In this document: positions 1-64,000 of the stretch, piece after piece
Position numbering within the stretch: position 1 is the first letter of the stretch
Layout: the number at the start of each line of letters is the position of its first letter
Virus record (IMG/VR): IMGVR_UViG_2526164631_000023
Source: a virus
Taxonomy: Duplodnaviria; Heunggongvirae; Uroviricota; Caudoviricetes
DNA: 64,000 nucleotides
Reading direction: 5' to 3' (one strand)
The notes under the pieces: model-generated
The model's database searches: none
What the model was told of the DNA's origin: nothing
Seen by the model: only the letters and a program-made list of their open reading frames with translations
Made by a program: the position numbers and the translations under genes

Positions 1-860
1 TCCCAGCCTTCAACGTGCTTGTCGGTCACCAGCAGGTTCAGCTTACGCTTGGACATCACAGTGTATTCCAGATTCAGGCGCGAAAATTCGTACTGGCGCG
101 GGTGAACAGGAATGGTGATGTTGTCCAGTACCCAGTCATACAGACGACGGTTGTCCTGGAACTCAAGCGTACACAGAGAGTGCGTAATACCTTCCAGCGC
201 ATCGCTGATGCAGTGGGTGAAGTCGTACATCGGGTAGATGCACCACTTGTTGCCAGTCTGGTGATGTTCAGCAAACTTAATGCGGTACAGCACCGGGTCG
301 CGCATCACGATAAACGGCGAAGCCATGTCGATTTTCGCACGCAGGCAGGCTTTACCTTCTTCAAAACCACCGGCACGCATTTTTTCGAACAGCGCCAGGT
401 TCTCTTCAACGCTGCGGTCGCGGTACGGGCTGTTTTTACCCGGCTGCGTCAGGGTGCCGCGGTATTCGCGGATCTGTTCCGGCGTCAGTTCGTCAACATA
501 CGCCAGGCCTTTGTTGATCAGTTCAACAGCATAGGCATGGAGTTTGTCAAAATAATCGGAGGAGTAACGGATGTTGCCAGACCAGTGAAAACCTAACCAT
601 TCAACGTCGTTTTTAATCGACTCGACGTACTCGATATCTTCTTTTACCGGGTTAGTGTCGTCGAAACGCAGGTTGCACTGGCCTTTATAGTCCTGGGCGA
701 TCCCGAAGTTCAGGCAGATAGATTTCGCATGACCAATATGCAGATAGCCATTCGGTTCCGGCGGGAAACGGGTATGTACTGTGGTGTGCTTACCACTGGC
801 CAGATCTTCATCGATGATCTGACGAATAAAGTTAGTCGGGCGGGCTTCTGCCTCACTCAT
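1..860 (-). CDS. glnS: Glutaminyl-tRNA synthetase, N-terminal ~286 codons; gene continues beyond window start
   Basis: Reverse-strand translation from ATG (complement of 858-860) reads [47 protein letters not shown]... with class I HIGH motif; recognised from memory as enterobacterial GlnS. Absent from ORF track because there is no stop inside the window. Confidence 0.85.
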
Positions 861-1015
861 TGTGGATTCCTCAAAGCGTAAACAACGTATAACGGCGTAT
901 GATCTTATAAGCAGAATAGGCTGACAACCACTAGTTGGTTAGAAATTACTTTCTATAGTTGTTTCAATAATGAGCTTTTTCATCAAGCCCACTTCTGCTC
1001 ATAAGTAAACCAGTG

Positions 1016-1095
1016 CTAAATGGTACACAATTGGCACCAAAAAGGATGTAAAGGTGCACCAAATCGGTGCTACATTGGTACACCTTTGGTTCAAT
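1016..1095. repeat. Cluster of degenerate GGTRCA / GGYACC hexamer repeats between glnS start and the small partition gene
   Basis: tGGTACAcaattGGCACCaaaaaggatgtaaaGGTGCACCaaatcGGTGCtacattGGTACACCtttGGTTCa; related motifs recur upstream of parA (2086-2260) and at 5026-5046. Confidence 0.3.
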
Positions 1096-1128
1096 AATTT
1101 TTAAGTTCTAAAACCAACCTGAAAGACA

Positions 1129-1413
1129 TTATTTTGCTTCCTCAGACTCCGCTAACATGAGGATTGCATGCCGAATCAAGTTCAATTTGCTGCGGTTCAG
1201 TTTTTTGCTTAAATCATCGAGTACGCCGTACTCATATTCATTAAAGCTCACGCGTATGGATTTAAAGTCACGCGGCGCATCTTTATCTGGAGTTTGAGTT
1301 GCAGCCTCAACGCCCGGCACCAAATCGGCTTTAATGGCGAACTCTTCAATGCGGCGCTCTAGTTCAGGGTCTTTTACAGCTTGTGCATTCACTGGCTCAC
1401 GGCGCTTAATCAC
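1129..1413 (-). CDS. Small partition protein, ParG-like ribbon-helix-helix centromere-binding partner of ParA
   Basis: 94 aa, immediately downstream of and overlapping (4 bp) the ParA gene; C-terminal KSIRVSFNEYEYGVLDDLSKKLNRSKLNLIRHAILMLA resembles RHH fold. Confidence 0.55.
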   Translation of the reverse strand: MIKRREPVNAQAVKDPELERRIEEFAIKADLVPGVEAATQTPDKDAPRDFKSIRVSFNEYEYGVLDDLSKKLNRSKLNLIRHAILMLAESEEAK

Positions 1414-2042
1414 GATAACAACTCCTTAATCAACATCTGGATCTCGCCCTTTGCTTTCCCGTTGTCCATTTCAACAACCCCCTTCCCTTCTGCCATGCAG
1501 TCACGATAAATCTTACGGTCACGGACGACAGTTTTCAGGAGTTCAAGTTGCGGGTATTCAGCAAGATATTCCCTTGCCTCATTGGCTTCGTTAACGACCG
1601 GGTTGGATGGTGCCATAGTCAGCATGGCATACGCCTTAAGTTTAGGGTTGAAATCCATCGCCTCAGCTATAACCTCAACAAGGTGCGGTAGAGTATCCAG
1701 ATCCGGCTGGGAAGGACGGAACGGCACCAGAAGCACATCTGCCGCTGTCATGCCTGTACGCATCTCACGACTGTCGCGACCAGCAGTATCGACGACAACG
1801 TACTCGTAACGTTTATCCAGATCGAGCAGCGTCTCACGAATATTATCGAACTTCTGCACGCAGTGAATGACAGGGGCAACCTCACCTGCATTACGGTCTG
1901 ACGCCCATCGAGCTGCCGTTCCCTGCTTATCAGCATCAATCAAGACGACATCTTTGTTTTTTCGGGCCAGCTCGGCACAAATATTGACGCTGGTGGTTGA
2001 CTTGCCACAGCCTCCCTTTTGACTTGCTACCAGGATAATCAT
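1410..2042 (-). CDS. parA: ParA/ParF-family partition ATPase (small type Ib, 210 aa)
   Basis: N-terminal deviant Walker A MIILVASQKGGCGKSTT; size and operon arrangement typical of type Ib partition ATPases. Confidence 0.85.
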   Translation of the reverse strand: MIILVASQKGGCGKSTTSVNICAELARKNKDVVLIDADKQGTAARWASDRNAGEVAPVIHCVQKFDNIRETLLDLDKRYEYVVVDTAGRDSREMRTGMTAADVLLVPFRPSQPDLDTLPHLVEVIAEAMDFNPKLKAYAMLTMAPSNPVVNEANEAREYLAEYPQLELLKTVVRDRKIYRDCMAEGKGVVEMDNGKAKGEIQMLIKELLS

Positions 2043-2280
2043 GTCCGCACCTCGGCTTTATTACGGCTCTATTTTCACACTAAAACGGTACCGATTTAAC
2101 ACATCAACGGTACAGCAATAGCACCATTCTTAATGCCGGGAGTATAACATCAAATCAGATGGATGCTGGTACACGTTTTGCGCCTGAATAGCACTAAATT
2201 AGTACCAAATATATACCAGTACATTAACAACACCAATTCGGCGTTGTTTTGGTGCCACTTCAACACCATTTTGACACCAA
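2043..2280. promoter_or_regulatory. parA upstream region with repeated GGTAC / TGGTGCC motifs: probable promoter-operator and/or centromere
   Basis: ggtaccg, ggtacag, gctggtacacg, agtaccaaa, ccagtacatt, tggtgccac within 240 bp; type Ib centromeres usually lie upstream of the ATPase gene. Confidence 0.35.
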
Positions 2281-2288
2281 ATTTGAAC

Positions 2289-2313
2289 AAAAAAGGCTGC
2301 AATTTGCAGCCTT
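2289..2313 (-). terminator. Intrinsic terminator downstream of parR
   Basis: Perfect 9-bp stem aaggctgca/tgcagcctt with 3-nt loop; on the minus strand followed by TTTTGTT. Confidence 0.55.
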
Positions 2314-2331
2314 AAGATAGAGTATGAACCG

Positions 2332-2676
2332 TCAATCAGGTAGAGAGTCAGCCAGATTGCGCGCCGACGCGCTTTTGGCAACAACTTGCTCCTTCACTGG
2401 CTCAATGGAGGCAGGTCGCTCTTCAACCGCAGCAGGTAGTTCCAGGAAGGATGCCAGCATTTTTCGGATCAGCTCCGGGTTATTGTCTTCGGTCAGCAGG
2501 GAAGCCAGTAATCCTGGAAGCCTGCTATCGACTTCTCCCAGCGCAAGCCCTGCCAACAATGCAGTTCTTGCCATATCGCTATGTTTTTTTATCTTCTCGC
2601 TCGCCGCCTTTTCATTGGCATAAGCCTCTGGGCGAAGATAAATCATCACTTTCTTACGTTCCTGAGACATGGACAT
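2332..2676 (-). CDS. parR: ParR/StbB-like centromere-binding adaptor of the ParM system
   Basis: 114 aa directly downstream of parM; segment HSDMARTALLAGLALGEVDSRLPGLLASLLT resembles R1 ParR as remembered. Confidence 0.6.
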   Translation of the reverse strand: MSMSQERKKVMIYLRPEAYANEKAASEKIKKHSDMARTALLAGLALGEVDSRLPGLLASLLTEDNNPELIRKMLASFLELPAAVEERPASIEPVKEQVVAKSASARNLADSLPD

Positions 2677-2682
2677 ACCTCG

Positions 2683-3663
2683 TTAACCGATTGCTTTCAG
2701 GCCATGAACAAGAGCAAGTTGCGGGTCATCCGCCACGAAGAAACGGTCATCACGAATATTAACTTGCTCGCGAATTGCATCTGCCACCAGCGGTGCGCCA
2801 CCACCGATCACCATGACATGCGTATATCCTTTAAAGTCGCCAATCACATCAAGAACGCGGGTACGCAGACGGTCAATGCTTGCGGCAATGGCCTTTTTCA
2901 CATCACCAATCGCTGATGGGTCATTGATATTGTCGTTCAGATAATCTTCATCGTGGCGGTTAATAATGAGCTGATCAACATTGTAATTTGACGTTTCGGT
3001 ATTGGCTCTGGCAAGTGCTTGCCTTACTTCCCTGGTAACCAGAGAGACGCCAAGATTCGAATCGCCAAAAACACGGGAAACTGCCGTCATTTGCCCGGCG
3101 ACCATTGAAACATCAAGGGTAGTTCCACCCAAATCGACGATAAGAACAGAATGGGCAGGGTTCAGATTGTCGCACAGGCCAATTCCTGCCGGAATAGACT
3201 CCGGGCGTACCGTAACTTTCTTAATCGTGAACACATTGCCTTTATTCAGCGTGACGGGGCGCATAAGGCTGGCTTTCTTGCGCTCGATGTTATCGAGATT
3301 GTATTGCGCGTCGTCGTCGTAAAACTCCGCCAGAGGCAGCGTGACCACAATTTCTACTTCCTGCGGCTCAATGCCACTTGTCAGCAGGGCATGGTGAACA
3401 GCCAGGACGTTAAGCGGGCTGTATTGCCATTCCACGTTATTCGTCGGCAGAACATCTGGCGAGATCAAATCATACGAATACTTTTCGTCGTCAATGACAT
3501 AGTTAAACGGCTTGCCAGCACAAAATGTTGCTGACCATCCGCGCTTAAAGCTGTTAGGGCTGATGTGAGTGCGAGTTTCCCCGTCGTGCTCCCACAGCAT
3601 TTTGATATTGGTTGAACCATCATCGATAAAAATGCGCATCTTCTTGCTCCACTTCTGAGACAC
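2683..3663 (-). CDS. parM: ParM/StbA actin-like plasmid segregation ATPase (type II partition)
   Basis: MRIFIDDGSTNIK..HISPNSFKR..WQYS..NVLAVHHALLTSG..ESIPAG..DLGGTTLD..YGDSNLGVSLVT..THVMVIGGGA: actin-fold phosphate and adenosine motifs closely matching R1 ParM as remembered. Confidence 0.85.
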   Translation of the reverse strand: MSQKWSKKMRIFIDDGSTNIKMLWEHDGETRTHISPNSFKRGWSATFCAGKPFNYVIDDEKYSYDLISPDVLPTNNVEWQYSPLNVLAVHHALLTSGIEPQEVEIVVTLPLAEFYDDDAQYNLDNIERKKASLMRPVTLNKGNVFTIKKVTVRPESIPAGIGLCDNLNPAHSVLIVDLGGTTLDVSMVAGQMTAVSRVFGDSNLGVSLVTREVRQALARANTETSNYNVDQLIINRHDEDYLNDNINDPSAIGDVKKAIAASIDRLRTRVLDVIGDFKGYTHVMVIGGGAPLVADAIREQVNIRDDRFFVADDPQLALVHGLKAIG

Positions 3664-3825
3664 ATTTGAGAATCAAAATGCAATTTTAAAAGAGAAGCAC
3701 CCAAAAATCCACACCAAAAGAGATAAAAAAGAGTGATTATTGAGTTCATTTTGAGAATATCTTAATCACCCAATGAATGATGGTCTGACAGTGAGATTTA
3801 TTTGAGAATGAATTGAGAATACAAA
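3664..3825. repeat. parC-like centromere: iterated TTGAGAAT repeats upstream of parM
   Basis: TTGAGAAT at 3666, 3751, 3802 and 3813 plus a degenerate copy near 3740, in AT-rich DNA immediately upstream of parM. Confidence 0.45.
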
Positions 3826-3905
3826 AATATTCCGAAATTTAACTCTCAGTTTGAATGACGAAATAACAAAGTGATGACAATAGGAGGATAACCAGGAGGT
3901 GAAGA

Positions 3906-4190
3906 ATGAGCGCAATAGCCACCAGCGACACCCTTTGTTCTGGTCACGGAGGATTTCCGCCGCGACTGGTAGCTGAAACTGTTCCCTGGTTCACCGTTAA
4001 CGGTAAGCCAATTGTTGTAGATGGTGCCATGTTTCCCAGTCACACTGACGGTAACAGTGCACATCCAGGGGCAGCTGTATCGACGCGAGTATGGTTTTCG
4101 ATAGGTGGAAAGGGAGTTGTCTGTGTAGGCGATCCGCTTTCTTGTGGTTCTGTTATCGCCAACGGCGAGGATATTTTTCAGGTTGCATAA
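3906..4190 (+). CDS. PAAR-like domain protein (spike-tip type)
   Basis: 94 aa with CSGHGG, VNGKPIVVDG, IGGKGVVCVGDPLSCGS repeats typical of PAAR domains; good SD aggagg upstream. Confidence 0.5.
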   Translation: MSAIATSDTLCSGHGGFPPRLVAETVPWFTVNGKPIVVDGAMFPSHTDGNSAHPGAAVSTRVWFSIGGKGVVCVGDPLSCGSVIANGEDIFQVA

Positions 4191-4993
4191 TGCTTGATTC
4201 AATAGGTGAAGTTAAAGCCTTCAAAATTCTGTCAGATGCCGGTATCTCTACACCAGAATCTATAACCATAAGCCGGGCAGCGTCTGTAAAAGCCTCATCA
4301 CTCGCCAGCGCCATACAGGGAATAGTTCACGCCGATAAAACCTATCCTGATTCTGTTTCGGCCTGGACTACTCAATTGCTTGGCTTTTCTGAACAGCTAA
4401 ATGAGGCCAGCAAAGCGTCTTCATTACTGGCTGATTCTCTTTCCCCATACACCAAGCCATCAGAGCTGTTACAGATGAAGATTGGCTGGGAATGCTACGT
4501 AAAAGGTAACGAGCTGACCCCCATACCTGCTTTCGCCCTTGTTGAGGGGATGGGGAATGTTTCCATTCCGCAATCTCTAACGGACGCATTGACGGCGCTA
4601 AAACTTGATGCTCTGAAAACCGCCATGAACGCCATTAACGCAAAAATAGAAGCTGCTGGAAGTGCTGGTGGTGATAGCAATGGTGGACAGGGTGGTGCTG
4701 GGGGCGCTCAGGCTCCAGTCATTACTCAGGATGAAATTGAAGCTTTACGGGAAGCAGTGACAGCCGCCGAAGTTTTACTCTCCGAAATTAACTCAGCAAG
4801 TGAGAGTGTCGTAGCCCTTACAGGTCGCATTAAAACGTCAACCACTCAGGCAACCAAAGGTTTAGAGAACGCTGTCGCCATCACGTTAACTGGTTCTCTA
4901 CTGGATGATGCAGTAATGAGTCCGGCAATCAGTTTAATCATGCCACAAGGCGTTATCGATGCGCTCCAAAAGAACACCAAAAAGGAACCATAG
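4190..4993 (+). CDS. Hypothetical protein with Gly-rich linker, translationally coupled to the PAAR gene
   Basis: ATG overlaps the PAAR stop (TAATG at 4188-4192); 267 aa; GSAGGDSNGGQGGAGGAQAP linker; the track start at 4091 is an upstream alternative. Confidence 0.45.
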   Translation: MLDSIGEVKAFKILSDAGISTPESITISRAASVKASSLASAIQGIVHADKTYPDSVSAWTTQLLGFSEQLNEASKASSLLADSLSPYTKPSELLQMKIGWECYVKGNELTPIPAFALVEGMGNVSIPQSLTDALTALKLDALKTAMNAINAKIEAAGSAGGDSNGGQGGAGGAQAPVITQDEIEALREAVTAAEVLLSEINSASESVVALTGRIKTSTTQATKGLENAVAITLTGSLLDDAVMSPAISLIMPQGVIDALQKNTKKEP

Positions 4994-5018
4994 CAACACC
5001 ACTTAGGAACACAAAAGG

Positions 5019-5522
5019 ATGCGAATTGGTACATGTTTAACACCAAAAATGAACCTGGAGAGGATGGTTTTGAAAAAGATAATTTTGATTGTAATTGCGC
5101 TTTTAGCCATTTCTGGAATTTACCGAACAACGACGGCAGTTATCGAACACATCAGGTATGTCCGATCGCTTGAAGACTCAAAATCACAACTGGAAAGCAC
5201 GAACAACACGCTTTCTACCGCATTACAGTTAAGTGAGAACGCTCGCTCAGCCATGCTGACCGAAAACGAAAGAATTAAAGCACTGGAAAAGGAGTACCAG
5301 CGCAAAACAGCAGAACTGAATGCCAACCTAATCAAACAACGAGAGGAAAGCCAGAATGAAATCACTCGCCTTGAAAATGCGTTGCGCCGTGCTGGGATTA
5401 ACGATGTGCGTGTGCCTGATGACGTTATCAGGATGCAGCGGGAACGGGCAAAAGCCATCAACCAGCGTGCCAGTGAAAATTACCGTAGAAGCCACCAGCA
5501 AGCCGCAGGCAAATCTGATTGA
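5019..5522 (+). CDS. i-spanin (Rz-like): N-terminal membrane anchor plus periplasmic coiled coil
   Basis: Hydrophobic KKIILIVIALLAISGIY followed by charged heptad-rich region; true start may be an internal ATG (5049 or 5064). Confidence 0.5.
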   Translation: MRIGTCLTPKMNLERMVLKKIILIVIALLAISGIYRTTTAVIEHIRYVRSLEDSKSQLESTNNTLSTALQLSENARSAMLTENERIKALEKEYQRKTAELNANLIKQREESQNEITRLENALRRAGINDVRVPDDVIRMQRERAKAINQRASENYRRSHQQAAGKSD

Positions 5523-5688
5523 TTACTCCCCTTGTTTAGTGCCAGAAGACACGCCAGTGCTGTTAAACAAGTATCCGACATACGCTGAACAGTTATTCAG
5601 CACGATCGACGAATGCAACCAACGAAACGCACTGAATAACCAAAGAAACAGGGAGATTTGGGAAGGGAAGGGGGATCAAGGCTCCTGA
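5356..5688 (+). CDS. o-spanin (Rz1-like) outer-membrane lipoprotein, out of frame within and beyond the i-spanin 3' end
   Basis: Signal peptide with lipobox LMTLSGC; SD gaggaaag 8 nt upstream of ATG; overlaps 5356-5522 of the i-spanin gene in another frame. Confidence 0.5.
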   Translation: MKSLALKMRCAVLGLTMCVCLMTLSGCSGNGQKPSTSVPVKITVEATSKPQANLIDYSPCLVPEDTPVLLNKYPTYAEQLFSTIDECNQRNALNNQRNREIWEGKGDQGS

Positions 5689-6134
5689 AGCCAGATGTCC
5701 TGGCTGTCAGCTTCTTCGAAACCGTGACAGACGTTAAAGTCACTCAAACGATACTGACGCTGACGGCCCCTATTTCGCTCATGCCAATGCATATATCCAC
5801 CAGCAAATGCCAGCGGACAATCGCTATAGTCTATGTAACCAATACCATTCCCCAAACGTGCTTCGCGCGCACCAGCTTTCCAGGACAGTAGAAAAGAGTC
5901 ACGATCCGCCAGCATAACAACAAAATCGTCCGGATCTCCGATACAGTGAAGAATACCTGCCTTACATAACTGCTTGAGCGCTTTTGACTGGCTCAGGATG
6001 TCTTCTCCGTAATACTGAAAACAATCATCAACAACAGCGGGATAGCCTGTCGGGGGATTCAGGCTGGTTGGTATAGCTGACGCGATCGCCAGCATTAAGC
6101 GATATTGTGTTTTTGATGGGTTGACGTGACTCAT
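5676..6134 (-). CDS. Hypothetical protein (152 aa, Cys/His-rich)
   Basis: ORF only; second gene of a leftward two-gene unit downstream of operator-like site at 6557. Confidence 0.3.
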   Translation of the reverse strand: MSHVNPSKTQYRLMLAIASAIPTSLNPPTGYPAVVDDCFQYYGEDILSQSKALKQLCKAGILHCIGDPDDFVVMLADRDSFLLSWKAGAREARLGNGIGYIDYSDCPLAFAGGYMHWHERNRGRQRQYRLSDFNVCHGFEEADSQDIWLQEP

Positions 6135-6150
6135 TTTGTCCCTTGTTTAC

Positions 6151-6543
6151 TCATTGTCGCCATGCATTTTTTAACTCAGGAATATCTGCCATTTCAATTA
6201 ACTTGCGAAGTCCAGCACTGACTTTCCCATTGCCAACCATAGCAAGCCAATCTCTTACAGCTTTCGGCATGTAGAGCGTTGCAGTTACCGGCTCTTCAAC
6301 CCTGGCAGGACATCCGCATACAGGCCATTTAATTGATTCCATAACTTCGGATGCCGGGGTGAGGGCGGGGACATTGAGTATATCTCTACCAGAAAACTGG
6401 ATAACGATCCGTTCAGCGAGCGAGAGTATCTCACTTTCGGCAAGAATTGATGCCAACTGCGCCTCAACAAGAAAGCGACTTGTTGTGTTCAGAGAGTGGC
6501 TCTTAGCGCCATTTTTATACGAAACAAAGATTCGATACGCCAT
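6151..6543 (-). CDS. Hypothetical protein (130 aa)
   Basis: ORF only; first gene of the leftward unit; operator-like motif just upstream of its start. Confidence 0.3.
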   Translation of the reverse strand: MAYRIFVSYKNGAKSHSLNTTSRFLVEAQLASILAESEILSLAERIVIQFSGRDILNVPALTPASEVMESIKWPVCGCPARVEEPVTATLYMPKAVRDWLAMVGNGKVSAGLRKLIEMADIPELKNAWRQ

Positions 6544-6556
6544 AACTCTAATGATT

Positions 6557-6575
6557 TGTGTTAGAAAACTAAAAT
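6557..6575 (+). promoter_or_regulatory. Operator-like motif copy a (TGTGTTAGAAAACTAAAAT)
   Basis: Member of a dispersed family of asymmetric ~19-bp sites, consensus tGTGTTAGAAA(a/t)(c/t)TAA(a/t)T. Confidence 0.45.
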
Positions 6576-6701
6576 TAAATCACATAACAACATGAGTGTT
6601 AATATATTTTATTTTACTAAACCTATTGACTAAATCACAAAGTAGGTATTGTTAGCCCGTCAAAAGAACCTTCACGCCGCGCCCGAATTTAGGGCTTAAC
6701 C

Positions 6702-8399
6702 GTGAATAAAAACATTCAGCCAGCTCGTGATCGCGAGCGCGAGATTATGAATCGGGCGGCAAGCGTCATGGCTATGACCGTCGATCCGACCACCGATGCA
6801 GCAGGCAACATGATTGCTGACCAGGCAGTAATGATGGAAAACCTGGATAAAGCAATCCAGAAAGTGCCTATGTTTGAAGGCGTAAATCCAGAGGTCGCTC
6901 GTCAGATCACTGGTGGGTGGGCTATGTCTCTGCATGAGTATAAACGTCAACATGGTCATTACCCGGCAAGTGACATCCTGGCGAACGCACACATGGCTCT
7001 TGAGCGCCTGATGACTGAATGTGCCAGTGATACCCATGAAGGCACGGGTAAGGCAATGTTTGAGTCTGTCGCGCAATCAATGCGTAGCTCTGACGGCGTA
7101 ATGAAAGTTGCTCAATATGCTGCTCTAATTCTGCCTGCCTCTCTGGGCGCTGCTACCAGTGATGCCTGTACTTTTGTTCCTTGTGATCGTGACGAGTCAA
7201 ATATTTATGAACTGGTCAACGTAGCAGGCACAAAATTCGGCACCTTCAACCAAGGTGACGAACTGAATATGCAGTCAGCTGGTGTTTATTCTCAAATGAA
7301 GCGCCTGTATGCCCTTTCCACTAAAGGGGATGGCAGCACCAAAACCTTCCAGTTCAACATCCAAAATTTTGAGGGACAATCCTGCCCGCTTCGCGCTGGT
7401 TATAACAAACTGCTGATCAACCGCAAACCGTCCAAAGTTGACGACGGCGATGGCAACCTTTATTTCAATGCTAAAGACAGCAAAGGTAATGCTTTCTCAG
7501 CGACTGCCAAAGTTGCCTATGACACTGGTGTCATTGACATTACATTTACCCAGGCTCCGCCAGAAGGTACTGAAATTGCTGTTCAGGTCGAAATTAACAT
7601 CGAGCGCAATCCAAGCCTGATTCCGGTGATCAACCAGGCTATGCGTAAGTACGAAGTTCGTCCGTCCCAGTACGTACTTGCTTCCGAACACACGGTAATG
7701 TCCGCATCCGATTTAAGCCGTGAGCACGGCCTTGAATTAGCGGCACTTCAGTTCTCCGCGATGCGCAACTGGATCTCCCATGAAACCGACATCATGCGTC
7801 TGCGCACCCTGGTATTCCATACCGTTTATGGTCGTGAATTTGATGTGGCTCTGCCGGAAGCTCAAAACTATGAGTCCTGGGTCGGTCTCCTGCGTCACGT
7901 AGTAAACGCTCTGTCTCAAGAAATGGCAAATCGTACCCTGACAACGGGTATTCGTGGCGGCTTTGCTGGTAGTGACGCCGCGAACTTCCTGCGCTCTCTG
8001 CCTCCACAGCACTTCCAGATCGCACCAGGTTACGTTCAGTCGCCGTATGTACAGTACATCGGCACCCTGTTTGGCACGATTCGTATTTACGAAGTGCCGC
8101 AACCTGTCTGTGAGCAATTCCAGGCACAGGGATATGACTTCGGGCTGGATGACATCTTCTTCTATGGGCGTGGCGAAGGCATCGGTAAAGCCGGTCTGAT
8201 TGCTGGTGATGCAGTCCCAGCAATCCCTTACGTTCACGAAACCAATCCGTCTCTCGTTAACCGTACCACTCTCTGGGGCAGTGCCATCAACGAAGTACAT
8301 CCTCGCAACGGTGAAAACTACTTCACCCGCCTGCGTCTGACTCGTGCCAAAGAAGGTGCTATCGACATGCTGACAGGCAAGGTTAACGAAAAAAAGTGA
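6702..8399 (+). CDS. Virion structural protein, candidate major head protein (565 aa)
   Basis: Large ORF opening the structural block; size close to the P1 major head protein as remembered; assignment by size and context only. Confidence 0.35.
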   Translation: MNKNIQPARDREREIMNRAASVMAMTVDPTTDAAGNMIADQAVMMENLDKAIQKVPMFEGVNPEVARQITGGWAMSLHEYKRQHGHYPASDILANAHMALERLMTECASDTHEGTGKAMFESVAQSMRSSDGVMKVAQYAALILPASLGAATSDACTFVPCDRDESNIYELVNVAGTKFGTFNQGDELNMQSAGVYSQMKRLYALSTKGDGSTKTFQFNIQNFEGQSCPLRAGYNKLLINRKPSKVDDGDGNLYFNAKDSKGNAFSATAKVAYDTGVIDITFTQAPPEGTEIAVQVEINIERNPSLIPVINQAMRKYEVRPSQYVLASEHTVMSASDLSREHGLELAALQFSAMRNWISHETDIMRLRTLVFHTVYGREFDVALPEAQNYESWVGLLRHVVNALSQEMANRTLTTGIRGGFAGSDAANFLRSLPPQHFQIAPGYVQSPYVQYIGTLFGTIRIYEVPQPVCEQFQAQGYDFGLDDIFFYGRGEGIGKAGLIAGDAVPAIPYVHETNPSLVNRTTLWGSAINEVHPRNGENYFTRLRLTRAKEGAIDMLTGKVNEKK

Positions 8400-8544
8400 T
8401 GGTGGCGAACGTGTCGGTATCACCAACGTCACTTGACGTAGATGAAGGTGAAACTATCGCCGCGAACACTTCAAAGGCACAGAAAAAACAAAGCAGAAGT
8501 AAGGCAAAAACACGCCCCTGATTAAGGGGCGTTCAGGAGAAAAA

Positions 8545-8823
8545 ATGGCAAACATTCAAGTAACTATCACGCCATCTGACGCAACAGACAAATCTTTCAC
8601 TGTTGAGTCAGATCACCCTGATATTGTCCGGGTTGATGGCACTACATGTACCGCTCTTAAGGTCGGGCAGGCAGTGCTGACAATCAAAACAAATGACGGC
8701 AATAAAACCGCACAGTGCACAGTCACTGTTAGGGAGGCACATAAAAGCGTAAGCACCGTCAGTGTTGAACCAACTACGAAAGAAGTTACCGTAGGCGATA
8801 ACTTCACGGTAAGCCAATCCTGA
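8545..8823 (+). CDS. Bacterial Ig-like (Big_2-type) domain protein, probable virion decoration
   Basis: 92 aa with beta-rich ITPSDAT..FTV..DIVRVDGTT.TALKVGQAVLTIKT..GNKTAQCTVTV pattern typical of phage Ig-like domains. Confidence 0.5.
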   Translation: MANIQVTITPSDATDKSFTVESDHPDIVRVDGTTCTALKVGQAVLTIKTNDGNKTAQCTVTVREAHKSVSTVSVEPTTKEVTVGDNFTVSQS

Positions 8824-8890
8824 TCAGAGGCTGCCCATTAACCGTGGGTAGCCTTGCCTCGTTCTCTCGCTTTAGAGGATAAGAACCAGC

Positions 8891-10549
8891 ATGAATAAGA
8901 TTAGTTTTTCGGTAGGGCAGGCAGCTGGCGTTGCTGTAATGTCAGTAAATGCTGACGCTACCCTCACCAATACCAGCGGTGGCGCATCCGTCTTTGCTGG
9001 GCTTGTAATATCGCGTCGTGGCGCACCGGGTAAGGTACTGAAAGTTGACGATACGACTTATCAAAGCGTATTAGGTTCACCGATTCACCCTCGCCAGGGC
9101 GCGGCATTTGAACCATATCGCCACGTGGAGCGTGCAGTAAAAGGCGGCTCTGGATATGTCGTTCGAGTTTGCGCTAAAGACATGAAGGTGCCGGGTATTT
9201 CTGTTTCCGTTGTGGGCAAAGCAAAAGCGGCAAAGGCGAGCAAAGAACTTTCCGTTGAACCTACTGAAACCACAGTAAATCCAGGTGACACATTAAGCGT
9301 TGGTGTTGCTTCAACTGCAACGACTCAATCAGTGACCTTCACACCCAAAGAGACGCCCCAGATTAAAGGTGGAGAGAAGGCATTATTCTTCATCAAAGAT
9401 GGTGATGCATCTCAAAATCGCACGTTATCACTAACTCGCGATGATGAAGAAAGCGAACTCTTTACGCTGACGCTGAAAGAAAAACAAACCGATGGGTCCA
9501 TTGAGGTGCTGGAAAGCCACCAAGTGTCTTTCAATCCAGAAGGCACCAACGACATGGGCCAACCAGCATGGATTCCGACACTGCTTGAAAGCCAGTCCTC
9601 TCGCATTGGTGCCGTACTGGCAGATAATGCAGAAGCATCCGCTGCTCAACTCATTTTTGAGGATGTAGCTTTTGAAGGTGGTACTGATGGAAATCTGTCC
9701 GAAATTAACGCTGCAGACTATCTGGAAGCATTAAAGGTTCTCGAAGCTTCAGAGGTTAATTACACCGCATTGCTGTCATTGGGTTGTTATGACGCATCCG
9801 CCTTAGCCGCAATCAAAAAGCTGGCTGAAGATGTTCGCGTAGACATGTTCTATGACCTGAAGGGCAACCAGACACCTGAAAACGCTATTTCAGAAGCGAA
9901 AAGCCATAGTTTTGGCGGCTCACATCAACCAAGCCGTTACTACTTCCCGCTCTCCTGCCGAGATACCTTCACTGGGATGAATGTCGTCTATGGCATTAGT
10001 TGCGACGCATTCGTAGCAAAAGCAAAAGGGGTAGCGCTGGTACCGGATGTTGGTGGTTGGCATTACGCACCGGCAGGTATATCACGCGCGATTATTGATC
10101 GACAGAACATTGCCCGAATTCCAAATATCGGTGCAGTTGATCGTGAAGCGTTCGTTCTTGCGCGCATTAATCCGGTTTCAGTTGCTGCTGATGGGTCCGT
10201 TTACATTGACGACTCTTTAACAACTTACAGCAAAAACAACTATCTGCGATTCCAGCATGTGTCTTCCTTGATGAACGCCATCGCCAGAGATTTCTATGAA
10301 GTAGCTCAGGCGATTAAGCACGAACCGGATGGCATTACCAAAGAAACGCTAATGAAAGCAATGACTGAATTGCTTGACCGTTACGTTGCAGCCGGTGCGC
10401 TGGTTACTCCACGTGACAAGTCCCAGGGTGAAGATCCATACGTTGTTCAGGTTGTCCAAAAGGACATCGATCTGTGGGAAGTGTCCTGGTCTGTTTGTCC
10501 GACCGGTACAGCTCGCCGAATCGTCGGTAAGCCAATTCTGATGCGCTGA
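8891..10549 (+). CDS. Candidate tail sheath protein (552 aa)
   Basis: Size and position beside candidate tube gene; C-terminal ARINPVSV..SVYIDDS segment sheath-like; unverified. Confidence 0.35.
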   Translation: MNKISFSVGQAAGVAVMSVNADATLTNTSGGASVFAGLVISRRGAPGKVLKVDDTTYQSVLGSPIHPRQGAAFEPYRHVERAVKGGSGYVVRVCAKDMKVPGISVSVVGKAKAAKASKELSVEPTETTVNPGDTLSVGVASTATTQSVTFTPKETPQIKGGEKALFFIKDGDASQNRTLSLTRDDEESELFTLTLKEKQTDGSIEVLESHQVSFNPEGTNDMGQPAWIPTLLESQSSRIGAVLADNAEASAAQLIFEDVAFEGGTDGNLSEINAADYLEALKVLEASEVNYTALLSLGCYDASALAAIKKLAEDVRVDMFYDLKGNQTPENAISEAKSHSFGGSHQPSRYYFPLSCRDTFTGMNVVYGISCDAFVAKAKGVALVPDVGGWHYAPAGISRAIIDRQNIARIPNIGAVDREAFVLARINPVSVAADGSVYIDDSLTTYSKNNYLRFQHVSSLMNAIARDFYEVAQAIKHEPDGITKETLMKAMTELLDRYVAAGALVTPRDKSQGEDPYVVQVVQKDIDLWEVSWSVCPTGTARRIVGKPILMR

Positions 10550-10592
10550 TTTATAACCCCCGCTAAATGATGCGGGGGAGAGAGGTTTGAAT

Positions 10593-11327
10593 ATGAAAAA
10601 TTATACTGCTGATCCTTTTATGCGTGCGATTTTCGGTTCTGGCTGCTTTGAAAGCGGTGATAAATCCACGCAGGACAATAATGATAACGCCATGCTGGAA
10701 AGCGCAGGACAGAAAGGAAAGGACACTCAACCAAAGCCCAAAGACGACATTGAAACCGCGATGATGGAAGCGGTTGAATCCCGTGCACAAGGTGATATGC
10801 GCAGCCTGGCAGCTTCCATGCTTGCTGGTTGGGTTGAAGATGGTGATCCGGAGGCTGACTCATTTGATGCATTAGCAATCACTATGGCTGGCCTGGCTGA
10901 TATCGATGAAGACACCGATTTCACCGATGAGCAAATCGATGCTTATAATGATGCACTCGCAGCTCTTGCTGATGCAGCTGTTGCGCTTGGCGCTGATCAG
11001 GATGATGTAACCGAAATGATCGACGATGAAGATGACTCAGCTGCCGAACGTGTTTATGACGCTCTTTCCGAAAGCGACACCGACATGATGGAAACAGCTA
11101 TTGCCATTTACACCGTTGCTGGTGGTGATAGCGCAATGCTGGAAGCGGTACGTAAAAAAGTGGTTCGTGATGGCAAGGTAACCATCATCCGTAAACGCCC
11201 GCGTCCTCGCCGCATGACGTCATTGCAAAAACAGGCGCTGAAAAAAGCACGCCGCAAAGCACATACATCCGTAGCGAATATCAACCGCAAAAAATCAATG
11301 CGCATTCGCAAAAAACGCGGTTTGTAA
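10593..11327 (+). CDS. Strongly acidic protein with a basic C-terminal tail
   Basis: ATG at 10593 with SD ggagagagg; Asp/Glu-rich body and C-terminal RKRPRPRR..KKARRK..RKKSMRIRKKRGL; hairpin cccccgc/gcggggg just upstream. Confidence 0.35.
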   Translation: MKNYTADPFMRAIFGSGCFESGDKSTQDNNDNAMLESAGQKGKDTQPKPKDDIETAMMEAVESRAQGDMRSLAASMLAGWVEDGDPEADSFDALAITMAGLADIDEDTDFTDEQIDAYNDALAALADAAVALGADQDDVTEMIDDEDDSAAERVYDALSESDTDMMETAIAIYTVAGGDSAMLEAVRKKVVRDGKVTIIRKRPRPRRMTSLQKQALKKARRKAHTSVANINRKKSMRIRKKRGL

Positions 11328-11376
11328 GTGACATAGGCCGTCTGCAAAGGTGGCCTCTACCTGGGAGAAATAGCGT

Positions 11377-11967
11377 TTGATTTGCGGCGCGATAATGCCT
11401 GACGGAATAAGTCCGTTAATGAAGGTTTATATCCTCTCTTCAGAGGATATGGTCGTCGGTTATATCGGTGAAGGATCTACCGCAGAACTGTCATCAATGT
11501 GGCAATCACCATTTGAAAACCAGTCAGTAGGAGGTTTGCTTGGTGGTATTAGCGCTGCGGCTGGCTCTCTTGCAGATACGCTTCAGACCGCAACCGGCGT
11601 AACAACAAAAACCCTCTTCAACTCAATGCTTGTTTGGGAAGGTCAGCAACCGCCTGAATTTAATCTGGTAATTGATTTCATGGCGACAACGAACGCGCAA
11701 CTTGAAGTGAACGCAGCCATTACAGCATTGCTGAAGATGGAATCGCCGGAACTGAACAATGTAGCGCCATTCGGTCGTCGCCCGGAGACAGTAACGTTAA
11801 ACATAGGTAGGAACATAGCCCTTACCGACGTTGTTATCAAAAGCGTGAGTTACCAACTGGACGCCCCACGCACACCGGAAGGCTATTTCACTCATAACAC
11901 GGTAACCCTGCAATGCAGCGGAAACACCTCGATTAACCGTAGCAACATATCATCTGTTTTTGTGTAG
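11377..11967 (+). CDS. Hypothetical structural-module protein (start uncertain)
   Basis: ORF in structural block; several possible starts. Confidence 0.3.
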   Translation: MICGAIMPDGISPLMKVYILSSEDMVVGYIGEGSTAELSSMWQSPFENQSVGGLLGGISAAAGSLADTLQTATGVTTKTLFNSMLVWEGQQPPEFNLVIDFMATTNAQLEVNAAITALLKMESPELNNVAPFGRRPETVTLNIGRNIALTDVVIKSVSYQLDAPRTPEGYFTHNTVTLQCSGNTSINRSNISSVFV

Positions 11968-11975
11968 GAGTATTT

Positions 11976-12467
11976 ATGTCCGGTTTTGCAAATACAAAAG
12001 CCGATATCGCTTTTCTGAAATCCCGGTTGAACAAAAACCTGGCAGCGGGCGAAAAACTTATTGGTTCAGAATTCTGGATGACTATTAAAGGTTACGAAAA
12101 ACTATCTGTACTTGTTCGTACCACTCAGTTGCCGGAAATGACTCGCGAAGACGTGGAAGACTATGGTCCTGGCGGCATGAAGATCAACCAGCACGGGCCA
12201 TTGCGTAACTCAGGTGAATTCCAGGTTACCTGCTCTGAAACCATCGAAGGGGATGTTCTGGCCGCCGTAAAACAAATGGTATATGGCAAAGAATATCTGG
12301 AAATTACCTTACAGGCAGCGGCTGAATCCAATAGCGGTAACCATAAAGGTCTGATCCGCACATATTATCACTGCAAAGTGTATTCCGACGCAGTGGACTT
12401 CTCCACCGAAGACGTAACAGCAGTCGTTAAGCCTTCCCTGCGTATTGTTTACAACTGGGTAGAGTGA
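11976..12467 (+). CDS. Candidate tail tube protein (163 aa)
   Basis: Size and position after candidate sheath; SD aggag upstream of ATG. Confidence 0.35.
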   Translation: MSGFANTKADIAFLKSRLNKNLAAGEKLIGSEFWMTIKGYEKLSVLVRTTQLPEMTREDVEDYGPGGMKINQHGPLRNSGEFQVTCSETIEGDVLAAVKQMVYGKEYLEITLQAAAESNSGNHKGLIRTYYHCKVYSDAVDFSTEDVTAVVKPSLRIVYNWVE

Positions 12468-12519
12468 TCTCTTTCCCGCCCTTGTGGCGGGAACTCCTTG
12501 TATTTGAGTTGTAGGTACG

Positions 12520-13071
12520 ATGACACCAACCGAATTATTAGAAAGCGTTAAAGCACGATTTAATCCACTGCTTGTGCGTGAAGAAGAAACGCTGAAAGCC
12601 TTCCTGATCAAAGCTCTGACCACGTATCAGGACAGGGCAGGGGTAGTGAAAACGTTAAAACTTGAAAAAGCTGGTGGTACTGCAATCCCATTACCAGAAG
12701 ATTATCTCTCTCTGGTTCATGTTACCGACAACAATGGCCTGTTGGTCTATTCGGATGAATTATCCGGATTTATTGAATTAGAGCTAACAGGTTCAGAGCG
12801 CTGGCCTTTTCGAATGCTGTATCTGGTTAATCTACACGACAGAAAGCTGGATGAATGGCAAGTGCCTCCTGCAATCATTGGAATGCTGGAGGAATATCTA
12901 GAGGCGCTTATCAATGTAAGAAATGTCGCCCGGCAGCGTAGAGCGTCCATCGACGGGAAATTTGACTACTCCGATCTGCCCGATGAAGCCACGCTATATG
13001 CCCGCGTGCAGGAGATTGAGGAAAAAATGTCCTCAAACCGGGCCATTATTCCGGGGGCTACCATTTTTTAA
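12520..13071 (+). CDS. Hypothetical protein (183 aa)
   Basis: ORF only. Confidence 0.3.
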   Translation: MTPTELLESVKARFNPLLVREEETLKAFLIKALTTYQDRAGVVKTLKLEKAGGTAIPLPEDYLSLVHVTDNNGLLVYSDELSGFIELELTGSERWPFRMLYLVNLHDRKLDEWQVPPAIIGMLEEYLEALINVRNVARQRRASIDGKFDYSDLPDEATLYARVQEIEEKMSSNRAIIPGATIF

Positions 13072-13086
13072 CGCTGGAGGCGCAGA

Positions 13087-13794
13087 GTGAGTATTTTCAG
13101 CAGCGTTGGTAGAACGTTGACCACCGCATTGTCATTTAACACGAAATCATTCACCAGCAACCTCATTAGCGACATTCTTGATAAAGCCATATCAGGCGGC
13201 GGGGTAAGCGGGAATTACAGTAGCGATATTGCCTACGGGAAAAATATTGTTGCTGCCGCTATGCGTATCCGTTACGCCCAGGGGTGGCAGTGGACCGTTG
13301 AAGTGGATGGCCTGAACGGCTTCGATATGTTCGTGAAGGATATCACCTACAGCAGTGGAAACATTGAGACAGAAAGCAAGGTGATCGGCAGCGTAGAATT
13401 CAGCAAGCCAACCTATGTTAGCGCCGGACCGGTCACTATGACCGTGAGGGATACCGAAGATGGCAAGATCATGGACTGGTTCAAAGAGCGTCGTTCTCGT
13501 GTAACAAATCCTGATGGAACAATAAACCTTCCTCCGGAATATCTGATGAAAATCCGTGTCTACCGGGTAACTCAGGACGGCGGAAAAGAACTGGAAGAAG
13601 AAATGCGCGTATTTCCTACACAACTTGGGGAAATCACTCGCTCACGTGATCAGGTGTCAGAGTTCTTGTCATACCCAATCACTTTCCAGAAATACACATC
13701 TGCAGGCTCAGGTGTTTCTGCTTTGGTCAACGGTGCCGCTGGCATGGCTACAAGTGCGTTAAAGGGGGCTATCAGTGGAGTGATCAAATTCTGA
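13087..13794 (+). CDS. Hypothetical protein (235 aa)
   Basis: GTG start with SD ggagg; ORF only. Confidence 0.3.
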   Translation: MSIFSSVGRTLTTALSFNTKSFTSNLISDILDKAISGGGVSGNYSSDIAYGKNIVAAAMRIRYAQGWQWTVEVDGLNGFDMFVKDITYSSGNIETESKVIGSVEFSKPTYVSAGPVTMTVRDTEDGKIMDWFKERRSRVTNPDGTINLPPEYLMKIRVYRVTQDGGKELEEEMRVFPTQLGEITRSRDQVSEFLSYPITFQKYTSAGSGVSALVNGAAGMATSALKGAISGVIKF

Positions 13795-13805
13795 AATGCT
13801 TTAAT

Positions 13806-14028
13806 TATGTGTGCTGTAGGGAAAGGTTTACGTTAAATGTGTGCTGCCGGGAAACCCCATTGCTCAAGATGTGTTGTAGAGGGAATGGTAATGGCAACAT
13901 GTGTGCTGGAGGGGAATTTCGCATGTAAAGAGCGTCATTTATCCCTCCAGCACACATCTGAAATAAGCAATCCTCTGAAATTCCCTCCACCACACATCCA
14001 GACATGAAACTATCCCTTCAGCACACAT
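13806..14028. repeat. incA-like iteron array downstream of repA: ~7 RepA iterons in both orientations
   Basis: ATGTGTGCTG(t/c/g)(a/c)GGGAA copies at 13807, 13836, 13869, 13899 and reverse copies CAGCACACAT at 13948, 13989, 14020. Confidence 0.8.
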
Positions 14029-14892
14029 TTAATCTGTTGGTTTAAGTTTCGGATTCCGAGAGTGAACGATAATGAAGTTTTCACGACCTTGCTTTTCAAT
14101 GGTGCAATCGAGATAACCTATTGTTTTTAACTGGTCTATAGCTTTTTTTATCGTTCTGTTTTGCTCACTTACCGATGACATCAAGGCTAATCTTTCACGT
14201 ATTCTGGCAAATGAAATAGGTATTGGACGTGCCGGGAGGCTTTCTATAAAGGTATATATGGCCTGGGCTGCTTCTTTTTTAGGTAAAGCGCGAAGTGCGT
14301 GTTGCTGTAGAAGCACCCGATAGTCTAGCTGGAAGATTTCCCATAACTTGGAATCAGCCTCCAGTTCAACGACATCTGTTTCAAAGTCAAAATATCCCGT
14401 TTTAAGCAGGCCAGTATTGTAGCTTCCACGAGCACTTTTCCCTCTTTTGAATGAGATGCCTTTGTTGCGTAACCGACCTAAAGAATCGTGGATCGTGTTT
14501 CTTAATTTCCCATCAAGTCGCTTAGATGGAAATCCGCACGCCTTTGCAAATTCTTGAAAAGAAAGGCGAATTGTATTCGATGATAAGCCATACTTGCTAA
14601 ATGAGTAGATTACCCCAATCCAGACTTTGAAATCAGTATCCATGTCCAAGCGAGGGCCAGTGATCTTGATGTTGTCGTAGCCTTCTGCTTGAGCTATTTC
14701 CAATTTGGAAAAAACAGATGATGCATCTATCTCGTTGTTTTCACCCTGTTTTTTAGTTGGTTTAGGGACGAAAACACCAAGCCGCATAAGTGCGACAGGT
14801 TGAACAGTATTGTTCGAATTAACTGTTAATTCTTTAGCCTTGCTTTCAATGTCAGCATAAAGAATATCAGAGATAAATGACTTATCCATCAA
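14029..14892 (-). CDS. repA: Plasmid replication initiator RepA (P1 R-replicon type)
   Basis: 287 aa beginning MMDKSFISDILYADIESKAKELTVNSNNTVQPVALMRLGVFVP, closely matching P1 RepA as remembered; flanked by cognate iterons. Confidence 0.85.
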   Translation of the reverse strand: MMDKSFISDILYADIESKAKELTVNSNNTVQPVALMRLGVFVPKPTKKQGENNEIDASSVFSKLEIAQAEGYDNIKITGPRLDMDTDFKVWIGVIYSFSKYGLSSNTIRLSFQEFAKACGFPSKRLDGKLRNTIHDSLGRLRNKGISFKRGKSARGSYNTGLLKTGYFDFETDVVELEADSKLWEIFQLDYRVLLQQHALRALPKKEAAQAIYTFIESLPARPIPISFARIRERLALMSSVSEQNRTIKKAIDQLKTIGYLDCTIEKQGRENFIIVHSRNPKLKPTD

Positions 14893-14949
14893 TAAGTTAC
14901 CGTCATGTTGTGAATAAAGTTTACGACAGTGGATATCCGGCTTTTTTTC

Positions 14950-15050
14950 CCATCAGCACACATCCTACATCCCGCCAGCACACATGTAAAACCCTCCAGC
15001 ACACATATTTTTCCCGTCAGCACACATCGTTCTCCCTCCAGCACACATCT
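14950..15050. repeat. incC-like iterons: five direct CAGCACACAT-containing repeats at ~21-bp spacing upstream of repA
   Basis: Copies at about 14954, 14976, 14997, 15019 and 15039. Confidence 0.8.
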
Positions 15051-15089
15051 GAATAGTGGTTAAAGCCTTATGTGGCGCGGCCTGAAGAG

Positions 15090-15160
15090 CTACGGGATCT
15101 ATTTGGTACTATATGGATCTAATCAGGATCTATATATTGGATCTATCCTGTGGATAAAAA
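15090..15160. promoter_or_regulatory. oriR core: GATC repeats and a DnaA box
   Basis: gggATCTatttggtactatatgGATCTaatcagGATCTatatattgGATCTatcc then TGTGGATAA (reverse complement TTATCCACA) at 15149-15157. Confidence 0.65.
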
Positions 15161-15243
15161 AGAAGAATTACAAAGCTCCACCCAATTTCACACACTACCT
15201 ATCCTCCAACGAATAAACAGACATCTGCTTATCGGAGGAATAC

Positions 15244-16065
15244 TTGAACATTCCAAAATTCCCATTGCCTTCCCGTCCTGAGACAGAAATTCAGTTCCAC
15301 GCCCCTACCGTGAAGGATGCGCTGAAATATTCTGACCTGAACCCGGCAGAAGATGAGGCAACTACTACAGAGTACCTTAACTCTATGCAGGATGGTGAAA
15401 TTAACGACAGTGCTTACTGGACAGTCCAAGATCGCAGAACTGCCCTTTGGTGGATATTTGTTAATTCGCGCCCCGATGCAGTAATGACCTACTCCTATGA
15501 GTGCAGTCACTGCGGTAATACGCATCATGCAGATATTAACCTGAGCGACCTGGCCCAAACAGTAGAAATACTCACTGTACCTCCTTACGTGAAAACCAAC
15601 GTACCAGTAAATGGAGTACCAACTGACTGGATACTTAAACCATTAACCGGGAAAGGTGTGGAACTCCTTGAACGAATGCGAGCGTCACTTCCTGATATGA
15701 AAAGTCCCGAATACAGTGCTGGCGTAGCACGGATGCGAATTGCTGAACTCGCTTTATGCACGGCGCTTGAAGACGATCCGGAGGACTTCACGCAGGCCGC
15801 TAACCGACGCTTTGACATCATTGAAAGCATGGCGCTTGAAACCGAATTTACTCCGCTTGTGGCTCGCATACAGCTTATGCAAAAAGACCTACGCCACGGC
15901 CTGAAAATGTCTATTGAGAGAGGCTCAAGCCGACTGATCCTGCCTCCGCAACATTGCAAAAACGCTAAGGAGGGTGCAGATGTGACAACCACACTGTACG
16001 TCCCCTTTCTCAATAGAGAGTTTATCCCATCAATTAGATCTGAATGGATGGCTAACCATTATTAA
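15244..16065 (+). CDS. Hypothetical protein with Cys/His cluster (CSHCGNTHH)
   Basis: TTG start 6 nt after strong SD ggagg; 273 aa. Confidence 0.35.
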   Translation: MNIPKFPLPSRPETEIQFHAPTVKDALKYSDLNPAEDEATTTEYLNSMQDGEINDSAYWTVQDRRTALWWIFVNSRPDAVMTYSYECSHCGNTHHADINLSDLAQTVEILTVPPYVKTNVPVNGVPTDWILKPLTGKGVELLERMRASLPDMKSPEYSAGVARMRIAELALCTALEDDPEDFTQAANRRFDIIESMALETEFTPLVARIQLMQKDLRHGLKMSIERGSSRLILPPQHCKNAKEGADVTTTLYVPFLNREFIPSIRSEWMANHY

Positions 16066-16079
16066 CAACCTGACTCTGT

Positions 16080-19000
16080 ATGGATATCAGCCCGTTAGTG
16101 ACGTTGAACAATTGCCACAATGGCGAGCACTCCATATGTCAAAAGCCCTGGAAGAAAAATACAAAGCTCAAGCCGGGAAACGTTGTCGCCGCTGGTAAAA
16201 GAGAGGTTATTTTGAAAGAGAATAAAGACCGTATCGCAATAATTGACGCTATTCAGGGGGCGAGCACAAACGAACTTAAGGCTCTTGCTGAGATCAAAGA
16301 CGCCATTCTCTCTGGTAGAGGGTCTATAACTCAACTTGGTGAAAATCAAGGTAAAGTAAGTCAAAGACTATCCCGTAGACTCATAGCAAGCGAACCCTAT
16401 GTCTCTGGTGATGCCAAGAATACCCAACCTAACCCATATATAAAACGCCTTCCGATGAAAAAAGGGAGGAAGCAGGTCAACAACGGAGAAGAACGTCTCA
16501 TTGTTGCAACCAACACATCAGAGCGCGTTCATTTTGCGTCATCACTCCAGTCCGCCCAAAAGTTGAAAGGTTCTGTGCCAGTAGCCGCTAATTCTGCTCC
16601 TCTTGAACCACAATCCCCCCAAAGCCAAAAAGGACCGCTTCGGGATAGTAATGGACGCTTTGTATCCCAGAAAAACAACGAAGATATAGCCAGAAAAAAA
16701 GAATGGCAGAACGCACGTAAGGCCGACGCCAAACTACAAGAAGGCTTCCTCCGGAAATTAGGCTCCATTATAGGGGTAGATGGCAATCAGTCTTCCAGTG
16801 AAGAGTCTTTAACAGATGCCGCAGGTATCGGCGCTGGTGGTCCGTTGTGGATAGCTGCTCGCGGCATGTACGACATTACTAAAGAGATCACAGGTAAAGC
16901 AGAATCTCTTAAAGAATGGATAGAAAAGGGGAAAGGTGAGGCTTCATCTTCGAAAGCGACATCACCAGCTATCACTTATCCGGCGGTGGTGAATACTCAA
17001 AAAGCAACCTCTGCAACAGCATTTAATAATGCTGTTGAGACAAAATCAGCACAAGCAGTAGAAGAGCAAACAAAAATTCTTCAGACCAATGACAACAAAA
17101 TAATTGATGGTCTGGAAAATGTCTCCGACGAAGTAGTTAAGCTACGCAAATCAGTATCTTCTGGAAATAAGTTCGGCTTAAGTGATCTCTGGAGAAATCG
17201 AGCAAGCAGAAGAAATAAAATCAATATTGGCGATCAGGCTGGTAAAAATAAACGGAACAAACCGAAAAGGAAAGGTCGCAATCTGGGGAAAAAAGCCCTT
17301 TCTGTTGGTGAAAAAGCCGCTGCCGGAAGCGCTGCTGCTGGAGCTGGTGCCGGAGCTGCAAAGACTGTTAAAACAAAGGTTAGTAAAGCCAAAGACATCA
17401 GCACCACAAGCGACGCATCTAAGGGTATTGCTAAAGAAACAAAAAACACAGCAAAGGCAGTTAAGCCAGCAGGTGTTGTTGCCGAAGAGGCCACAATTAA
17501 AACAGGTGAAACTGTTGCAAAGAAAAAAACCGAATCCGTAGCCCTCAAAAGTGCTGCAAAAATAGGTGTTAAATCAGCGGCTTCTACAGCTGCAAGAGCT
17601 ATCCCGATCATCGGATCGCTGGCTATGGCGGGATATGACGCTATAGATGGTTACACTGATACAGATGCGCAAAAGGCAGCCTTTGGATTAAGTGACGATG
17701 ATGCTGTATCCGAACAGCAAAAAACGGCTTACGCAACAGCTAATGTGCTCGATATGGGGGGCTTGGTGTCGGGCACAACGAACTTGATAGGGAAAGGAAT
17801 TTCTGCGCTAGGATTTGAAAGAGCAGGTGAAAAACTTCAGAATTTTGATACCGGAGATATTGCTCGTGGTGTTAACGGCGCGGTAGATATCAACAAATCT
17901 GTTTTTGGTAGCCTTAAGGATACATTTTTATCCACTGACGAAAACACGAAACAAGTAAAAAAAGCTGTTGAAGACGGCACCAAAAAAACTGTCGATGCGA
18001 TTCATTCTCTTGGTGAACAATTACAAGGTGGGCGTAATGGCGAGGATGGAGTTGGTGAGCACGGGTATACTTCTCCAACTGAATTTAGTGCACCTGCCAA
18101 CAACACCATTGCAGCGGATCTGAATATTGGCGGCAGCAACGCTAAAAACCGCAATTACCGAAATAATAATCTCGGCAATCTTGTTTTTGCCAACCAGGAA
18201 GGGGCGACGCTGGAATCGCCAAATGTAAAAGGTGAACAACGTTTTGCGCGATTTAACACACCTGAAGAAGGGATCAGGGCACTGGCAAACCAGGTTTCCA
18301 GCTATTACAACGGCACCAGTGCCGCAGCGGGATATCAGAAGTTACAGACGGTATCCAGCATCATTTCAAAATGGGCACCGCCAAATGAGAACAATACTAA
18401 CCAATATATTGATAACGTCAGTAAATATCTTGGTGTATCGCCTAATGAAAAAATAGATGTCAGCAAACCAGAGGTTATGACGCAATTAGTTCGTGCAATT
18501 GCGACGAAAGAAGGCGGAAATCCGGCAGTTAATAATGAGTTCATTAAGAACGCACTTGGAGCATTTAACACAAACACTGGTCGATGGGAGGGACAATTCT
18601 CTGACGAAACATTGGCGCGGATTAATAAAATTCAGAAAGAAAATGGTGGTCAGCTAATTGCCCGCGATTCGCAATATAGTGTTGGTCGCAAGGTAAAATA
18701 TGCTAATGGAAAATCTCCAGCTCAACCAGTTTTGAATGCCGTTCCGACAGCAACACAACAGCCAATTGAGGTTGCACAACATGCCCAGGCAGTCAAAAAG
18801 CCACAAAAAACAGGTAACCAACCACAACCGATTAATCCAGAGAACGCTGATGTTAATACCGGCTCTCCATCGAGTTTGCTTGAGCGGTTAATCGCAATAA
18901 ATGAAAGCGGAATCAGTGGTGCAAGTAATTTATTTGGCGGCGCGGCTACCAGCCTTGCTGGAACAAGTCTGGACCTGGTAAAGGATTTTGCGTTAGCTAC

Positions 19001-19949
19001 TTCGTTTGGTTCTATATCTTCGCTTTCCGAAAAAGCGAAAGGAATGGATCAGGCTCTTACTGAAAAGATATCCGGCTTAACCGGTAAATCTTTTGGATTT
19101 AAAAAAGCTTCTCAAGTGGCTGATATCGCAACAGCCATACAACAAAAACGCGCTGTTAATCGTGATACAGAAATCATTGATCTACTTCCGGGAGATCAAG
19201 TATCCCCTTCTACTCCGAAAACTCCACAGCAGGAGCAGGCTCTAGCAATCAGCCAGGCTATAGAGGGAGCTGCGCCAGTAGTTGCCTCTGGAAAACGAAC
19301 TATCACGGCACCAAGTGATGTGCAGATTTATGACAACGGCTACAAGGTGGTTACAGGTGAGGATAAGAGCTTCTTTGGTTCGCTATTTGATTCCACGGTG
19401 TCAGGGATTAAACAGACAGGAACCGCAGCAATTCCTGCCGTTGGCGATAACCTTTCACGACTTGTTGGGGGGATTGATAGTACAGGGATATTGAACGATC
19501 TTGTAATGCAGTCTACTGGGCAGAATAGTGCGATTGCGCGAGCTATTAGCCCATTAACAAGAAATGTTGGAGACTGGCTGAATGGGGGGATTCAACAAAC
19601 CGCTAATAGCATTAGGGGAATAGCAACTGGTGCCAATAACGCCATATTTGGCTCTGCTTCAGCTGTGCAAGAACCTTTTCTTGCTATGCCGCCACAACTC
19701 CCTACTGTAACCGATCTCGCACGAAGCGGAATAAGACAACCATTAACTACTGACACTATAAATAACGATCCTGCTATGTTGAAGGCGCTGGATAACATCT
19801 GCTCTATCCTGAACGATCTGCTGAATGTGAGCAAGAACAATACAAAAGGCGATCCGGATAATGTTGTCAAAACATCGCAGCCGCAGCCGCGACCACGTGC
19901 GAGCACAACTATTAATGACCAGTCGCTGGATGCTCTGCTTGAGGATTAA
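16080..19949 (+). CDS. Tail tape-measure / virion injection protein (P1 Sit-like), 1289 aa
   Basis: Very long low-complexity Ala/Gly/Lys-rich protein upstream of baseplate and fibre genes; start uncertain. Confidence 0.5.
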   Translation: MDISPLVTLNNCHNGEHSICQKPWKKNTKLKPGNVVAAGKREVILKENKDRIAIIDAIQGASTNELKALAEIKDAILSGRGSITQLGENQGKVSQRLSRRLIASEPYVSGDAKNTQPNPYIKRLPMKKGRKQVNNGEERLIVATNTSERVHFASSLQSAQKLKGSVPVAANSAPLEPQSPQSQKGPLRDSNGRFVSQKNNEDIARKKEWQNARKADAKLQEGFLRKLGSIIGVDGNQSSSEESLTDAAGIGAGGPLWIAARGMYDITKEITGKAESLKEWIEKGKGEASSSKATSPAITYPAVVNTQKATSATAFNNAVETKSAQAVEEQTKILQTNDNKIIDGLENVSDEVVKLRKSVSSGNKFGLSDLWRNRASRRNKINIGDQAGKNKRNKPKRKGRNLGKKALSVGEKAAAGSAAAGAGAGAAKTVKTKVSKAKDISTTSDASKGIAKETKNTAKAVKPAGVVAEEATIKTGETVAKKKTESVALKSAAKIGVKSAASTAARAIPIIGSLAMAGYDAIDGYTDTDAQKAAFGLSDDDAVSEQQKTAYATANVLDMGGLVSGTTNLIGKGISALGFERAGEKLQNFDTGDIARGVNGAVDINKSVFGSLKDTFLSTDENTKQVKKAVEDGTKKTVDAIHSLGEQLQGGRNGEDGVGEHGYTSPTEFSAPANNTIAADLNIGGSNAKNRNYRNNNLGNLVFANQEGATLESPNVKGEQRFARFNTPEEGIRALANQVSSYYNGTSAAAGYQKLQTVSSIISKWAPPNENNTNQYIDNVSKYLGVSPNEKIDVSKPEVMTQLVRAIATKEGGNPAVNNEFIKNALGAFNTNTGRWEGQFSDETLARINKIQKENGGQLIARDSQYSVGRKVKYANGKSPAQPVLNAVPTATQQPIEVAQHAQAVKKPQKTGNQPQPINPENADVNTGSPSSLLERLIAINESGISGASNLFGGAATSLAGTSLDLVKDFALATSFGSISSLSEKAKGMDQALTEKISGLTGKSFGFKKASQVADIATAIQQKRAVNRDTEIIDLLPGDQVSPSTPKTPQQEQALAISQAIEGAAPVVASGKRTITAPSDVQIYDNGYKVVTGEDKSFFGSLFDSTVSGIKQTGTAAIPAVGDNLSRLVGGIDSTGILNDLVMQSTGQNSAIARAISPLTRNVGDWLNGGIQQTANSIRGIATGANNAIFGSASAVQEPFLAMPPQLPTVTDLARSGIRQPLTTDTINNDPAMLKALDNICSILNDLLNVSKNNTKGDPDNVVKTSQPQPRPRASTTINDQSLDALLED

Positions 19950-19954
19950 TACTG

Positions 19955-20329
19955 ATGCTTTACGAAATAGACGCAAGACTTCAAACGAATGAGAGCGGTG
20001 TCATTATTGCAGAAGGAAGTACCGCAGCATGGATGGCCCGACTTGAGGAGTGGCTACGAACCCCTGAAGGGAGTGTTTATGGTTTACCCTCTTGGGGGAG
20101 TCCAATGGAAGAATTTAAGCATGAACCATTCGGCTCTGAAACTTCGCACATAGTTGAAGTGGCTATTGAAGGGAGAATGATGAAAAAACTACGACAAGAC
20201 TTGCCAGGTTTGGATGTGCAGGGGATTCGTTGCACATCAATTTCTGAAGATTCTTTATTAATTAGTTTTTATGCGAAAGGTGGGAGCATGGATATTGTTA
20301 TGCAGAAATCAAGTGGGGTGGGCGCGTGA
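19955..20329 (+). CDS. Small baseplate protein (gpW/gp25-like size)
   Basis: 124 aa, SD gagga; overlaps next gene by 4 bp. Confidence 0.3.
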   Translation: MLYEIDARLQTNESGVIIAEGSTAAWMARLEEWLRTPEGSVYGLPSWGSPMEEFKHEPFGSETSHIVEVAIEGRMMKKLRQDLPGLDVQGIRCTSISEDSLLISFYAKGGSMDIVMQKSSGVGA

Positions 20330-21756
20330 CGATTACAGAATTACTGGACAAATTTAACGCCAAGTTAAATGAAAACACATGGTGGTCACGATTTGTAAAT
20401 AGTCAGTTTGTGCAGATGCACGCTATATTCGGATCGCAGCTTATTTATATTGCCCGTACATTTGCAAGCCGCGGCCTCACTGAGGGACTTATTTCAACGG
20501 CAACGCGTCGCTCAAGTATTTTAGCGGTTGCTGAAGACCGTAGCTACGTAGGGCGATTTGTTAGTGCTTCATACGGAACAACGTCTATAACCAATAAAAC
20601 TGATCGGGATATTACGTTACCAGCCGGGGCTGAATTGCTTGCCAATGACCAAACACCTTTGGCAATTATTAACAGTGTTGTAATTCCTGCTGGAGGAACT
20701 GTTTCTGGCGTAGAAACTAAACAGCATGAAGCTGTTAGCATTACATTTGATATTGAGAAGGAAACTTTATTTCTGACATTGTTGCTTTCCAGAGAGTTAA
20801 CAAAAGAAGTCTCTAGCCTGGATGTTTATGTTATTACAGATGGAGTAGAAGAAAAATGGACATATAACCCATTATTTAGAATGTCCAGAGACAAGAGTAA
20901 GCACTATTCATTGGCATATAAACCTACAGAACAACTTGGAGTCAAGTTTGGTGATGGTTCTATGGGTATGATGCCTCCAGCAGGCTGTCAGGTTCGAATC
21001 GATGTTATGGCTAGCCTTGGCGACTATACTTTGGCTGAAGGACAAAAGTTAGAACCGGCTGGAAATATCGCTCAATATGTGGAGTCACTAGAGTTTAAAA
21101 CTGATTCGATCATTACCGGTGGTAGTGGTATGGAAACTACAGAAGAAACTCGAAATCGTGCTCAGTATTATGTTGCATACGATGAACAAGTGGTATGGGG
21201 CGGTGATTATCGCCAATTCATTCAGAATGTTGTTCATGGAACTTCATGGTTGAACGTTTGGGGCGAAGCGTTGCAAGAGAAAATAACTGGGTTTGACGTT
21301 CGAAACATAAACAAGATTTTCTTTTGCGGACATAAGCCAGGTGTAAGCCAGGCTCAGCTAAAATCAGAAATACTGAAAGCTCTAGAGAATGTTCCAAATG
21401 AGTTGAACAAGCGGTTTGAGTATGTAGATACAAATGAACAACCATTTACTATAAAATTTACAGGTATTGCACGTAAAAATGTTCTGATAGACGACGCTCA
21501 AAATGCTATTAAAGCAGCGTTGGAAGATAATTTTGGTCGTGATTCGTCATCATTCAGTTTATTACTACAGAGTGATGATGATTCTCAGCAATGTTATGCA
21601 CAGGTAAAAGTTAAAGATATTTGGCGAGTAATAGAGTCGCTGGATATGTTTCTCTCTTATGACATAACAATACAAAATATGAAAGATGCAGTTTACTTTA
21701 ATGACTTCATTTATCTTGACGTGAAATCTTCAACGTTCAGCATTTCTTACCCGTAA
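20326..21756 (+). CDS. Candidate baseplate wedge protein (476 aa)
   Basis: Position and size within baseplate operon. Confidence 0.3.
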   Translation: MTITELLDKFNAKLNENTWWSRFVNSQFVQMHAIFGSQLIYIARTFASRGLTEGLISTATRRSSILAVAEDRSYVGRFVSASYGTTSITNKTDRDITLPAGAELLANDQTPLAIINSVVIPAGGTVSGVETKQHEAVSITFDIEKETLFLTLLLSRELTKEVSSLDVYVITDGVEEKWTYNPLFRMSRDKSKHYSLAYKPTEQLGVKFGDGSMGMMPPAGCQVRIDVMASLGDYTLAEGQKLEPAGNIAQYVESLEFKTDSIITGGSGMETTEETRNRAQYYVAYDEQVVWGGDYRQFIQNVVHGTSWLNVWGEALQEKITGFDVRNINKIFFCGHKPGVSQAQLKSEILKALENVPNELNKRFEYVDTNEQPFTIKFTGIARKNVLIDDAQNAIKAALEDNFGRDSSSFSLLLQSDDDSQQCYAQVKVKDIWRVIESLDMFLSYDITIQNMKDAVYFNDFIYLDVKSSTFSISYP

Positions 21757-21766
21757 TGAGGTTAGC

Positions 21767-22612
21767 ATGAAAGATAATTGGCTTAAGGAACGATTAACTA
21801 AAGTAAAACAGGATTCACATCTCTGGAGTGCATTTATAGACGCTTTACAGGATGTCTGGAATGAGGCAGTAGAACCAATATTAACAAGAATAAGTAACAG
21901 AAAATCCTTCTTCACTATGGACAGTGAGGACATGGATGCCCGCATTGCTGAATACGGGCGTTTTTTCGTTATCACTGAAAAAGATAAGGACCGTAGGCCA
22001 ATGCTGCTGGCGCAACGTTTAGATGAAGTGCACTTTAAAGGCACTATCTTGCCTATTGAGCAGACATTCTGGCGTGAATTCGGTTGTATTCCTGTTAGTT
22101 GGGAACCGCTGTATGCACCTGTAAATATAGAAAAACACCCCTATGGTTCATATTTTGCGACCGAAATAGAAATACCTACGGCACAGGCTCAATTCGGTGA
22201 GTTCTTCCTGACATCAAGGGGGCTGGTCGTTGTTGATCAGAACAAGCTATATCGCTCATATGGAGAGCAGGATAAAGAAGCCGCTGTGCAGAAATTGTTA
22301 TCTGACTTCGAAACAGTAATAGCCCCTTTGTTGCCATTGCATATTGTTTTTGATGGCGTCTCGTTTCGGCTTAGTGCTGTATTCCCTGAAGTGGCAGAAA
22401 TACTAAATTGCTTGTCTACGGATGTTTCGGTAATTGAAGGTGTTTATGTTACTGAGAGTATGGCTGATATGCTATCCCGTAGTGATACCTCCTGCCAGGT
22501 AAACAATATTTCTCTTAACGCCATACCGAACAGAACGGCAGAAAAGCAATTACATCTTGATGTAACCCCACTCGATGCGTGGCCTTTGGATTACCACCTT
22601 CAACCTGTTTAA
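21767..22612 (+). CDS. Candidate baseplate/tail protein (281 aa)
   Basis: Position only; followed by hairpin cttccccc/gggggaag at 22618-22640. Confidence 0.3.
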   Translation: MKDNWLKERLTKVKQDSHLWSAFIDALQDVWNEAVEPILTRISNRKSFFTMDSEDMDARIAEYGRFFVITEKDKDRRPMLLAQRLDEVHFKGTILPIEQTFWREFGCIPVSWEPLYAPVNIEKHPYGSYFATEIEIPTAQAQFGEFFLTSRGLVVVDQNKLYRSYGEQDKEAAVQKLLSDFETVIAPLLPLHIVFDGVSFRLSAVFPEVAEILNCLSTDVSVIEGVYVTESMADMLSRSDTSCQVNNISLNAIPNRTAEKQLHLDVTPLDAWPLDYHLQPV

Positions 22613-22706
22613 TAATTCTTCCCCCAAATGCGGGGGAAGAACAACGGAAATCACAAACTGAGCATACTCTCCTTTGGTTCATTGCTTATGAAGGGGCTAT
22701 GTTCGT

Positions 22707-23153
22707 ATGGCTGAAAATTTAAAGGCAAGAGATGGTAACCGCCTGTATAAGGCGCAATTGCTTTCCTACTATTATTCACGCCGCGCTGAGTCGGCGATCG
22801 GCAAAGGTGCGCGTTTTGTTATCTCTAAGGCGTATTGGTGCAAATCTAGTCTGGTAACTGCTAATGGTGCAGGAGGCTGGAATATAGCGGACATTCCACT
22901 CGATTTTAAATTGAGAAACGCTCAGCAGTTTGCTGTGTCCGATCTGATATTGTCCAGTGTGGATGGGATTATCACTATCAATGCAGCCTTCCCTCAAGAA
23001 AGAATGCCGGATAACACGCCTTACGACTTTAACACGCTTGTGCTTGTTGATGCTGAGGAACAGGCTTTTGCTGTGCTTTGCACCCAGCAAGACACCCTCT
23101 ATAAAGGTAAACGTTACAGTATTCTCATGACAATCGAGCAAGTTGAGGGTTGA
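22707..23153 (+). CDS. Tail-fibre operon protein (R-position), 148 aa
   Basis: Immediately upstream of and overlapping the tail-fibre gene. Confidence 0.35.
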   Translation: MAENLKARDGNRLYKAQLLSYYYSRRAESAIGKGARFVISKAYWCKSSLVTANGAGGWNIADIPLDFKLRNAQQFAVSDLILSSVDGIITINAAFPQERMPDNTPYDFNTLVLVDAEEQAFAVLCTQQDTLYKGKRYSILMTIEQVEG

Positions 23154-26100
23154 TTATGGGTGCTGATAAAACGAACAACATAATGACACTATCCTCTGGT
23201 GTCTCACAGCCGTTGCTTGCTGATGTTCAATATTTCGAACTCTATAGTAGTTCGGCTCTTAACAGAAAACTTAAAAATATTGTTTTGCCGGGCTTTTACT
23301 GTGGATTTGAACCAGTTCCCGGCGCAGGGTTGAGAGTCCGTATAACTTCTGAAAACTCAGAAGGTAAAGGGGCTGCTTCAGTAGATGTAAATAATGTTCA
23401 GATATCCGTTCAGCAAATAGAAGATGTGACTGTCTCGGTAAAGGCTGGGGCTACCAACATTATTGTGCTAGAAGCCAATTTTGAACATGGTGTAAAAACG
23501 ACACAGGTAGAGAGCGCATCTTCTGTCAGTGCTGCAAGAATTTACGCGCGTACGGACAATACTATTGGGCAGAATCAAATTGAATTATGTCGAGTTATCG
23601 TGCCTAACGGCGCAACGGCTGTGACGAAAGAAATGATTGTGCTTAAATACCGGGTTAACCGTGCTGTTGGTGTCGAATTCTCTAATGAAATAAGCAGTAC
23701 AGAAGAAAGAAAAGCGGCTACACCTCTGGCTGTCAAAACTCTCCATGATTTGGTTGATACAAAAGCTCCGCTCGATAGTCCACATCTGTCAGGTACGCCG
23801 ACAGCACCTACGGCCTCACAAGGCACAAATAGCACGCAGATTGCAAATACAGCCTTTGTTAAGGCAGCTATAACTGCACTTATCAACGGTGCACCTGGCA
23901 CACTGGATACGCTGAAAGAAATAGCGGCTGCGATCAATAACGACCCGAATTTCAGCACAACTATCAACAATGCCCTGGCTCTCAAAGCGCCTTTGGCAAG
24001 CCCGGCGTTCACAGGTACGCCGACAGCACCTACGGCCTCACAAGGCACAAATAGCACGCAGATTGCTACGACCGCTTATGTAAGAGCTGCCATATCCGCA
24101 TTGGTTGGTTCATCACCAGAAGCTCTTGATACCCTGAATGAGCTTGCCGCAGCACTTGGTAATGACCCGAACTTTGCGACAACAATGACAAATGCGCTGG
24201 CAGGCAAACAGCCTCTGGATGCAACTTTAACCGCTCTTGCTTCCCTTGCGACTGGTGCAAACAAACTGCCTTATTTCACGGGTAAGGATACGGTAGCTCA
24301 GACTGATTTAACGTCAGTCGGTCGCGATATTCTGGCTAAAACAAGCATACTGGCCGTTATCCAATACCTTGGTTTAAGAGAACTCGGTACCAGCGGTGAA
24401 AAGATCCCCCTGTTAAGCACAGCTAACACATGGAGTGCGCGCCAGACTTTCAACGGCGGGATCACCGGGGCGCTGACAGGGAACGCCGACACCGCGACGA
24501 AATTGAAAACCAAAAGGTCGCTTCAAGTTGACCTCCAAAGTGATAACGCCATCGACTTTGATGGTTCATCAAATGCTCTTCTGGGCATAAAAGGTATTTT
24601 ACCAATTACTCATGGGGGATTAGGTGCATCCAGCGTCTCTGGAGGGCGTACTAATCTTGGATTAGGTGTTGCGGACGTCCCCCAATTTAAGGGTATCAAT
24701 CTTGTTAACTCAACAGACGCTGATTTAGCCGCGTCAGGGATTGTAAGTGGTTATCTGAATAATTCAGCTGGGGTACAGAGGAGTCGTTTCAGAATTTATT
24801 CAGAGATAAGGAGTGGCAACCGCTCATGGCTGACGTTACATCTACAATCTGATACCAACACCAATAAATATGCCGGATTAGACATTGACGGTAACTTTCT
24901 GATTACCGGAGATAGCAAATGCCGAGCATTAGAACCAACTGATGCAGCGTTAACAAGAAAAAATATTGATGTTTACAGCAAAGCCGAAGTAGACCTTAAA
25001 AAAGGGATGAAATTCACCAGAGTCAATGCTCCTTCTGGAGCTGAAGAGGGTAAATTCTATCCTGTAGTCATCAAGAGATCTGCAACGAGCAATGGTGAAC
25101 TTGCTTCTCGGGTTATTATTTCCACTGCGTCGCGCCAAGCTGCACATCGCATGAACAACTGCGAATTCAATGGTTTTGTGATGCCTGCTGGTTGGAGTGA
25201 CAGAGGGCGGTACGCATACGGGATGTTCTGGCAATATCAGGATGCAGAACGGGCGATTCATTCTATTGCGATGAGCAATAAAGACGATGAAGTTAGCTCA
25301 GTTTTTTATATTGAAGGCGGAGCATTTCCAGTATGCGTTCTTGTGGAGGAGGGGCTTTCTGTTGTTGTCCCTACAACGGATTATATTGTTGGACAAACCA
25401 CATACAAATGGGGGGCTACCAACCCTAAAGCTGAATGTATAGCTGCCGACATAATTATTGATTTTAGCAATGGTCGTGGTTTCTATAGCTCTGGAAACCT
25501 CAATGGTAATGCTGCAACAGCAACTAAATTACAGACCGCCAGAACAATCAACGGAGTAACCTTCGATGGCACTACTGATATTTCGTTGACACCAGAGAAC
25601 ATTGGCGCGCTGTCTCTATCCGGAGGCACATTATTAGGAGGTCTGACAGCTCCATTACTTACCACTAAAAGCGATCTTATTTTTAGTAGCCATACAAGCC
25701 GTCATATCCGCTTTACATATACGAAAAATGACGGCACAACACTAACTGATGGGTACATATTTAAAGATGGCGTCGATAACCCTAACAGACGACCAGGCAT
25801 CCGGATAAATTGTGCTGCGCCGAATAAAGAAACCGGCAATGGTACTAATTCAGGTGATTGGATATTCGGTGAAGATGGCATTTTTACCATGCCGGGTGGC
25901 ACTGTTCTTCGGGGAGGAATCAATAGCAATGGCGTGCCGCAAAGTGAGTATAAACATGACATGCTCACGTCAGTTGTTGACGATGCAAAAATGTATCTGC
26001 GACGTTTCCGCTCCAGCACAGGTGCAAGCATATGGCATGAAACAATAGAGAATAATGTTTATCGCTTATGCACAGGAACAACTGACGCTCAGGAAGAGTT

Positions 26101-27475
26101 AGTCTTGAGGACTGGTTCCTATGCGAAATTCGCTGGCGAGATTATTTCCAAATCGGCGAATGGTCTGCGCATTGTCTATGGCAACTATGGATTCTTTATC
26201 CGAAACGATGGTTCAAGCACATACTTCATGTTGACCGATTCGGGTAACAGCCTAGGAACCTATAATAGGTTAAGGCCGCTTATCATTAACAATGCCAATG
26301 GTGCTGTTACGATCGGTAATGGACTCAATGTTACTGGCGGCATCAATGGTAGTTTGAACGGTAATGCTGCAACTGCAACAAAACTGCAAACAGCACGCAC
26401 AATAGGCGGTGTGTCATTCGATGGCTCCGCCAATATCAACCTGCCGGGTGTAAACATTGCTGGTAACCAGAACACAACCGGTAATGCAGCGACAGCGACC
26501 AAGTTGCAGACAGCATGTACTATCAACGGCGTCTCGTTTGATGGTTCTAAAGATATTGAACTTAACCCACGGTCTATAGGCACGATCAACTCCACAACAA
26601 TGTCTTTTAGTGGTGGTGCTGGATGGTTCAAGCTAGCAACTGTAACCATGCCACAGGCCAGTTCCGTGGTTTACATAAGCCTGATTGGTGGTGCAGGGTA
26701 TAACGTTGGCTCCCCGCATCAAGCAGGCATCTCTGAGCTGGTTCTGCGTGCCGGAAATGGAAATCCAAAAGGTATTACTGGTGCATTATGGCGACGGACC
26801 TCGGTTGGATTTACTAATTTTGCATGGGTGAATACATCTGGTGATACCTATGATGTTTATGTTGAAATAGGTAATTACGCCACAGGTGTTAATATTCAGT
26901 GGGATTATACCAGTAACGCCAGCGTAACGATTCATACATCACCAACTTATACAGCGAATAAACCAACAGGCCTGACAGATGGAACTGTATATGTAATTTA
27001 CAGTTCGCACATTAAACCGACTGCTGCTGATGTTGGGGCGTTGTCATTATCTGGAGGTCAATTGAATGGTGCACTGGGCATCGGAACATCCAGTGCTCTT
27101 GGCGGTAACTCGATTGTTTTGGGTGATAATGACACGGGCTTTAAACAAAATGGCGACGGTAATCTGGACGTTTATGCTAATAACGTCCATGTTATGCGCT
27201 TTGTCTCCGGCAGCATTCAAAGTAATAAAACCATAAATATTACAGGGCGTGTTAACCCCTCGGATTACGGTAACTTTGATTCCCGTTATGTGAAAGATGT
27301 TCGCCTGGGTACGCGTGTTGTTCAATTGATGGCGCGTGGTGGTCGTTATGAAAAAGCCGGACACGCAATTACCGGATTAAGAATCATTGGTGAAGTAGAT
27401 GGCGATGATGAAGCCATCTTCAGACCAATACAAAAATACATCAATGGCACATGGTATAACGTCGCACAGGTGTAA
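23150..27475 (+). CDS. Tail fibre protein S: constant N-terminal part fused to the currently expressed variable C-terminal cassette
   Basis: 1441 aa with repeated GNAATATKLQTARTI(N/G)GV(S/T)FDGS motifs and C-terminal ..INGTWYN; shares internal segments with reverse-strand cassette. Confidence 0.8.
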   Translation: MIMGADKTNNIMTLSSGVSQPLLADVQYFELYSSSALNRKLKNIVLPGFYCGFEPVPGAGLRVRITSENSEGKGAASVDVNNVQISVQQIEDVTVSVKAGATNIIVLEANFEHGVKTTQVESASSVSAARIYARTDNTIGQNQIELCRVIVPNGATAVTKEMIVLKYRVNRAVGVEFSNEISSTEERKAATPLAVKTLHDLVDTKAPLDSPHLSGTPTAPTASQGTNSTQIANTAFVKAAITALINGAPGTLDTLKEIAAAINNDPNFSTTINNALALKAPLASPAFTGTPTAPTASQGTNSTQIATTAYVRAAISALVGSSPEALDTLNELAAALGNDPNFATTMTNALAGKQPLDATLTALASLATGANKLPYFTGKDTVAQTDLTSVGRDILAKTSILAVIQYLGLRELGTSGEKIPLLSTANTWSARQTFNGGITGALTGNADTATKLKTKRSLQVDLQSDNAIDFDGSSNALLGIKGILPITHGGLGASSVSGGRTNLGLGVADVPQFKGINLVNSTDADLAASGIVSGYLNNSAGVQRSRFRIYSEIRSGNRSWLTLHLQSDTNTNKYAGLDIDGNFLITGDSKCRALEPTDAALTRKNIDVYSKAEVDLKKGMKFTRVNAPSGAEEGKFYPVVIKRSATSNGELASRVIISTASRQAAHRMNNCEFNGFVMPAGWSDRGRYAYGMFWQYQDAERAIHSIAMSNKDDEVSSVFYIEGGAFPVCVLVEEGLSVVVPTTDYIVGQTTYKWGATNPKAECIAADIIIDFSNGRGFYSSGNLNGNAATATKLQTARTINGVTFDGTTDISLTPENIGALSLSGGTLLGGLTAPLLTTKSDLIFSSHTSRHIRFTYTKNDGTTLTDGYIFKDGVDNPNRRPGIRINCAAPNKETGNGTNSGDWIFGEDGIFTMPGGTVLRGGINSNGVPQSEYKHDMLTSVVDDAKMYLRRFRSSTGASIWHETIENNVYRLCTGTTDAQEELVLRTGSYAKFAGEIISKSANGLRIVYGNYGFFIRNDGSSTYFMLTDSGNSLGTYNRLRPLIINNANGAVTIGNGLNVTGGINGSLNGNAATATKLQTARTIGGVSFDGSANINLPGVNIAGNQNTTGNAATATKLQTACTINGVSFDGSKDIELNPRSIGTINSTTMSFSGGAGWFKLATVTMPQASSVVYISLIGGAGYNVGSPHQAGISELVLRAGNGNPKGITGALWRRTSVGFTNFAWVNTSGDTYDVYVEIGNYATGVNIQWDYTSNASVTIHTSPTYTANKPTGLTDGTVYVIYSSHIKPTAADVGALSLSGGQLNGALGIGTSSALGGNSIVLGDNDTGFKQNGDGNLDVYANNVHVMRFVSGSIQSNKTINITGRVNPSDYGNFDSRYVKDVRLGTRVVQLMARGGRYEKAGHAITGLRIIGEVDGDDEAIFRPIQKYINGTWYNVAQV
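24357..24382. other. gix/cix-like 26-bp recombinase crossover site (site A), in frame inside the fibre gene
   Basis: TTATCCAATACC TT GGTTTAAGAGAA matches remembered Gin-site TTATCCAAAACCTCGGTTTACAGGAA at ~20/26; encodes VIQYLGLRE. Confidence 0.5.
26132..26365. repeat. 234-bp inverted repeat, copy 1 (inside S), ~98% identical to reverse complement of 29167-29400
   Basis: Both copies encode EIISKSANGLRIVYGNYGFFIRNDGSSTYFMLTDSGNSLGTYNRLRPLIINNANGAVTIGNGLNVTGGINGSLNGNA. Confidence 0.8.
26196..26221. other. Candidate crossover site B inside the inverted repeat
   Basis: TTATCCGAAACG AT GGTTCAAGCACA; left half fits Hin-family half-site; inverted copy at 29310-29335. Confidence 0.3.
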
Positions 27476-27478
27476 ATT

Positions 27479-28006
27479 ATGCAGCATTTAAAAAATATTA
27501 AGTCAGGAAATCCAAAAACAAAAGAGCAATATCAGCTAACAAAGAATTTTGATGTTATCTGGTTATATACAGAAGACGGTAAAAACTGGTATGAGGAAGT
27601 AAATAACTTTCAGGACGACACCATAAAGATTGTTTACGATGAAAATAATATTATTGTCGCCATCACCAAAGATGCATCCACGCTTAACCCTGAAGGTTTT
27701 AGCGTCGTTGAGGTTCCCGATATTACAGCCAACCGCCGCGCTGATGATTCAGGAAAGTGGATGTTTAAGGATGGAGCTGTAGTTAAACGGATTTATACGG
27801 CAGACGAGCAACAACAACAGGCCGAATCACAAAAGGCCGCATTGCTTTCCGAAGCTGAATCAGTCATCCAACCGCTGGAACGCGCTGTCAGGCTGAATAT
27901 GGCAACAGACGAGGAACGCACACGACTGGAAGCATGGGAACGCTACAGTGTTCTGGTCAGCCGTGCGGATACGGCAAATCCTGAATGGCCACAAAAACCA
28001 GAGTAA
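27479..28006 (+). CDS. Tail fibre assembly chaperone (U/Tfa) for the current cassette
   Basis: 175 aa; N-terminal half ~70% identical to reverse-strand paralog 28035..28568; starts 4 nt after S stop. Confidence 0.8.
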
Positions 28007-28010
28007 AAAT

Positions 28011-28030
28011 TAAGGCCCGATAGCGGGCCT
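28011..28030. terminator. Bidirectional hairpin between convergent U and U' genes
   Basis: aaggcccgatagcgggcctt: 7-bp stem aggcccg/cgggcct. Confidence 0.45.
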
Positions 28031-28034
28031 TCTC

Positions 28035-28568
28035 TCATTCTGGTTGTTCGGGAAACGTTACTGGCAGGCCGGAAGTGTCTGTAGATTCGACTTTCTGCGC
28101 ATAGAGCATCCACTCGGTTAATTTTTGTTTATTCTCGTCGGAAATGATGCCCAGCCGTAGCTGTGAGTCCCATAGCTGGGTTTTATCCCTGACAAGTTGC
28201 AACAGGCTTTGCTTTTCATTTTCCGCTTGTTGCCTCTGCTCTTCCTCGGTATAAGTTCGCTTTATCACTACGCCATCTTTGAACATCCATTTCCCCGAAA
28301 TATCAGCCCGGCGATTTGCTGTAATATCAGGTAATTCAACGACGCTTGCACCCTCTGGATTAATTGCTGAAACATCCTTTTCAATACAAATAATAACGCC
28401 GTTATGGTCATAGACCATTTTCAAAGTGTCTGGCTGGAAATTCTTTTGTTCCTCATACCAGTTTTTTCCATCATCTGAATAAAGCCATTTGATGTTAAAT
28501 TGCTTTGTTAGCTGGTATTGCTCTTTTGTTTTAGGGTTGCCAGCAGTAATGTTTTTTAAGTGCATCAT
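28035..28568 (-). CDS. Alternative tail fibre assembly chaperone (U')
   Basis: 177 aa paralog of U on the opposite strand, directly downstream of the alternative fibre cassette. Confidence 0.8.
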   Translation of the reverse strand: MMHLKNITAGNPKTKEQYQLTKQFNIKWLYSDDGKNWYEEQKNFQPDTLKMVYDHNGVIICIEKDVSAINPEGASVVELPDITANRRADISGKWMFKDGVVIKRTYTEEEQRQQAENEKQSLLQLVRDKTQLWDSQLRLGIISDENKQKLTEWMLYAQKVESTDTSGLPVTFPEQPE

Positions 28569-28570
28569 CG

Positions 28571-30241
28571 TTAAATACTCCCCGCGTTATACCACGTCCC
28601 ATTAATGCAATACTGAATTGGCCTTGCCTGAGTTGTATCAATTAATTCATCACGGTTTCCGTTAACTGAACCCGTAACGACATAACCTGACCTGTCAGAC
28701 CAGCCGGGACCATTCCATGTCTGAACAGATGACAGACCGCCAAGGCGAATACCTGTAATAAACCTTGAGTTACATTCTGCCTGCGTGTATGCACCAACAT
28801 CTCCCGCAGAGGGTTTGCGGGTCGTGGTGTAAAACTCTGACCAGTCAGCCTCAAATCCATAACCATCACGCGCTGAACGATAAAAGATACCGCCGTTTTT
28901 ATAATTCACGCGGAACTGTACAGCAGGGCAACTCCCCGCATTCATATTAAAGTGGAGGATTAATGTCGATGCGCCACCAATGTTTGCGTTATAGACCCCG
29001 CTATTCCAGTTCCAGCCAACAGCTTTATCATTTGCGACCCTGCTTCCTGTTTGCCCTAGAGCAAACGCACCTACATGACTTGCTTTTAATGTGATATCGG
29101 AGGAACCATCAAAAGCCACGCCACTTATTTTTCTGGCAGTTTGTAACTTTGTAGCCGTAGATGCATTACCGTTCAAACTACCATTGATGCCGCCAGTAAC
29201 ATTGAGTCCATTACCGATCGTAACAGCACCATTGGCATTGTTAATGATAAGCGGCCTTAACCTATTATAGGTTCCTAGGCTGTTACCCGAATCGGTCAAC
29301 ATGAAGTATGTGCTTGAACCATCGTTTCGGATAAAGAATCCATAGTTGCCATAGACAATACGAAGACCATTCGCCGATTTGGAAATAATCTCGCCAGCAG
29401 CAGTTAATCCGCCAGTTAACGCTCCTCCAGATAGTGGTAAAGCTCCGACATCAGCCGCAGTAGGCTTGTTTTTAGTGTTATACGCTCTGCGCCATCCTGG
29501 TGAATAACTTGTGCCATTAGACACATAGATAAATTCAGCATTAGTGAGTGCGCCAGATACACTTGTCATCGTTGCCGTTGTTATTCGAATGGTGTAATTG
29601 TTGGTATTATTGCTGAATACTTCTATCACAGCACCCGCCAGTGGAATAATGCCACAACCAGTTTCACTGTCTGGTATGGATGCACTATTTGCATACGCCC
29701 AAGCACAACGAGCGAACCATGCTTTCGTATTGAATGCCCCGTTATTTTGCAACAAAGTAACTAACTGGGCTGTCGTTATTGACTCACCGTTATTACCTGT
29801 TGTTAACCAACCAGTAGGAGATGCCGGGCAACCAATATTTGCTGGTGACAGTGAAATATTCGCAGAACCGTCAAATGAAACCCCATTAATGGTACGTGCT
29901 GTTTGTAATGTCGTGGCAGACGCCGCATTTCCTGTTGTGTTCTGGTTGCCCGTTGTATTTACGCCCGGTATGGAGTCTTTCGATGTATAGACCTGTGCCC
30001 ACTCAGACCATGCCGCACCTGTGTAATCTCTTCGGGAGCGAATGAAAACTGGCGCATGTGCACCGCTCGTACCACTCCAGCCAATAAGCAACTCGCCCTC
30101 ACCAGCAGCACTCGCACCTTTCATGTGCAATACGTTGCCATACGTGGTCGGGTAGCTATTGTTGTACGCCTCGTACATTTGAATGCCAGCAGCGCCTTGA
30201 GTAGAGCCGCTTAACGCCGTAACTCGGCCACGAGATACCAA
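28571..30241 (-). CDS. Alternative tail fibre C-terminal cassette (Sv'): promoterless, no credible start
   Basis: Track start is TTG without SD and frame closes 15 codons upstream; fibre repeats (GNQNTTGNAASATTLQTARTINGVSFDGS) and C-terminal ..INGTWYNAGSI. Confidence 0.7.
   Translation of the reverse strand: MVSRGRVTALSGSTQGAAGIQMYEAYNNSYPTTYGNVLHMKGASAAGEGELLIGWSGTSGAHAPVFIRSRRDYTGAAWSEWAQVYTSKDSIPGVNTTGNQNTTGNAASATTLQTARTINGVSFDGSANISLSPANIGCPASPTGWLTTGNNGESITTAQLVTLLQNNGAFNTKAWFARCAWAYANSASIPDSETGCGIIPLAGAVIEVFSNNTNNYTIRITTATMTSVSGALTNAEFIYVSNGTSYSPGWRRAYNTKNKPTAADVGALPLSGGALTGGLTAAGEIISKSANGLRIVYGNYGFFIRNDGSSTYFMLTDSGNSLGTYNRLRPLIINNANGAVTIGNGLNVTGGINGSLNGNASTATKLQTARKISGVAFDGSSDITLKASHVGAFALGQTGSRVANDKAVGWNWNSGVYNANIGGASTLILHFNMNAGSCPAVQFRVNYKNGGIFYRSARDGYGFEADWSEFYTTTRKPSAGDVGAYTQAECNSRFITGIRLGGLSSVQTWNGPGWSDRSGYVVTGSVNGNRDELIDTTQARPIQYCINGTWYNAGSI
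29167..29400. repeat. 234-bp inverted repeat, copy 2 (inside Sv')
   Basis: Reverse complement nearly identical to 26132-26365. Confidence 0.8.
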
Positions 30242-30265
30242 TGTATTAATGTTGGTTTAAGAGAA
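30240..30265. other. Second gix/cix-like site (site C), same orientation as site A
   Basis: AATGTATTAATG TT GGTTTAAGAGAA; right half and next ~130 bp identical to site A flank. Confidence 0.4.
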
Positions 30266-30568
30266 CTCGGTACCAGCGGTGAAAAGATCCCCCTGTTGAG
30301 TACGGCTAACACATGGAGTGCACGCCAGACTTTCAACGGCGGGATCACCGGGGCGCTGACAGGGAATGCCGACACCGCGACGAAATTGAAAACAGCACGC
30401 ACGATTGGCGGTGTGGTATTTGATGGCTCGGCCAATATCAACCTTCCAGGTGTAAATACAACAGGTAACCAGAACACCACCGGGAATGCTGCTACCGCGA
30501 CAAAACTTGCGACGGCAAGAAACATCAACGGTGTTAAGTTTGATGGCTCAGGCGATATCAAGGTTTAG
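30252..30568 (+). pseudogene. Third, short tail-fibre 3' cassette (S'') lacking a start codon; possible remnant
   Basis: First 142 bp ~96% identical to 24369-24510; encodes ..GLRELGTSGEKIPLLSTANTWSARQTFNGGITGALTGNADTATKLKTARTIGG..GDIKV; stop overlaps invertase stop. Confidence 0.5.
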
Positions 30569-31125
30569 GATTGAAATGATGACGCCGGAAACTTCTTATA
30601 AAGCGTGGAAACAGCCACATCATAGATGATTGCAACCTGCTTACGGGGGATGCCCTTCTCCAGCAATCGCCGCATTTGCTGCCATGTTTCTTCTTGGTAT
30701 TTAGGCCGACGCCCACCTATACGACCTTCTGCGCGAGCTGCATCAAGTCCAGCGCGTGTACGTTCAACGATAAGCTCGCGTTCCATTTCTGCCAGCGCCC
30801 CCATTACGTGAAAGAAAAAGCGCCCCATTGGTGTACTGGTGTCGATGGAGTCAGTGAGACTCCGGAAGTTAATGCCTTTGTCACGAAGCTCTTCCACCAG
30901 CACAACCAAGTGACGCATGCTGCGCCCAAGACGATCTAACTTCCATACGACTAGGGTGTCACCTCTGGAAAGCATACGGAGAACCTTTTTTAACCCAGGG
31001 CGTTCAGCCTTTTTGCCGCTCGCCTTATCCTCAAAAATTAGCTCACATCCTGCGCTTTCAAGGGCGTTTCGTTGTAAAGCTGTGTTTTGGTCATTAGTTG
31101 ATACGCGAATGTATCCAATAAGCAT
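30565..31125 (-). CDS. Serine DNA invertase, Hin/Gin/Cin/Min family
   Basis: From ATG (complement 31125) MLIGYIRVSTNDQN..GDTLVVWKLDRLGRS..MGALAEMERELIVERT.. with catalytic Ser in the YxRVST motif and C-terminal HTH; SD aagggg upstream; track start 31185 is an in-frame upstream extension. Confidence 0.9.
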   Translation of the reverse strand: MLIGYIRVSTNDQNTALQRNALESAGCELIFEDKASGKKAERPGLKKVLRMLSRGDTLVVWKLDRLGRSMRHLVVLVEELRDKGINFRSLTDSIDTSTPMGRFFFHVMGALAEMERELIVERTRAGLDAARAEGRIGGRRPKYQEETWQQMRRLLEKGIPRKQVAIIYDVAVSTLYKKFPASSFQS

Positions 31126-31229
31126 ATGTCCCCCTTGTATGTTAAGGAGGGAGATTTTAGAAGATGTCCTGTAAGGAAATAACAAACTGACTAAGTTAGT
31201 GGCGCATTAGATGTTATTTCTGGAGGGGT

Positions 31230-31556
31230 ATGTTTGCAGATTATGAAAATCTGGCTGTAGTAGTCATAACATCCCTACTAAGTGGAACCGGCGTATTCCT
31301 TCTCGGAGTTAGAGACGGGCGCATTTCTGCGTCCCTGCTCAATCTTGCGAGTGAATTGTTTACTGCGGTAACAGCCGGGCTTGCGGGGTATGGGGTGGCG
31401 GTTAGCCAAGAATGGCCTGAAGGTATCATTTTCTGCGTTGTTCTGATTGCCAGTAACAACGGTAGTGAAATTTTACAGGGCTTAAAGTCCAGAGCTAGTA
31501 ACGTCTTGAATCTCTTAAGCGTAATAGCGAATGGGGGAAAAGGTGGAGAGAAATAA
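31230..31556 (+). CDS. Holin-like small membrane protein (P1 LydA position)
   Basis: 108 aa with hydrophobic segments; SD ggagggg; first gene of a long rightward operon. Confidence 0.4.
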   Translation: MFADYENLAVVVITSLLSGTGVFLLGVRDGRISASLLNLASELFTAVTAGLAGYGVAVSQEWPEGIIFCVVLIASNNGSEILQGLKSRASNVLNLLSVIANGGKGGEK

Positions 31557-32002
31557 TGGGTAACTTTGGAAATTATTTCATTTTTATCATGGCATTTGTT
31601 GCCATCATTGACCGTTTCATTTTTCGTCGCAAGAGTGTTGAGATTTTGAGTATTGGTGACGCTGTAGTGAAAGAATCCGCTATAGCATTTCCTGTTTCGC
31701 TACGTGTTAAGCGAAGCTGGGTCAGCAATGCTCAAATCGAATATTGGTTGCAAGACCTGAAAAATCCATCTGTGGTTATTTCAGGGAAAACGCGACCAGT
31801 TGACGCCTCAAAACGCGGTGAGAGAGAAGAGTATTTGCTCATCGATACGAAATATCTTGAGCCAACGAAGTGGGATCTGAAAGTCACATTGACTAACGGT
31901 AACTGTCGACTGAATCCGCTTTATCGCATTTTCCCTATCAATGACTGCATAGAGCGCCAGTTTACGATCGAAAAGCGTGAAGGAGACTGGGATGTCAAAT
32001 AA
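31556..32002 (+). CDS. Membrane-anchored protein (P1 LydB position; possible antiholin)
   Basis: 148 aa, N-terminal hydrophobic FIFIMAFVAIIDRFIF; start overlaps previous stop. Confidence 0.35.
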   Translation: MGNFGNYFIFIMAFVAIIDRFIFRRKSVEILSIGDAVVKESAIAFPVSLRVKRSWVSNAQIEYWLQDLKNPSVVISGKTRPVDASKRGEREEYLLIDTKYLEPTKWDLKVTLTNGNCRLNPLYRIFPINDCIERQFTIEKREGDWDVK

Positions 32003-32612
32003 GAATAATTATGTTCTTCTTAATTATGATGAGTTAAACGAAAAGGGGCTGTCAAAACTCGTCAAAGAAATCAGCAAAGGTGGTTACAAGATAGCGAGGG
32101 TGATCCCTGCAAGTAATGGCAGGAAGAAAGATGGGATCATGACGCGCACGTTTACCCTTATTGGTATTGATGAACAGACAATGGAAGTTCAGGTTAACGA
32201 TACCGGTGATATATCTGGGATCAAACTGAATGGTAAAACAGTACCGTTCAAGCCAGTAAAAACAATGTCGGCTTTGGGGCAATCTCTTGCGGCTTTATTT
32301 AATCGCGGAGCAACTTCTTTCCAGAAGTCATTAGCTCGAAAACTTGCTCGTGCAGCAAAAAATATTGATGACGGAAATAAGAAGCGGCAGGGAGTTAAAT
32401 CTAACGCTCAGAAATTAGCTGAAGCGAAAGAATCACGTGATGCACTCCGTGAAGATATCGCTAATGCTAACGACAAACTGTCTAAACTCCAGAGCAAGTC
32501 AGACAAAGTAATGCAAGATACGGGTAATGTTAAAGCTGCCTTGTCTCAGGAAGTAGCTAAGACACGTGCTCTTAAAGAAGAAATCGCGCGCCTGGAGGAT
32601 GAGCATGATTAA
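31992..32612 (+). CDS. Coiled-coil protein (P1 Hdf position)
   Basis: About 206 aa from internal ATG (MSNKNNYVLL); track ORF starts 31977. Confidence 0.3.
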   Translation: MSNKNNYVLLNYDELNEKGLSKLVKEISKGGYKIARVIPASNGRKKDGIMTRTFTLIGIDEQTMEVQVNDTGDISGIKLNGKTVPFKPVKTMSALGQSLAALFNRGATSFQKSLARKLARAAKNIDDGNKKRQGVKSNAQKLAEAKESRDALREDIANANDKLSKLQSKSDKVMQDTGNVKAALSQEVAKTRALKEEIARLEDEHD

Positions 32613-34541
32613 CAATCCTTTACGAATTAATATTCAGTCTACTTTTGCTGATACGATCCCCGGCTATATGCCAAGTCGCTGGTCTTCAGAAGAATTAAGC
32701 GAAGATGACCTGATTTTTGAGGCGGCGACCTTAGAAGATATTGAGCTTGCCTATATGGGCAATGAAATTCTGGTTGTGTCTGACGAAGCTATGTTTGAGT
32801 CCATAACTACAACCAGAATTCGGTTAGCTCAAACAATGCGAGCTTTCGTCCGTGCGCTGAATCGTGGCCTGAATGGTACGAATATTATGGCAGGGACTGA
32901 TGAAGCCGGGACCGATGAAAATGGACGTAATTGTATTGGTGGTGCGATTATCGGTCGTGTACGTCGGGTAGCTAATATCCCTGTTTTGACCGCGCAGATA
33001 CCGCTTACTGACGGGCAGAGTACAAGCATAATTTTCCACTCTCCAACAGCTGACGGGGCAAAAATAAAGAGTAACGACGAGCTTGTTGCATTTCAGTTTT
33101 TACTTAATAAGCGTAACGTAACTCACGTTGTCGCCCCGATTGGTGGGAGAGATGTTTCTTTAAGCCAGGTATGCCAGGCGCTATCTAATTTGATTGAGCG
33201 TAACAGCGAAAAATTTAAGAAGGCAAAAGAGCGCCAGGACAAAATGAAGGCAGATATTGAGAGTTATCTCAATGAAGCAGATAAACTGGCAGAAGAACGG
33301 TCAATAATGATTGATCAGGTGGACGTTGCGCAACGTGGGCTGACTGAAAAGCGTGCTGCTCTTACGGAGATGCAAAAAAACTTGATGCCCAGAAAGCCAT
33401 CAACGAGGAATTACAAGCAAAACGCGATAAATTGTTGTCTGCTAAAGGTGAAAAAACGAAAGAACGAGCGTTTAGCGACCAGCTGCGACATGTAAAACAT
33501 AATCTTGCCATTGACGGAAAAACAGTGCTGGATAATGGCGCTGAAGTTAATTATGTCACGTCCGGCAGTGACAATTTCGTTACGATAGTAGCACCTGAAG
33601 GTAAATTCAGTATTGATGCCAGTGCTGTCAAAGGAGGCAGTTTGGCAGATGCTGCAACCAAATTACTTAAAGCCTACCGAGAGCATAACGCAGATAAATA
33701 TAAAGTTGATGTGTTACCAGGCCAGCAGGAAGACCCCGAACCACCACAGACAGACCCCGAGACGAACCCAGTATCACAACCAGAGAGCCAGGATGTAGGT
33801 AAATACCACTATGCACTTCAATCTCGCCCGGCTGGTGTTGGTGCTGTGCCGGATGGAAATAAAGCCGTGCTTGATCGTCCTGACCAGGCTGATCAGTATT
33901 ACGAATATGCTCGTCACGGTATCATTACGTATGACCGTAAACTGACAGATGAAGAAGTCAGCCAGTACGAGTTGCTCTATCTTCCTGATGAAGATGAGCT
34001 GAAAGATTTTGCAGGCCAATTGGTTGTGTCCAGCATGTCGAAACATATTGATGGCTATGTAGACCTGTTTGGCAGTGACCTGAAAACATTCAAGGCGCAA
34101 GTGAAAATTCTTTTCCGCAAAGCGTTTCCAAACGTGGCGTATCCACTTGGTGATGGGGAGAACCTTTTCATTATGGACGTATATAACGCCCTTCAAAATC
34201 ATTCAAACGAAGTAACGCCAGAGCCTGAATTAGCACCTGTAGTTGAGCCAGAATCACACCCACAAACAGCACCAGAGCAACAGCCAACGCCGGAAGACGC
34301 TGAAGAAGCGGCAACTGAAGCTGATCAGGAAGCAGATAAAGCACTGGAGTACCTAAAATCCGTCCCGGTGCAGTTTACATCTCGCGATCTGACGGTAATC
34401 AGTGCCGAACTTGACCATGTGCAGGAAGCTGCAAACGCTCTTATCAGTGCTGGTCGATACGACGAGAACGAATCAACGGTTGGCGCAGCAGTTGACTACC
34501 TGATCAACATTCTGGCTGAAATTCAGCAGGGAGGTGCTTAA
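32604..34541 (+). pseudogene. darA-like virion antirestriction/head gene split by +1/-2 frameshift in an A7 tract (33374-33380)
   Basis: ORFs 32566..33495 and 33432..34541 overlap in different frames; one extra A gives a continuous ~645-aa protein (..TEMQKKLDAQKAINEELQAKRDKLLSAKGEK..), size close to P1 DarA as remembered. Confidence 0.5.
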
Positions 34542-34915
34542 TGACTATCTCTGTTTTAGACCGTCTGAAATTGGGTAAAGAGCTATCAGATTTAATGCAG
34601 GCGCAGAAAACCGCGCCAGTATTACAACGCGTCGCCATTGGTAAGCAGATTGTTGATCTGATGCTTAAACTGGGGTTGGGTACTGCCGCTCAACCGATGT
34701 CGGAACCGCAACCACAACCACAGTCTGATCCTGTTGCAGATGAAGTTCCTAAGATAGTGACTGACTTCCTGGGCGGCGTGTTCACAAAGTCCACACAAAT
34801 GGAATTTATTGATGCGCTGCGTGGGATCTCAAACTATGTTGGCGAGTTCCTTACGTTGGAGCAGGCTAAAGAACAGACCATAAGCTGGGTGAAAGCCAAC
34901 GGTTATGCCGGGTAA
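34541..34915 (+). CDS. Hypothetical protein (P1 DdrA position), 124 aa
   Basis: ATG overlaps upstream stop; followed by a terminator. Confidence 0.3.
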   Translation: MTISVLDRLKLGKELSDLMQAQKTAPVLQRVAIGKQIVDLMLKLGLGTAAQPMSEPQPQPQSDPVADEVPKIVTDFLGGVFTKSTQMEFIDALRGISNYVGEFLTLEQAKEQTISWVKANGYAG

Positions 34916-34918
34916 TCA

Positions 34919-34941
34919 AAAGGGGGCGAAATGCCCCTTTC
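34919..34941 (+). terminator. Intrinsic terminator after the holin/darA-like operon
   Basis: aagggggc gaaat gccccctt then T-rich tcacttctctgttctc. Confidence 0.5.
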
Positions 34942-34997
34942 ACTTCTCTGTTCTCACATAAATCACACTCTTTTTACACTCACAGCTTTCTCTATAG

Positions 34998-36395
34998 TTG
35001 GAGTGTATTTTGAACAAATCAGTTACTTCTGCGCTTTCCGAGGCCGCAGATATTAACAGCGTCATTGCTCTGGTTTCTTCATTAGAGAGGAAAGAAACAC
35101 GCCTGGGGCGAAGTAGCTACGTAGTCACCAGCAAAGGTGCAGAGGTAAAGACGGCTTTTAAGGTCGTTGATGCCAGCAGTCTGATCATTTCGAACAACCT
35201 TGACGGTATGATTAACCCGGCCTTCCCGGAAGAACTCCAACCACGAGATCGTACCCGGCTATCCAGCAAACTCCAGGTTAACCGTATTGCCTCCAATTTA
35301 CGCCCGGCACAATTAACGGATTCCGGTATGAGCAGCCACGGAGCGCCGATAGTTGGTCCGGACAACGTTGTTGAATCCGGCAACGGAAGGAGTATGGGTA
35401 TCTGGCGTGCCTATGAGCAAGGACAGGCGGATGAGTATCGCCAGTACCTGATCGACCATGCGAAAGAGTTTGGTCTGAATCCTGACGAAATTTCGCAAAT
35501 GTCTATGCCCGTACTAGTGCGAGAAAGACTCACAGATGTAGACCGCGCTCAATTTGCCCGCGATTCAAACATTAGCGATCTGCAAGAGATGGCAGCAAGT
35601 GAAAAAGCGTATGCGGATGCGCAATTTCTCACTGAGAGCGTCATGGCGCTATTTAATCCTTCAGATGATGGAAATCTGCTGGCGCGGTCCAATGATGCGT
35701 TTATTCGTGCGTTTTTGCGCGAAATTGGCGATACAGCGACGGCAGGCTTGCTTACTGCCGATGGGCGTCCCACGAAACAGCTTATCGATCGCATCCAGAA
35801 TGCAATTTTTGCCAAAGCGTACAAGGATGAAAGGCTTGTTCGGCTAGTGTCGGAAGAGCCAGATCCGGAAATGCGTAATATCCTGACCGCATTAAATACG
35901 GCAGCCAGCGATTTTGCGCAAATGCAGTCGCTGTCTGGCGACGCTCACCATGACGCAGTAACAGGCTTAGTGGACGGTATAGAGCAGGTTAATGGCCTGG
36001 ATACACAGGCGATAGCAGCACTCCAGGAAGCAATTAATCTTGTACGTGAAGCCAAAGACAACGGTCAGGCCGTTGAAGAAGTGATCGCCCAAAGGGGGTT
36101 ATTCGGCGACAGTACACCGGAAGCTGAGGCATTGGCGTTATTCATCGTAGCAAATAATCGCAGTGCGAAGCGTATGGGGGCAGCATTCAAAAAAATGGCG
36201 CAAAAAATCAACGACGAGCTGACTCATAAACAACAGGCATTGGGCGATATGTTCGGCGGTGGCGATGTTGATCTGCGTCGTATTTTGTCTGCTGTATCTG
36301 ATGAAATTGAGGGTGAATTTGGCGAAGGGAAAGGTCTGAACTTTGCTATGTTTGAAAATTCTACAGATCTAAATAATTGCCGTACGGAAAACTAA
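34998..36395 (+). CDS. Hypothetical protein, 465 aa (start uncertain)
   Basis: ORF only; upstream AAATCACA late-promoter-like motif. Confidence 0.3.
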   Translation: MECILNKSVTSALSEAADINSVIALVSSLERKETRLGRSSYVVTSKGAEVKTAFKVVDASSLIISNNLDGMINPAFPEELQPRDRTRLSSKLQVNRIASNLRPAQLTDSGMSSHGAPIVGPDNVVESGNGRSMGIWRAYEQGQADEYRQYLIDHAKEFGLNPDEISQMSMPVLVRERLTDVDRAQFARDSNISDLQEMAASEKAYADAQFLTESVMALFNPSDDGNLLARSNDAFIRAFLREIGDTATAGLLTADGRPTKQLIDRIQNAIFAKAYKDERLVRLVSEEPDPEMRNILTALNTAASDFAQMQSLSGDAHHDAVTGLVDGIEQVNGLDTQAIAALQEAINLVREAKDNGQAVEEVIAQRGLFGDSTPEAEALALFIVANNRSAKRMGAAFKKMAQKINDELTHKQQALGDMFGGGDVDLRRILSAVSDEIEGEFGEGKGLNFAMFENSTDLNNCRTEN

Positions 36396-36459
36396 ACCAA
36401 CCGCTGAAATCACATACTGATTATGCTGCCGCAAAACTGGAAACAATTTGCGGTGATTC

Positions 36460-38142
36460 ATGGCAACGAAAGACAAAAACAAAGGCTTTCTGTCAGCATT
36501 GAAGAAAGCCTTCAACGGTGGTGATGTTACGCCCGCCGATCCGGTCGTTTTTACGAGCGGACATAGTGTCGTTGCTCGTTCCGGCCTGTCTGCTTTACGT
36601 CCAGGCATCCTGGGGAGCAATGGCGATGGCATTACGAGTGAAGCAGATTCAATTTCTTTATCCGCTGAACTGCCCGGCGAGCGCCTGCAAAAGTACAACA
36701 TCCTGGAAACGATGGCTAAAAGCCCGACTATCTCGACGGCTTTAAACATTCACATTGCACATGCGCTTGCGCCTTCAAAAAAAACCGGACAAGCATTTAT
36801 CCTTTCGCCAAAGGATGGTTCCGATGCCGAGGCAGTAAGTAGATGTGAAGAGTTAACCGCTGATTTGGGGGCGATGATTAATGACGGACTTCCTTCATGG
36901 GCCATGATTATGGCGATCTTTGGGGTGTCTTATGTCCGACCTTATGCTGAACAGGGCAGGGGGATAACAGGCATTGAGTCCAGTTATTACACTCTGCCAC
37001 ACTTCGTCCAGGAGTTTTATCGTGGTAGCCAGCTGGTAGGTTTCAGTGGTGATTACATTCTGGATACGCATAGTTTGCGCAGAGTAATAACCGAACCGTG
37101 GAATCTGGTTTCCATGAAAAATCCCTATTGGACGCCACAGCATAAAGTTATTCCGGTTAGCTACGGCACAAAAGGGTACTCACTGTTAAGTGATCAGGCT
37201 GATAAGCCGTTAATGGAGACGCAGAATTACGGAACTTCATTCCTGGAATACAGCTATGAACCTTACCTTAATTTATGTGCTTCGCTCGCCGCGCTGAAAT
37301 CAACGCGAAATAATGCAGCCAAAATTGACCGCCTGATTGCTCTTACGACGAACACACTGGACCCGGTTAATGCGGCGAACTATACGCGTGGCGTCAGCCA
37401 GGCATTGAAGCGTCATAGTGACCTGGTGGCGCAAAGGTCGATTAATGCCAACGCTATTCCGACTGTGCTTAACCATCTGATACCTGTTATGGGAGACGGG
37501 AAGAACGGCATCACCATTGATACGCAATCCATACCCGCAGATATCAGTGGTATCGAAGACGTTATGTTTCACCTCCGGCAGCTTGCTGCAAGCCTCGGCA
37601 TTGACGCAACAATGCTTGGCTGGGCTGATCAGATGAGCGGAGGGCTTGGAGAAGGCGGCTGGCAGCAAACTGCTATCCAGGCTGCATTGCGTGCGAACTG
37701 GATCAGACAGGCCGCCCAGCGAACTATTTATCGGCTTCTGGACATTCACCTCGCTTATAAATACGGCAAGGTTTACACCGAAACAAACCGCCCTTATGAC
37801 GTGCAATTCAACTCAATGAACACAGCTATCCAGGAAGAGGAAAACCGAGAACTGGATGCACGCGCCAACTTTGTTGCTGTCATCTCCCAAATTATGGACC
37901 AGATCCAGAACAACCCGAAACTGGCTGGTAGCGACGCGTTTATGCGTTATCTGTTCACTGAGCAGTTGCACATCGACGATGACACTCTCAACACCATGAT
38001 CAAAGAGTTTAAGGCGAATGAATCAGAGCAAAACAACGAGCATGGTATGTACGAATCCGCGCCGTTGTCGTCCGGTGACGATCCGGAAAACTGGACGCCA
38101 GAACAGTTAATAAACTTTGCAAAATTTGTGATGAGCAATTAA
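36460..38142 (+). CDS. Candidate portal protein (560 aa)
   Basis: Size and position immediately upstream of candidate protease/scaffold gene, as in P1 prt-pro; unverified. Confidence 0.4.
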   Translation: MATKDKNKGFLSALKKAFNGGDVTPADPVVFTSGHSVVARSGLSALRPGILGSNGDGITSEADSISLSAELPGERLQKYNILETMAKSPTISTALNIHIAHALAPSKKTGQAFILSPKDGSDAEAVSRCEELTADLGAMINDGLPSWAMIMAIFGVSYVRPYAEQGRGITGIESSYYTLPHFVQEFYRGSQLVGFSGDYILDTHSLRRVITEPWNLVSMKNPYWTPQHKVIPVSYGTKGYSLLSDQADKPLMETQNYGTSFLEYSYEPYLNLCASLAALKSTRNNAAKIDRLIALTTNTLDPVNAANYTRGVSQALKRHSDLVAQRSINANAIPTVLNHLIPVMGDGKNGITIDTQSIPADISGIEDVMFHLRQLAASLGIDATMLGWADQMSGGLGEGGWQQTAIQAALRANWIRQAAQRTIYRLLDIHLAYKYGKVYTETNRPYDVQFNSMNTAIQEEENRELDARANFVAVISQIMDQIQNNPKLAGSDAFMRYLFTEQLHIDDDTLNTMIKEFKANESEQNNEHGMYESAPLSSGDDPENWTPEQLINFAKFVMSN

Positions 38143-38155
38143 CCGGAGGGAAATA

Positions 38156-39154
38156 ATGCAATCACTGAATACTGTTACGGATCGCTTCTCCCTGGTAGAG
38201 AAAATCCGCAAACACACACCGCAGAACAACCGAAATTACGTCATTCAGTCGGTACGAGACACATTCAACTCGCCAGAAACAAAAGAGCGTATCGCGCTGG
38301 GTGAGATGTATGGTTATTACGGTCATGGTCGCCGGGCGATGCACTATAACAAAACGAAAAGCCTGAACTTGCCGGAAGTCTCTGTTGTGATGGTAGATGG
38401 GAAGCCTGTTGTATTGGAGAACGTGCCGTCAAACAGGACTATCGACATTTCGATTGACGACAACGGCATTGTTACTCATACGCAGGAAATACTGAATACA
38501 GACACCGGGCATATTGTTCAGGGCATGATTAATTCTGGTGCTGGTGGTTGGTCGTGGGCTACATCTGGTCCAGATTCATCGGTATCCCTGGTAAAGTCTT
38601 TCCACGGCTTTGATTACGTAACTGTGCCTAACTATATCAGCCTCGACAAGAAAAGCCTGATGCTTGAATCAGCAGAAGAGCGCGATGCGGCTATTCATGC
38701 AGCACTTATCGAACAAGGTTTTACCGATAACGCTGCTACGGATCTGGTTCACCACTTTTCAGCAATGAAAAATCAGCAAGCCATGCTCGAATCTGCACAT
38801 CGTGAAGCCCTGGAATCAGAATTGATGCTCCTTGAAGTGGAAAACATACAGCTTCGAGATAAGCTGCGCGCTCAAACAGCGATGATGGAAAGCCAGGGGG
38901 AAAATGCAAAGCAATGCCGCCGGATTTTGCGTGAAGCTATCCAGGAAATGCCTGTTTTTATCAGCGCAGAACAGCGCCGGGCGCTCTGCCGTATGCAGTC
39001 TGAAGATGATGCCCGCATAGTGGCTGCGATGCTTGAATCTCTTGGGGCAAATGCTACTTATGGCTTACCGGTATCAGGCAAGAAAGAACCAGAGTTATCA
39101 CCGAAGGAGAACAAAAACACTACCCCGTTACTCTTCGTTTCCAGAAGGGGGTAA
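38156..39154 (+). CDS. Candidate prohead protease/scaffold protein (332 aa)
   Basis: Globular N-terminal domain (GYYGHG, GGWSWATSG) plus long C-terminal coiled coil; position after candidate portal. Confidence 0.35.
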   Translation: MQSLNTVTDRFSLVEKIRKHTPQNNRNYVIQSVRDTFNSPETKERIALGEMYGYYGHGRRAMHYNKTKSLNLPEVSVVMVDGKPVVLENVPSNRTIDISIDDNGIVTHTQEILNTDTGHIVQGMINSGAGGWSWATSGPDSSVSLVKSFHGFDYVTVPNYISLDKKSLMLESAEERDAAIHAALIEQGFTDNAATDLVHHFSAMKNQQAMLESAHREALESELMLLEVENIQLRDKLRAQTAMMESQGENAKQCRRILREAIQEMPVFISAEQRRALCRMQSEDDARIVAAMLESLGANATYGLPVSGKKEPELSPKENKNTTPLLFVSRRG

Positions 39155-39164
39155 TCGCCTTGTT

Positions 39165-39184
39165 AAGTTAAATTTCTAACATAG
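39165..39184 (-). promoter_or_regulatory. Operator-like motif copy g (reverse: CTATGTTAGAAATTTAACTT)
   Basis: Matches dispersed operator consensus. Confidence 0.4.
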
Positions 39185-39269
39185 TGTATTTATATACACT
39201 GTTGATCCTGGTGGATGGGATCGAGTAGGATCGCGGTCACTGCTCCGGTAGCGACTGCCAAAAAAGCAA

Positions 39270-39292
39270 AAGCCGCTGAGAAGCGGCTTTTT
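39270..39292 (+). terminator. Intrinsic terminator after candidate protease gene
   Basis: aagccgct gaga agcggctt followed by TTTT. Confidence 0.6.
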
Positions 39293-39354
39293 GGGTGTAT
39301 AAATCCACTGCCATAGATTTATACGGTAGATAGATTTTTTCACGGAACTATCTG

Positions 39355-39843
39355 GTGAGTATTTTAAATTCAGTTTCAGTAACTTTCAACACTTCTGAGT
39401 ATAAAAACAACACTGAATACCACAAAAAAATCAAAGGTCATCAGTTGAGTTTTTTTGCTCGTCATAGCGGTCTTCTTTCCCCTTCACATAGCGCCATTAT
39501 TGCCGAGTTCGCCAACCTGGCAGGGTCTACCGATGAATACATGATCCGTCGCTCATATGCTGATATGTCCGAGATTACAGGACGCAGTATTTCTACTGTG
39601 CGCCGGGCATTTGCTGAAGCGACGAAGTGCGGAATGCTTGTTAAGCAACATCAGGTAGCGAATAACAATGCCCAGGTGTGTAACGTATATCGGTTTACGA
39701 CACAATTTCTCCACTTCATTCATGTAGCAATGGAGATAGGGGGTAAGCAGGGCATCAAATTTGCCAACGCCACAAAACTGGTTAAGCAGTTGATTTCAAA
39801 GGTTCGTTATTTTTTGAAACTGGGACCCCCCTGTTCAAATTGA
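39355..39843 (+). CDS. Helix-turn-helix DNA-binding protein (162 aa)
   Basis: MSEITGRSISTVRRAFAEATKCGML resembles an HTH. Confidence 0.4.
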   Translation: MSILNSVSVTFNTSEYKNNTEYHKKIKGHQLSFFARHSGLLSPSHSAIIAEFANLAGSTDEYMIRRSYADMSEITGRSISTVRRAFAEATKCGMLVKQHQVANNNAQVCNVYRFTTQFLHFIHVAMEIGGKQGIKFANATKLVKQLISKVRYFLKLGPPCSN

Positions 39844-40316
39844 ACAAGTCCCCCCATGTTCAAAATGAACAGCCAATAGAAAATAAGAGTCACTCTATAG
39901 CCAAAAGAAGAGAAAGATCATGCGCGGTTCAGCCAAAGGCTTCACCAGCAGATAGTTCTCAAACGGCTAACGTGGTGCTGGATAAAAAACCAGTAATCAG
40001 GGAAGAACATACCAACCACTGCCTGGCGGCGGCAAAAGCGAGAGCTGCAAAGCGTCGTTCAGACGAGGGGCACGCAAAACGGCAGGCTCTGTATCGTACC
40101 GCTGAAAAGCTGGCAAAAAAATTTGCATGGATACGTAGTGCCGCTACCGCAGTGAATAAGCCTAAACAATCCAGTGCCCTGGATTTCTCAATGGATTATT
40201 CTGGCTCCCAGGGGTGTGCAACCATTGGTGAAGCCTTTGACCTGATGAAACAGCGTGGCTATCGGTCTGAATTTGACCGTGAGGATTGGTCAATCCCGGC
40301 TGGCTTTAGGGGATGA
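39840..40316 (+). CDS. Hypothetical basic protein (158 aa)
   Basis: ORF overlapping previous stop. Confidence 0.3.
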   Translation: MNKSPHVQNEQPIENKSHSIAKRRERSCAVQPKASPADSSQTANVVLDKKPVIREEHTNHCLAAAKARAAKRRSDEGHAKRQALYRTAEKLAKKFAWIRSAATAVNKPKQSSALDFSMDYSGSQGCATIGEAFDLMKQRGYRSEFDREDWSIPAGFRG

Positions 40317-40368
40317 CCTGTGCGTCTACAAAACATCCCAATGATCGGAAAATGCTCGCTCAATAATT

Positions 40369-40387
40369 TGTGTTAGAAAATTAATTT
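40369..40387 (+). promoter_or_regulatory. Operator-like motif copy b (TGTGTTAGAAAATTAATTT)
   Basis: Heads a ~400-bp non-coding leader upstream of the small ORF and Rha-like gene. Confidence 0.45.
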
Positions 40388-40731
40388 GATGTTTCTAAAT
40401 CGGAATGTATGATCTGCATCATCGACTGAAGTCATCCATTGCTGAAATTTTTAGTTGATCTTCCATGTTTTCAGGCTTATATTCATGTCGTCGTAGCAAA
40501 TTCTGCGACCGGGTTTAGCAGCCTGAATACGAATGCGGACAACCGCAGATATCCGATATTGCGGTATTTTTGTGTCCGTAAAACCACGTTACGCCCGAAT
40601 TATGGTGGGGCGTGATGGGGAGGCTTCGGCCTGCTGGTTTCATTCGTGCCAGTCTGCTAACCCCGTCACGTCCTGCCACCCGTTTAGCAGCGGGTGCGCA
40701 GGTTGTTAAACCTACGAATGAGGCCGTAACT

Positions 40732-40956
40732 ATGGTTAATGCCAATCCTTGCTCGCGCCCGGAATTTATCTGGCGTTTCCACTCCCTGCAAAAACACTGC
40801 GATCACTTCGCAATTGCCGCAACTGAAAAAGAAGCCCGTTCTCTGATCCCTGATCAACATGGCGTCCTGACTGGCCGTTTCTCTACTTCATCACAACCAA
40901 ACACTAATCCTTGGTATCGCAATATTACCAATCCCGGAATTGCGGAGGCACACTGA
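40732..40956 (+). CDS. Small ORF (~74 aa) whose stop overlaps the start of the Rha-family gene (P1 icd-like arrangement)
   Basis: ATG at 40732 with SD gagg; TGATG overlap at 40954-40958. Confidence 0.3.
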   Translation: MVNANPCSRPEFIWRFHSLQKHCDHFAIAATEKEARSLIPDQHGVLTGRFSTSSQPNTNPWYRNITNPGIAEAH

Positions 40957-41663
40957 TGGATATCTGCATTCTTGAAAAGCCATCAATGACCAGCATTGAG
41001 ATCGCGGAGCTGGTGGGAAAACGTCATGACAATGTGAAGCGTACCATTGAAACATTAGCCGAATCCGGCGTTATTGTTCGTCCTCAAATTGAGGATGAAC
41101 CAAAAATAGATGTAATGGGGCGTTCTCGATTAATTCAGGTGTTCCGATTTAGCGACGAGCAAGGCAAACGAGACAGTATCATTGTAGTCGCACAGCTTTG
41201 TCCTGAGTTTACTGCCCGGCTGGTGGACCGCTGGCGCGAACTGGAAGAACAAGCACGCCAGCCGTTGACCGAAATAGAGATGATCGCCGCAATGGCTGCA
41301 AATGCAGTTCAGCAGCAAAAGCGGCTTCATGTTGTTGAGTCAAAGGTTAGCCAGGTGGTAGAAACCGTCGAGCAAATCAAGAAGGGCAACATGCCGGAAG
41401 GTTACATTGGCTACCGCCAGCTGGCGGCAAAATGCGGCCTGACCGAAGCCAAATGTCGCAACCTGGTTAACGCTTACCGGATTCCCACCGATACACATGA
41501 GTTTTTAACTCCAGAGGGGGTATTGTCGCGTCGTTCCATCGTGGCCTTATCTCCCTTCATGAATGCTTTTAACCGGATGATGTCGGAGGCTGAACACCGA
41601 GGAAAACGCTGGTATCACCCCAAAATGGGGCAATTCCAGGTGATCGGTTGGGGAGGTGAGTGA
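40956..41663 (+). CDS. Rha-family phage regulatory protein / antirepressor-like
   Basis: N-terminal MTSIEIAELVGKRHDNVKRTIETL typical of Rha domain; ATG at 40956 with SD ggagg. Confidence 0.6.
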   Translation: MDICILEKPSMTSIEIAELVGKRHDNVKRTIETLAESGVIVRPQIEDEPKIDVMGRSRLIQVFRFSDEQGKRDSIIVVAQLCPEFTARLVDRWRELEEQARQPLTEIEMIAAMAANAVQQQKRLHVVESKVSQVVETVEQIKKGNMPEGYIGYRQLAAKCGLTEAKCRNLVNAYRIPTDTHEFLTPEGVLSRRSIVALSPFMNAFNRMMSEAEHRGKRWYHPKMGQFQVIGWGGE

Positions 41664-41860
41664 TGGACATCATGCAGGCGGTAAAAAAAATCAGGGAAGG
41701 ACATGCTGAAGTGTGCCGCCGTAAAGCATGGAGTGTTGGTGTATGGGCCTGGCCTGATAATTACTCTACTACCGGATGGTTTTGTATTAATGGACTCCAG
41801 ATCCGGGAAGTTGATTTATCGACGGCTGATATAGTCGGTAATGATTGGATCGTGACTTGA
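41660..41860 (+). CDS. Small hypothetical protein (66 aa)
   Basis: ORF overlapping previous stop. Confidence 0.25.
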   Translation: MMDIMQAVKKIREGHAEVCRRKAWSVGVWAWPDNYSTTGWFCINGLQIREVDLSTADIVGNDWIVT

Positions 41861-41892
41861 AGCGTGATGCCCCGGCCTGGCCGGGGCTTTTT

Positions 41893-42378
41893 TCATGCCT
41901 CATTAGTTGAGGTTGCTGCGTCTCCGACTGGTAACAGAGCGGTATTGCGTGGTTCGCCAGCAGGCCAGCGATAGCCAGACACTCTTGATGTTGGGAATGC
42001 GCGAATATTAACCGCATCCCCCTGGTTCCCACCCAGGACAAGCAGATCGCCATTGGCGCGGCGTCCGACAACGAAGCCTACGTGCCCACCGCCTACGCGG
42101 GTAAATACAACGATACATCCGTATGCCGGTGTATCTAATTTCTCGCCCCAATCCAGATAGGATTTTGCCGACTCAAATCTTGTTGAGCGGATGCCTACAC
42201 GTTCCAGCATTGCACCGACAAATGCTGCGCACCACGGCGTTTCATCGTCTTTAATTCCGCCGCGCTTGATGTCGCGCCAGAACTGAACGATTTCAGGGTT
42301 GTGTTTAGCGCCTTTTATTTCAGTCAGGCCAATGTGCTTACGGGCTTCAATTAGCCAGCGAGGTTCAATGTTTGCCAT
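41893..42378 (-). CDS. CHAP/NlpC-P60-like Cys-His peptidase domain protein
   Basis: ETPWCAAFV (Cys) and GGHVGFVV (His) spacing typical of CHAP-type hydrolases; divergent from the DarB-like gene. Confidence 0.45.
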   Translation of the reverse strand: MANIEPRWLIEARKHIGLTEIKGAKHNPEIVQFWRDIKRGGIKDDETPWCAAFVGAMLERVGIRSTRFESAKSYLDWGEKLDTPAYGCIVVFTRVGGGHVGFVVGRRANGDLLVLGGNQGDAVNIRAFPTSRVSGYRWPAGEPRNTALLPVGDAATSTNEA

Positions 42379-42453
42379 ATTTTTCTCCCGGTCATGGGTT
42401 AATAAGTAGGCAAACTATGGGGAGTATGTGATTTTGACGGTAGTATCGTCCCC

Positions 42454-45400
42454 GTGAAAATAACATTCTCCATACCCTCTCAACCGTACCGCATAGCGGA
42501 ATTTTTACGGTTTAGAGGGGGAAATCCTTTGGACAAACTACTTCATTCAATCAGTGAAGCCTCCAGCTTAGGCGAACTGATTGAAATTGTTAGTCGGTTG
42601 CATAAATTACGAGCTGTTGCGACCTTTGGCGTCAGGAAAGCCGATGGCGTCAGTATTCAGAAAACACGCCGGGCAGCAAACAATGCCGCAGTAAATCTTC
42701 TTAATTCCCTTCCGCCCGGCTTCGATGGGGCGAAATTAACTGACGAACAACGTCAGATTCTTGCCGGGTATACCGGTGAAGGCGGCCTGACAGATGGTGA
42801 GGGCAGCCAATACGAATACTACACGCCACAGTTTATGGCTGAAGGTATATGGGATCTGTTTGCTGGCTACGGTATTGATGGCGGGCACGTACTGGAACCA
42901 TCAGCGGGCACAGGTATTTTCCAGGAGACAAAACGACAGGGCATGATAATGACCAGCGCCGAACTGTCTCCGATTTCCGGTCGAATAAACCAGCTTTTGC
43001 ACCCGGAAGACGATGTGAATATCGGGGCGTTTGAGGCGCTGGCGGCGAAAGACGCAATGTATGATCACGCTGTTGGTAACGTACCGTTTGGTGAAGGGCG
43101 TTCCGGTGTCGCCGGGCTTGATCCGGCATATGCAAACGAGAAGAACGTTGGCAATTACTTTGTGCTGCGCACGATCGACAAGGTTAAGCCTGGTGGGCTT
43201 ATCGTATTGGTGGTGCCGAATGGCATGACCGATGGTGCGAAATATAAAAAATTGCGCGATAAAGTCAGCCGTAAAGCGGAATTTTTGGGCGCGCATCGTA
43301 TGCCTTCCGGTACGTTCAGTGAATCAGGTACAGATACCGTGGTGGACGTATGGGTATTGCGTAAACACCCGGAAGCCTTCCTGGAGATGATCCCCGATAC
43401 GGATGATTCGACGCTCAAATCGGCAAACGTCCTTTGGGATACCTTCCTCAAAGGAAAATGGTTTACAACCGAAGGGAAGCGATTTGTTTACGGCGACATG
43501 GAACGTACCAGCTTCCGCAATACCCTGGTGGTGAAAAAAGACGGTCGTGTATCCAATGAGTCGATGAAAACCGCGCTATCTCGTCGCTTTGATAGTCGCA
43601 TCAATTGGGATTTGCTCGGCGTAACTACTCAGGCATGGCAGGGCGCGAAAGTGGGCGATAAACGCCTTGTAGGCGGTATCTGGCATGAGTTTGATGGTCT
43701 GAAATGGGTTAAGGACACGACAACCAAATCCTCCGCGCTTGATGTAAGTCGATATGGTGTTTCGACGTTTGGCGATCTGCAGATCGCGTTTCAGTCAACA
43801 AATGGCATTCTGGCTTTGTCATGGGACCAGATATCGGCGATCGCGTCTGACTATCCATCGGTTGTCAGTGATGAAGTGGCAGCAATGATTCGCTTTGCTG
43901 GCAAGCAGCGAGAAAAAGACAGGGAGCGCGTTATGCGCGGTGCACTGATAGGTCAGTTGATCAACAAGGCACTTGATTTGCGTAACCTGGGGGTGAACGT
44001 TGATGACAAACTGGCAGATGCATCCCGCCTGGCGGCAGCAGAAGTTGCGAAGTATGGACCACCGCACGCGATTAAGCTGAATGGGCTTGCTGAAGCTGGC
44101 GCTAAAAACTGGATGACGTTCACTGGCAATGTGAAACAGGATGGTTCCACTTCTGACCTTCTGGCAGGGCGACTTGATGTAACGGATGGTGCTGCCGGTA
44201 TTGACTTTACGCGTCCTGAACAAGTGATAGCACATCTTTTTAGTGATGTAGCCCTTAATCCTATAACGCTGGGCGACTTTCGTGAGGCGTTTGCTGGTGA
44301 ACTGCCAGAGGACGACGACGCGGCCCTTGAATACCTGGCGAAATTTGATGATATCGCTATTGATGGGTATGGCTGTCTGCTGCCGATGGACCGCGCCACC
44401 AGCGGCGATGTTGCAACCAAAACAGCACTGCTGATGGGCTGGCGTGATGCGTCAACAGGTGAGCAGAAAGCGAACTTTGAGCGTCAGTTGGCGAAAATCG
44501 AAGAGAAACGTATTTTCACGCCACTAAATAAAGTCACCGTTAATCTGAATGCCCGCTGGCTGGATCGCCGCTTGATAAAAGAGTTCCTGGCAGAGCAGGG
44601 CTATGACGAGTTTAAGTACACTGAACCTGATCTGAAGGTCGTCGATGGCATTCTGGTATCTCCGGACGATTACGAAGGTAAGGACGGGGTATTTACCGGC
44701 TATCAGCTACGAACCGTAAACGGCAAAAACGGGAATGAGTTCAAGAAGGCCAACAATAAAGACGGCTTCCTGAACCAGTTAGAAAACTACCTGAACGGTG
44801 TTAAACCGCGTGGGCAGAACGCTAACGAGTACCTGGATAAAATTGCTCAACTGGAAGTTAGTTTTAACGACTGGTTACGCACTCACCCGCAGGCTGATCA
44901 GATAGCCCGCGAGTATAACGACGCATTCAATGGTTTCATTCCGTTCACGCATTCTGACGCACCGCTTGGCCTGGAAGGGCTTAGTGGAAAGCGCATTCCT
45001 CTTACTTATCAGAATGAAGAAGTTCGGCGCTTGTCAGAAGATGGGCGCGGCATCATGGGATTTGGTACCGGGCTGGGTAAAACCACGACCGCGCTTGCGC
45101 TTGAGGCGTATAACTTCGAAACAGGTCGCACTAAACGCACGTGTATTGTTGTTCCGAAGGCGGTTTATCAGAACTGGTATCACGAGGCACAGAGTTTCTA
45201 CAGTGCTGATGCCTTCGCCAATATGATGTTTATCGGTTTGGATGAAGTTCGTGATGACAGCGGAAATATTCTGACCGCGCCGGTGCTTGATGAAAATGGC
45301 GAACCACGCCTCGACAGTAACGGGCAGCCTCTTACCAGAAATGTTGTGAAAGAGTCCGCCAGCGCCGTTATCGTTCAGCGTATGAACATGATCCCGTCGT

Positions 45401-48400
45401 CAAATTGGCGAACGGTCATCATGACAAAAGAACAATTCGCGTCTATCCCGCTACGAGAAAAAACCATCGAGGAGAACTCACAGCAAGCTGTCTTTAATGC
45501 TGTGGAAATGGGGCGTCTTGACCTGGCGTCCGGTAAACACCGTGATGCGCAGAAGAAGAACAAGATTAAGGATCAGGCCGCGAATACCGGTACAACGAAG
45601 AAGCAGAATATCCCGTACTTTGAGGATATGAACTTCGATAGCGTGATTGCCGACGAGGGGCATAATTACCGCAACTCCTTTAATGCCGGGCGTGAAGCGG
45701 GACAACTGGCATATTTGCCTAACCCGGCAGTATCCAAGATGGCCCGCGACATGGCTGTAAAAGCTGCGTACATGATGAAACGCAACAACGGGCGTGGTGT
45801 AGTCATGCTGACGGCAACTCCGCTGGTGAACAGTCCGATTGATGCCTTCAACATGCTGTCTACTGTCATTCCGCAGGAAGAGTGGATGCGCATGGGTATT
45901 GTTACGCCGGATGATTTCGTTCGCGTGTTCGGCAAAACAGCCACAGTTCAGGTTCAGAAAATTTCCGGTGAGGTGGAAGAGAAGCAGGGGCTGGTGGGCT
46001 TCCAGAACCTTGATGGTCTGCGTGGTATTTTCCACCGTTGGACCACTCTGAAGACTGCCGCAGATGTCGGAGCGACGGTTAAAATTCCCGATATCATCGA
46101 GAACACCTTGCAGATCCCGATGACAGGGGAGCAGGAGGCTGCTTATGAAGAGCTTCGTAAGCGTGCTCAGGAGTTAAGTCGCAATGATGAGCTGACAGTC
46201 GATGAAAACGGGCATATCACTAACGACAAACCGGATGATTTCATCTTCTCCATCATCCGCGACATGGATAAGGTTGCTATAGATCCGGATCTGTATGCCA
46301 GTGCGATTACATTCCAGTTCCCCGTTGAGCTTGCAGACAAGGTAAAAGCTATTGCTGATGCCCTGCCAAAAGTCGCAGGCGGTAAAGTGGCAGATGATGC
46401 AGACGAGGCCGAAGAAGACGGCGCTGGTGGACTGGTCAGTACGCGTACCAGCAAGGTAGTGAAGACCACCTTTAGTGAACATCCGGCGCATGTTGAAATA
46501 CGCGCCAGCATTGAACTGGAAGCTGAAATACTGAAGGCCATTGCTGCCGCCGGGATTGATCTGCAGCAGGTATCACACCCCATCCCACCGAAGTATGCCG
46601 CGCTGATCGAAAACCTTCGTGAAGGTCTGAAGAACGGTAAACAAATTGTCTTCATTGATGAAAAAGCCCAGCACCAGAAGCTGCGCCGTATTATCGCCAG
46701 TGCACTGCAAATGCCGGAGCAGGAGATAGGCATTATCAATGCGACGACCGTTAGCCAAGCTGGCGGCATCAAGCTGAAGAAGGTGAATAAACCGACTGAA
46801 CCTACTCCGAATAAAAACGGTGAATACAAAGAAGGGGCATGGGAAACCTACTACAGCAAACTTGCCCAATATGAGGATTATCTCTCAGCTAAAAATGATG
46901 CTGGCCTTGAGGGCATGGAAGGTATTGCCGCCGACTATAACGAAGGTCGCACGCGCATCATAATCTGTAACAAGAAGGCTGAAGTAGGTATTAACCTGCA
47001 CATCGGGACAACCGATATCCACCACCTGACACTACCCTGGACACCAGCCAGTATCGACCAACGAAATGGGCGCGGTGCGCGCGTAGGGTCACCGCAAGAG
47101 AAGGTCAATGTTCACTACTATTGTGGCAAAGGCACATTCGATGACTTCCGTCTGGATACGCTTAAACGTAAGAAAGACTGGATCAAGATGGTGATGACCT
47201 CCGACATGTCAGAGATCGCCAATGGTGATGCGGATGATGCTGATGAACGCGCCATTATGCTGGCGGCAAACCCGGAAGAACGCCGCGCAATCATGGCTCG
47301 CCAGGCGCAAGAGCGTGAAGAACGTCTGAAACTGAAAGCACAGCGCGAGGCCAACAATGCTCTCGATATCTACCTGAAAGCGGCAAACGCCGCCGGAAAA
47401 GATATCGGCATGATGGAGACAGAACTGAAAAGCGCGATGGAACAGATAGAGTATTACCAGCGAAATCTTGACGACCTGATAAAAGCGGGTACGAACAGGA
47501 ATGGGCAAAAATACGCGCTTGAGCAGTTGAGTAGCTACAGAAAACGTGCGCGGGTGCTGCGGTTTGCGATCACCAGGGCAAAAGACGCGGATACCATAAT
47601 GAAACGCTCTCGTGGTGATGTGGAGCGCGCTATTAAGTCTGGTGTGCTGGATATCAGTATCGATGTTATTCAGAACCCACAGGAATATATGCGCACTGAC
47701 AAGAATATCCTGTTGCATAAAGGTAGTTATTACCGTGCAGTCATTGATGATCGCGAAACAACAGCGATTGTCCGGGTGGAAAAAATTGACGGTGAAAAAG
47801 CACAATACCTCTGCCGTATCGCCTGGCTGGATAGAGCAAGTCGTTACGCTCGAGCACCGGGGTCAATCATTACATTGCCGTTTGACTCTGTGATTGAAGC
47901 GGTAACTTTTGAAGAGGGGGTAGCTGAATCGCGCGCAACGGCTGCGCGAGGTGTTCAGTGCCACCAGCTATCAACAATACTTACTCGCGATCAGTTCTAT
48001 GATGCTATTCGCAATGGGGTAATGAATGTTATTGCTGGTAAACCTGGTAATGCATGGGGCGGTGGGTCAGCTATTAAATACTGGGCATATCGCACAGATG
48101 ATGGTCAGATCGCGCTGTCATCGGCCTATGATGGCGTGATAGGCCAAAAAATCGGGCGAGCATCGGATATAGCACCTGAGCGATGGATATATCCTGATGG
48201 CAACGACGAGGCGCTGAAGCGTGAAGTGGCAAAAATACAAGCCAGTGATAACCCGCTGAATATCGTGGACGGCGAGGGATTCCTCCAGGCATTGTATGGG
48301 TATGATTACATCCAGGGAATGCAGGCATGGGGCGCACAGGCAACGATGGATGATGTTGCCCAGGAGTTCGAAAACTGGATGGCTGGGCGTGGTCTGTCAG

Positions 48401-49365
48401 GTCGTTCGCTTAATAAAGTCACTTCTGAAGATATTCTTAGCTTGTTCCGCAAACCGTCCGGAGAAGGTCTGGAATCATTCTGGAGGACCGTGCTGGCATA
48501 CCGTTTATTCCAGGGCAGGATGAAAGCCTTTAGCAATATCGATGATATTGAACGGATGTTTAATCAGGTCAAGATCGCGAAAATTAAGGCGAAGATCGAA
48601 AAAACACGTTCTGCGCTGGTGGCCTGGCGCGATGCATTGTTTGAGCAATATAAATCACTCAGTGATGCAGATGGATGGGCGGCATTGGAACAGCTGGCGA
48701 ATAATGGGGTAGATGGAGCGAAACTCGCCATTGTTCAGGCTGATAACCCCCTGGAATCACCGGCAGCACAGTGGATTAAGGTGGGGGCTGTCATCAATGC
48801 ATTTGATGAAAAACACATTAGTAAGGACGATTTTGCTGATGCTGTTTCTGTTAATCGCCTGGTAGAAATGGCTACCCGCCGCGCCCGTGAGTTGAAAGAC
48901 GGCGACTATGTGAATGAGTTGCCGGATACGCTCAAATCGGCAACGTGGCAGGACTATGTATCGCTGAAAAACGGCGGGGCCACTGAATCAGAGATCGCGG
49001 AAAGGCTTGAGCAGGCTGAAAGCAAAAGAGAAGAGCAGGCGGCAGTGGCTGAAGCCAGAGCTGATGAAGCGGCGAATGATGACTATATCATTGTGGTTAA
49101 TGATAAGCCGATTCGCGCTAAGGCGCGTGTTCGCGGGCGCTGGTGGAGCGTCAGCGAGGACGTTGGCGCGGTTTATCTCATTGCCGACCAACCAGGTTCC
49201 TCGACAATACGGAACGCCAAAGACGCGATTAAGAAGATTGGCGGGCGTTTCTGGAATTTTGAAGCAAACCCGGTTGCTGATGTGAACTTTGACCGTCCTG
49301 CATGGATGGTATCTACGCGTTACTCGGTAGATGAACTGCGTAAAATAATCGCCGATGCGGCCTAA
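42454..49365 (+). CDS. darB: DarB-like giant antirestriction protein: N6-adenine methyltransferase plus SF2 helicase (2303 aa)
   Basis: MTase motifs VLEPSAGTGIF and VGNVPFGE; helicase GFGTGLGKTT and DEGHNYRN; size close to P1 DarB as remembered; start uncertain. Confidence 0.75.
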   Translation: MKITFSIPSQPYRIAEFLRFRGGNPLDKLLHSISEASSLGELIEIVSRLHKLRAVATFGVRKADGVSIQKTRRAANNAAVNLLNSLPPGFDGAKLTDEQRQILAGYTGEGGLTDGEGSQYEYYTPQFMAEGIWDLFAGYGIDGGHVLEPSAGTGIFQETKRQGMIMTSAELSPISGRINQLLHPEDDVNIGAFEALAAKDAMYDHAVGNVPFGEGRSGVAGLDPAYANEKNVGNYFVLRTIDKVKPGGLIVLVVPNGMTDGAKYKKLRDKVSRKAEFLGAHRMPSGTFSESGTDTVVDVWVLRKHPEAFLEMIPDTDDSTLKSANVLWDTFLKGKWFTTEGKRFVYGDMERTSFRNTLVVKKDGRVSNESMKTALSRRFDSRINWDLLGVTTQAWQGAKVGDKRLVGGIWHEFDGLKWVKDTTTKSSALDVSRYGVSTFGDLQIAFQSTNGILALSWDQISAIASDYPSVVSDEVAAMIRFAGKQREKDRERVMRGALIGQLINKALDLRNLGVNVDDKLADASRLAAAEVAKYGPPHAIKLNGLAEAGAKNWMTFTGNVKQDGSTSDLLAGRLDVTDGAAGIDFTRPEQVIAHLFSDVALNPITLGDFREAFAGELPEDDDAALEYLAKFDDIAIDGYGCLLPMDRATSGDVATKTALLMGWRDASTGEQKANFERQLAKIEEKRIFTPLNKVTVNLNARWLDRRLIKEFLAEQGYDEFKYTEPDLKVVDGILVSPDDYEGKDGVFTGYQLRTVNGKNGNEFKKANNKDGFLNQLENYLNGVKPRGQNANEYLDKIAQLEVSFNDWLRTHPQADQIAREYNDAFNGFIPFTHSDAPLGLEGLSGKRIPLTYQNEEVRRLSEDGRGIMGFGTGLGKTTTALALEAYNFETGRTKRTCIVVPKAVYQNWYHEAQSFYSADAFANMMFIGLDEVRDDSGNILTAPVLDENGEPRLDSNGQPLTRNVVKESASAVIVQRMNMIPSSNWRTVIMTKEQFASIPLREKTIEENSQQAVFNAVEMGRLDLASGKHRDAQKKNKIKDQAANTGTTKKQNIPYFEDMNFDSVIADEGHNYRNSFNAGREAGQLAYLPNPAVSKMARDMAVKAAYMMKRNNGRGVVMLTATPLVNSPIDAFNMLSTVIPQEEWMRMGIVTPDDFVRVFGKTATVQVQKISGEVEEKQGLVGFQNLDGLRGIFHRWTTLKTAADVGATVKIPDIIENTLQIPMTGEQEAAYEELRKRAQELSRNDELTVDENGHITNDKPDDFIFSIIRDMDKVAIDPDLYASAITFQFPVELADKVKAIADALPKVAGGKVADDADEAEEDGAGGLVSTRTSKVVKTTFSEHPAHVEIRASIELEAEILKAIAAAGIDLQQVSHPIPPKYAALIENLREGLKNGKQIVFIDEKAQHQKLRRIIASALQMPEQEIGIINATTVSQAGGIKLKKVNKPTEPTPNKNGEYKEGAWETYYSKLAQYEDYLSAKNDAGLEGMEGIAADYNEGRTRIIICNKKAEVGINLHIGTTDIHHLTLPWTPASIDQRNGRGARVGSPQEKVNVHYYCGKGTFDDFRLDTLKRKKDWIKMVMTSDMSEIANGDADDADERAIMLAANPEERRAIMARQAQEREERLKLKAQREANNALDIYLKAANAAGKDIGMMETELKSAMEQIEYYQRNLDDLIKAGTNRNGQKYALEQLSSYRKRARVLRFAITRAKDADTIMKRSRGDVERAIKSGVLDISIDVIQNPQEYMRTDKNILLHKGSYYRAVIDDRETTAIVRVEKIDGEKAQYLCRIAWLDRASRYARAPGSIITLPFDSVIEAVTFEEGVAESRATAARGVQCHQLSTILTRDQFYDAIRNGVMNVIAGKPGNAWGGGSAIKYWAYRTDDGQIALSSAYDGVIGQKIGRASDIAPERWIYPDGNDEALKREVAKIQASDNPLNIVDGEGFLQALYGYDYIQGMQAWGAQATMDDVAQEFENWMAGRGLSGRSLNKVTSEDILSLFRKPSGEGLESFWRTVLAYRLFQGRMKAFSNIDDIERMFNQVKIAKIKAKIEKTRSALVAWRDALFEQYKSLSDADGWAALEQLANNGVDGAKLAIVQADNPLESPAAQWIKVGAVINAFDEKHISKDDFADAVSVNRLVEMATRRARELKDGDYVNELPDTLKSATWQDYVSLKNGGATESEIAERLEQAESKREEQAAVAEARADEAANDDYIIVVNDKPIRAKARVRGRWWSVSEDVGAVYLIADQPGSSTIRNAKDAIKKIGGRFWNFEANPVADVNFDRPAWMVSTRYSVDELRKIIADAA

Positions 49366-49401
49366 CAGATAAGGAGCGGCCCCAACCGGGGCCGAATTTG
49401 A

Positions 49402-49836
49402 ATGACGACATTAATTGACACTGTAAAACCGACGGAATCCTACCTTGATGACAATTTGCCGCAGGCGCTCAATGGCAGGAGTGAAGAGGCGTTTCTGGAT
49501 GCATATCTGAATGGCATGGTGGAAAGGCTGAAACGAGATCCACAGCTTTATCACCTTTATGGGCCGTGGTGGCCTGCGCTTAAAACGTTATTGCTGGAGC
49601 GCGGCGACATATCATTTGGACAAGTTGTAGATAGTGATGTGGCAGAGATCTACAAAATGAGTCGCCCGGCGCTTACGGTTTTGGCTGGGCATCTGTATTC
49701 GAGCGATCGCCTGGAAAATGACGCGGTATACAATCCTGTTCATGCTCTGGAAGTCGCACCTTATGCCGATGATACAGAGCCATACGTGTACACAAGTTAC
49801 GACGAGTCTATAGAGAAATATCGAATCATGGGGTAG
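49402..49836 (+). CDS. Hypothetical protein (144 aa)
   Basis: ORF only. Confidence 0.3.
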   Translation: MTTLIDTVKPTESYLDDNLPQALNGRSEEAFLDAYLNGMVERLKRDPQLYHLYGPWWPALKTLLLERGDISFGQVVDSDVAEIYKMSRPALTVLAGHLYSSDRLENDAVYNPVHALEVAPYADDTEPYVYTSYDESIEKYRIMG

Positions 49837-49838
49837 CC

Positions 49839-50099
49839 ATGCGAAAGAATCGTAGGTTTACGGTCGAAGACCTAAAGGAATATTCCATATCGAAGGGGTA
49901 TATCCTTGAGTTCCACCGATACAAGAAGGTTTTTACGCTGCGAAAAGCAGAAAACCCTGCGAACTGGAGCTGGATATACTTTCCTCACACCGATGATAAG
50001 TTGGTAGAACTTGTTGATGATTTAACCTATGAAGGTTGGTTGATCGCAATCGACAAGACAATCAAAGAATTATCCGAACAGGATAAAATAACCCTTTAA
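49839..50099 (+). CDS. Hypothetical protein (86 aa)
   Basis: ORF only. Confidence 0.3.
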   Translation: MRKNRRFTVEDLKEYSISKGYILEFHRYKKVFTLRKAENPANWSWIYFPHTDDKLVELVDDLTYEGWLIAIDKTIKELSEQDKITL

Positions 50100-50270
50100 A
50101 AATAACAGGTTGGGTAAATGCCATGCGATTTACCCTCCTTGTTGATTAAGGTCACTCTTTACTCTAAAAGCAAATCCGACCTGTTGCATATAGACCATCC
50201 TTGAGTAGTATCTCTCTTGTTTTACAAATCTAACGTTGTTGTTATTATTTCGCATATTTACTATCAATGA

Positions 50271-50287
50271 GTGTGTTAGAAAAATAG
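50271..50287 (+). promoter_or_regulatory. Operator-like motif copy c (GTGTGTTAGAAAAATAG)
   Basis: Upstream of the VRR-NUC gene. Confidence 0.4.
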
Positions 50288-50433
50288 CGCGAAAGAGAAG
50301 GCGTCGCAGTGAATATTCTGAAACATCCCCACATGCCGCAGCTCTTAGAGAACTGGAGAAAAACCCAGATCTAATCAAAAGGAACCATGAGCATTACGAG
50401 CAGGTTCGCGTCCTGGACTGGTTGTATCGCAAT

Positions 50434-50730
50434 ATGCGTTATGTGTATGAGCATACTCACGCCACTCCAAACGGTGGTCTGCGAGGCATAAGGACGGCAA
50501 TAAAAATGGTGGCAGAGGGCCAAAAGAAGGTATATCCCGATCTTTCTATAGACCTTGCTTGTGGGGGATACCACGGAATGCGCATTGAGATGAAACATGG
50601 GAGAAATCGCCTGACTCCCGAACAACTCGTCTGGATGACTCGCCTCACTGAAGCCGGTTACTACTGCTTTGAGGCGCGCAGTGCCGCTGAAGCCATAAAA
50701 GCTATCACGGAGTATGTTTGTCTTGATTAA
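50434..50730 (+). CDS. VRR-NUC domain nuclease (PD-(D/E)xK superfamily)
   Basis: YPDLSIDL..GMRIEMKHGRNRLTPEQLVWMTRL matches VRR-NUC pattern; the 5' part of track ORF 50236..50730 covers the operator, so start likely internal. Confidence 0.45.
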   Translation: MRYVYEHTHATPNGGLRGIRTAIKMVAEGQKKVYPDLSIDLACGGYHGMRIEMKHGRNRLTPEQLVWMTRLTEAGYYCFEARSAAEAIKAITEYVCLD

Positions 50731-50744
50731 ACGGAGAAATCGTT

Positions 50745-50945
50745 TTGCGTTTACTTAACGTGGCAGAACTTATCCCTGCAGGAACTAATGCTATCGCTCG
50801 TCGTCGCTCATGGCAGCAGGCTCTATGTATTGAGATCTCGAAACGTATCAATGGAAGTTTTGAAGCTCGCAATATTGTTACTGGCGATAAGGTTCACATA
50901 ACCCCGGAAAGTGCAAGCGCTGATGATTGGGAGTTTGTACATTGA
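50745..50945 (+). CDS. Small hypothetical protein (66 aa)
   Basis: ORF only. Confidence 0.25.
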   Translation: MRLLNVAELIPAGTNAIARRRSWQQALCIEISKRINGSFEARNIVTGDKVHITPESASADDWEFVH

Positions 50946-51241
50946 GCAAAAAATATTATGTGAGTCTGGCGTTCGCTGACGATGCGGGGAGGACGCGGAG
51001 TATCACGTTGAGCACACCGGTTAAGGCTGTGACAGCGCCGTTAATCCGTGAAGCTCTCAGAGAGCTGGAATTGGGGGAAAACTCGGCACTGTTGTCGGTT
51101 AGTTGGTTCGGGAAAATGTCAGAGAAACAATACGTGGATGGAGTTACCCCAATAACAGTAATGAGGCTACTTTCATTGCTGCAATGGGCCATCGTACCTG
51201 TATTTATCGCGTATCTTATTTATCAGGCTGCAACACAGTAA
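50927..51241 (+). CDS. Small membrane protein (104 aa, C-terminal TM)
   Basis: C-terminal VMRLLSLLQWAIVPVFIAYLIY hydrophobic segment. Confidence 0.3.
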   Translation: MGVCTLSKKYYVSLAFADDAGRTRSITLSTPVKAVTAPLIREALRELELGENSALLSVSWFGKMSEKQYVDGVTPITVMRLLSLLQWAIVPVFIAYLIYQAATQ

Positions 51242-51248
51242 TTGCATA

Positions 51249-51275
51249 AAAACCCGCCAATTAGCGGGTTTTTTG
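51249..51275 (+). terminator. Intrinsic terminator
   Basis: aacccgc caatta gcgggtt followed by TTTTGTTT. Confidence 0.7.
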
Positions 51276-51315
51276 TTTATTGCATCTTCCGATACCGTCA
51301 TCAAACTAATAAAAT

Positions 51316-51333
51316 ATGTTAGAAAACTAATTT
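51316..51333 (+). promoter_or_regulatory. Operator-like motif copy d (ATGTTAGAAAACTAATTT)
   Basis: Immediately upstream of gene at 51340. Confidence 0.4.
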
Positions 51334-51339
51334 AAAAAA

Positions 51340-52563
51340 GTGACGGGAACAGCAATGAGTCAACACACTGATACTTCTAATCTGGAAATTATCTCGACAG
51401 CAATTGAAACGCTGCGCACACAAATCGCTCTTATACAGAAACGGAATCCGGGTGATGACCTGTCAAAGCGACTGCACGAGAGTGTCATTGCCACTACAGA
51501 TAACCTGGTGGCGGAAATCAACAAGCTGCTTGATGATGGGGCAGTTGATTACAATAAGCTGGTGGATCAGTTTGAGGAATACCAACAAGCAGTTAATGAT
51601 GGCTTGATCCGTTTTTCACAAGTCACAGGCGTATCAGCGACAGTTGAAAGCCTGGGTGATGCAGTTAATCAATTTGCCGCGAATATGCGTAATGAGATCG
51701 GCAATCTGGAAGCGCGTCTTGAACAGGCAAATACACTGCGTAAATCTGCCGAAGCCGATTTGAACCGTTACAAAAAAGACTATCCGCCAAGCCTGACAAA
51801 GCGGCTGGATGTTGCGGAGAAGGATAACCGCACGCTGAAAAGAGAGCGCCGGGAACTAAAAGAGCGTTTAACCAAGCTCAATCAGCAATGCATTGATTAT
51901 CAAGGCGAAGGCGTCACACTGCGTAAAAAGTTGGCTACAGCGCAGAGCATTATCGAAACATTAAAGCGAGAGTGCTCACAGCTTGGTCACGATCTGAACC
52001 GTGCTTGTGGCATGGGACAAAGACCAGAGACATTTCCACTTATGTATGATGGAAGGGATGCCATTGCCTACATCCATGAGTATCCGCACGGCCTGGTTGC
52101 GGAAACTGGGCAGCGTGGCGAAGCACTGCTGACGGCTAATTACCATCAACAAATCAGAACCAATCGCCTGTTAACGATGGATGTGATCCCATCGGTATGG
52201 GGAACGCCGCTTTACTATCGCCTGCCGGGCTTCGAAAAGGACTGGAATACCGACATAGACGAATGTCTCGCAGATAAAATTATGGCGTACCTGGAGACGG
52301 ATTTTCCGCGCTTATATCGCCGGATTATGGACTCTAAGGATGCGCCAATCGATGAATTAAAAATGCGTCCGGAGACGCTGGAGGCAATCAAGCAGACGGA
52401 GTTTGATACTGTATTCAGTGTGGCCTGCATTCCAAGCTGTTTCCATGAAAGCATCCCGTTCATGCAAGGAGATCGTCGTCAGGAAATCATTGACGCTTGC
52501 CGGGTATGGGCGAACGAATGGGATAAGAAGAATGGGGGTGTAGAAGATCTTTATGGGAAATAA
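51340..52563 (+). CDS. Hypothetical protein, N-terminal coiled coil plus C-terminal globular domain (407 aa)
   Basis: GTG start; alternative ATG at 51355. Confidence 0.3.
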   Translation: MTGTAMSQHTDTSNLEIISTAIETLRTQIALIQKRNPGDDLSKRLHESVIATTDNLVAEINKLLDDGAVDYNKLVDQFEEYQQAVNDGLIRFSQVTGVSATVESLGDAVNQFAANMRNEIGNLEARLEQANTLRKSAEADLNRYKKDYPPSLTKRLDVAEKDNRTLKRERRELKERLTKLNQQCIDYQGEGVTLRKKLATAQSIIETLKRECSQLGHDLNRACGMGQRPETFPLMYDGRDAIAYIHEYPHGLVAETGQRGEALLTANYHQQIRTNRLLTMDVIPSVWGTPLYYRLPGFEKDWNTDIDECLADKIMAYLETDFPRLYRRIMDSKDAPIDELKMRPETLEAIKQTEFDTVFSVACIPSCFHESIPFMQGDRRQEIIDACRVWANEWDKKNGGVEDLYGK

Positions 52564-52564
52564 T

Positions 52565-52582
52565 GTGTTAGAAATCTAAAAT
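52565..52582 (+). promoter_or_regulatory. Operator-like motif copy e (GTGTTAGAAATCTAAAAT)
   Basis: Start of the non-coding region upstream of the tRNA cluster. Confidence 0.4.
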
Positions 52583-52720
52583 CACAATTCGAATGTATTG
52601 ATTGTGAAGATAACTTAACATAGAATTTTCCTTGCTGGTGGGCGGTACCCACGTTTCGCTTGCTGGGCTTGATAGTCACTTATTGGTTATTGTTCGCCCA
52701 CCAGCATTTAACAAATTAAA

Positions 52721-52737
52721 GTGTTAGAAATGTATAG
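52721..52737 (+). promoter_or_regulatory. Operator-like motif copy f (GTGTTAGAAATGTATAG)
   Basis: Second copy in the same non-coding region. Confidence 0.4.
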
Positions 52738-53798
52738 TAATGCAAGAGCACGCTTTGGCACCGTGCAGGCCAAAGTTCAGCAGGTTTAGTGCGGAAAGTG
52801 GTTTCAGAGAGAGCACTTTGCGGAGTAAACGACAATACATGTTGAGCCACGGAAGGTCTTTTTAAGGTGTTCATTGATGATGGTCCGGCAGAGAGTAACG
52901 GTACATGCTGCATCTAATCATCAATGCACATCTTCAACATTAAGGAGGCATAGGGATTTTTGTGGCGGTTACCTTTTGCCCTGAGTCTCCTTAATGTTGC
53001 GGTAATGCACCTATGCGGATGTGGCCTTGCATTGTGTCTTGAAAGAATGGGGTAAGGCCGGGGATATCCCCAGGGGGAGGCACCCCCGCTGCAACGAACA
53101 GCCACAGACGGCAGTCGAGTGATGGAAACGTGTAAAGACTTTAAACCTCGTTACGGCTGGCGTGGCAAACGCGACAACCGAGACAGAGCGGTGACGGGCG
53201 GAGAGAGTGCCGCATCAAGAAAGAAGCCGACTTGTGATCCCTTTCAGCGGGCATTTGAAAGTGAATCCAGCTCAGGCAGTCGGCTTCTTTCTTGTGTGAG
53301 ATGTAGCGTATTTGCCCATCTTCGGGTGGGCTTTTTTAGGGTTTTCGTCATGGTTAGCGACTTTGCGGCGGTTTAGAAACTGACCATTAAAGTAAATGCA
53401 AACGATGATCTGATGATGGTAGCGGCCTAAGAAGCCAGACGCCACGGGGTATGAGTCGTCCCCCGTCAAAAAAATCGACCGCAGAGTGTCCCCGTCTGTG
53501 TATTAGGGAACGGGGAGGCATAACAGGCAAGGGCGCTGGTGTGATTAACCAGATGAATGAGAAGGGTCAGGTCTTTCTGGTCAGCGCCCTTACCTGTTGC
53601 GTCCTTCCCGCGTAACAGCCATTGCTTAATGGCATCCTGGGAGAACTTCTTGTAACGGGTATATCCCGTCATGCTGAAGGCGCTAATCACGCTGGAAGCC
53701 AGGGTTGTGCATCCCCTGTTACCGAATTGCAGCCAGGGCGCGGTGCGCCGAAAAGCATACGGAGGTGGAAGCCCTCGCCGGAGACGTACCCGGCAAGT

Positions 53799-53874
53799 GA
53801 TGGTGTAGCTCAGTAGGATAGAGCAGCAGCCTTCTAAGCTGTCGGTAGGTGGTTCGAATCCACCCACCATCGCC
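53799..53874 (+). tRNA. tRNA-Arg (anticodon TCT)
   Basis: Hand-folded cloverleaf: acceptor gatggtg/caccatc, T-arm ggtggTTCGAATccacc, anticodon loop cTTCTAa, 3' CCA encoded. Confidence 0.65.
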
Positions 53875-53879
53875 AATTT

Positions 53880-53967
53880 AGGGGAGTTAGTCCGTAGGGG
53901 TAGCGGGGTAGACTGTAAATCTACTGTCATTGCGACTCGGGTGGTTCGACTCCATCACTCCCCACCA
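53880..53967 (+). tRNA. tRNA-Tyr (anticodon GTA), long variable arm
   Basis: Acceptor ggggagt/actcccc, anticodon stem-loop gtaga-cTGTAaa-tctac as in E. coli tRNA-Tyr, T-loop TTCGACT, CCA encoded; D-arm irregular. Confidence 0.55.
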
Positions 53968-53971
53968 AATT

Positions 53972-54047
53972 GCCGGTTTAGCTCAGTTGGTAGAGCAGTC
54001 GCTTTGTAAGCGAATGGTCAGCGGTTCGATCCCGTTAACCGGCACCA
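53972..54047 (+). tRNA. tRNA-Thr (anticodon TGT)
   Basis: Acceptor gccggtt/aaccggc, D-arm gctcAGTTGGTAgagc, anticodon loop tTTGTaa, T-loop TTCGATC, CCA. Confidence 0.65.
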
Positions 54048-54501
54048 ACACAACAGGTAAGAGCATTTGTAGAGTTCGACTCTCTACCGTGGGCTTTTTC
54101 CCGCGATGCGAGCCATAAATGCTCTTACCGTTGTGATGAAGTGCAGCTCTTTGAAGCAACCAGAAGATAAGCATCTGGCTTCACAACATAAACCGCAGGA
54201 ACGACCAATAAACGGTAGTCCGTATGGAGAACACCCCGTTGAGGAAGAGGTCTGGCCGGAACCGTAACCGGCACTACAACGTTGAGAACACTGGCGTAAC
54301 GGGGTCATATCCCAATCTACGAATAAATGTTGCGTTGCAGCGTGACAACCAGTGTTCTCAACATTGTGGTGAATGCGCAGGCTGATGCGCGAAAGACATT
54401 GCAGCTATTGCGGAAAAGAGCTGTTCGGCGGGGCAATTAAACGCCCGTGAGAGTCTGAAATAACCGCAAGCCGGAGATCAGCACCGGTCGCCACAATAAC
54501 G

Positions 54502-54588
54502 GGAGAGTAGGGAGCATGGTGCTCAAGCGGTCTTGAAAACCGTCCCATTGCGCAAGCGATGATGGTTCGATTCCATTACTCTCCGCCA
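54502..54588 (+). tRNA. tRNA-Ser (anticodon TGA), long variable arm
   Basis: Acceptor ggagagt/actctcc, anticodon stem-loop gcggt-cTTGAaaa-accgt (as in E. coli serT), T-loop TTCGATT, CCA. Confidence 0.55.
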
Positions 54589-54879
54589 GTGCAACGTTAA
54601 GAGTATTTGGCTAATTAAGCGAATGCCGGAAGCAGAACCGGATCACCAAATGCGTACAGGCGTCATCGCCGCCCAGCCAGCCAAGTGCTCTTACCATTGC
54701 GGTGAATGCGGCTAAGCGCACGCGGAACAGTTAAAACAGTAAAGGTGGTCTTTTTACTGGCGTAACGAGAATCCATAAGTGATCCGGCGTTAATTGTTAA
54801 CTGGTTAACGTCACCGGGAGGCACCCGGCACCGCAACCTAACAGCAATGGCGTTTTGTCTTAAAAGGTGGCTGCAAGTG

Positions 54880-55008
54880 ATGGATTTTTGGGCGTTTGCC
54901 GATAAAAACCCGGAGTGGACATTATTGTTTCTGCTGGTGGTTGCATACGGGGTAGAGCAAGCGGCAAAAGCCTTACGCGGTTCTGGCAAAAAGCGTAAGC
55001 GTAATTAA
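54880..55008 (+). CDS. Candidate small hydrophobic peptide (42 aa) between tRNA-Ser and tRNA-Ile
   Basis: SD aaggtgg 9 nt upstream of ATG; MDFWAFADKNPEWTLLFLLVVAYGVEQAAKALRGSGKKRKRN. Confidence 0.25.
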   Translation: MDFWAFADKNPEWTLLFLLVVAYGVEQAAKALRGSGKKRKRN

Positions 55009-55017
55009 CAGTAATCT

Positions 55018-55093
55018 GGCCCTTTAGCTCAGTGGTTAGAGCGGGCGACTCATAATCGCACGGTCACCGGTTCAAGTCCGGTAGGGGCCACCA
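55018..55093 (+). tRNA. tRNA-Ile2 type (anticodon CAT, ileX-like)
   Basis: ggccctttagctcagtggttagagc..gactCATAAtcgc..ggttcaagtcc..aggggccacca is near-identical in layout to E. coli ileX as remembered. Confidence 0.7.
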
Positions 55094-55545
55094 CATTTGG
55101 TTGTAACACGGCGTATGGCACATGCGTCGTTAGCGGTCTGGTGTAGCTGTTAGGTACCTTTTACTAACACTGCATGGGCACACCAGGTAGCCGGAATGTG
55201 CAAGCCCCGTTCATAGCGTCGGACTGCGGATTCACCATCCTGGCGATTCGGTGTGACAGCCGGAAGAGCACGGCGCACAACAGGAAAAGGCGTTTAATTA
55301 GCGTGAGCGCCGTTTCCGTTGTGGTAATTGCGGCTATGCGCTCGTGACGAAGCCATTTTCATTCACTACGTTCTGATAAGTGACGTCGCCAGGAGTGGCT
55401 AACCTGGCAGGTGGAGGCACCACCGCCACAACTCCTTTCAATTCATCATATAGCCGCTCAGGCTGTACCCCTTAATTAATACGAAGTTACGACATCACTA
55501 CCGGTACTTCCGGGGGATAGTCGCGCGTGTAAAAAAGGAGACGTT

Positions 55546-56121
55546 ATGTTAATGGCGAACGATAACGCATATGCAGAAGAAGATCTCATTTTGAGTGACT
55601 TCATAGGGAAGCGGGAACGCTGGACCAAAAAGCGAGAGGAACTTTACGCCTCATTAGTTCGCAAAGGCGTCAATATCGAAACCGCACAGAGCGGTGATAT
55701 GACAGTGGTAAGCGTGGATTTGCACGGTGTAAGCGTGTCAGCAATCAATCATGAGCCATACGTTGCGTTATCCGAGTCAATGGTAAGGTTAGTTAAGTTC
55801 CTGAAGTACACAGAAGCGAATAATGTAATCATTGGCAAAAAGAATATCCCTTTTTCCTCGGCTTTTTACTGGATGATGAAAGGGCTTGATGCCCGGCGGA
55901 CATCATGGCCTAAAGGGAGCTATATATCGATGTTCCGTGGCAGCATTGGCAGCAAAGAAAAGCTCTTCGAATTCTTGCCGGAAGAGGCATTCGATATTGT
56001 GGAAGGGTGCGATGTGATGGTGATGCCTCGCCTGGTAATGATGAATGGTGATTTACAGGCGCAGACAGACTGGTTTGCAACTGGTGTGGATATTATCGCG
56101 ACTGACTGGGAGGCTTTCTGA
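55546..56121 (+). CDS. Hypothetical protein (191 aa), C-terminal ..ATDWEAF
   Basis: ORF; C-terminus resembles small phage DUF-type domains. Confidence 0.3.
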   Translation: MLMANDNAYAEEDLILSDFIGKRERWTKKREELYASLVRKGVNIETAQSGDMTVVSVDLHGVSVSAINHEPYVALSESMVRLVKFLKYTEANNVIIGKKNIPFSSAFYWMMKGLDARRTSWPKGSYISMFRGSIGSKEKLFEFLPEEAFDIVEGCDVMVMPRLVMMNGDLQAQTDWFATGVDIIATDWEAF

Positions 56122-56513
56122 TGTACGGGACTACCAAATTAAGCACTCAACAGGCCACCAATATGGAGTGGTCTATCGCTAACTGTAAGATCGTGTCATG
56201 CAATGCCACGCGTACTGATGTGGGCCATAAAAGCACTATAACAGGCTATCTAGTAATGACCACCAGGGGGATGAGGGTTAGATTTCGCTGGAAAGCAGAG
56301 CAAGTAACGCCATTCAGAGAGCCATCAATGCCGCTGCAGGTTGAGCAGGATTATCTATGTTTACCAGAAATAGATGGAGGAATGCTGGTGGAGTCTGATG
56401 GTAGTAAGGCTGATTTTGAAGCCAATTTGAAGCTGGCACAGGCCGTAATCAATAGTTATCGCGGACAGTGGATCGCAAAAGTGAAACATGTTGTTCGTTT
56501 GTCTCGCTGGTAG
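56121..56513 (+). CDS. Hypothetical protein (130 aa)
   Basis: ATG overlaps previous stop. Confidence 0.3.
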   Translation: MYGTTKLSTQQATNMEWSIANCKIVSCNATRTDVGHKSTITGYLVMTTRGMRVRFRWKAEQVTPFREPSMPLQVEQDYLCLPEIDGGMLVESDGSKADFEANLKLAQAVINSYRGQWIAKVKHVVRLSRW

Positions 56514-56620
56514 TGTTAGGTATTTAATATTAATTTTCTAATATAATCATCTTTTTACCAGTCTATACAGTTTTAACATTCTCATTATCATCCCCTCGGT
56601 CATTTCCTGCCGGGGGATTA

Positions 56621-57013
56621 ATGGAACAAATCAGCAGCGCAGAAATTGCGGATATCATGATCAGGGCTGACTGCTATCTGACAGTCACTGAAATTACCAC
56701 TCTCGCCAAAGAAAAATACCCTCATCTCCATGTTTCACGAGTAAGTGTAACTAACATCATTCGTCATTTTGTTCGTTCAAGCAGGGCAATCTGTGAGCTT
56801 GATGATCGTGTTTACCCACGAAAATACTGGTTGCATGGCCTGAACGGATATCAGTTCAAGGTGCGTGGGCGAACCCCTGAATACGGCAGTTTACTGGTTA
56901 AAAACTGTAGCAGGAAATCAGTCGAACAGGCGCGAAAAGAGCAACGAGAGCTGGTGGACATGGCGAATAAGCTGTGGAATGCCGCCGTTAAAAAGCGTGG
57001 TGTTGCTTTATGA
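56621..57013 (+). CDS. Hypothetical protein (130 aa), possibly DNA-binding
   Basis: ORF upstream of and overlapping (ATGA) pacA start; degenerate operator-like sequence at 56511-56550. Confidence 0.3.
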   Translation: MEQISSAEIADIMIRADCYLTVTEITTLAKEKYPHLHVSRVSVTNIIRHFVRSSRAICELDDRVYPRKYWLHGLNGYQFKVRGRTPEYGSLLVKNCSRKSVEQARKEQRELVDMANKLWNAAVKKRGVAL

Positions 57014-58374
57014 GTCTGGTTAATTGGGAGGAGCACCGCGCCCGCTTTATAGCGTTGCGTGAAGAAAAAGGGATCACTGTAAAGGAATACTGTGAGGAGC
57101 ATGGCCTTAGCTTCAATACAGCCAGAAAGCATCTCAATATGAAAAAAAATGAGGTGCGGTCGCAGGTAAAGACAACAAAAAAAAGCACCAAATCACCTGA
57201 AAAAAAACGGGCAGGAAGAGCAACAAAAAAGCAGGAAGAGGGTGCAGAAAAAACAAAATTTACAGAAATTGACAATTCGCAGGGCGCAGGTTCTTTCCGA
57301 AGTATGCCGAGAAAGAAAACTTCGGATCATGAAAATAATTTAAATAATAACAATGAGATAAAAGAATCCGTCAGGAGATCATTGCGCGAAAAAATGGCGA
57401 AAATGATCCCCGAAGAAGATAAAAGTGCCCCAAAAATTGAGGGATCTTCTGCAATGATCCCTGACGGTGCTGTGCAGCGTGCCACATTGCCAACTACGAA
57501 TGTGGCTCGCGATATGATGAAGAACGGCGCAGAAGAACACCTGCGGTTAGCAATTCAAATGGCGCAAGAGCGCGCACTTCAGTATCAAAGCATTGTTGAT
57601 CAGGAGGCCGAACGTCTACAGGCGGAAATAGACACCTTGGGCGATAAAGAGCCAGAAGGAATGCACCCTGGGCAGCGCCTTCTCGGTCTAATCAGTGACG
57701 CGGCCTACTACATGAATGATTTTATCAGTAGGTTGGCAGCTATATATCAGTCCGAACAAAAGCTGCGACAGGGGGATGAAAAGCTTCGTCAGAGCGCTCG
57801 CCAGCAAGCATTCAAAGAGGCTGAGGCCAGAGAAAAACTCGAATTAGCACGCCTACAGGCCGAACAGCGTGGCAAAGAGATTGAATATCGCATTGGCGCT
57901 GACGCACGCGCAGCCAGAGTTATCGCCGCCGCTATACGTATGCGTGAGCGCGAGGAACTGGATGATATCGGTGTTGCTGAATACATCGAGCGCCAGGGTG
58001 TCAGCGTCCCGGCTATCCTCGCGGCGCGCGCGGCGAAAGCTATCACTCTTCTCGAACCACCTGTTTCTGACGTCAATGATGTTGATGATGAACAGCTGGA
58101 CAAAGAGGCAAGGGAGTTTGCAACGCTTCAGGCTAACCATCCGCTATGGCTGGCAGAGCGCCGGGCGGATGTGGCAACCATTGTTGAAGAATTGGGTTGC
58201 GGAGATTACGACCGCAATGGCGAGCGTAAAGCTGGAGAATTCGAGGCCAACGACGAAGAGCTGGATATTGACCCTTCGGCAACGGCTGAAATTTACGGTG
58301 ATTATGATGCATCTGATGCAGGGTATGACGCCGGAGATGATGATATCGCGATAGAACCGCCGGAGGATGATTAA
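57010..58374 (+). CDS. pacA: Terminase small subunit, PacA-like (454 aa)
   Basis: Directly upstream of and overlapping the large terminase gene; N-terminal HTH-like region, acidic C-terminus; contains a GATC cluster. Confidence 0.5.
   Translation: MSLVNWEEHRARFIALREEKGITVKEYCEEHGLSFNTARKHLNMKKNEVRSQVKTTKKSTKSPEKKRAGRATKKQEEGAEKTKFTEIDNSQGAGSFRSMPRKKTSDHENNLNNNNEIKESVRRSLREKMAKMIPEEDKSAPKIEGSSAMIPDGAVQRATLPTTNVARDMMKNGAEEHLRLAIQMAQERALQYQSIVDQEAERLQAEIDTLGDKEPEGMHPGQRLLGLISDAAYYMNDFISRLAAIYQSEQKLRQGDEKLRQSARQQAFKEAEAREKLELARLQAEQRGKEIEYRIGADARAARVIAAAIRMREREELDDIGVAEYIERQGVSVPAILAARAAKAITLLEPPVSDVNDVDDEQLDKEAREFATLQANHPLWLAERRADVATIVEELGCGDYDRNGERKAGEFEANDEELDIDPSATAEIYGDYDASDAGYDAGDDDIAIEPPEDD
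57320..57605. other. Candidate pac site: cluster of six GATC-containing repeats inside pacA
   Basis: GGATCATG, AGATCATT, TGATCCCC, GGATCTTC, TGATCCCT, TGATCAGG within ~280 bp. Confidence 0.3.
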
Positions 58375-59882
58375 TGGCTGGCGGGCGCAAGGTTAAATGC
58401 GTCACCAGAGATCCACGCTGGCGCGATATGGTAATCAAATACCGCTACAACTTTACCCAGGCTGTTGTCGATATTTTTGGGATGTTCCCCTCCCACCAGC
58501 AGCAGCAGATCATTCAGTCCGTACAGGAAACGGGGAGTAGGACTACCGTCACGTCCGGACACGGAACGGGGAAGTCGTCCCTTACCGCGATGTTGCTGTT
58601 GATTTTTATGATCCTGTTCCCCGATGCCCGTGTCATCATTGTTGCTAACAAGATAGGCCAGGTAAAAACAGGCGTATTCAAATACGTTAAACAGTATTGG
58701 GCGAATGCAGTTAAGCGTCATGGGTGGTTGCAGACCTATTTTGTCCTCTCTGACACCATGTTTTATGAGCGCTCCCGTAAGGGGATTTGGGAAGTTCTCT
58801 GCAAAGGTTATCGACTCGGCAACGAAGAAGCGCTGGCGGGGGAACACGCGGCACATTTGCTTCTAATTCTGGATGAAGCATCTGGTATATCTGATAAGGC
58901 GATCGGCGTAATGACCGGTGCTCTTACTGAAGAAGATAACCGGATGTTGATGCTATCCCAGCCAACAAGGCCAAGTGGTTATTTCTACGATTCGCACCAT
59001 TCTCGAGCAAAAACCCCAGGCAACCCGAAAGGGATCTGGACAGCAATTGTTCTTAACTCGGAAGAATCACCGTTCGTCACACCACAATTCATCAAGGAGA
59101 AGCTTCTGGAATATGGCGGGCGCGATTCTATTGAGTACATGGTCAAGGTGCTTGGTCAGTTCCCACGAGAAATTAACGGCTATTTGCTTGGTCGTGATGA
59201 ATGCGATCGCGCTGCTCGCCGCAAGGTGTTGTTGGAGAAAAACTGGGGATGGGTGGCAACGGCTGACGTTGGTAATGGGCGAGATAAGTCGGTCCTCAAC
59301 ATCTGCAAGGTATCAGGTCACAGGGATAAGCGGCGCGTTGTTAACTTTAAGGTAATGGAGATGCCTGGCACTATGGACCCATTGGCCTTTGCTGACTTCA
59401 TATATAACGAATGTACGCCGGAAAAATACCCGAATATAACAATCGCGGTTGATGCTGATGGTTTTGGTTCTGATACGTGTGCGCAGTTGGTGCGTCGTGG
59501 TGCGAACCCGGTACGTATTCGGTGGGGAAAACCCATGTTTGCGAACAAAGACAGGGAGCGATTTGTTAATCAGCGTGCCTACGCAAATATTATGGCGCGT
59601 GATGCCATAAAGTCAGGGCGTATGCGGATAGACAGTGACCCTAAAACGGCAGAGCAAGCGTCAAAAATCCCCTTTTTACTGAATGAAGAGGGGAAAATGG
59701 CGATGATGCGCAAAGAGCACATGCGGCAAAAGCTAAACATCAAATCGCCTGACCGATGGGATACCTACTGCTTCACTATGCTGGTGGACTATGTGCCTGC
59801 TAATGAAGATATTGGTGCCGAAATGGCAACTTTCCGAGATCAGGTTCTGGCGGATATCGAAATGCCGGATCTGGATATATAA
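58374..59882 (+). CDS. pacB: Terminase large subunit, PacB-like (502 aa)
   Basis: Walker A TSGHGTGKSS, Walker B LLILDEASGI, C-terminal nuclease region with acidic residues (AVDADGFG). Confidence 0.8.
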   Translation: MAGGRKVKCVTRDPRWRDMVIKYRYNFTQAVVDIFGMFPSHQQQQIIQSVQETGSRTTVTSGHGTGKSSLTAMLLLIFMILFPDARVIIVANKIGQVKTGVFKYVKQYWANAVKRHGWLQTYFVLSDTMFYERSRKGIWEVLCKGYRLGNEEALAGEHAAHLLLILDEASGISDKAIGVMTGALTEEDNRMLMLSQPTRPSGYFYDSHHSRAKTPGNPKGIWTAIVLNSEESPFVTPQFIKEKLLEYGGRDSIEYMVKVLGQFPREINGYLLGRDECDRAARRKVLLEKNWGWVATADVGNGRDKSVLNICKVSGHRDKRRVVNFKVMEMPGTMDPLAFADFIYNECTPEKYPNITIAVDADGFGSDTCAQLVRRGANPVRIRWGKPMFANKDRERFVNQRAYANIMARDAIKSGRMRIDSDPKTAEQASKIPFLLNEEGKMAMMRKEHMRQKLNIKSPDRWDTYCFTMLVDYVPANEDIGAEMATFRDQVLADIEMPDLDI

Positions 59883-59884
59883 AA

Positions 59885-59901
59885 GCCCCGCGGTGCGGGG
59901 C
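59885..59901. terminator. Hairpin between convergent pacB and repressor-position gene
   Basis: gccccgc ggtg cggggc. Confidence 0.4.
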
Positions 59902-59910
59902 CGGTGGTGA

Positions 59911-60948
59911 TTACCAGAGCTTTGCGGCGTGCTGCGTTTGGGGGAATGTGTATCCGTAACGTTCTTCGATTGCTTTGCCGTATTTTTTACGCGCTTCATT
60001 CAGTTTGATGCCGGTCAGGTCGTCTCCAGAGGCCATCATTACGTCTAACAATTCCAGATCCATTTTATCCAGCCTTGCCATTGCTTCACGCGATGTACGA
60101 ATCTTACGTTCAATGATATGGCGAATGGCCGGATCGGCATCCTCCAGCATCTTAGCGGATTTCTGCTTAAGGTTTTCGTTGCGAATATCGATGTTCCTTA
60201 AGATGTACGACTTCGCAACGTAGCTTGGCTGGTGTTTTTCCAGGTCACGAACACGATATAAGTTAAAATCGCCGAGAAGGCTGCAAGGTACCGATTCGAC
60301 GCCAGAATAAATTGTAATGCTCCGGCGTTCACCAACATTATTGACAACGGGGATCGTTGTCTTCGGTAGTCTTGCGAAAACCAATGCGCCATGTGCGCCA
60401 ACTCTAAAGCGAGAAAGGGCATTGCTGCCTTCGATGTTTGTTGTCAGCACAACATCTGTATATGCCTCTTTACGCGCCCGGTAGATCTCGCCTTCAGGCT
60501 CAGCTTCAAAGAAGCGCTGTTCTTCTTCAAGAGCACCTACGATTTGAGAAAAAACCCTATTTTTCAGGCTTTTCTTTATGATTTTGTCGTATTTTTTGAG
60601 CAATTGCTCACGTGTAAATGTACGTGTTGTTGTAGCGCTTTGCACAACAACATGCGTGCTTTGATTGGTGTCCTCAATGATGAATGGGATCGGAGAATAT
60701 ACAGACTCAACAATGTTCGACGCTTTGCCGTCGGCATCGCGACACATGTCAACGAAGGCTTTCCATTCAGCAAGACATTTTTCAGCTTCTTCTAATATGT
60801 TTTGGTCATGCGTTAATGCAACATGGCGGAATTCCTCGCCAGCATAACTGGTATCATGGAAAACAGAGTTTGCGACCACCAGCTCTTTCCACCGTTCAGC
60901 GGTTTGCAGGAACCGTTTGTACTCTTTCTCGATCGACTTCTTACTCAT
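59911..60948 (-). CDS. Protein at the P1 c1 position (345 aa): candidate master repressor
   Basis: Divergent from the recombinase across the rox region; operator-like motif overlaps its upstream region; no sequence-level confirmation. Confidence 0.3.
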   Translation of the reverse strand: MSKKSIEKEYKRFLQTAERWKELVVANSVFHDTSYAGEEFRHVALTHDQNILEEAEKCLAEWKAFVDMCRDADGKASNIVESVYSPIPFIIEDTNQSTHVVVQSATTTRTFTREQLLKKYDKIIKKSLKNRVFSQIVGALEEEQRFFEAEPEGEIYRARKEAYTDVVLTTNIEGSNALSRFRVGAHGALVFARLPKTTIPVVNNVGERRSITIYSGVESVPCSLLGDFNLYRVRDLEKHQPSYVAKSYILRNIDIRNENLKQKSAKMLEDADPAIRHIIERKIRTSREAMARLDKMDLELLDVMMASGDDLTGIKLNEARKKYGKAIEERYGYTFPQTQHAAKLW

Positions 60949-60960
60949 TATTCCTACTCG

Positions 60961-60980
60961 ATTTAGTTTTCTAACATAAA
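60961..60980 (-). promoter_or_regulatory. Operator-like motif copy h (reverse: TTTATGTTAGAAAACTAAAT)
   Basis: 13 bp upstream of the repressor-position gene start. Confidence 0.45.
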
Positions 60981-61157
60981 ATTACTATGACAAATTTATG
61001 TCGAATAACAGAGTGAGTAAAGGATAGAGCTGTGATTTTTTGTCATCAATTTTAGAAAACCAACTGTATAAACCACACTTCGCAAATTAAAGACCATGAA
61101 GGCAACGTGTTACTGGTCAGAATCAATCTGTGATGGATTAAAAAAATCGCCATTTTA

Positions 61158-61189
61158 TAACTTTAAATAATTGGCATTATTTAAAGTTA
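61158..61189. other. rox-type recombination site (Cre/lox-like 14-4-14 palindrome)
   Basis: TAACTTTAAATAAT TGGC ATTATTTAAAGTTA: perfect 14-bp inverted arms around 4-bp spacer; reverse complement of the rox sequence as remembered. Confidence 0.8.
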
Positions 61190-61341
61190 GGCTATAATCA
61201 TGTGTAGATGAACAGTGTTGACATCACTGAAAATACGTGCCTCGAATCAAAGGCTTGTATTTTGAAAATTAACTTATAGCTACCCTGTCATTTTTATATT
61301 TTTCGCGTAGCGTCATCTGTATATAGAGGTCAAATAGTTTC

Positions 61342-62370
61342 ATGAGTGAATTAATTATCTCTGGCAGTTCCGGTGGTTTTCTGCGCAACATTGGCAAAGA
61401 GTACCAGGAAGCCGCAGAAAACTTTATGCGGTTCATGAATGACCAGGGGGCTTATGCGCCGAATACTCTGCGCGACCTCCGGTTGGTGTTTCATTCCTGG
61501 GCGCGCTGGTGTCACGCTCGCCAGCTTGCCTGGTTTCCGATCTCACCAGAAATGGCCCGCGAGTATTTTCTTCAGCTGCATGATGCCGATCTGGCTTCGA
61601 CCACCATTGATAAGCACTACGCCATGCTGAACATGCTGCTTTCGCATTGTGGCCTTCCGCCACTTTCGGATGATAAAAGTGTTTCTCTGGCTATGCGGCG
61701 CATCCGGCGCGAAGCGGCAACTGAAAAAGGCGAACGAACAGGCCAGGCTATACCGCTTCGGTGGGACGATCTGAAACTGCTCGACGTCCTGTTGTCCAGG
61801 TCAGAACGGCTGGTAGACCTGCGCAACCGGGCTTTTCTCTTTGTTGCATACAATACGCTGATGCGTATGTCGGAAATATCGCGTATTCGTGTAGGTGATC
61901 TGGACCAAACAGGTGACACTGTCACGCTACATATTTCACACACGAAGACAATAACGACCGCCGCCGGGCTTGATAAGGTGCTTTCCCGTCGCACTACTGC
62001 TGTGCTGAATGACTGGCTGGATGTTTCCGGGCTTCGTGAACATCCTGACGCGGTGCTGTTCCCGCCGATACACCGTAGCAATAAGGCCAGGATTACGACA
62101 ACGCCCCTTACTGCACCTGCAATGGAGAAAATATTCAGCGACGCCTGGGTGTTGCTGAATAAAAGGGATGCCGCGCCAAACAAAGGGAGATACCGGACGT
62201 GGACCGGGCATAGTGCTCGTGTCGGGGCCGCTATCGATATGGCTGAAAAGCAGGTGTCTATGGTGGAGATCATGCAGGAAGGAACCTGGAAGAAACCGGA
62301 AACACTTATGCGGTATCTGCGCCGTGGCGGTGTGTCTGTGGGGGCTAATAGCCGCTTGATGGATTCGTAA
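61342..62370 (+). CDS. dre: Tyrosine site-specific recombinase of the Cre family (Dre-like)
   Basis: 342 aa with Cre-like blocks VSLAMRRIRRE, AFLFVAYNTLMRMSEISRIRVGDL, WTGHSARVGAAIDMA, LMRYLR (catalytic R..HxxR..Y); adjacent to rox-type site. Confidence 0.85.
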   Translation: MSELIISGSSGGFLRNIGKEYQEAAENFMRFMNDQGAYAPNTLRDLRLVFHSWARWCHARQLAWFPISPEMAREYFLQLHDADLASTTIDKHYAMLNMLLSHCGLPPLSDDKSVSLAMRRIRREAATEKGERTGQAIPLRWDDLKLLDVLLSRSERLVDLRNRAFLFVAYNTLMRMSEISRIRVGDLDQTGDTVTLHISHTKTITTAAGLDKVLSRRTTAVLNDWLDVSGLREHPDAVLFPPIHRSNKARITTTPLTAPAMEKIFSDAWVLLNKRDAAPNKGRYRTWTGHSARVGAAIDMAEKQVSMVEIMQEGTWKKPETLMRYLRRGGVSVGANSRLMDS

Positions 62371-62371
62371 A

Positions 62372-62389
62372 TTAAATTTCTAACACATC
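62372..62389 (-). promoter_or_regulatory. Operator-like motif copy i (reverse: GATGTGTTAGAAATTTAA)
   Basis: Immediately downstream of recombinase stop. Confidence 0.4.
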
Positions 62390-62431
62390 TTTTTAGATTG
62401 ATATCTTTGCTGTAAAGTACCCTCGCCTATT

Positions 62432-62788
62432 TTGGAGGGTGCTTTGCAGAGTCAAATCACGGAATCAAGACGCTTCACGGTGGATGGTTACACCGTAACC
62501 TTCGCCGCTGGTGTTAAGAACAGTCATGCTGTCGTTGTATTCGGCATCATGACCGGGCTTGAGGCCGTCACTGTGTTTACCCTCGAAAAAAACTGGCGAA
62601 ATCTGGAGGAAGCAGAAAGCTACGTCCGGAAAGTAACCATCATTGCCGCCGAAAAACTCCTGGCCCACTATCAGGAAAATTATCGCACTATGGTCGAGAA
62701 GATTAATCTCGCTTTCACTCGCCCCACTACCGGCTTTATTGCACCGGATACTAATGCAGGTCGCTATCCTGCAAGGGGGCGTCGGTGA
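62432..62788 (+). CDS. Hypothetical protein (118 aa)
   Basis: ORF only. Confidence 0.3.
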   Translation: MEGALQSQITESRRFTVDGYTVTFAAGVKNSHAVVVFGIMTGLEAVTVFTLEKNWRNLEEAESYVRKVTIIAAEKLLAHYQENYRTMVEKINLAFTRPTTGFIAPDTNAGRYPARGRR

Positions 62789-63261
62789 AAACTTATTACA
62801 CATCTCTGAATTGTTACCCGTCTTCCTATCCAGAATTGTCCGGGAAGCTGTTAGCTCTATTAGCTAAAGCACCTACGGAATGGTTTAAGCCAGTCATTAT
62901 CAATCCACACTTCCTGGATTACGGATCTGTTCGCACTCGTAACGAACTCAAAAACCTACTGGCGCATGGATTCATTCGACACCGTGCCGGGAAAGGCTAT
63001 CAGTTAGCGATTGCGCCAGAAGAGGCCGTGCGGCTATTCGCATATCGTGACAGCCAGACAAAAGCTCGGGTAATAGCTCAAATACTTCATAACGGCAGCA
63101 CCTATGCCCGCCAGTTTGGCGGCGATACGTCGCAGTTCTTGCGGGCGGTGCGATCGCTGGAGGAGCAAGGGGTTATTGAAAGTTCCTGTCTTCCTGTTCC
63201 TACCGTTCCACATATCAAACGTCGGGTTTACACCTTCACGCAGAGAGCTAAAAAACAATGA
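62785..63261 (+). CDS. Hypothetical protein (158 aa)
   Basis: ORF only. Confidence 0.3.
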   Translation: MKTYYTSLNCYPSSYPELSGKLLALLAKAPTEWFKPVIINPHFLDYGSVRTRNELKNLLAHGFIRHRAGKGYQLAIAPEEAVRLFAYRDSQTKARVIAQILHNGSTYARQFGGDTSQFLRAVRSLEEQGVIESSCLPVPTVPHIKRRVYTFTQRAKKQ

Positions 63262-63752
63262 TTTACGTAAAAGTGAAACGCCTACATCCGGCAGCAAAAC
63301 TTCCAGCTTATGCCACCTCCGGATCGGCGGCGATGGATTTTGAGGCTGTTGAAATAAAACCATGCGTCGATAGCAATGGTGCAATTTCCTCAAGCTGGTG
63401 GGTGTATACCGGACTGGCTATGGAGATCCCGCCCGGCTGGTGTCTGAAACTCTATCCGCGATCCGGATTGGGCTGCAAAAAACATACTCGCCTGGCTAAC
63501 TGCGTAGGAATTATCGACTCCGATTATCGCGGCGAAATCATGGCAAAACTGATTACTGATCCCGGCGGGGAAGGCGTTTGTCTCAAGCCTGGAATGGCTG
63601 TCATGCAAGGAATTTTTGAGCGTGTTGAACAAGTCTCACTAGTCGAGGTTGAGGAACTCAACGAAACGGAACGTGGTGCTGGTGGCTTTGGTAGCACATC
63701 GGAAGGCCACTTTGAAATTAAGCGTTCACCGCTTCAGTACGAAAAGTTATAA
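63258..63752 (+). CDS. dut: dUTP diphosphatase (trimeric dUTPase)
   Basis: Motifs AMDFEAV, PRSGLG, GIIDSDYRGE, RGAGGFGSTS. Confidence 0.8.
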   Translation: MIYVKVKRLHPAAKLPAYATSGSAAMDFEAVEIKPCVDSNGAISSSWWVYTGLAMEIPPGWCLKLYPRSGLGCKKHTRLANCVGIIDSDYRGEIMAKLITDPGGEGVCLKPGMAVMQGIFERVEQVSLVEVEELNETERGAGGFGSTSEGHFEIKRSPLQYEKL

Positions 63753-63765
63753 GCAGAGAAAAGAC

Positions 63766-64000
63766 TATGAATAACATGGCAACGAAAGAGCTTTTTAAGC
63801 TCCTTCCCAAATACAAAGCTCACAAAAACGTTAGTGCATCGAAAATCAAAAATGTTGTTATTTTCGGAGTAACTGATGCCCCACTTTGGGGCAGCATCGA
63901 ACTCGTTGAACCTAAAGGGGCAACAGTTTGTGTTGACGCAATGTTTTTACAAAAACACCGACCAAAAACTGGCGGGTATCTGATCGTTTATGAAAACGGT
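63766..64000 (+). CDS. Hypothetical protein, 5' part (runs off window end)
   Basis: ATG at 63766, open to window end. Confidence 0.25.

Follow-up and report, generated by a model that had tools for sequence, protein, structure and literature searches.

What does a phage keep in 1.2 kb of DNA that annotators of more than 100 plasmid records leave blank or at most call a hypothetical protein? The region, positions 52564–53798 (1235 nt), belongs to a 64,000-nt sequence that was analysed as a whole (the window; all features below are on its + strand). The window is 100% identical to the E. coli plasmid NZ_CP035876 and 97.8% identical to phage D6, and is a D6-like phage-plasmid of the P1 family. 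A pmgS homologue flanks the region on one side and five tRNA genes on the other. An earlier note, made from the sequence alone, had proposed a non-coding RNA locus here. This is supported by compensatory changes in hairpins and by a covariation-supported structured RNA at 53340–53520 that recurs in hundreds of unrelated phages, and the locus is more specific than that note proposed.

The genomic setting gives the first part of the answer. The 3′ 490 nt are ~90% identical to the P1 ban-operon leader, and at the homologous site the P1 annotation (NC_005856) lists Op72ab/Pban, a leader and genes for tRNA-Asn/Thr. ARAGORN finds no tRNA within 52564–53798; the array begins at 53799 and holds Arg-tct, Tyr-gta, Thr-tgt, Ser-tga and a CAT-anticodon tRNA (53799–55093), downstream in the same transcription unit as the leader. 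A sigma-70-like promoter at 52598–52626 (TTGATT, 17-nt spacer, TAGAAT; 9/12 in the promoter scan) has both hexamers conserved in relatives and an operator-type motif, likewise conserved, on either side. These are the two operator copies that the earlier note had reported: GTGTTAGAAAT, with the conserved core TAATGTGTTAGAAA, at 52565–52575, where it shares sequence with the end of the pmgS homologue and the −35 hexamer follows after ~25 nt, and again at 52721–52731, both invariant in six relatives. The second copy lies between the hexamers of a possible second promoter, TTAACA (52708–52713) and TATAGT (52733–52738), found by eye where the scan made no call; in the S. dysenteriae relative the −10 hexamer matching 52733–52738 is TATAAT. 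Seven GTGTTAGAAAT sites with at most one mismatch occur in the window against 1.3 expected, a count reached by none of 100 shuffles, and a further motif copy precedes the c4 antisense-RNA locus by ~100 nt, placed as Op51 is in P1. By analogy, we infer that a repressor binds this operator-like motif in D6-type phages. The region is the 5′ part of an early tRNA operon with an operator-controlled leader, the counterpart of the P1 Op72/Pban leader: operators at the promoter, a long non-coding leader and downstream tRNAs, which together characterize a P1-type C1-controlled ban/tRNA operon leader, are all present, operator function being assigned by analogy. Because the operator copies flank the promoter, it is probably repressed in the prophage state, and expression in lysogens is doubtful. 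The early island to which the region belongs encodes, besides phage tRNAs, a Tad2-like anti-defence gene.

The leader is a mosaic, with cassettes gained and lost between relatives. The cassette known in P1 as the ‘dicF-like region’ is absent from the window and from D6 and present in three relatives (L003, L004 and L006); of it, the shared terminator alone is left here, an intrinsic terminator (GCCCATC-TTCG-GGTGGGC followed by TTTTTT, 53314–53337) identical to the one that closes the P1 cassette. Another cassette (53097–53206) is 83% shared with a Pantoea plasmid and missing in the S. dysenteriae relative. Rfam searches of the window in gathering and E-value modes returned tRNAs, C4/c4-a1b1 outside the region and sub-threshold STnc100 and tmRNA_permuted matches and nothing else, DicF, YrlA and RF00023 all being without a match.

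The leader is also rich in long hairpins. All three inverted repeats listed in the earlier note exist, displaced by a few bases from where it had put them. The gctggtgggcg/cgcccaccagc repeat is a 12-nt perfect pair (52633–52644/52695–52706) and forms hairpin 1 (52633–52706; 12-bp perfect stem, 50-nt interior), with which the predicted transcript opens. The repeat caacattaaggag/ctccttaatgttg lies at 52935–52947/52987–52999, extends to 21 nt at 86% (to 52955 and from 52979) and forms hairpin 3 (52935–52999), and the supposed 16-bp stem has 17 nt with one C-A mismatch (53522–53538/53582–53598) and closes a long ‘spacer’ hairpin (53522–53598). To these we add hairpin 2 (52861–52937; 21-nt arms, 86% complementary) and hairpin 4 (53216–53294; 17-bp perfect stem with a nested hairpin). 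Each was compared with 200 dinucleotide shuffles, none of which was as good, with z from −3.7 to −5.6 (−4.1, −3.7, −5.6 and −5.3 for hairpins 1 to 4, −5.1 for the spacer hairpin). Conservation in relatives, proposed as a check in the earlier note, bears the structures out: in relatives 73–84% identical, three hairpins keep pairing through compensatory changes, namely one pair in hairpin 1 (C-G to G-C) and two changes in hairpin 3, all in L003/L004, and at least three changes in hairpin 4 across L003, L004 and L006. The spacer hairpin belongs to a family that recurs with its arms conserved and its interiors variable, and its arms covary in Serratia phage 2050H1 and Bas79. We rejected the long hairpins as Y-RNA-like or permuted tRNAs: a T-arm-like loop occurs in one hairpin, whereas most have none, and their interiors are hypervariable. 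The ends of the spacer hairpins (CACAAC...GTTGTG) resemble integron attC, a resemblance only, with no integrase seen nearby.

Could the main product be a protein? The earlier view that the region has no credible ORFs holds for ordinary genes but overlooks a 31-codon ORF at 52960–53055, a candidate mini-gene with a TTG start for the 31-aa hydrophobic peptide MWRLPFALSLLNVAVMHLCGCGLALCLERMG. Its strong Shine–Dalgarno (SD) sequence AAGGAGG (52942–52948) is buried in the 5′ arm of hairpin 3, the 3′ arm of which lies inside the ORF. In L003 the ORF has 33 codons, with frame and hydrophobicity kept despite a diverged N-terminal segment that is 6 nt longer, and in L005 and L006 its changes are synonymous. 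The ORF is probably coding. A small hydrophobic peptide with a structurally occluded SD is what a type I toxin would have; the scan called no antisense promoter in 52300–55600. It can be argued that the locus mainly serves to make a type-I-toxin-like or membrane-active early peptide, perhaps along with other small ORFs, with the RNA structures regulating translation, and the strong SD inside a conserved hairpin and the survival of the frame across the diverged segment speak for this. We nevertheless consider it very improbable, as the ORF makes up 96 of 1235 nt, its tblastn homologues (none annotated) are confined to D6-like plasmids, and the widely conserved part of the region, 53340–53520, has neither start codon nor SD and carries an in-frame UAG upstream. 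The peptide has no Pfam match, and the remaining listed ORFs of the region have no family matches; an 85-aa ORF at 53119–53376 was rejected as a gene, having no family match and overlapping a hairpin and the terminator.

The widely conserved part is a module of ~180 nt (53340–53520) with homologues in more than 250 phage records, spread over Punavirus, Drexlerviridae, Ackermannviridae, Schitoviridae and Lederbergvirus, and in 660 of 5,426 complete E. coli genomes; it frequently adjoins tRNA genes. At 53394–53430 it reads like the coding part of tmRNA: a resume context, AAAT, is followed by a 10-codon tag frame from GCA to GCC (53398–53427) and the stop TAA (53428–53430), with U(−5)A(−4) ahead of the resume-type codon GCA. 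The tag is ANDDLMMVAA here and ANDENYALAA in E. coli tmRNA. GCA, nine codons and TAA are found in 131/131 instances. Among 26 unique nucleotide versions the entropy at the three codon positions is 0.62, 0.41 and 0.93, all four bases occur at the third positions of the Ala-Ala codons, and the alternative frames run into stops in 25/26 and 22/26. The frame is thus of the tmRNA kind, an Ala-resume frame that has no SD or AUG (the in-frame UAG is eight codons upstream) and ends at a stop. Rfam tmRNA_permuted (RF04321) matches the tag region with 23.8 bits in the window and 27 to 33.4 in relatives, against a threshold of 47; at E ≤ 10, Rfam otherwise returns tRNAs only. This module, the most important element of the locus, was not among the inverted repeats of that note.

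Two H-type pseudoknots follow the tag, pseudoknot a at 53444–53479 (stem 1 53444–53449/53461–53466; stem 2 53455–53458/53476–53479) and pseudoknot b at 53481–53516 (stem 1 53481–53485/53495–53499; stem 2 ~53490–53495/53510–53516), the covariation of b having been tested on the T1/lambdoid-type alignment and its P1-type stems placed by homology. In the covariation test 98.2% of cells are paired, with compensatory changes in 9 of 19 pairs, values matched by 0/500 shuffles, and slid controls pair at 31–50%. Upstream of the tag, at the position of PK1, RNAalifold gives nothing beyond a 3-bp invariant hairpin. The module descends from tmRNA. A tRNA-like domain, that is, an acceptor stem with G3-U70, a T-arm and a 3′ CCA, was found neither by ARAGORN nor by Rfam at E ≤ 10 nor by flank motifs, and the module is therefore not itself a tmRNA.

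It might still be the coding piece of a genuine two-piece tmRNA whose acceptor piece, with T-arm, acceptor stem and CCA, is encoded elsewhere in phage or host, the pair serving as a normal rescue RNA that the phage specifies. Such an arrangement would account for the coding-type tag conservation, the tmRNA-like resume context, the post-tag pseudoknots, the sub-threshold permuted-tmRNA matches and the T-arm-like motifs in some flanking hairpins. Of 83 distinct contexts, however, only 24 have these motifs at their flanks, neither the window nor 12 related loci contain a tmRNA according to ARAGORN, and the conserved 5′ segment has no complement within the window. In T1-like phages a predicted promoter with a score of 10/12 ends ~12 nt before the 5′ arm of the module, and the predicted transcripts start ~5 nt before the arm, too near for a 7-nt acceptor strand. 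A two-piece tmRNA also leaves unexplained why this arm is antisense to host tmRNA, and we regard it as quite unlikely.

The arm, 37 nt at 53340–53376, is antisense to nt 68–105 of host tmRNA. With E. coli ssrA it forms 30 pairs (1 G-U) at −37.1 kcal/mol, an energy that, like all arm–tmRNA energies given here, is calculated without the PK1 fold of tmRNA itself, SmpB or the ribosome. Within the target lie the PK1 3′ half, U85/A86, the host resume codon and the five codons with which the tag begins. All 65 unique arm variants target this same ssrA site with 28–30 pairs, nearly all Watson–Crick, and −31 to −39 kcal/mol, against a mean of only −22 kcal/mol with their own RNA. Shuffled arms equal the real one in ≤0.7% of trials for five of six types (P = 0.067 for the 2050H1 type). 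Compared with natural backgrounds, the T1-type arm reaches −32.8 versus −20.0 ± 2.6 kcal/mol and the Bp4-type arm −32.3 versus −18.0 ± 2.4 kcal/mol, and the P1-type arm has a z of only ~−2.4. In the Bp4/Vi01-type arm, GCGAUUAUGCGG, the register is shifted and the pairing retained, with U85-A86-G87. The arm core is 93–99% identical; it alone was used, since column-wise comparison of paired and unpaired arm positions is confounded by misaligned insertions. Extended, conserved complementarity to one target site is what a trans-acting antisense RNA against host tmRNA, the class proposed here, would show. A by-eye alignment of the arm as a homologue of tmRNA nt 13–31 was rejected: the 5′ region of E. 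coli tmRNA does not pair with its own tag region (−13.7 kcal/mol). The antisense relation accounts for the arm better. Part of the complementarity could stem from inverted duplication of a captured ssrA fragment. P1-type elements alone have a complement to the arm in cis (53666–53700; −33.8 kcal/mol, which is not above the best shuffles); most P1-type copies have it and some lack it, no double changes are seen, and it may mask the arm. As a P2-like closing helix of the module transcript it is doubtful, the strong partner being P1-type only, non-significant and without covariation.

Two further explanations can be weighed against these data. The module could be a decoy that titrates S1, RNase R or SmpB with no tmRNA pairing, its tag frame being kept as a mimic only, as its likeness to the mRNA-like domain and pseudoknot ring of tmRNA and the precedent of the DS6A TLD-only RNA (PMC4131195) would suggest. 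The nucleotide sequences of the tags, however, are unlike that of the host tag, and their variation falls mostly on third positions, as expected for constraint on the peptide and not on a mimic. A decoy also leaves the 28–30-bp antisense arm unexplained, and this reading is improbable. Alternatively, the whole region may be no more than a processing and regulatory leader of the tRNA operon, with RNase III/RNase E sites and attenuators, in which the tmRNA-like stretch is an inert ssrA relic spread by hairpin-arm recombination. The variable cassettes of the mosaic leader, the variable interiors between conserved hairpin arms in many phages and the common proximity of tRNA genes are all in line with this. 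A relic should decay, yet the 10-codon frame is intact in every copy, the pseudoknots change in compensatory fashion, the arm core is near-invariant, T1-like phages give the module its own promoter and it persists in five phage groups. We rate the relic as unlikely.

The reading that we favour, and judge from the sequence comparisons to be reasonably probable, is that of a repressor-controlled tRNA-operon leader with a tmRNA-derived anti-tmRNA module that docks on host tmRNA and masks its tag template. Derepression or terminator read-through would produce the module RNA; in P1/D6-type phages the module lies directly behind the terminator, and its level would thus depend on read-through. A discrete RNA of ~180–250 nt, with its 5′ start at GGUUUUCG, would anneal to host tmRNA through the arm. 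Like anti-tmRNA oligonucleotides in the laboratory, the annealed arm would mask the tag template of the host, so that normal trans-translation would be blocked during phage development. The tethered phage tag frame may in addition be used instead of that of the host, given the coding-type substitution pattern of the tag. More tentatively, and as a possibility that we hold to be well short of even, the arm may unfold or mask PK1 and the host resume codon, the phage resume codon, at a conserved distance of ~21 nt past the arm duplex, may take over, and rescue may be diverted to the phage tag, with the host alanyl-tRNA-like domain delivering ribosomes onto ANDDLMMVAA and its relatives. As to the two forms of action, a pure antisense blocker leaves the coding-type tag conservation unexplained, and a translated tag would need a path to the ribosome that does without a tRNA-like domain.

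Bacteria rescue their ribosomes mainly through tmRNA–SmpB, which is also a drug target. Through the module, phages may block or reprogram ribosome rescue. If it does block or re-template trans-translation, this would add a new level to the takeover of host translation by phages, would offer a natural design for tmRNA inhibitors and would account for a conserved ‘junk’ stretch that annotation pipelines pass over. If the tag is indeed swapped, host and phage RNA together would make a natural two-piece tmRNA, and the fate of rescued proteins in infected cells would be altered. The module is present in P1, in HK620, in many therapy-candidate phages and in the E. coli genomes counted above, and the proposal is therefore directly testable.

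The module is apparently an undescribed, widespread phage RNA. Neither Rfam nor the tmRNA database papers nor the literature that could be searched yielded a description of it, the papers searched contain neither the tag peptides nor a phage RNA antisense to tmRNA, and exhaustive tmRNA surveys contain no such element for P1, HK620, T1-like, N4-like or Vi01-like phages. We are aware of no report of a natural RNA that pairs with tmRNA. A close relative of the locus as a whole is the P1 ban-operon leader, which has the same genomic role and, between the terminator and the first tRNA, ~90% identity, tmRNA-like module included (140 bits for the P1 copy with the model built here), although the P1 annotation does not mention the tmRNA relationship. 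In the window, by comparison, the operators are of D6 type, ~750 nt of upstream leader are D6-specific, the first tRNA is another one and the ‘dicF-like’ cassette is missing. Structured non-tRNA phage RNAs and pairing with host RNAs both have parallels: the species 1 and 2 RNAs of phage T4 are stable small RNAs co-transcribed within a tRNA cluster, and EHEC prophage anti-sRNAs act through pairing with host RNAs. We know of no sequence or structure kinship of either with the module, and of none that targets tmRNA.

With tmRNA itself (SsrA; RF00023, RF04321, RF01849–51) the module shares the GCA Ala resume codon with U(−5)A(−4), a 10-codon tag that begins AND... and ends in small hydrophobics plus Ala and a UAA stop, the H-type pseudoknots 3′ of the tag and a tag region that aligns to the tmRNA models; the tmRNA stop lies in the helix-5 loop, and the corresponding hairpin of the module is weakly supported. 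Unlike tmRNA, it has no acceptor stem, T-arm, CCA or recognisable PK1, two post-tag pseudoknots instead of three, ~180 nt instead of ~360 nt and a sub-threshold Rfam score, and its antisense arm to host tmRNA is a feature of no tmRNA. Full tmRNAs are carried by mycobacteriophages, Bacillus phage G and marine phages, and mycobacteriophage DS6A keeps a partial one, a TLD-only mini-tmRNA thought to titrate SmpB (PMC4131195), so that a phage can retain part of a tmRNA and may thereby disturb the host system (PMC4131195; PMC11915505). The DS6A RNA has kept the tRNA-like half and lost the coding half, whereas the module has kept the coding and pseudoknot half, lost the tRNA-like half and added antisense complementarity to a host RNA. 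The classic anti-ssrA oligonucleotide has a sequence that presumably overlaps the arm target. In cell-free systems, antisense oligonucleotides to tmRNA suppress trans-translation/tmRNA-mediated release (PMC3384345). Such oligonucleotides, which serve in cell-free translation and in ribosome display, aim at the tag-template region as the arm of the module does, but they are laboratory DNA, whereas the module is a natural RNA that comes with a surrogate tag and pseudoknots of its own.

Within the region 52564-53798, which the earlier note had proposed as a candidate non-coding RNA locus, we found a conserved module of ~180 nt (53340-53520) that supports this proposal and, judged from sequence comparison, appears to be derived from tmRNA (SsrA), the ribosome-rescue RNA of the host. 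The module contains a tag-like frame with its stop at 53398-53430 (AAAU/GCA AAC GAU GAU CUG AUG AUG GUA GCG GCC UAA, ANDDLMMVAA-stop), and exactly ten codons followed by TAA are kept in 131 of 131 instances, with variants including ANDDVVLMAA, ANDEQFLAVA, ANEEMYLAVA, ANDNAYLMVA and ANDTEFKAAA. Across 26 unique nucleotide versions, entropy is highest at the third codon position (0.93 vs 0.62 and 0.41), all four third bases occur in the final two codons, and the remaining two frames are closed in 25 and 22 versions. The frame has neither a Shine-Dalgarno (SD) sequence nor a start codon and is preceded, eight codons upstream, by an invariant in-frame UAG, and we regard a mainly protein-coding locus as very improbable. 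The tmRNA-derived reading is further supported by two tandem H-type pseudoknots downstream of the tag stop, in which 98.2% of cells pair across 24 distinct T1/lambdoid-type sequences and both sides have changed in 9 of 19 pairs. None of 500 shuffles reaches the observed values, slid partners pair in only 31-50%, and compensatory stem changes also occur in the P1, Bp4 and Vi01 types.

A distant-mode search with 53338-53798 matched 251 phage records, including P1, the T1-like Drexlerviridae CS01 and Bas79, a T1-like phage with Vibrio as recorded host, Bp4 (Schitoviridae), Serratia 2050H1 and Klebsiella Menlow (Ackermannviridae) and the Lederbergvirus HK620, and a pattern scan of IMG/VR gave at least 120 contigs with the module. 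Among 5,426 complete E. coli genomes, 660 carry it, at 582 plasmid sites and at 140 sites in chromosomal prophages, where it sits between the antiterminator (Q) and holin genes; in HK620-type prophages this is the late leader, downstream of Q. Since only 5 of 185,579 species-representative genomes match, the module is an Enterobacterales phage element and not a host gene. A covariance-model search places a single copy at each locus (53331-53533 in the window, 135 bits). The sites are non-coding islands under predicted operator, promoter or antiterminator control, often adjoining tRNA genes.

The first 37 nt of the module (53340-53376, GGUUUUCGUCAUGGUUAGCGACUUUGCGGCGGUUUAG) pair with nt 68-105 of E. 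coli ssrA. The P1-type arm forms 30 pairs, one of them G-U, at -37.1 kcal/mol (this and the other energies ignore tmRNA folding and bound proteins), and the duplex takes in the 3' half of PK1, A86, resume-codon bases G90-C91 and tag codons 2-6; T1-type and Bp4-type arms form 28 pairs at the same site. In all 65 unique arm variants the ssrA target begins at nt 66-69, with energies of -31 to -39 kcal/mol, and the mean against their own RNA is -22 kcal/mol. For five of the six types, no more than 0.7% of shuffled arms match the real one; for 2050H1 the share is 6.7%. Against a natural background of 352 natural 363-nt chunks, the T1-type (-32.8 vs -20.0 ± 2.6) and Bp4-type arms (-32.3 vs -18.0 ± 2.4) stand out, and the P1-type arm, which is richer in GC, does so less (z ~-2.4). 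The change from GCGAC-UUU to GCGAU-UAU in the Bp4/Vi01 types shifts the register and keeps the pairing, now with U85, A86 and G87, and length variation is confined to an internal loop opposite nt 92-96. The 5' region of E. coli tmRNA itself, tested against the same site, does not pair (-13.7 kcal/mol). In P1-type copies, a cis segment at 53666-53700 is complementary to the arm (-33.8 kcal/mol) and could mask it within a long precursor; this complement does not differ significantly from shuffles, and some P1-type copies lack it.

The complementarity may stem partly from descent through an inverted ssrA duplication. An inert ssrA relic inside a processing leader conflicts with the conservation pattern, and we consider it unlikely. 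The comparisons show that the RNA is conserved, that substitutions in its frame follow a coding-type pattern and its pseudoknots covary, that it lacks a tRNA-like domain, and that over a long stretch it is antisense to the part of host tmRNA that holds the template. From these features we infer that the phage RNA would most likely anneal to host tmRNA and mask PK1 and the resume region. In cell-free systems, trans-translation is suppressed by laboratory oligonucleotides antisense to tmRNA (PMC3384345). The phage frame looks translated and starts at a conserved distance of ~21 nt beyond the arm-tmRNA duplex; for this reason a 'tag swap', in which this frame is used instead of that of the host, is a tentative addition. 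A protein decoy is quite unlikely and, like the other three rivals, leaves the arm and frame together unaccounted for.

Over the region and its flanks, identity is 100% with E. coli plasmids, NZ_CP035876 among them, and 97.8% with the P1-family phage-plasmid D6, and the window also carries a P1-type C4 antisense RNA together with its targets a1/b1. Upstream lies a pmgS homologue (51340-52563) and downstream a tRNA array beginning with Arg-tct at 53799, followed by Tyr, Thr, Ser and a CAT-anticodon tRNA. At the homologous place, P1 has its C1 operator Op72ab and ban promoter, the 'dicF-like region', ~450 unannotated nt and tRNA-Asn/Thr. From terminator to first tRNA the window and P1 are ~90% identical, and the first ~750 nt of the region are common only to D6-like elements. 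The two operator copies previously noted are present at 52565 and 52721 (GTGTTAGAAAT), unchanged in all six relatives compared despite diverged flanks, and with up to one mismatch the word occurs at 7 sites in the window vs 1.3 expected. The five further copies, of the form (ATT)GTGTTAGAAA(T/A)nTAA, lie at 6558, 39172, 40370, 50273 and 62376; one lies ~100 nt upstream of the c4/C4 immunity RNA locus (40477-40683), a position like that of P1 Op51, and another directly adjoins the end of an ORF of 342 aa (61342-62370). Together, the copies likely outline a D6-type C1 regulon, with repressor binding presumed by analogy with P1. A predicted sigma-70-like promoter (52598-52626, TTGATT-17-TAGAAT) lies between both copies, and the second copy falls within the spacer of a possible second promoter, read by eye. 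As the module follows a terminator (53314-53337), the D6/P1 type would be made by read-through after derepression.

This terminator is the sole remnant, in the window and D6, of a P1 'dicF-like' cassette found in three relatives, and pairwise comparisons show that leader cassettes are gained and lost. The 110-nt cassette at 53097-53206 is 83% identical to a Pantoea sp. plasmid (NZ_CP034366, L007 2501-2613) and missing from a Shigella dysenteriae plasmid; in Pantoea, a spacer-type hairpin and a sequence resembling a tRNA, but without an ARAGORN call, come next. The region had also been described as free of credible ORFs, which does not hold for 52960-53055, a TTG-initiated frame of 31 aa (MWRLPFALSLLNVAVMHLCGCGLALCLERMG) that is probably a small gene. 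Its strong SD (AAGGAGG) is buried in a hairpin (52935-52999, z -5.6); in one relative (L003) the N-terminal part is diverged and 6 nt longer with frame, TTG start and hydrophobic character kept, and two others (L005, L006) differ by synonymous changes. The frame is restricted to D6-like plasmids and annotated in none, and a Pfam search of the peptide gave no match; the predicted product looks like a type-I-toxin-style or membrane-active peptide. A block of ~108 nt (52990-53097) is invariant in 6 of 6 relatives that are otherwise only 73-84% identical, which would indicate either recent cassette exchange or nucleotide-level constraint; it runs through the last two thirds of the mini-ORF and, past the stop, through two GC-rich hairpins.

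The three inverted repeats of the earlier note exist a few bases from where they were placed, the '16-bp' stem being 17 nt with one mismatch, and the region has two additional long hairpins. Every long hairpin beats dinucleotide shuffles (z -3.7 to -5.6, 0 of 200 equal), and the suggested check of conservation in relatives bore out three of them, in which compensatory changes preserve pairing at 73-84% identity. A family of long 'spacer' hairpins occurs at 53522-53598, 54056-54129, 54272-54371 and 54684-54710, and in HK620 (L011 ~1640-1760) and the Pantoea plasmid (L007 2620-2760). Their arms are conserved (about AACAGGTAAGAGCAYTG ... CAGTGCTCTTWCCGTT), their 45-65-nt interiors are hypervariable and in a few cases hold a T-arm-like GGGTTCGAATCCC, and in P1/D6, HK620, T1-like phages and the Pantoea plasmid they stand between tRNAs and the module. 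These hairpins may serve as RNase III sites, or else as linkers for recombination that would underlie the mosaic of cassettes. The tRNA at 53799-53875 is Arg(tct) in the window and Asn(gtt) at the homologous position in D6 (L001 5399-5474) and P1 (L002 4494-4569), with an identical acceptor stem, and the window has an extra tRNA-Tyr(gta) at 53881-53967; such differences among close relatives suggest that either the anticodon arm or tRNA cassettes have been swapped. Inter-tRNA spacers gave sub-threshold matches to the Salmonella sRNA family STnc100 (RF02076, 40.8 bits vs a threshold of 47) at 54698-54835, in P1 (L002 5226-5345) and in Bp4 (L009 2701-2784). The first sizeable ORF past the array (55546-56121, +) matches a Tad2-like domain of Thoeris anti-defence (PF11195, E 1.1e-9), and its relatives are named 'MW1434 family type I TA system toxin' by PGAP. 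Given this Tad2-like ORF after the tRNA array, the operon resembles an early island for counter-defence and takeover of translation.

The module itself is not a tmRNA. ARAGORN called none in the window or related loci, no T-arm or acceptor stem was consistently found in the scanned flanks, and T1-like phages have a near-consensus promoter (TTGACA-17-TAGATT) whose end lies ~12 nt upstream of the conserved 5' end, too close for an acceptor strand to fit. The Rfam permuted-tmRNA model does align the tag region, with a score below threshold; a true two-piece tmRNA with its acceptor piece elsewhere is nevertheless about as improbable as the decoy. In curated surveys, phage tmRNAs are confined to mycobacteriophages, Bacillus phage G and a few others (PMC4131195), and the 2025 tmRNA database requires CCA positions (PMC11915505). 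Neither Rfam 15 nor the tmRNA database papers nor the searchable literature was found to describe the module, and within these it is apparently undescribed. Compared with the E. coli SsrA tag, ANDENYALAA, the window module would encode ANDDLMMVAA. It also has U and A at -5/-4, like U85 and A86 of E. coli tmRNA, which have a role in frame setting.

Follow-up and report, generated by a model that had tools for sequence, protein, structure and literature searches.

What fills the DNA between the five tRNA genes of this phage genome? The window, by which we mean the whole 64-kb (64,000-nucleotide) stretch of DNA that was analysed, is 100% identical to plasmid NZ_CP066033.1, matches phage D6 at 89% identity over 81% coverage, and contains a C4 antisense RNA; judged from these matches it is a phage-plasmid of the D6/P1 family. 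A 3-kb stretch without a long ORF (52564-55545) carries its tRNA genes, and no conserved ORF exceeding a 53-aa TciC-like frame was found there. Our preferred answer, to which we give a probability of roughly 60%, is that this stretch is a variable island of tRNA and non-coding RNA genes, in which conserved structured RNA cassettes lie between the tRNAs and would be processed from a precursor and exchanged.

The tRNA genes are in themselves ordinary: tRNA carriage is known in the P1 family, and RefSeq/PGAP already annotates these five (Ile, Ser, Thr, Tyr, Arg) in NZ_CP066033.1. They are shown to be genuine. A sequence-only reading of the DNA had called five by hand, and ARAGORN, run on the whole window, calls exactly five with identical coordinates; Rfam places four of the five (Arg, Tyr, Thr and the tRNA with anticodon CAT, at 41.9-69.7 bits) above the gathering score of 29 bits for its tRNA model RF00005. 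The fifth, tRNA-Ser, fails the Rfam thresholds, its best match being tRNA-Sec at 43.5 bits, under a cut-off of 47; the annotators of D6 met a similar difficulty with tRNA-Ser in tRNAscan-SE. This gene is 97-100% conserved among relatives and shared with the D6 and P7 sequences. The CAT tRNA had been taken for Ile, an assignment that holds: its identity to P1 trnI is 99%, and that gene is annotated tRNA-Ile2, the lysidine-dependent CAU type, and is itself 89% identical to E. coli ileX, so that the CAU anticodon appears to sit on an ileX-like body that is neither Met nor fMet. The set (Arg, Tyr, Thr, Ser, Ile) does differ, as had been remarked, from that of P1 (Asn, Thr, Ile). Its first slot holds Arg(TCT) where P1, P7 and D6 have Asn; tRNA-Tyr is an addition relative to the P1/P7/D6 cluster, its presence varying among relatives; and the Arg, Tyr and Ser tRNAs are about 80-84% identical to those of rV5-like and T4-like phages. 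Relative to approximate background codon frequencies for E. coli, the window ORFs use AGA 2.5x, AUA 2.7x, ACA 2.8x, UCA 1.9x and the Tyr codons 1.0x as often.

The 3-kb leader is homologous to the trnA-trnT...trnI/ban leader of P1 and also to the ban-operon leader of P7. We consider the island probably to be the counterpart of the C1-controlled trnA-trnT...trnI-ban leader in P1, judging from synteny: leader, tRNAs, tci genes and trnI follow one another in a single orientation on a P1/D6-like backbone. Position and orientation are those of the P1/P7/D6 cluster (trnA-Asn, trnT-Thr, tciABC, trnI-Ile2); the leader before the tRNAs shares 91% identity with P1 and 99% with D6, and the elements MA and HB (see Table) are 99-100% identical to their P1/D6 counterparts. 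As in the P1 cluster there is a TciC homologue, listed by PGAP as a hypothetical protein, whose MDFWAFADKNPEW... aligns with MGFWDFADKHP... of P1 TciC. The differences are that tciA and tciB of P1 and D6 are missing, that the D6-type leader segment 52564-53330 differs from its P1 counterpart, and that the downstream genes are of D6 type (tad2-like, orf5, lpa), whereas a P1-type cluster has ban. On one side the leader is flanked by a pmgS-like gene, and on the other by a tad2-like anti-defence gene (39.1 bits) and then lpa (192 bits); homologues of D6 orf5 and orf6 also flank the tRNA region. In P1 the C1 operator and promoter upstream of the cluster are Op72 and Pban; in the window a generic sigma-70-like site lies in the leader at 52598-52626.

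Table. Features of the tRNA-bearing leader and its surroundings, in window coordinates
Feature	Position	Strand	Basis or remark
H-type leader hairpin, 3' arm ending ...AATGTTGCG	52934..53001	+	
Second H-type leader hairpin	53216-53294		
Terminator-like hairpin, 7-bp stem, UUCG loop, U6	53314..53337	+	just upstream of tag module
tmRNA-like tag module: conserved leader, start-less frame, covarying hairpin	53341..53466	+	
Hairpin H0, upstream of tRNAs	53522..53598	+	fold z = -5.7
tRNA-Arg (anticodon TCT, reads AGA)	53799..53875	+	ARAGORN; Rfam 69.7 bits; PGAP
tRNA-Tyr (GTA), class II, long variable arm	53881..53967	+	ARAGORN; Rfam 41.9 bits; PGAP
tRNA-Thr (TGT)	53972..54047	+	ARAGORN; Rfam 67.2 bits; 86% identity to P1 trnT
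Hairpin HA, 19-bp stem, one bulged A	54049..54135	+	-43.1 kcal/mol, z = -7.7
Module MA	54131..54279	+	family-like ends; interior poorly structured
Hairpin HB, 23 nt per arm	54272..54371	+	91% complementary; 99-100% identity in P1, D6
Module MB, type II	54364..54496	+	isolated fold recovers P1, P2, P3
tRNA-Ser (TGA), atypical D-arm, G73 discriminator, CCA encoded	54502..54588	+	ARAGORN; PGAP
Hairpin HC, imperfect stem, ~26 nt per arm	54587..54704	+	fold; 97-100% conserved, 38 loci
Module MC, type I, STnc100-like	54697..54836	+	closing stem + terminal hairpins, z = -2.7
TciC homologue, small membrane-protein ORF, 42 aa	54880..55008	+	aligns with P1 TciC; possible start 54847
tRNA-Ile2 (CAT, ileX-like)	55018..55093	+	PGAP tRNA-Ile; ARAGORN Met(cat); Rfam 67-70 bits
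Hairpin HD, short loop, 16 paired bases in each arm	55276..55323	+	arms GCACAACAGGAAAAGGCG / CGCCGTTTCCGTTGTG
Module MD, type I	55319..55431	+	closing stem + terminal hairpins, z = -2.3

The spacers are composed of two recurrent classes of RNA element, here called H and M. The H class comprises long hairpins (16-26 bp), of which the window has seven, placed directly 3' of a tRNA end or of an M closing stem's 3' strand. HC begins on the final two bases of tRNA-Ser, and a module-like segment after H0 ends in GCCGG-N8-CCGGC (53777-53794) immediately before tRNA-Arg. Both inverted repeats described in the sequence-only reading are present: the 13-bp one (54056-54068 with 54117-54129) is 100% complementary, and the second (54272-54294 with 54349-54371) spans 23 nt at 91% complementarity. 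The recurring element that it had noticed stands at 54117, 54350 and 54683, with an additional fourth copy at 55306; exact or near-exact matches to TTGYGGTGAATGCG are confined to the tRNA region in the 64-kb window, save for one 2-mismatch match at 59192. The loop of HA contains a T-arm-like hairpin (GTAGAG-TTCGACT-CTCTAC), and the HA element recurs in a lambdoid prophage (L124), there 3' of a tmRNA-3'-end-like hairpin. The 5' arms of H and the closing strands of M overlap by an identical 6-9 nt, so that the two helices compete where their bases meet.

M elements are cloverleaf-like and 115-150 nt long; their ends are conserved, their interiors vary, and the window has four. Their layout is tRNA-like: the closing stem encloses a 5' hairpin, then a core that varies, then a 3' hairpin abutting that stem. 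In MB these helices are P1 (UUGUGGUG/CGCCACAA), P2 (GCGCA-GGCUGA-UGCGC) and P3 (GCCGG-AGAUCAGCA-CCGGU), the P2 loop being complementary to the P3 loop. MA, which begins with TTGTGATGAAGTGC and closes with a 3' hairpin CCGG-N8-CCGG followed by CACTACAA, is 98-100% identical in 27 of the related loci; P1 is one of them, and there the minus-strand 'plp' CDS covers it. MC and MD have 3' hairpins (CCGGG-AGGCA-CCCGG and GGUGG-AGGCA-CCACC, respectively) in which the AGGCA loop is kept and the stem compensated.

The match of MC to the Rfam family STnc100 (RF02076) covers model positions 31-147 of 206 with 40.8 bits and E = 6.9e-7, below the gathering score of 47; the lambdoid copies also fall under that score, and no other module in the window matches the model. 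The closing helix and abutting 3' hairpin characteristic of STnc100 are recognizable in MC from alignment and predicted folds. STnc100, an sRNA of prophages, is encoded 75 nt downstream of stx2; RT-PCR has detected it in OMV preparations, and it has been grouped with the Hfq RIL-seq sRNA PasD (PMC12370729; bioRxiv 10.64898/2026.05.13.724894). The end architecture of these prophage sRNAs of Salmonella, EHEC and EPEC is common to MC and MD: the STnc100 ends, 5' CAUGGUGAAU plus a hairpin and 3' CACCGGGAGGCACCCGGCACCAUG (primer sequences, PMC12370729), have UUGCGGUGAAU... and ...CACCGGGAGGCACCCGGCACCGCAA as their counterparts in the window, and both kinds of RNA lie within untranslated phage leaders. 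The window modules differ in the closing stem, with compensatory changes, and in the interior; unlike STnc100/PasD they stand in tandem with tRNAs on a plasmid-prophage. This sub-threshold match suggests that one cassette type, MC/MD, can be assigned to the orphan STnc100/PasD family, and the array may offer several orphan prophage sRNAs a shared architectural setting.

If the region is such an island, it would be transcribed as a single long precursor, which could be cut at the tRNAs by RNase P and RNase E, and at the long H stems by either RNase III or RNase E, releasing tRNAs together with stable M sRNAs; the hairpin behind every acceptor-like stem suggests a processing logic of this kind. 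The tRNAs would then serve codons (AGA, AUA, ACA, UCA) that are two to three times as frequent in the phage as in its host, or some of the tRNAs, notably Tyr, may instead replace those attacked by host anticodon nucleases. Cassettes might be swapped by recombination between their short conserved ends, also with the late leaders of lambdoid prophages. As a counterpoint to a single precursor, the strong terminator-like hairpin lies inside the proposed unit. The tRNA cluster of T4 also encodes stable RNAs of unknown function, species 1 and 2. By description, the tRNA regions of T4-type lytic coliphages resemble the window in that one processed transcript carries tRNAs clustered with structured RNAs of tRNA size; the window array differs from those of lytic coliphages such as T4 in being hypervariable and in residing on a temperate plasmid-prophage.

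A further module, 370 nt upstream of the tRNAs, recalls the coding part of tmRNA. Its frame (GCA...TAA, 53398-53430) reads ANDDLMMVAA*, has an in-frame UAG 8 codons upstream with no intervening ATG, GTG or TTG, and is followed by a hairpin (53443-53466) that covaries. In relatives, located by a tag-independent anchor, we found 24 distinct nucleotide frames, all of 10 codons plus a stop (TAA, TGA or TAG); changes in conserved codons number 2, 3 and 11 at positions 1, 2 and 3, most of them at the third. These features point to a start-less internal frame under apparent coding constraint, with a degron-like ...AA end. The likeness to tmRNA (ssrA, including its two-piece permuted form) lies in the absence of a start, the 10 codons, the ANDD/E beginning, the AA or VA before the stop, the hairpin after the tag, and a resume-region consensus that ARAGORN recognises in relaxed mode; Rfam's tmRNA_permuted and alpha_tmRNA models give sub-threshold matches at the module. 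In lambdoid relatives a T-arm-like hairpin and CAGCUCC-A follow 242-263 nt past the resume codon (264 nt in E. coli ssrA). Several lambdoid loci also have, before the tag unit, a hairpin and U-run comparable to the terminator-like hairpin of the window.

The module is not a canonical tmRNA, because no tRNA-like domain (acceptor stem with G3·U70, T-arm, 3' CCA end) was found, the one proposed in relaxed mode being unconvincing. Default ARAGORN calls no tmRNA in the window or in 9 related tag-module loci, and all Rfam tmRNA models fail their thresholds; a profile of 17 lambdoid units scores against E. coli ssrA only weakly above shuffles (8/1000 for the full profile, 38/1000 for the 3' end). Unlike tmRNA, the tag units are without a canonical T-loop and encoded CCA, and only some have a 5' acceptor strand (GGGGCUU or GGGGCAG); the window and P1 hold the coding-like part without an adjoining 3' part, and the 3'-end-like hairpin of the lambdoid units is absent from the window. 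Nor does the leader match annotated ssrA in E. coli genomes; its chromosomal matches fall in unannotated prophage gaps between Q and holin. An exhaustive survey in 2014 reported ssrA in mycobacteriophages and Bacillus phage G only (PMC4131195). If confirmed, the start-less ANDD...AA frame with its pattern of synonymous change would give coliphages their first coding module of a tmRNA-like kind.

It is conceivable, if on the whole unlikely, that the entire leader is a hypervariable cassette locus imitating or derived from translation RNAs, including a non-canonical tmRNA that may be split or trans-acting, and used with the tRNAs to seize or protect translation. Such a locus would bring together tRNAs, tRNA-like hairpins, STnc100-type modules and, in P1-like and lambdoid phages, a tmRNA-derived tag under coding selection; anticodon nucleases or ribosome-stalling defences would be its possible targets. 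A role in protecting translation fits the locus, since the Tad2 anti-defence gene adjoins it.

The sequence-only reading had offered two fates for the spacers, stable RNAs or decayed tRNAs. The second, taken further, would make them neutral remnants of decayed tRNAs and past recombination, with only the five tRNAs of consequence, a view we find improbable. It could draw on the tRNA-like topology of the M modules, on T-arm-like motifs in H loops (HA GAGTTCGACTCTC, HA2 variant GAGGGTTCGAATCCCT), on a relative (L234) with a true tRNA-Asn in the slot that otherwise holds an H hairpin, and on MA, whose MFE is not better than that of shuffles (z = +0.4). A tRNA-derived origin of the modules is indeed possible, given this topology and the T-arm-like GGTTCGA motifs in some hairpin loops. 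Decay as such is not supported by the spacers themselves, which contain no match to an Rfam tRNA model at E<=10, extra or decayed; ARAGORN calls at the 60-80% thresholds were treated as noise because they are many, mutually inconsistent and on both strands. Moreover, the modules are 97-100% identical among relatives on backbones 10-25% divergent elsewhere, and phages of unrelated types retain them. For the Thr-Ser spacer the fold has z = -5.5 (0/100 shuffles as good); the second spacer as a whole folds no better than shuffles (z = -0.3). Among 23 distinct ends of type II M elements, 90% of the cells in P1, P2 and P3 are paired, with 8 pairs doubly changed, compared with 28-54% paired in slid controls and 0/500 shuffles as high; the set consists of related sequences, so independent events are few, and between the P2 and P3 loops a single pair covaries (G-C to A-U, in 2 sequences). 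HC has three non-Watson-Crick pairs, each U·G on the plus strand as read from the sequence. Over 21 distinct arm pairs, drawn from a hairpin search limited to array loci, H stems contain 27 G·U pairs and 2 A·C mismatches, an excess that indicates plus-strand RNA and is, like the compensatory changes, unexpected under DNA decay. Covariation and G·U excess support RNA structure on the plus strand, and the comparisons show the spacers to be two families of conserved, predicted plus-strand RNA structures. That the spacers may encode stable RNAs, as suggested earlier, fits the conserved H and M elements, the covariation in M and the sub-threshold STnc100 match.

How such RNA cassettes are arranged varies greatly. 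The 40 related loci have 29 different module orders, differing in number and order of modules that are 97-100% identical between loci; the exact order of the window was not seen in the 39 others compared, and lambdoid prophages have the same modules in the leader that runs from Q to the holin gene. These alignments show the elements behaving as interchangeable cassettes. Architecture breakpoints in the compared spacers fall at the conserved module ends CACAAC... / ...GTTGTGGTGAAT. Breakpoints, variety of architectures, and imperfect inverted repeats whose variable centres recall attC in outline would all suit repeats that are DNA-level recombination or cassette-boundary sites, integron-like or of short homology, with cassette swapping as their sole role. 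That this is the whole explanation seems to us distinctly doubtful: it leaves unexplained the G·U asymmetry and the P2/P3 covariation, and no inverted module copies were seen in the related loci although the module ends are inverted repeats. Integron attC cassettes proper were rejected, as the CACAAC/GTTGTG cores misfit the consensus RYYYAAC/GTTRRRY by eye (1-2 mismatches each) and no integron integrase was found among the flanking ORFs within ~2.5 kb. A DNA-site role is compatible with the RNA-cassette explanation, for which it would supply the route of cassette movement. On that explanation, the inter-tRNA DNA seems to consist of RNA cassettes, conserved and structured, which are shuffled among prophages of two kinds, P1-like plasmid-prophages and lambdoid ones (the Stx type included), and a recombination hot spot adjoining anti-defence genes is indicated. 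The cassette architecture and the tag module appear to be undescribed: a search of the literature found nothing on the spacers, on RNAs of the P1-family tRNA region, or on comparable tmRNA-like modules in phages.

It is very unlikely, finally, that the H elements are nut/boxA-type antitermination or anti-Rho structures serving the long untranslated leader, with M incidental: they do occur in lambdoid phages within the late leader that depends on Q, and also downstream of terminator-like hairpins, a 3-kb untranslated RNA would presumably need protection from Rho, and GCUCUUA or GCUCUUU, which we take to be the boxA core (lambda boxA CGCUCUUA, rrn boxA UGCUCUUUAACAA), occurs in most H 3' arms, but this GCUCUUUA-like string, which in nut sites is single-stranded, adjoins a boxB hairpin and is bound by NusB-NusE or N, is always base-paired here, would be sequestered once made because it lies inside the 3' arm of a 16-26-bp stem, and is missing from some H types (HB GUUCUCAAC, HD CGCCGUUUCC). 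In P1 the minus-strand 'plp' CDS overlaps trnT and runs over both MA and HB. This CDS is probably no true gene; the equivalent ORF in the window is shortened to 74 aa and has its ends inside exchangeable modules.

The window represents a D6/P1-family phage-plasmid. It carries the C4 antisense RNA and its a1/b1 target sites at 40477-40683 (Rfam 71.9 and 52.2 bits), that is, the P1-type immunity I region, which confirms the family assignment, and it also encodes Lpa (192 bits). The region studied here, 52564-55545, is flanked by a pmgS-like gene and a Tad2-like gene. It shares 100% identity with the E. coli plasmid NZ_CP066033.1, is matched by phage D6 with 81% coverage and 89% identity, and is matched by P7 and P1 across their ban-operon leaders. 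The P1 counterpart runs from the C1 operator and Pban through a dicF-like region, trnA(Asn), trnT(Thr), plp and upl (opposite strand), tciA, tciB, tciC and trnI to ban. The single credible ORF within these 3 kb encodes a TciC homologue (42-53 aa, 54847/54880-55008); the window has no tciA or tciB. Immediately 3' of the array comes the Tad2-like gene (55546-56121; Pfam 39.1 bits, with an agreeing PGAP name). Tad2 proteins form a family of Thoeris anti-defence proteins, and the tRNA and non-coding RNA island therefore adjoins an anti-defence gene.

The sequence-only reading had called five tRNA genes by hand. ARAGORN, run on all 64 kb, returns exactly these five at the same coordinates, all on the plus strand, and four of them exceed the Rfam gathering score (see the table). 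For the Ser gene, the D-arm of which is unusual, the best Rfam score comes from the tRNA-Sec model (43.5 bits, below the cut-off of 47); the annotators of the D6 record had a like difficulty with tRNAscan-SE. RefSeq/PGAP already lists tRNA-Ile, -Ser, -Thr, -Tyr and -Arg on NZ_CP066033.1. The CAT tRNA is 99% identical to P1 trnI, annotated in its record as tRNA-Ile2 and 89% identical to ileX. The set is thus genuine, previously annotated, and a recombinant of cassettes found in relatives, three of which (L008, L049, L127) hold all five tRNAs together; as such it is unremarkable. Compared with typical E. coli frequencies, cognate codons are enriched across 39 long ORFs of the window: AGA 2.5x, AUA 2.7x, ACA 2.8x and UCA 1.9x, with Tyr codons at 1.0x. 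Codon supplementation would therefore account for four of the five tRNAs. Some phage tRNAs may replace species cut by host defences, and the Tyr gene, the Asn/Arg swap among related loci and the neighbouring Tad2 gene would fit such a role.

The inverted repeats and the recurring element that had been noticed between the tRNA genes are all present: the first repeat is perfect over 13 nt (54056-54068/54117-54129), the second extends over 23 nt with 91% complementarity (54272-54294/54349-54371), and the element recurs at 54117, 54350, 54683 and 55306. Compared with shuffles, the Thr-Ser spacer forms a much stronger fold (z = -5.5); the second spacer, taken whole, does not (z = -0.3). A recurring-motif scan of viral contigs, followed by BLAST with window segments, shows the spacers to be composed of modules of two classes, H and M.

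tRNA genes and spacer modules of the array, in window coordinates
Feature	Position	Strand	Support
tRNA-Arg(TCT)	53799-53875	+	ARAGORN; Rfam tRNA above gathering score
tRNA-Tyr(GTA)	53881-53967	+	ARAGORN; Rfam tRNA above gathering score
tRNA-Thr(TGT)	53972-54047	+	ARAGORN; Rfam tRNA above gathering score
tRNA-Ser(TGA)	54502-54588	+	ARAGORN
CAT tRNA	55018-55093	+	ARAGORN; Rfam tRNA above gathering score
H hairpin	52934-53001		
H hairpin	53216-53294		
H0	53522-53598		fold z = -5.7
HA	54049-54135		fold z = -7.7
HB	54272-54371		
HC	54587-54704		
HD	55276-55323		
MA	54131-54279		
MB	54364-54496		
MC	54697-54836		
MD	55319-55431		

The H elements, seven in the window, are long hairpins with a variable loop, a typical 5' arm CACAAC[A]GGTAAGRGC... 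and a 3' arm ...GCYCTTACCGTTGTG. Their stem is kept across types by many paired changes, such as GGTAAGAGC/GCTCTTACC, GTTGAGAAC/GTTCTCAAC and GGAAAAGGCG/CGCCGTTTCC. The arms, in 21 distinct pairs, hold 27 G·U pairs against 2 A·C single mismatches, an asymmetry that would be expected if the plus-strand RNA folds, and not of a DNA palindrome. HA, HB and HC begin at most 2 bases from a tRNA end or on the 3' strand of an M closing stem, and H0 and HD each lie downstream of a module-like segment.

The four M elements belong to a class of 93-160-nt modules with a hypervariable interior. Their conserved 5' end (TTGYGGTGAAUGCG plus a small hairpin) is complementary to a strand, CACCRCAA, that abuts a conserved 3' hairpin. 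They are arranged like a tRNA, with a closing stem, a 5' hairpin and a variable core followed by a 3' hairpin that stacks on the closing stem. Folded alone, MB, MC and MD each recover the closing stem and both terminal hairpins; MA does not. Conservation of the plus-strand structure was measured on 23 distinct ends of type II modules (the MB kind) against 500 shuffles. Paired cells amount to 90% (28-54% in slid controls), 8 of the 23 pairs have changed on both sides, and in four of five measures none of the 500 shuffles reaches the observed value; the fifth, further pair types, is unremarkable (237/500). Most unpaired cells belong to a single subtype, shifted out of register by one column. The 5' and 3' hairpins also have mutually complementary loops (GCUGA/UCAGC), with one covarying pair. 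MC resembles the Rfam family STnc100 below threshold (40.8 bits, cut-off 47, E = 6.9e-7), and MD has the same ends, its 3' stem being compensated. The STnc100 family consists of prophage sRNAs and was detected by RT-PCR in OMV preparations; in Stx phages it lies 75 nt downstream of stx2, and PasD, an Hfq RIL-seq sRNA, is considered related to it (PMC12370729; bioRxiv 10.64898/2026.05.13.724894).

Upstream of the tRNA genes, a module at 53341-53466 combines a conserved leader, a short tag frame and a covarying hairpin 3' of the tag. The frame (53398-53430: GCA AAC GAT GAT CTG ATG ATG GTA GCG GCC TAA) reads ANDDLMMVAA*, compared with ANDENYALAA in E. coli SsrA; it lacks a start codon in frame, and a UAG stands in the same frame 8 codons upstream. 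Conserved copies of the module occur in P1, P7, D6 and the Q-to-holin gaps of lambdoid prophages. A search anchored solely on the upstream motif, and hence independent of the tag sequence, gave 111 copies with 24 distinct frames, all of ten codons and a stop (TAA, TGA or TAG). A single peptide can be encoded in up to six ways at the nucleotide level, all four GCN codons occur for the final Ala, and conserved codons changed 2, 3 and 11 times at positions 1, 2 and 3, a pattern that is a coding signature. The Rfam permuted and alpha-proteobacterial tmRNA models match 53325-53483 weakly. In the lambdoid units (L124 3557-3830, L139, L097 and others), a T-arm-like hairpin with CCGUYAGCUCC-ACGAAAC-GGAGC follows 242-263 nt after the resume codon; it resembles the E. 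coli ssrA 3' end (GCGGGUUCAACUCCCGC-CAGCUCC-ACCA), which lies at a matching distance (264 nt). The lambdoid piece, however, is closed by a loop, whereas ssrA ends in CCA; in P1 this piece lies 1043 nt downstream of the tag, and in the window it is absent altogether. Against a canonical tmRNA, default ARAGORN was negative, all Rfam thresholds failed, profile similarity to E. coli ssrA was weak, a consistent 5' acceptor strand or encoded CCA was missing, and no tRNA-like domain was found in the module. We therefore regard the unit, from its sequence, as a putative tmRNA-like coding module and not a tmRNA. In an exhaustive 2014 survey, mycobacteriophages and Bacillus phage G were the only phages reported to carry ssrA (PMC4131195), and within the literature searched the module appears to be undescribed.

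Modules are 97-100% identical across loci, yet their presence, number and order vary, with 29 architectures among the 40 loci of a signature scan. The first tRNA slot holds Asn or Arg; Tyr, Ser and the tci genes are variably present; and the Thr-Ser interval may read HA-Me, HB-Mc, HA2-MA, HA2-MB-HA3-MA-HB-Mc, or otherwise. The window order, Arg-Tyr-Thr-HA1-MA-HB-MB-Ser-HC-MC-tciC-Ile2, has no second instance in the 40-locus set. Where spacers are compared, identity breaks at the conserved module ends, and the exchange is modular. Lambdoid prophages carry these H and M elements too, in the gap of about 1 kb from the Q antiterminator to the holin gene, also the reported location of STnc100. Within the literature searched, this spacer architecture appears to be undescribed. 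In viral contig L234 a true tRNA-Asn lies about 130-200 nt downstream of the tag frame, in the slot that in other phages holds an H hairpin or a T-arm-bearing hairpin, which suggests that tRNAs and H elements can replace one another as cassettes. At L097 4700-7000, Phe, Asn and CAT tRNAs are interleaved with H and M modules, with the tag module downstream of the CAT tRNA; the cassette system therefore exists in more than one arrangement.

Several annotated ORFs run against these structures. In P1 (L001 1724-2293), plp and upl lie opposite the conserved modules MA and HB and the tmRNA-3'-like hairpin, and may not be genes; plp, on the strand opposite MA and HB and overlapping trnT, is doubtful, and its window counterpart (54084-54308, minus strand) is truncated to 74 aa. 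PGAP also lists a 74-aa hypothetical protein at 53466-53690 (minus strand), spanning H0 and the segment after the tag, which is doubtful as a gene because it lies on conserved plus-strand RNA structure.

We envisage that a single long untranslated transcript would cross the region, from which RNase P and RNase E would release the tRNAs. The 16-26-bp H stems after each acceptor-like helix may be RNase III or RNase E sites separating the units, the M modules might build up as STnc100-like sRNAs, and cassettes would move through recombination between their short conserved ends. Against this scheme stand the strong terminator-like hairpin at 53314-53337, the unstructured MA, and the overlap of H bases with M closing stems, which compete for 6-9 shared nt. 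The terminator-like hairpin (UUCG loop, U6 run) follows the long hairpin at 53216-53294, and the pair (53216-53337) may mark where a separate sRNA gene within the leader ends. In P1, the annotated dicF-like region occupies approximately the equivalent stretch of the leader.

Follow-up and report, generated by a model that had tools for sequence, protein, structure and literature searches.

Five GATC-containing repeats within the pacA gene of a D6-like plasmid prophage probably form the terminase-binding, Dam-methylatable arm of a D6-type pac site. The candidate element occupies positions 57323-57461 of the window (the whole 64,000-nucleotide stretch of DNA analyzed here), ~138 bp that correspond to pacA nt 314-452. 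By analogy, the cluster is likely to be the counterpart of the right-hand one of the two hexamer arms in the pac site of phage P1, with the D6 clade having only the part that resembles this arm. We favor a pac arm because the repeats are conserved at the DNA level, clustered GATC is a trait of the whole pacA family, the P1 pac site is homologous, a sister clade carries the same TGATCC word in a two-arm layout, exact copies of AATGATCCC occur in the window only here, and D6 encodes a D12-class methylase.

The window is part of a D6-like plasmid prophage of the phage P1 supercluster, an assignment based on pacA identity, the annotations of neighboring genes in D6 and megablast collinearity. The open reading frame at 57010-58374 on the plus strand is pacA, as the initial annotation had proposed when it called this a small-terminase gene; its DNA is 98.5% identical to that of phage D6 pacA, and its counterpart is labeled ‘DNA pacase A subunit’ in the D6 records. 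These records annotate lpa, pacA, pacB, c1, rox and dre around the locus, and a megablast comparison of the whole window with D6 is collinear over most of its length (window position 1 is at approximately D6 60784). The relevant genes and recombination site are:

57010-58374, plus strand: pacA (small terminase / pacase A subunit), 454 amino acids, 1365 nt, 98.5% nucleotide identity to D6

58374-59882, plus strand: pacB (large terminase / pacase B subunit), 55% amino acid identity to P1 PacB, annotated as pacB in D6

61158-61189, minus strand: rox site (Dre recombinase target), exact 32-bp match, rox in D6 records

Both pacases are orthologous to those of P1, PacB at the identity listed above and with a weak Terminase_6N match, and PacA at 21-24% amino acid identity in an end-to-end alignment (pairwise E = 3e-12). 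An N-terminal helix-turn-helix is predicted at approximately residues 7-42 of PacA (weak HTH_23 match). The gene order pac-pacB-c1-rox-dre mirrors the pac-pacB-c1-lox order of P1, and lpa, c1, rox and dre flank the locus as in P1. The rox site is 3.7 kb downstream of the GATC cluster in the pacA reading direction; a Cre/lox-type site ~ 4 kb downstream in the same direction is a feature shared with P1.

Relatives were sampled by a tblastn search of PacA against a plasmid collection, which matched 142 records at 100% down to ~ 25% identity, of which representatives were used. At E ≤ 1e-5, the same search of a phage collection matched only D6. P1 PacA was linked only through the direct pairwise comparison. 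A wide PacA alignment had no conserved stretch usable for locus search, and the PacB alignment was used in its place to gather 36 genome loci; 31 IMG/VR loci were also included. In the codon alignment of the D6 clade, amino acid identities to the window are 93% (L005), 74% (L006), 73% (L007), 69% (L008) and 57% (L009). The IMG/VR contig L079, which ends at pacA nt 329, represents a single draft-assembly break and was left out of the evidence.

GATC occurs at 57325, 57377, 57405, 57443, 57456 and 57598, or pacA nt 316, 368, 396, 434, 447 and 589, where the flanking bases generate GGATCA, AGATCA, TGATCC, GGATCT, TGATCC and TGATCA, in that order. The six sites span 277 bp (57325-57598), and the first five span 135 bp. 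The initial annotation had counted six sites within ~ 280 bp, 300-600 nt into pacA, and this description is accurate. It had delimited a candidate pac site at 57320-57605, an interval that does contain the five-repeat element but is too long, the real span being ~ 138 bp rather than 280 bp. This is the densest GATC cluster of the window, in which 229 GATC sites (~ 1 per 279 bp) compare with 233 ± 13 in shuffled versions. Scan statistics simulated within the window give P = 0.17-0.26 for at least five sites in 135 bp and P = 0.36-0.43 for at least six in 277 bp; across GATC, TGATCC and the 9-mer at ≤ 2 mismatches, the in-window values range from 0.07 to 0.43. The counts are insignificant alone, and therefore no claim made here rests on them.

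When oriented, the first five sites all fit a single word, AATGATCCC (equivalently GGGATCATT), with the core hexamer TGATCC. The repeat order is - - + - +, with minus-strand copies at nt 316, 368 and 434 and plus-strand copies at nt 396 and 447. In the window, three of the hexamers are TGATCC, one is TGATCT and one is AGATCC; four to five are TGATCC in relatives. The repeats are:

57323-57331, minus strand: repeat 1 (GATC at 57325; nt 316), top strand CGGATCATG, minus-strand hexamer TGATCC

57374-57383, minus strand: repeat 2 (GATC at 57377; nt 368), top strand GGAGATCATT, TGATCT in the window

57402-57410, plus strand: repeat 3 (GATC at 57405; nt 396), AATGATCCC

57440-57449, minus strand: repeat 4 (GATC at 57443; nt 434), top strand GGGATCTTC, GGGATCATT in L006

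57453-57461, plus strand: repeat 5 (GATC at 57456; nt 447), AATGATCCC

Repeats 3 and 5 are exact copies of AATGATCCC, which has no other exact copy in the 64-kb window. Repeat 2 forms inverted repeats with both of them in the window and is TGATCC in relatives of 68-74% identity, and in L006 repeats 4 and 5 make up a perfect 9-3-9 palindrome, GGGATCATTGCAAATGATCCC.

Each repeat is conserved in its own right. At repeat 1, CGGATCA is conserved in ≥ 90% of the 26 distinct sequences from the D6 clade, and the conserved bases include the synonymous G that precedes GAT. The L009/L076 clade lacks it and has GATTCC at that place; repeat 1 is a gain of the D6 clade relative to L009, judging from this alignment. 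Repeat 2 is kept in the D6 clade and in L009 and is absent from one variant (L058). For repeat 3, AAATGATCC is identical across all six aligned sequences (the window and L005-L009), and one variant (L078) lacks the site. The GATC of repeat 4 is kept in the D6 clade. At repeat 5, the 9-nt run at nt 444-452 is invariant in 26/26 D6-clade sequences and is also kept in L009; counting it, the first 720 nt of pacA have only five invariant stretches of ≥ 8 nt. All five sites are kept in 24 of the 26 distinct D6-clade 5′ sequences, and L058 and L078 are each without one, so either the loss of a single site is tolerated or these two copies are defective.

Two further GATC sites in pacA were considered alongside these:

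57598-57601, unstranded: sixth GATC (nt 589, TTGATCAGG), GACC/GACA in L006-L008

57072-57075, minus strand: distal GATC (nt 63, GGGATCAC, TGATCC class), within the region encoding the helix-turn-helix

The sixth site was rejected as a member of the element, being unconserved in relatives of 68-74% identity. It is replaced by GACC or GACA in 8/26 D6-clade sequences though the residues V-D-Q/I are kept or similar; therefore, it is not under the constraint that acts on the five sites, and it probably lies outside the pac element. The distal site is invariant in the 26 D6-clade sequences, where it occurs inside a generally conserved stretch encoding G-I-T. It is missing from L009/L076 and sporadic in other lineages.

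The five sites are under purifying selection at the DNA level. Residues ~ 50-170 are the least conserved part of PacA in the D6-clade codon alignment, and the GATC sites at nt 316-447 are islands of identity in this most divergent part of the gene. Across the window, L006, L007 and L008, 13% of the 4-mers in nt 140-560 are invariant, as are five of five GATC sites, for which the chance at that background is ~ 4e-5 if the sites are independent. The GATC cores fall in codon phases 1, 2, 3, 2 and 3, and they encode, in order, S/A-D-H, R/G-S, M-I-P, G/R-S and M-I-P. Synonymous positions inside the motifs are invariant (the G of tcG/gcG, the A of gGA/aGA, the A of TCA and the C of ATC), and 64% of third positions near the motifs are variable. 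That one DNA word is kept in three reading phases and in both orientations points to a target for DNA binding rather than a peptide motif.

GATC clusters are also found at this place in other members of the family. Between nt 140 and nt 480 of pacA, there is one GATC per 54 nt, against one per 261 nt in the remainder of the gene, in a set of 18 lineages from Escherichia, Shigella, Enterobacter, Pantoea, Rosenbergiella, Citrobacter, Leclercia, Xenorhabdus, Serratia, Vibrio and P1. Nearly all lineages have a left arm of 3-7 TGATCA hexamers with a strict 12-bp period, which encodes (D-H/Q-x-x)n peptide repeats, followed after 70-200 bp by a right arm of 1-5 sites. L009, L011-L028 and P1 all have both arms. 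These alignments make clustered GATC within pacA a trait of the whole family; the one cluster that has been studied experimentally, that of P1, is a pac site.

The P1 pac site is reportedly within pacA, as described by Sternberg and Coulby. In the P1 record (NC_005856), TGATCA/G hexamers occur at nt 195, 202, 214 and 229 and at nt 325, 337, 348 and 376 of the 1194-nt pacA, the pac cleavage points are annotated at nt 275-285, and an IHF site is annotated at nt 256-268. The site is given as 161 bp inside pacA with seven Dam hexamers, TGATCA/G (HEX4 and HEX3), and an IHF site; it is bound when hemimethylated and cleaved when fully methylated, and synonymous hexamer mutations reduce the phage titer ~ 9-fold (PMC10028697).

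The D6-type cluster resembles it in several respects. The five repeats lie in the 5′ third of the orthologous pacA (nt 314-452 of 1365), the gene directly preceding pacB, and they are short motifs repeated five times in 138 bp around a GATC (Dam) core, with TGATC in common with P1. The differences concern word and layout. P1 has 4 + 3 hexamers in two arms, and the 96-bp gap between the innermost hexamers (nt 229 to 325) holds the IHF site and the cut, whereas the D6-type cluster is a single 138-bp group in which five repeats of the TGATCC type (9-mer AATGATCCC) are oriented both ways; its PacA has diverged to the low identity given above. The only TGATCA hexamer, at 57597, is the unconserved sixth site. 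There is neither a left arm nor a degenerate left arm at nt 140-310 in the D6 clade; in the window, pacA nt 64-313 has zero GATC sites and zero matches to the 9-mer at ≤ 2 mismatches. The initial annotation had noted a repeat unit unlike the P1 hexamer, and the TGATCC word (versus TGATCA/G) bears this out. The matching location that it gave for P1 pac is roughly right (P1 hexamers at nt 195-229 and 325-376), with the D6-type cluster ~ 100 nt further into pacA. Its proposal of a candidate pac site gains from five sites conserved across the D6 clade and from the family-wide clusters, which include P1 pac, and loses the sixth site, which is not conserved.

Which arm of the P1 site is represented? 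In Xenorhabdus and Rosenbergiella pacA, the first site of the right arm has the same context, GCGAAAATGATC, as repeat 3. More broadly, several lineages that use TGATCA begin their right arm with a site (GCGAAAATGATCA) whose context matches that of repeat 3 (GCGAAAATGATCC), which suggests that the cluster is the counterpart of the P1 right arm.

The sister clade comprises the Enterobacter plasmid p60214CZ_1 (L009) and the IMG/VR sequences L076 and L082. It shares with the D6 clade the TGATCC / AATGATCCC word and the same PacA recognition helix (LSFNTARKHLN), and repeats 2, 3 and 5 and a TGACAA island are positionally kept. Unlike the D6 clade, it has a P1-like layout of three left and five right repeats; the left arm consists of three copies at nt 157, 169 and 181 with 12-bp spacing, and the sites at nt 316 and nt 63 are absent. 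All lineages that use TGATCA have NTARR[E/Y] or NTVRRQ in the helix. The co-variation of helix and repeat word is no more than suggestive, as it represents a single evolutionary event.

A region that may be cut by the pacase is found upstream of the repeats:

57254-57276, unstranded: GATC-free conserved island AAAATTTACAGAAATTGACAATT, nt 245-267, candidate central/cleavage region, ≥ 90% conservation amid a variable stretch

In L009/L076, the TGACAA of this island is at nt 273, midway between the arms (181 and 380). P1 has the reverse word TTGTCA at nt 275, where cleavage is annotated; this too is halfway between the two arms (229 and 325). By analogy between the island TGACAA and this mid-arm TTGTCA, the D6-type cut may be ~ 50-70 bp upstream of repeat 1, near 57254-57320 and outside the interval of the initial annotation. 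Island and repeats together (57254-57461) correspond to D6 coordinates 3715-3920. The island does not fit the IHF consensus, WATCAANNNNTTR, and no conserved IHF consensus was found near the cluster. The single match, which is perfect (TATCAAAGCATTG, 57583-57595), is downstream of the cluster; we rejected it as a part of the element because it is unconserved and on the wrong side. The A-tracts at nt 133-244 are spaced 23-35 bp apart, out of helical phase, and so give no reason to propose an intrinsic bend.

A phage-encoded Dam-class methylase is another point of likeness to P1. The D6 gene orf63 encodes a D12-class N6-adenine methylase (Pfam E = 1.9e-56) that is annotated as similar to P1 dmt, and it maps just beyond the start of the window and so outside it. 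Host Dam would methylate the GATC sites of the cluster in any case.

Packaging signals inside terminase genes are not restricted to P1. In P22, SPP1 and Gally-type prophages, packaging starts in the small-terminase gene and the start is recognized by that gene’s own product. The embedding of the packaging start in the small-terminase gene is the likeness; the difference is that those sites are not built from Dam motifs and that the small terminases of these phages have no sequence relationship to PacA. Methylation gating is not known for pac sites of these types. A coverage peak within termS has been described (PMC9928086). The window also contains a second GATC cluster at a plasmid origin (15096-15143), which is non-coding and beside iterons and a Rep_3 gene. 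Like P1 oriR, it consists of clustered, conserved GATC-containing repeats; it differs from the pacA cluster in its repeat, GGATCTA versus AATGATCCC, and the pacA cluster is coding and without iterons. Clustered GATC repeats whose function depends on methylation state are characteristic of P1 oriR and of oriC.

If the repeats are a pac arm, how might they act? The P1 pac site is cut by PacA and PacB together, with staggered cuts spread over approximately one helical turn. Its cleavage needs Dam methylation of both strands, and P1 packaging runs toward the pacB/lox side, in the pacA reading direction. Taking P1 as the guide, the N-terminal helix-turn-helix of the D6-type PacA would bind the repeats together with PacB, and cleavage would need the GATC adenines methylated on both strands, by host Dam and the phage D12-class methylase. 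Such a requirement would delay the cutting of newly replicated, hemimethylated DNA. The pacase would then cut nearby, most likely just upstream, between the island at 57254-57276 and the first repeat, and headful packaging would proceed rightwards via pacB, c1 and rox. In that case, the terminal redundancy of the first headfuls would include rox, and Dre could act there to circularize the injected DNA.

Four other explanations for the cluster have to be weighed against a pac arm; from most to least credible, they are a Dam/SeqA regulatory element, constraint on the protein, a relic of an earlier pac, and chance. That it is an unremarkable local excess of a 4-mer agrees with the scan probabilities in the window (0.17-0.43) and with a GATC total that is as expected, but we regard it as very improbable, since it accounts neither for the positional conservation in diverged relatives (~ 4e-5) nor for a GATC density that, across 18 lineages, is five times higher at this place in the gene. 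Selection on the protein could instead preserve the PacA peptides D-H, G/R-S and, twice, M-I-P, with GATC as a by-product. All of the sites are coding and M-I-P is invariant at both of its places in the D6-clade alignment, an observation that could reflect constraint at the protein level and counts against a pac site. Yet the same word occurs in three phases and both orientations, third positions within the word are fixed (ATC is never ATT or ATA) whereas 64% vary nearby, and the flanking residues are among the least conserved of PacA. Moreover, in P1 and other lineages the relationship clearly runs the other way, with 12-bp TGATCA arrays dictating the (D-H/Q-x-x)n peptide. We therefore consider constraint on the protein to be an improbable source of the pattern.

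A regulatory role is a further alternative, and an unlikely one: the cluster could be a Dam/SeqA-responsive element that times pacA/pacB expression, through SeqA on hemimethylated GATC or through an internal or antisense promoter, with the true pac elsewhere. Clustered conserved GATC sites are the signature of such an element, as at the origin cluster of this window (15096-15143), and spacings of 13-52 bp suit SeqA binding. Against this, a promoter scan found nothing inside pacA, and over 56600-58500 on both strands it returned no sigma-70-like promoter except one upstream of lpa; the conserved unit of 9-12 bp (AATGATCCC) exceeds what SeqA or Dam needs; and the homologous clusters of P1 are a defined pac. 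Alternatively, the repeats could be what is left of an ancestral pac with two arms, its left arm lost and its right arm in decay, with packaging now starting elsewhere or with relaxed specificity. Single-site losses do occur, and the D6 clade is missing the left arm found in L009/L076, P1 and all other lineages. But a relic would have decayed, whereas five sites are invariant while ~ 60% of the surrounding positions have changed, and the site at nt 316 was gained relative to L009, so we give little credence to decay. Speaking against a pac site more generally are the insignificant cluster count, the changed hexamer, the losses in L058 and L078, the lack of a two-arm layout and of a conserved IHF consensus, a methylase gene outside the window, and D6 records in which rox and cix but not pac are annotated.

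In the GenBank records of D6, rox is annotated in both and cix in one, and pac is annotated in neither. Literature searches found no description of a D6 pac site, and an earlier description is possible. A pac site within pacA is the expected biology for a relative of P1; it is the altered architecture and possible orthogonality that are of interest to specialists in packaging and vectors. What is new here, in our estimation, is probably a pac element that is GATC-based and of the P1 type but has another repeat word, in mixed orientation, and lacks the left arm. We suggest more tentatively, as a possibility that we rate as somewhat doubtful, that the D6 clade has a one-armed pac in which the asymmetric 9-mer AATGATCCC, arranged as inverted pairs, is read by a PacA with an NTARKH helix (versus NTARR[E/Y]), without a 12-bp-periodic left arm or central IHF site, and that it would hence be orthogonal to the P1 pacase/pac pair. 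If correct, this would be a natural second, non-cross-reacting, Dam-gated packaging signal, and a case of co-evolution of terminase and pac inside the terminase’s own coding sequence.

P1 pac is the textbook methylation-gated packaging signal and a working part of P1 phagemid and PAC vectors. Should the five repeats be the D6 pac, a compact fragment of ~ 200 bp could be used to build transducing particles from D6 that are orthogonal to P1. Phage-plasmids of the D6 type are frequent in E. coli and Salmonella (142 plasmid records match PacA), and even if the site proves to be ordinary, its annotation helps to predict where packaging and transduction start in the D6-like plasmid family. If the five repeats are the D6 pac, then a site of this kind can swap its repeat word and drop a whole arm, yet stay in the gene of its reader.

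Features of the window outside the pacA repeats
14029-14892, minus strand: rep gene, encoding a Rep_3-family initiator (Pfam PF01051, E = 2e-6)
14940-15150: origin-like region with iterons and GATC repeats, adjoining the rep gene
56621-57013: lpa, overlapping pacA by ATGA at 57010-57013
61158-61189: rox site (Dre target), an exact 32-bp match
61342-62370: dre

In phage P1, the late promoter LPpac lies in the intergenic space between lpa and pacA. The window differs in that the ATGA overlap leaves no room for such a promoter, and transcription of pacA must therefore start upstream of lpa or inside it. Within the pacA GATC cluster, 17/18-bp inverted-repeat arms at 57368-57385 and 57451-57467 (CCGTCAGGAGATCATTGC / GCAATGATCCCTGACGG) contain the second and fifth repeats and enclose 65 bp; the extended arms are partially conserved in the D6-clade relatives L006 and L007. 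Immediately ahead of the sixth GATC is a perfect IHF consensus (TATCAAAGCATTG, 57583-57595), for which we estimate a chance expectation of ~0.02 matches when 700 nt are scanned on both strands. Conservation of this match is lacking even in the relative with 93% identity. The rox site lies 3.7 kb downstream of the cluster. One 19-kb draft contig, L079 (IMGVR_UViG_2537562191_000026), ends at pacA nt 329, 13 nt past the first cluster repeat; this is a single case, in which the assembly probably broke for reasons that have nothing to do with pac.

The second-ranking GATC density in the window is at the origin-like region, where five CCAGCACACAT-type iterons are followed by four GGATCTA repeats (GATC at 15096, 15116, 15127 and 15140). 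This region is probably a Dam-methylated plasmid origin. By megablast, 13821-15188 has no match to phage D6, whereas its flanks are 91-98% identical; relative to D6, the module of replication initiator and origin seems to have been swapped. The tail-fibre module also differs from that of D6, with only patchy similarity across 24359-30396 around the invertible segment, where the cix regions of D6 are matched by duplicated stretches of ~150 bp. Elsewhere, three GATC sites occur within 29 bp at 39204-39232 (TTGATCCTGG, GGGATCGAG, AGGATCGCG) in the pro-repL intergenic region, and a hairpin with a T-run comes after them at ~39262-39292.

Other P1-supercluster pacA genes (L014-L018, L013, L020-L023 and L028, as well as P1 itself) carry TGATCA arrays with an exact 12-bp period and up to six or seven copies, at pacA nt ~145-250. 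These arrays are translated into (Asp-His/Gln-x-x)n repeats in PacA, a peptide repeat set by a DNA signal that the same PacA presumably binds.

Follow-up and report, generated by a model that had tools for sequence, protein, structure and literature searches.

A promoter-like sequence overlapping the rox crossover site upstream of the Dre recombinase gene in a D6-type plasmid prophage

The intergenic DNA between the divergent genes c1 and dre contains rox, the crossover site of the Dre recombinase, and a pair of promoter-like hexamers that overlap this site and face dre. The locus raises the question of whether dre is transcribed from a promoter built around the crossover site of its own product, and whether Dre could thereby control its own synthesis. 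We approached this question by computational analysis of a 64,000-nucleotide stretch of viral DNA (IMG/VR record IMGVR_UViG_2526164631_000023), hereafter called the window, and by comparison with related loci from public collections.

Identity of the locus and of the rox site

The genes and the site concerned are the following.

59911 to 60948, minus strand: c1, D6-type prophage repressor gene, 345 aa, divergent from dre
61158 to 61189, no strand assigned: rox, 32-bp target of the Dre recombinase, with the asymmetric spacer TGGC at 61172 to 61175
61342 to 62370, plus strand: dre, Cre-type tyrosine recombinase gene, 342 aa, product differing by one residue (A278T) from D6 Dre

The original prediction had placed a rox-type site, described as a perfect 14-4-14 palindrome, between divergent recombinase and repressor-position genes. 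Both genes were found in that arrangement, on the plus and minus strands respectively, and both are named in the D6 record AY753669; the minus-strand gene is annotated as c1 or prophage repressor in AY753669 and in MF356679. Megablast of region 59900 to 62400 against phage records gave 98.2% full-length identity to the immC region of phage D6 (AY753669) and 98% identity to the D6 genome MF356679. The gene order lpa-pacA-pacB-c1-rox-dre-dut was that of the D6 records, in a P1-like phage-plasmid context. The 32-bp site was identical in D6 as well, and nothing of substance set the two loci apart. The window is another D6-type, P1-like plasmid prophage. Among 5,426 complete E. coli genomes, 124 had the locus, almost always on plasmids of about 90 kb, and the Dre of the window was 100% identical to plasmid-borne copies.

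Dre matched the Pfam family Phage_integrase (E=5e-17), and its closest solved structure was that of Cre (E=5e-69). Residues R173, E176, K201, H289, R292, W315 and Y324 of Cre were aligned with the identical residues R175, E178, K202, H290, R293, W316 and Y325 of Dre. The c1 product matched PHROG 1678 (E=2e-169) and was a distant homolog of P1 C1, with 21% identity over 240 aa (E=2e-8).

The left arm of the site, TAACTTTAAATAAT (61158 to 61171), and the right arm, ATTATTTAAAGTTA (61176 to 61189), showed 100% complementarity and form a perfect 14-4-14 inverted repeat. Here the early description was correct and understated the case: positions 61158 to 61189, when reverse-complemented, give exactly the published wild-type rox, TAACTTTAAATAATGCCAATTATTTAAAGTTA (PMC4777119), and AY753669 annotates the same 32 bp at 4909 to 4940 as misc_recomb, 'region of crossover (rox) site for Dre recombinase'. 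The site itself was thus already known; site, recombinase and repressor gene are textbook knowledge, from a genome-engineering tool in wide use. The palindrome matched once in the 64-kb window and in none of 100 dinucleotide-preserving shuffles, even with 3 mismatches allowed, and is certainly beyond chance. No isolated or extra Dre half-sites were found elsewhere in the window. Dre recombines rox in E. coli, and recombination by Dre without accessory factors has been published for a 32-bp sequence identical to the rox of the window (PMC3553980; PMC4777119).

The flanks of rox differed between relatives. The roughly 100 bp directly left of the site (about 61058 to 61157) was compared with L030:2050-2147 and L017:6880-6980. 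In L030, identity was 100% for more than 200 bp right of rox, and the 100 bp directly left was replaced by unrelated sequence; group B likewise had unrelated sequence in about 100 bp left of rox. In L030 and group B alike, homology breaks off precisely at the left boundary of rox, which could reflect natural exchange at rox or a hypervariable segment on the c1 side.

Exact rox arms with a TAAT/ATTA spacer were also present in a Clostridia MAG (OZ007016.1; L031:6381-6412). The match lay between two convergent ORFs, was flanked by an A-run and a T-run and had no recombinase nearby. It was set aside as a coincidence, and not counted as rox, because it is an AT-rich hairpin resembling a bidirectional terminator between convergent ORFs and lacks a nearby recombinase.

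A 24-codon mini-ORF had also been noted at 61093 to 61167, ending inside the site. The open frame exists, at 61096 to 61170 including the stop codon (61096 to 61167 without it). It was intact in only 2 of 29 distinct relatives: in D6 an extra A in an A-run shifts the frame, and other lineages replace the whole segment. We therefore rejected the mini-ORF as a gene.

Promoter-like hexamers overlapping rox and their conservation

The promoter-like elements at rox are the following.

61171 to 61176, plus strand: -35-like hexamer TTGGCA (5 of 6 consensus positions), coinciding with the crossover centre of rox
61193 to 61198, plus strand: -10 hexamer TATAAT (6 of 6), 3 bp past the right arm and 16 bp from the -35
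61204 to 61206, plus strand: predicted transcription start of the rox-embedded promoter, from -10 geometry; leader of about 137 nt

The -35-like hexamer spans the whole 4-bp spacer and the one base of each arm that adjoins it. The original prediction gave it at the same coordinates and strand, and only its placement in the right part of the site had to be corrected, as it occupies the centre. The -10 hexamer, its distance from the -35 and its direction towards the recombinase gene were as foreseen. Together, TTGGCA-16-TATAAT matches the consensus at 11 of 12 positions and faces dre from 144 bp upstream. With +1 near 61205, the left arm would extend from about -47 to -34, the spacer from -33 to -30 and the right arm from about -29 to -16. 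Neither D6 GenBank record (AY753669, MF356679) annotates a promoter at rox, and no description of the overlap was found in the literature searched; it may already have been noted in the original 2004 report on D6/Dre or in the papers on the genomes of P1 and (2018) of D6.

By position-weighted score, TTGGCA-16-TATAAT ranked first on both strands of the whole window (13.6 vs 12.9 for the runner-up). In a regional scan of 60800 to 61500 it was the sole promoter-like match, with 2.2 weaker matches expected. The window contained one match of at least 11 of 12 positions, and block-shuffled windows contained a mean of 1.2. The quality of the hexamers alone is no more than chance. Since one such match per 64 kb is expected by chance, the argument rests on conservation. 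The position, orientation and conservation of the hexamers are beyond chance.

To obtain related loci, public collections were scanned for two rox arms with any spacer, which gave 23 viral contigs, and a protein-guided scan gave 80 loci with Dre identities of 100% to 42%. In the Dre clade, down to 70% Dre identity, the rox arms were invariant or had a single A-to-G change, with flanks that were often unrelated. Six lineages with Dre identities of 100 to 70% (window, L017, L059, L061, L005 and L013) were compared, with the window as the reference. The hexamer located 3 bp right of the arm was TATAAT in five lineages and TATGAT in one, while the three preceding bases and all of the sequence that followed differed. 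This amounts to 1 difference in 30 positions, vs a mean of 10.5 per 6-column stretch in 61190 to 61280. Among the 86 stretches of 6 columns in this region the -10 was the only one so conserved (0 of the 85 others), a selective conservation of the promoter-like sequence at a fixed offset on the recombinase-proximal side. This comparative evidence supports the earlier proposal of a sigma70-like promoter that overlaps the site. The -35 was not conserved: it was TTGGCA in three of the six lineages and TTGGAG, TTAGCA and TTAGTA in the others, with TGGGGA in one 99% relative, and in L005 and L061 it retained 3 of 6 consensus positions.

Variation in the centre of the site was also seen as variation of the rox spacer, with arms identical or nearly so: TAGT in L005:1817-1848 (Dre 90%), TAGC in L013 (the same as L064; 70%), TGGA in L061 (Dre homolog 89%) and GGGG in L020 (99%). 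These natural spacer variants may represent separate recombination compatibility groups.

Outside the Dre clade, -10-like hexamers were located 3 to 5 bp past the recombinase-proximal arm in the 51% Leclercia-type lineage (TATGAT), L089 (TATACT) and L091 (TAGAAT), at 16 or 18 bp from the site centre. Among 22 representatives, 11 had such a hexamer on the recombinase side vs 3 on the mirror side, at inconsistent offsets. The layout was absent from the 55% group, the Panto/Rahnella-like group, L090, L096 and P1. A promoter inside the site as a general feature of the Cre family was rejected, as P1, the 55% group and the Panto/Rahnella-like group lack the layout; its absence from several Cre-like groups indicates a lineage-specific arrangement and not a family rule.

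A different arrangement was observed in L066/L067, where a site reading ATAACTTTATATA-ATGTCAGT-TATATAAAGTTAT precedes the gene for a 55-56% Dre homolog. The arm/spacer junction of this site forms TATAAT towards the recombinase gene, in the opposite orientation to the TATAAT of P1 loxP. The reverse complement of the site centre reads CTGACA, with 5 of 6 positions of the -35 consensus.

Possible self-repression of dre and other sources of its transcription

On balance we lean towards the reading that rox, the crossover site of Dre, has the main dre promoter built around it, and that Dre represses its own synthesis. In a D6-type phage-plasmid, Dre acting at rox would circularise incoming phage DNA and resolve dimers of the plasmid prophage. 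The central 6 bp of rox, where crossover takes place, would serve as the -35, the right Dre-binding arm would form the promoter spacer, and the -10 would lie 3 bp outside the site. Just after infection, with Dre absent, RNA polymerase could use this rox-embedded promoter. As known from Cre-loxP structures, a monomer of the Cre type covers a single arm together with the spacer bases next to it. As Dre accumulates, binding of two monomers to the arms would block about -47 to -16, so that sigma70 could no longer reach the -35 region and Dre would keep its own synthesis low. We infer both the start of transcription at this promoter and its repression by Dre from the sequence; because a Dre dimer on rox would span the -35 region and the promoter spacer, self-repression is a likely mechanism. 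TATAAT is not needed for recombination, since the minimal 32-bp rox works (PMC4777119), which argues that the hexamer is kept for transcription. Several points count against the proposal: the -35 is variable, the layout is absent from P1 and from the 55% and Panto/Rahnella-like groups, and at physiological levels Dre may bind too weakly or too briefly for repression. A leader hairpin with its T-run (61230 to 61263) and a better-conserved leader block closer to the start codon (61283 to 61330) would be compatible with attenuation, or with another dre promoter instead of or besides this one.

The elements found on both sides of rox are the following.

60963 to 60977, minus strand: D6-type C1 operator-like repeat, core TTAGAAAAC, consensus about tgTGTTAGAAAACTAAaat
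61021 to 61049, minus strand: candidate c1 promoter TTGATG-17-TATCCT, leftward, score 10.3, among the top 16 matches of the window (prediction)
61049 to 61063, plus strand: weaker second copy of the operator-like repeat, directly adjacent to the -35 of the c1 promoter candidate, no overlap with rox
61218 to 61247, plus strand: secondary weak promoter candidate TTGACA-18-TCGAAT, score 9.1, inside the dre leader
61283 to 61330, plus strand: conserved leader block, ending at the ribosome-binding site AGAGG (61325 to 61329) and containing CGCGTAGCG (61304 to 61312)
61285 to 61313, dre leader: weaker promoter candidate CTGTCA-17-TAGCGT

On the c1 side, the two operator-like copies form an inverted pair that brackets the candidate leftward c1 promoter. 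About eight copies of tgTGTTAGAAAACTAAaat were present in the window (6561, 40373, 50276, 51319, 52568, 56541 on the minus strand, 60974 on the minus strand, and 61052), and several adjoin top-ranked sigma70-like matches. The repeat is probably the operator of the D6-type C1 repressor and is distinct from the P1 operator ATTGCTCTAATAAATTT, which was absent from the window within 3 mismatches. GATC and the LexA box (CTGT-N8-ACAG) were absent from 60949 to 61345.

In the dre leader, TTGACA was conserved in Dre lineages of at least 89% identity and lost in the 70% lineage. The block 61283 to 61330 was the most conserved part of the leader, its columns being invariant or nearly so in Dre lineages of 100 to 70%, and its motif CGCGTAGCG was common to P1 and other Cre-like leaders. 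A hairpin at 61230 to 61263 (AAAATACGTGCCT / AGGCTTGTATTTT), with an A-run before it and a T-run after it, has the shape of a bidirectional terminator. An RNA structure or attenuator in the leader was unsupported: the fold had z = -0.56, the alignment consensus reached -5.2 kcal/mol and compensatory changes were absent. Rfam gave nothing significant in the window region or in related leaders.

The promoter could be real and Dre could play no part in its control. Expression would then be constitutive or otherwise regulated, set by leader elements, by Dam methylation as in P1 cre or by C1, and the promoter would simply abut rox. P1 cre offers a precedent, with several promoters and with Dam sites and a C1 operator nearby, none of them inside lox, and GATC clusters occur in leaders of several Dre-clade and 51-55% lineages; the conserved leader block would also fit. 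We nevertheless regard this reading as unlikely, because in the window no GATC, LexA box or C1-operator copy overlaps the promoter, and because simultaneous occupancy by Dre and RNA polymerase is sterically implausible when both Dre arms fully overlap the -35 and the spacer. A rather less probable reading holds that the hexamers at rox are not the dre promoter and that dre is read from a promoter downstream, at 61218 to 61247 or within 61283 to 61330. TATAAT would then be kept for DNA bending, as a host-factor site, or for a short non-coding transcript ended at the 61230 to 61263 hairpin. The two leader candidates (scores 9.1 and 6.0) and the presence of the hairpin with its T-run speak for it, as does the block closest to the start codon, where conservation in the leader is highest and which is common to P1. 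Against it, the -10 hexamers of these candidates are poor, TCGAAT being without the A at position 2 and TAGCGT matching at 3 of 6 positions, and the 70% lineage has lost TTGACA and kept TATAAT. As for the hairpin, it is weak, lacks covariation and has a T-run that is base-paired in the predicted fold. Recombination is not a reason for keeping TATAAT either, as the minimal 32-bp rox recombines without it (PMC4777119).

It is very improbable that the resemblance to a promoter is a coincidence of an AT-rich recombination site and an AT-rich flank. The shuffled windows, with their average of 1.2 matches of equal quality, and the regional scan, with one match against 2.2 weaker ones expected, would allow it. 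Coincidence fails to explain a -10 kept at a fixed offset across lineages with unrelated flanks, the side-specific recurrence of such hexamers in other Cre-like lineages, and a top rank in the window combined with the right place and orientation. The self-repressed promoter wrapped around rox remains our preferred reading.

A more specific version of it, in which the central 6 bp of rox are used doubly, as the crossover region that sets rox-rox compatibility and as the -35 of the dre promoter, is possible and rather doubtful. If it were true, the spacer variants TGGC, TGGA, TAGC and TAGT would shift recombination compatibility and, with it, the dosage of the recombinase. Occupancy by Dre, or synapsis, at one minimal site would then give a burst of expression after infection followed by shut-off, with accessory subsites unneeded, unlike in res-type systems.

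Comparison with related recombination systems

The Dre/rox system of Escherichia phage D6 was reportedly described by Sauer and McDermott in 2004. The overlap of the native dre promoter with rox appears to be a modest new point.

P1 (NC_005856) has an architecture homologous to that of the window, in the order c1 repressor side, site and recombinase. The recombinases belong to the same family (40.5% identity), and in P1 transcription crosses the site, with multiple promoters around it. The two loci differ in the site itself, loxP being 13-8-13 and rox 14-4-14, and in the regulatory layout, that of P1 lox-cre not being found in the window. In P1, P4cre ends 14 bp left of lox, P2coi and P3cre lie to its right, and no annotated hexamer falls inside lox; the internal TATAAT of loxP is oriented away from cre and lacks a -35 partner. 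The gene cra lies between lox and cre in P1, whereas dre follows directly after its leader in the window. The Dam sites, LexA box and C1 operator Oc1e of P1 had no counterparts found in the window.

Parallels in regulation come from other recombinases. Res sites of the Tn3 family (Tn3, gamma-delta) contain the resolvase and transposase promoters, to which TnpR binds and which it represses (PMC7157771). The TnpI tyrosine recombinase of Tn5401 has promoter elements within its site (IRS) and the same repression logic, and the D protein of the F plasmid (ResD/rfsF) is both repressor and resolvase (PMC7157771). In TnpR/res, TnpI/IRS and ResD/rfsF the binding site overlaps the core promoter of the recombinase and its occupancy represses; by their coordinates, the rox arms and the -35 overlap in the same manner, and by analogy Dre may repress at rox. 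The three systems have several subsites and accessory arms, and their repression was demonstrated experimentally, whereas at rox a single minimal crossover site would serve both functions. TnpR is moreover a serine recombinase and Dre a tyrosine recombinase. The promoter overlap at rox is plausible, is supported by conservation, would be a familiar kind of regulation and is not surprising. If confirmed, it would place Dre among the recombinases whose recombination site serves to repress their own promoter, with the simplest possible site.

The overlap may also matter for constructs. In one orientation rox carries a -35 hexamer with 5 of 6 consensus positions, preceded by AT-rich DNA. A rox 'scar' located 16 to 18 bp upstream of a -10-like sequence could therefore make an orientation-dependent, Dre-sensitive promoter in bacterial constructs.

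Leaders of genes for Cre-family recombinases (or of cra) contain an inverted-repeat element of about 65 nt, in which gCTACGTGAAATCTG is followed by 26 to 30 unrelated nt and then by ATTTC(G/A)CGTAGCG. No Rfam family corresponds to this element. It was located as follows.

L003:113-177 (P1): inverted repeat of about 65 nt
L006:1913-1977: the same element
L007:1826-1890: the same element
L068:1046-1110: the same element
Also present in L089, L090, L091 and L096

Its length was constant and its distance from the start codon was fixed, at about 35 to 45 nt, in lineages with only 42-56% protein identity. Both arms were conserved in sequence, with a double change in only one pair, so that recognition by a protein is as likely as an RNA stem. 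The -10 of the annotated P3cre of P1 lies inside the 5' arm of the element. In the Dre clade only the 3' arm was kept, at 61304 to 61312 in the window.
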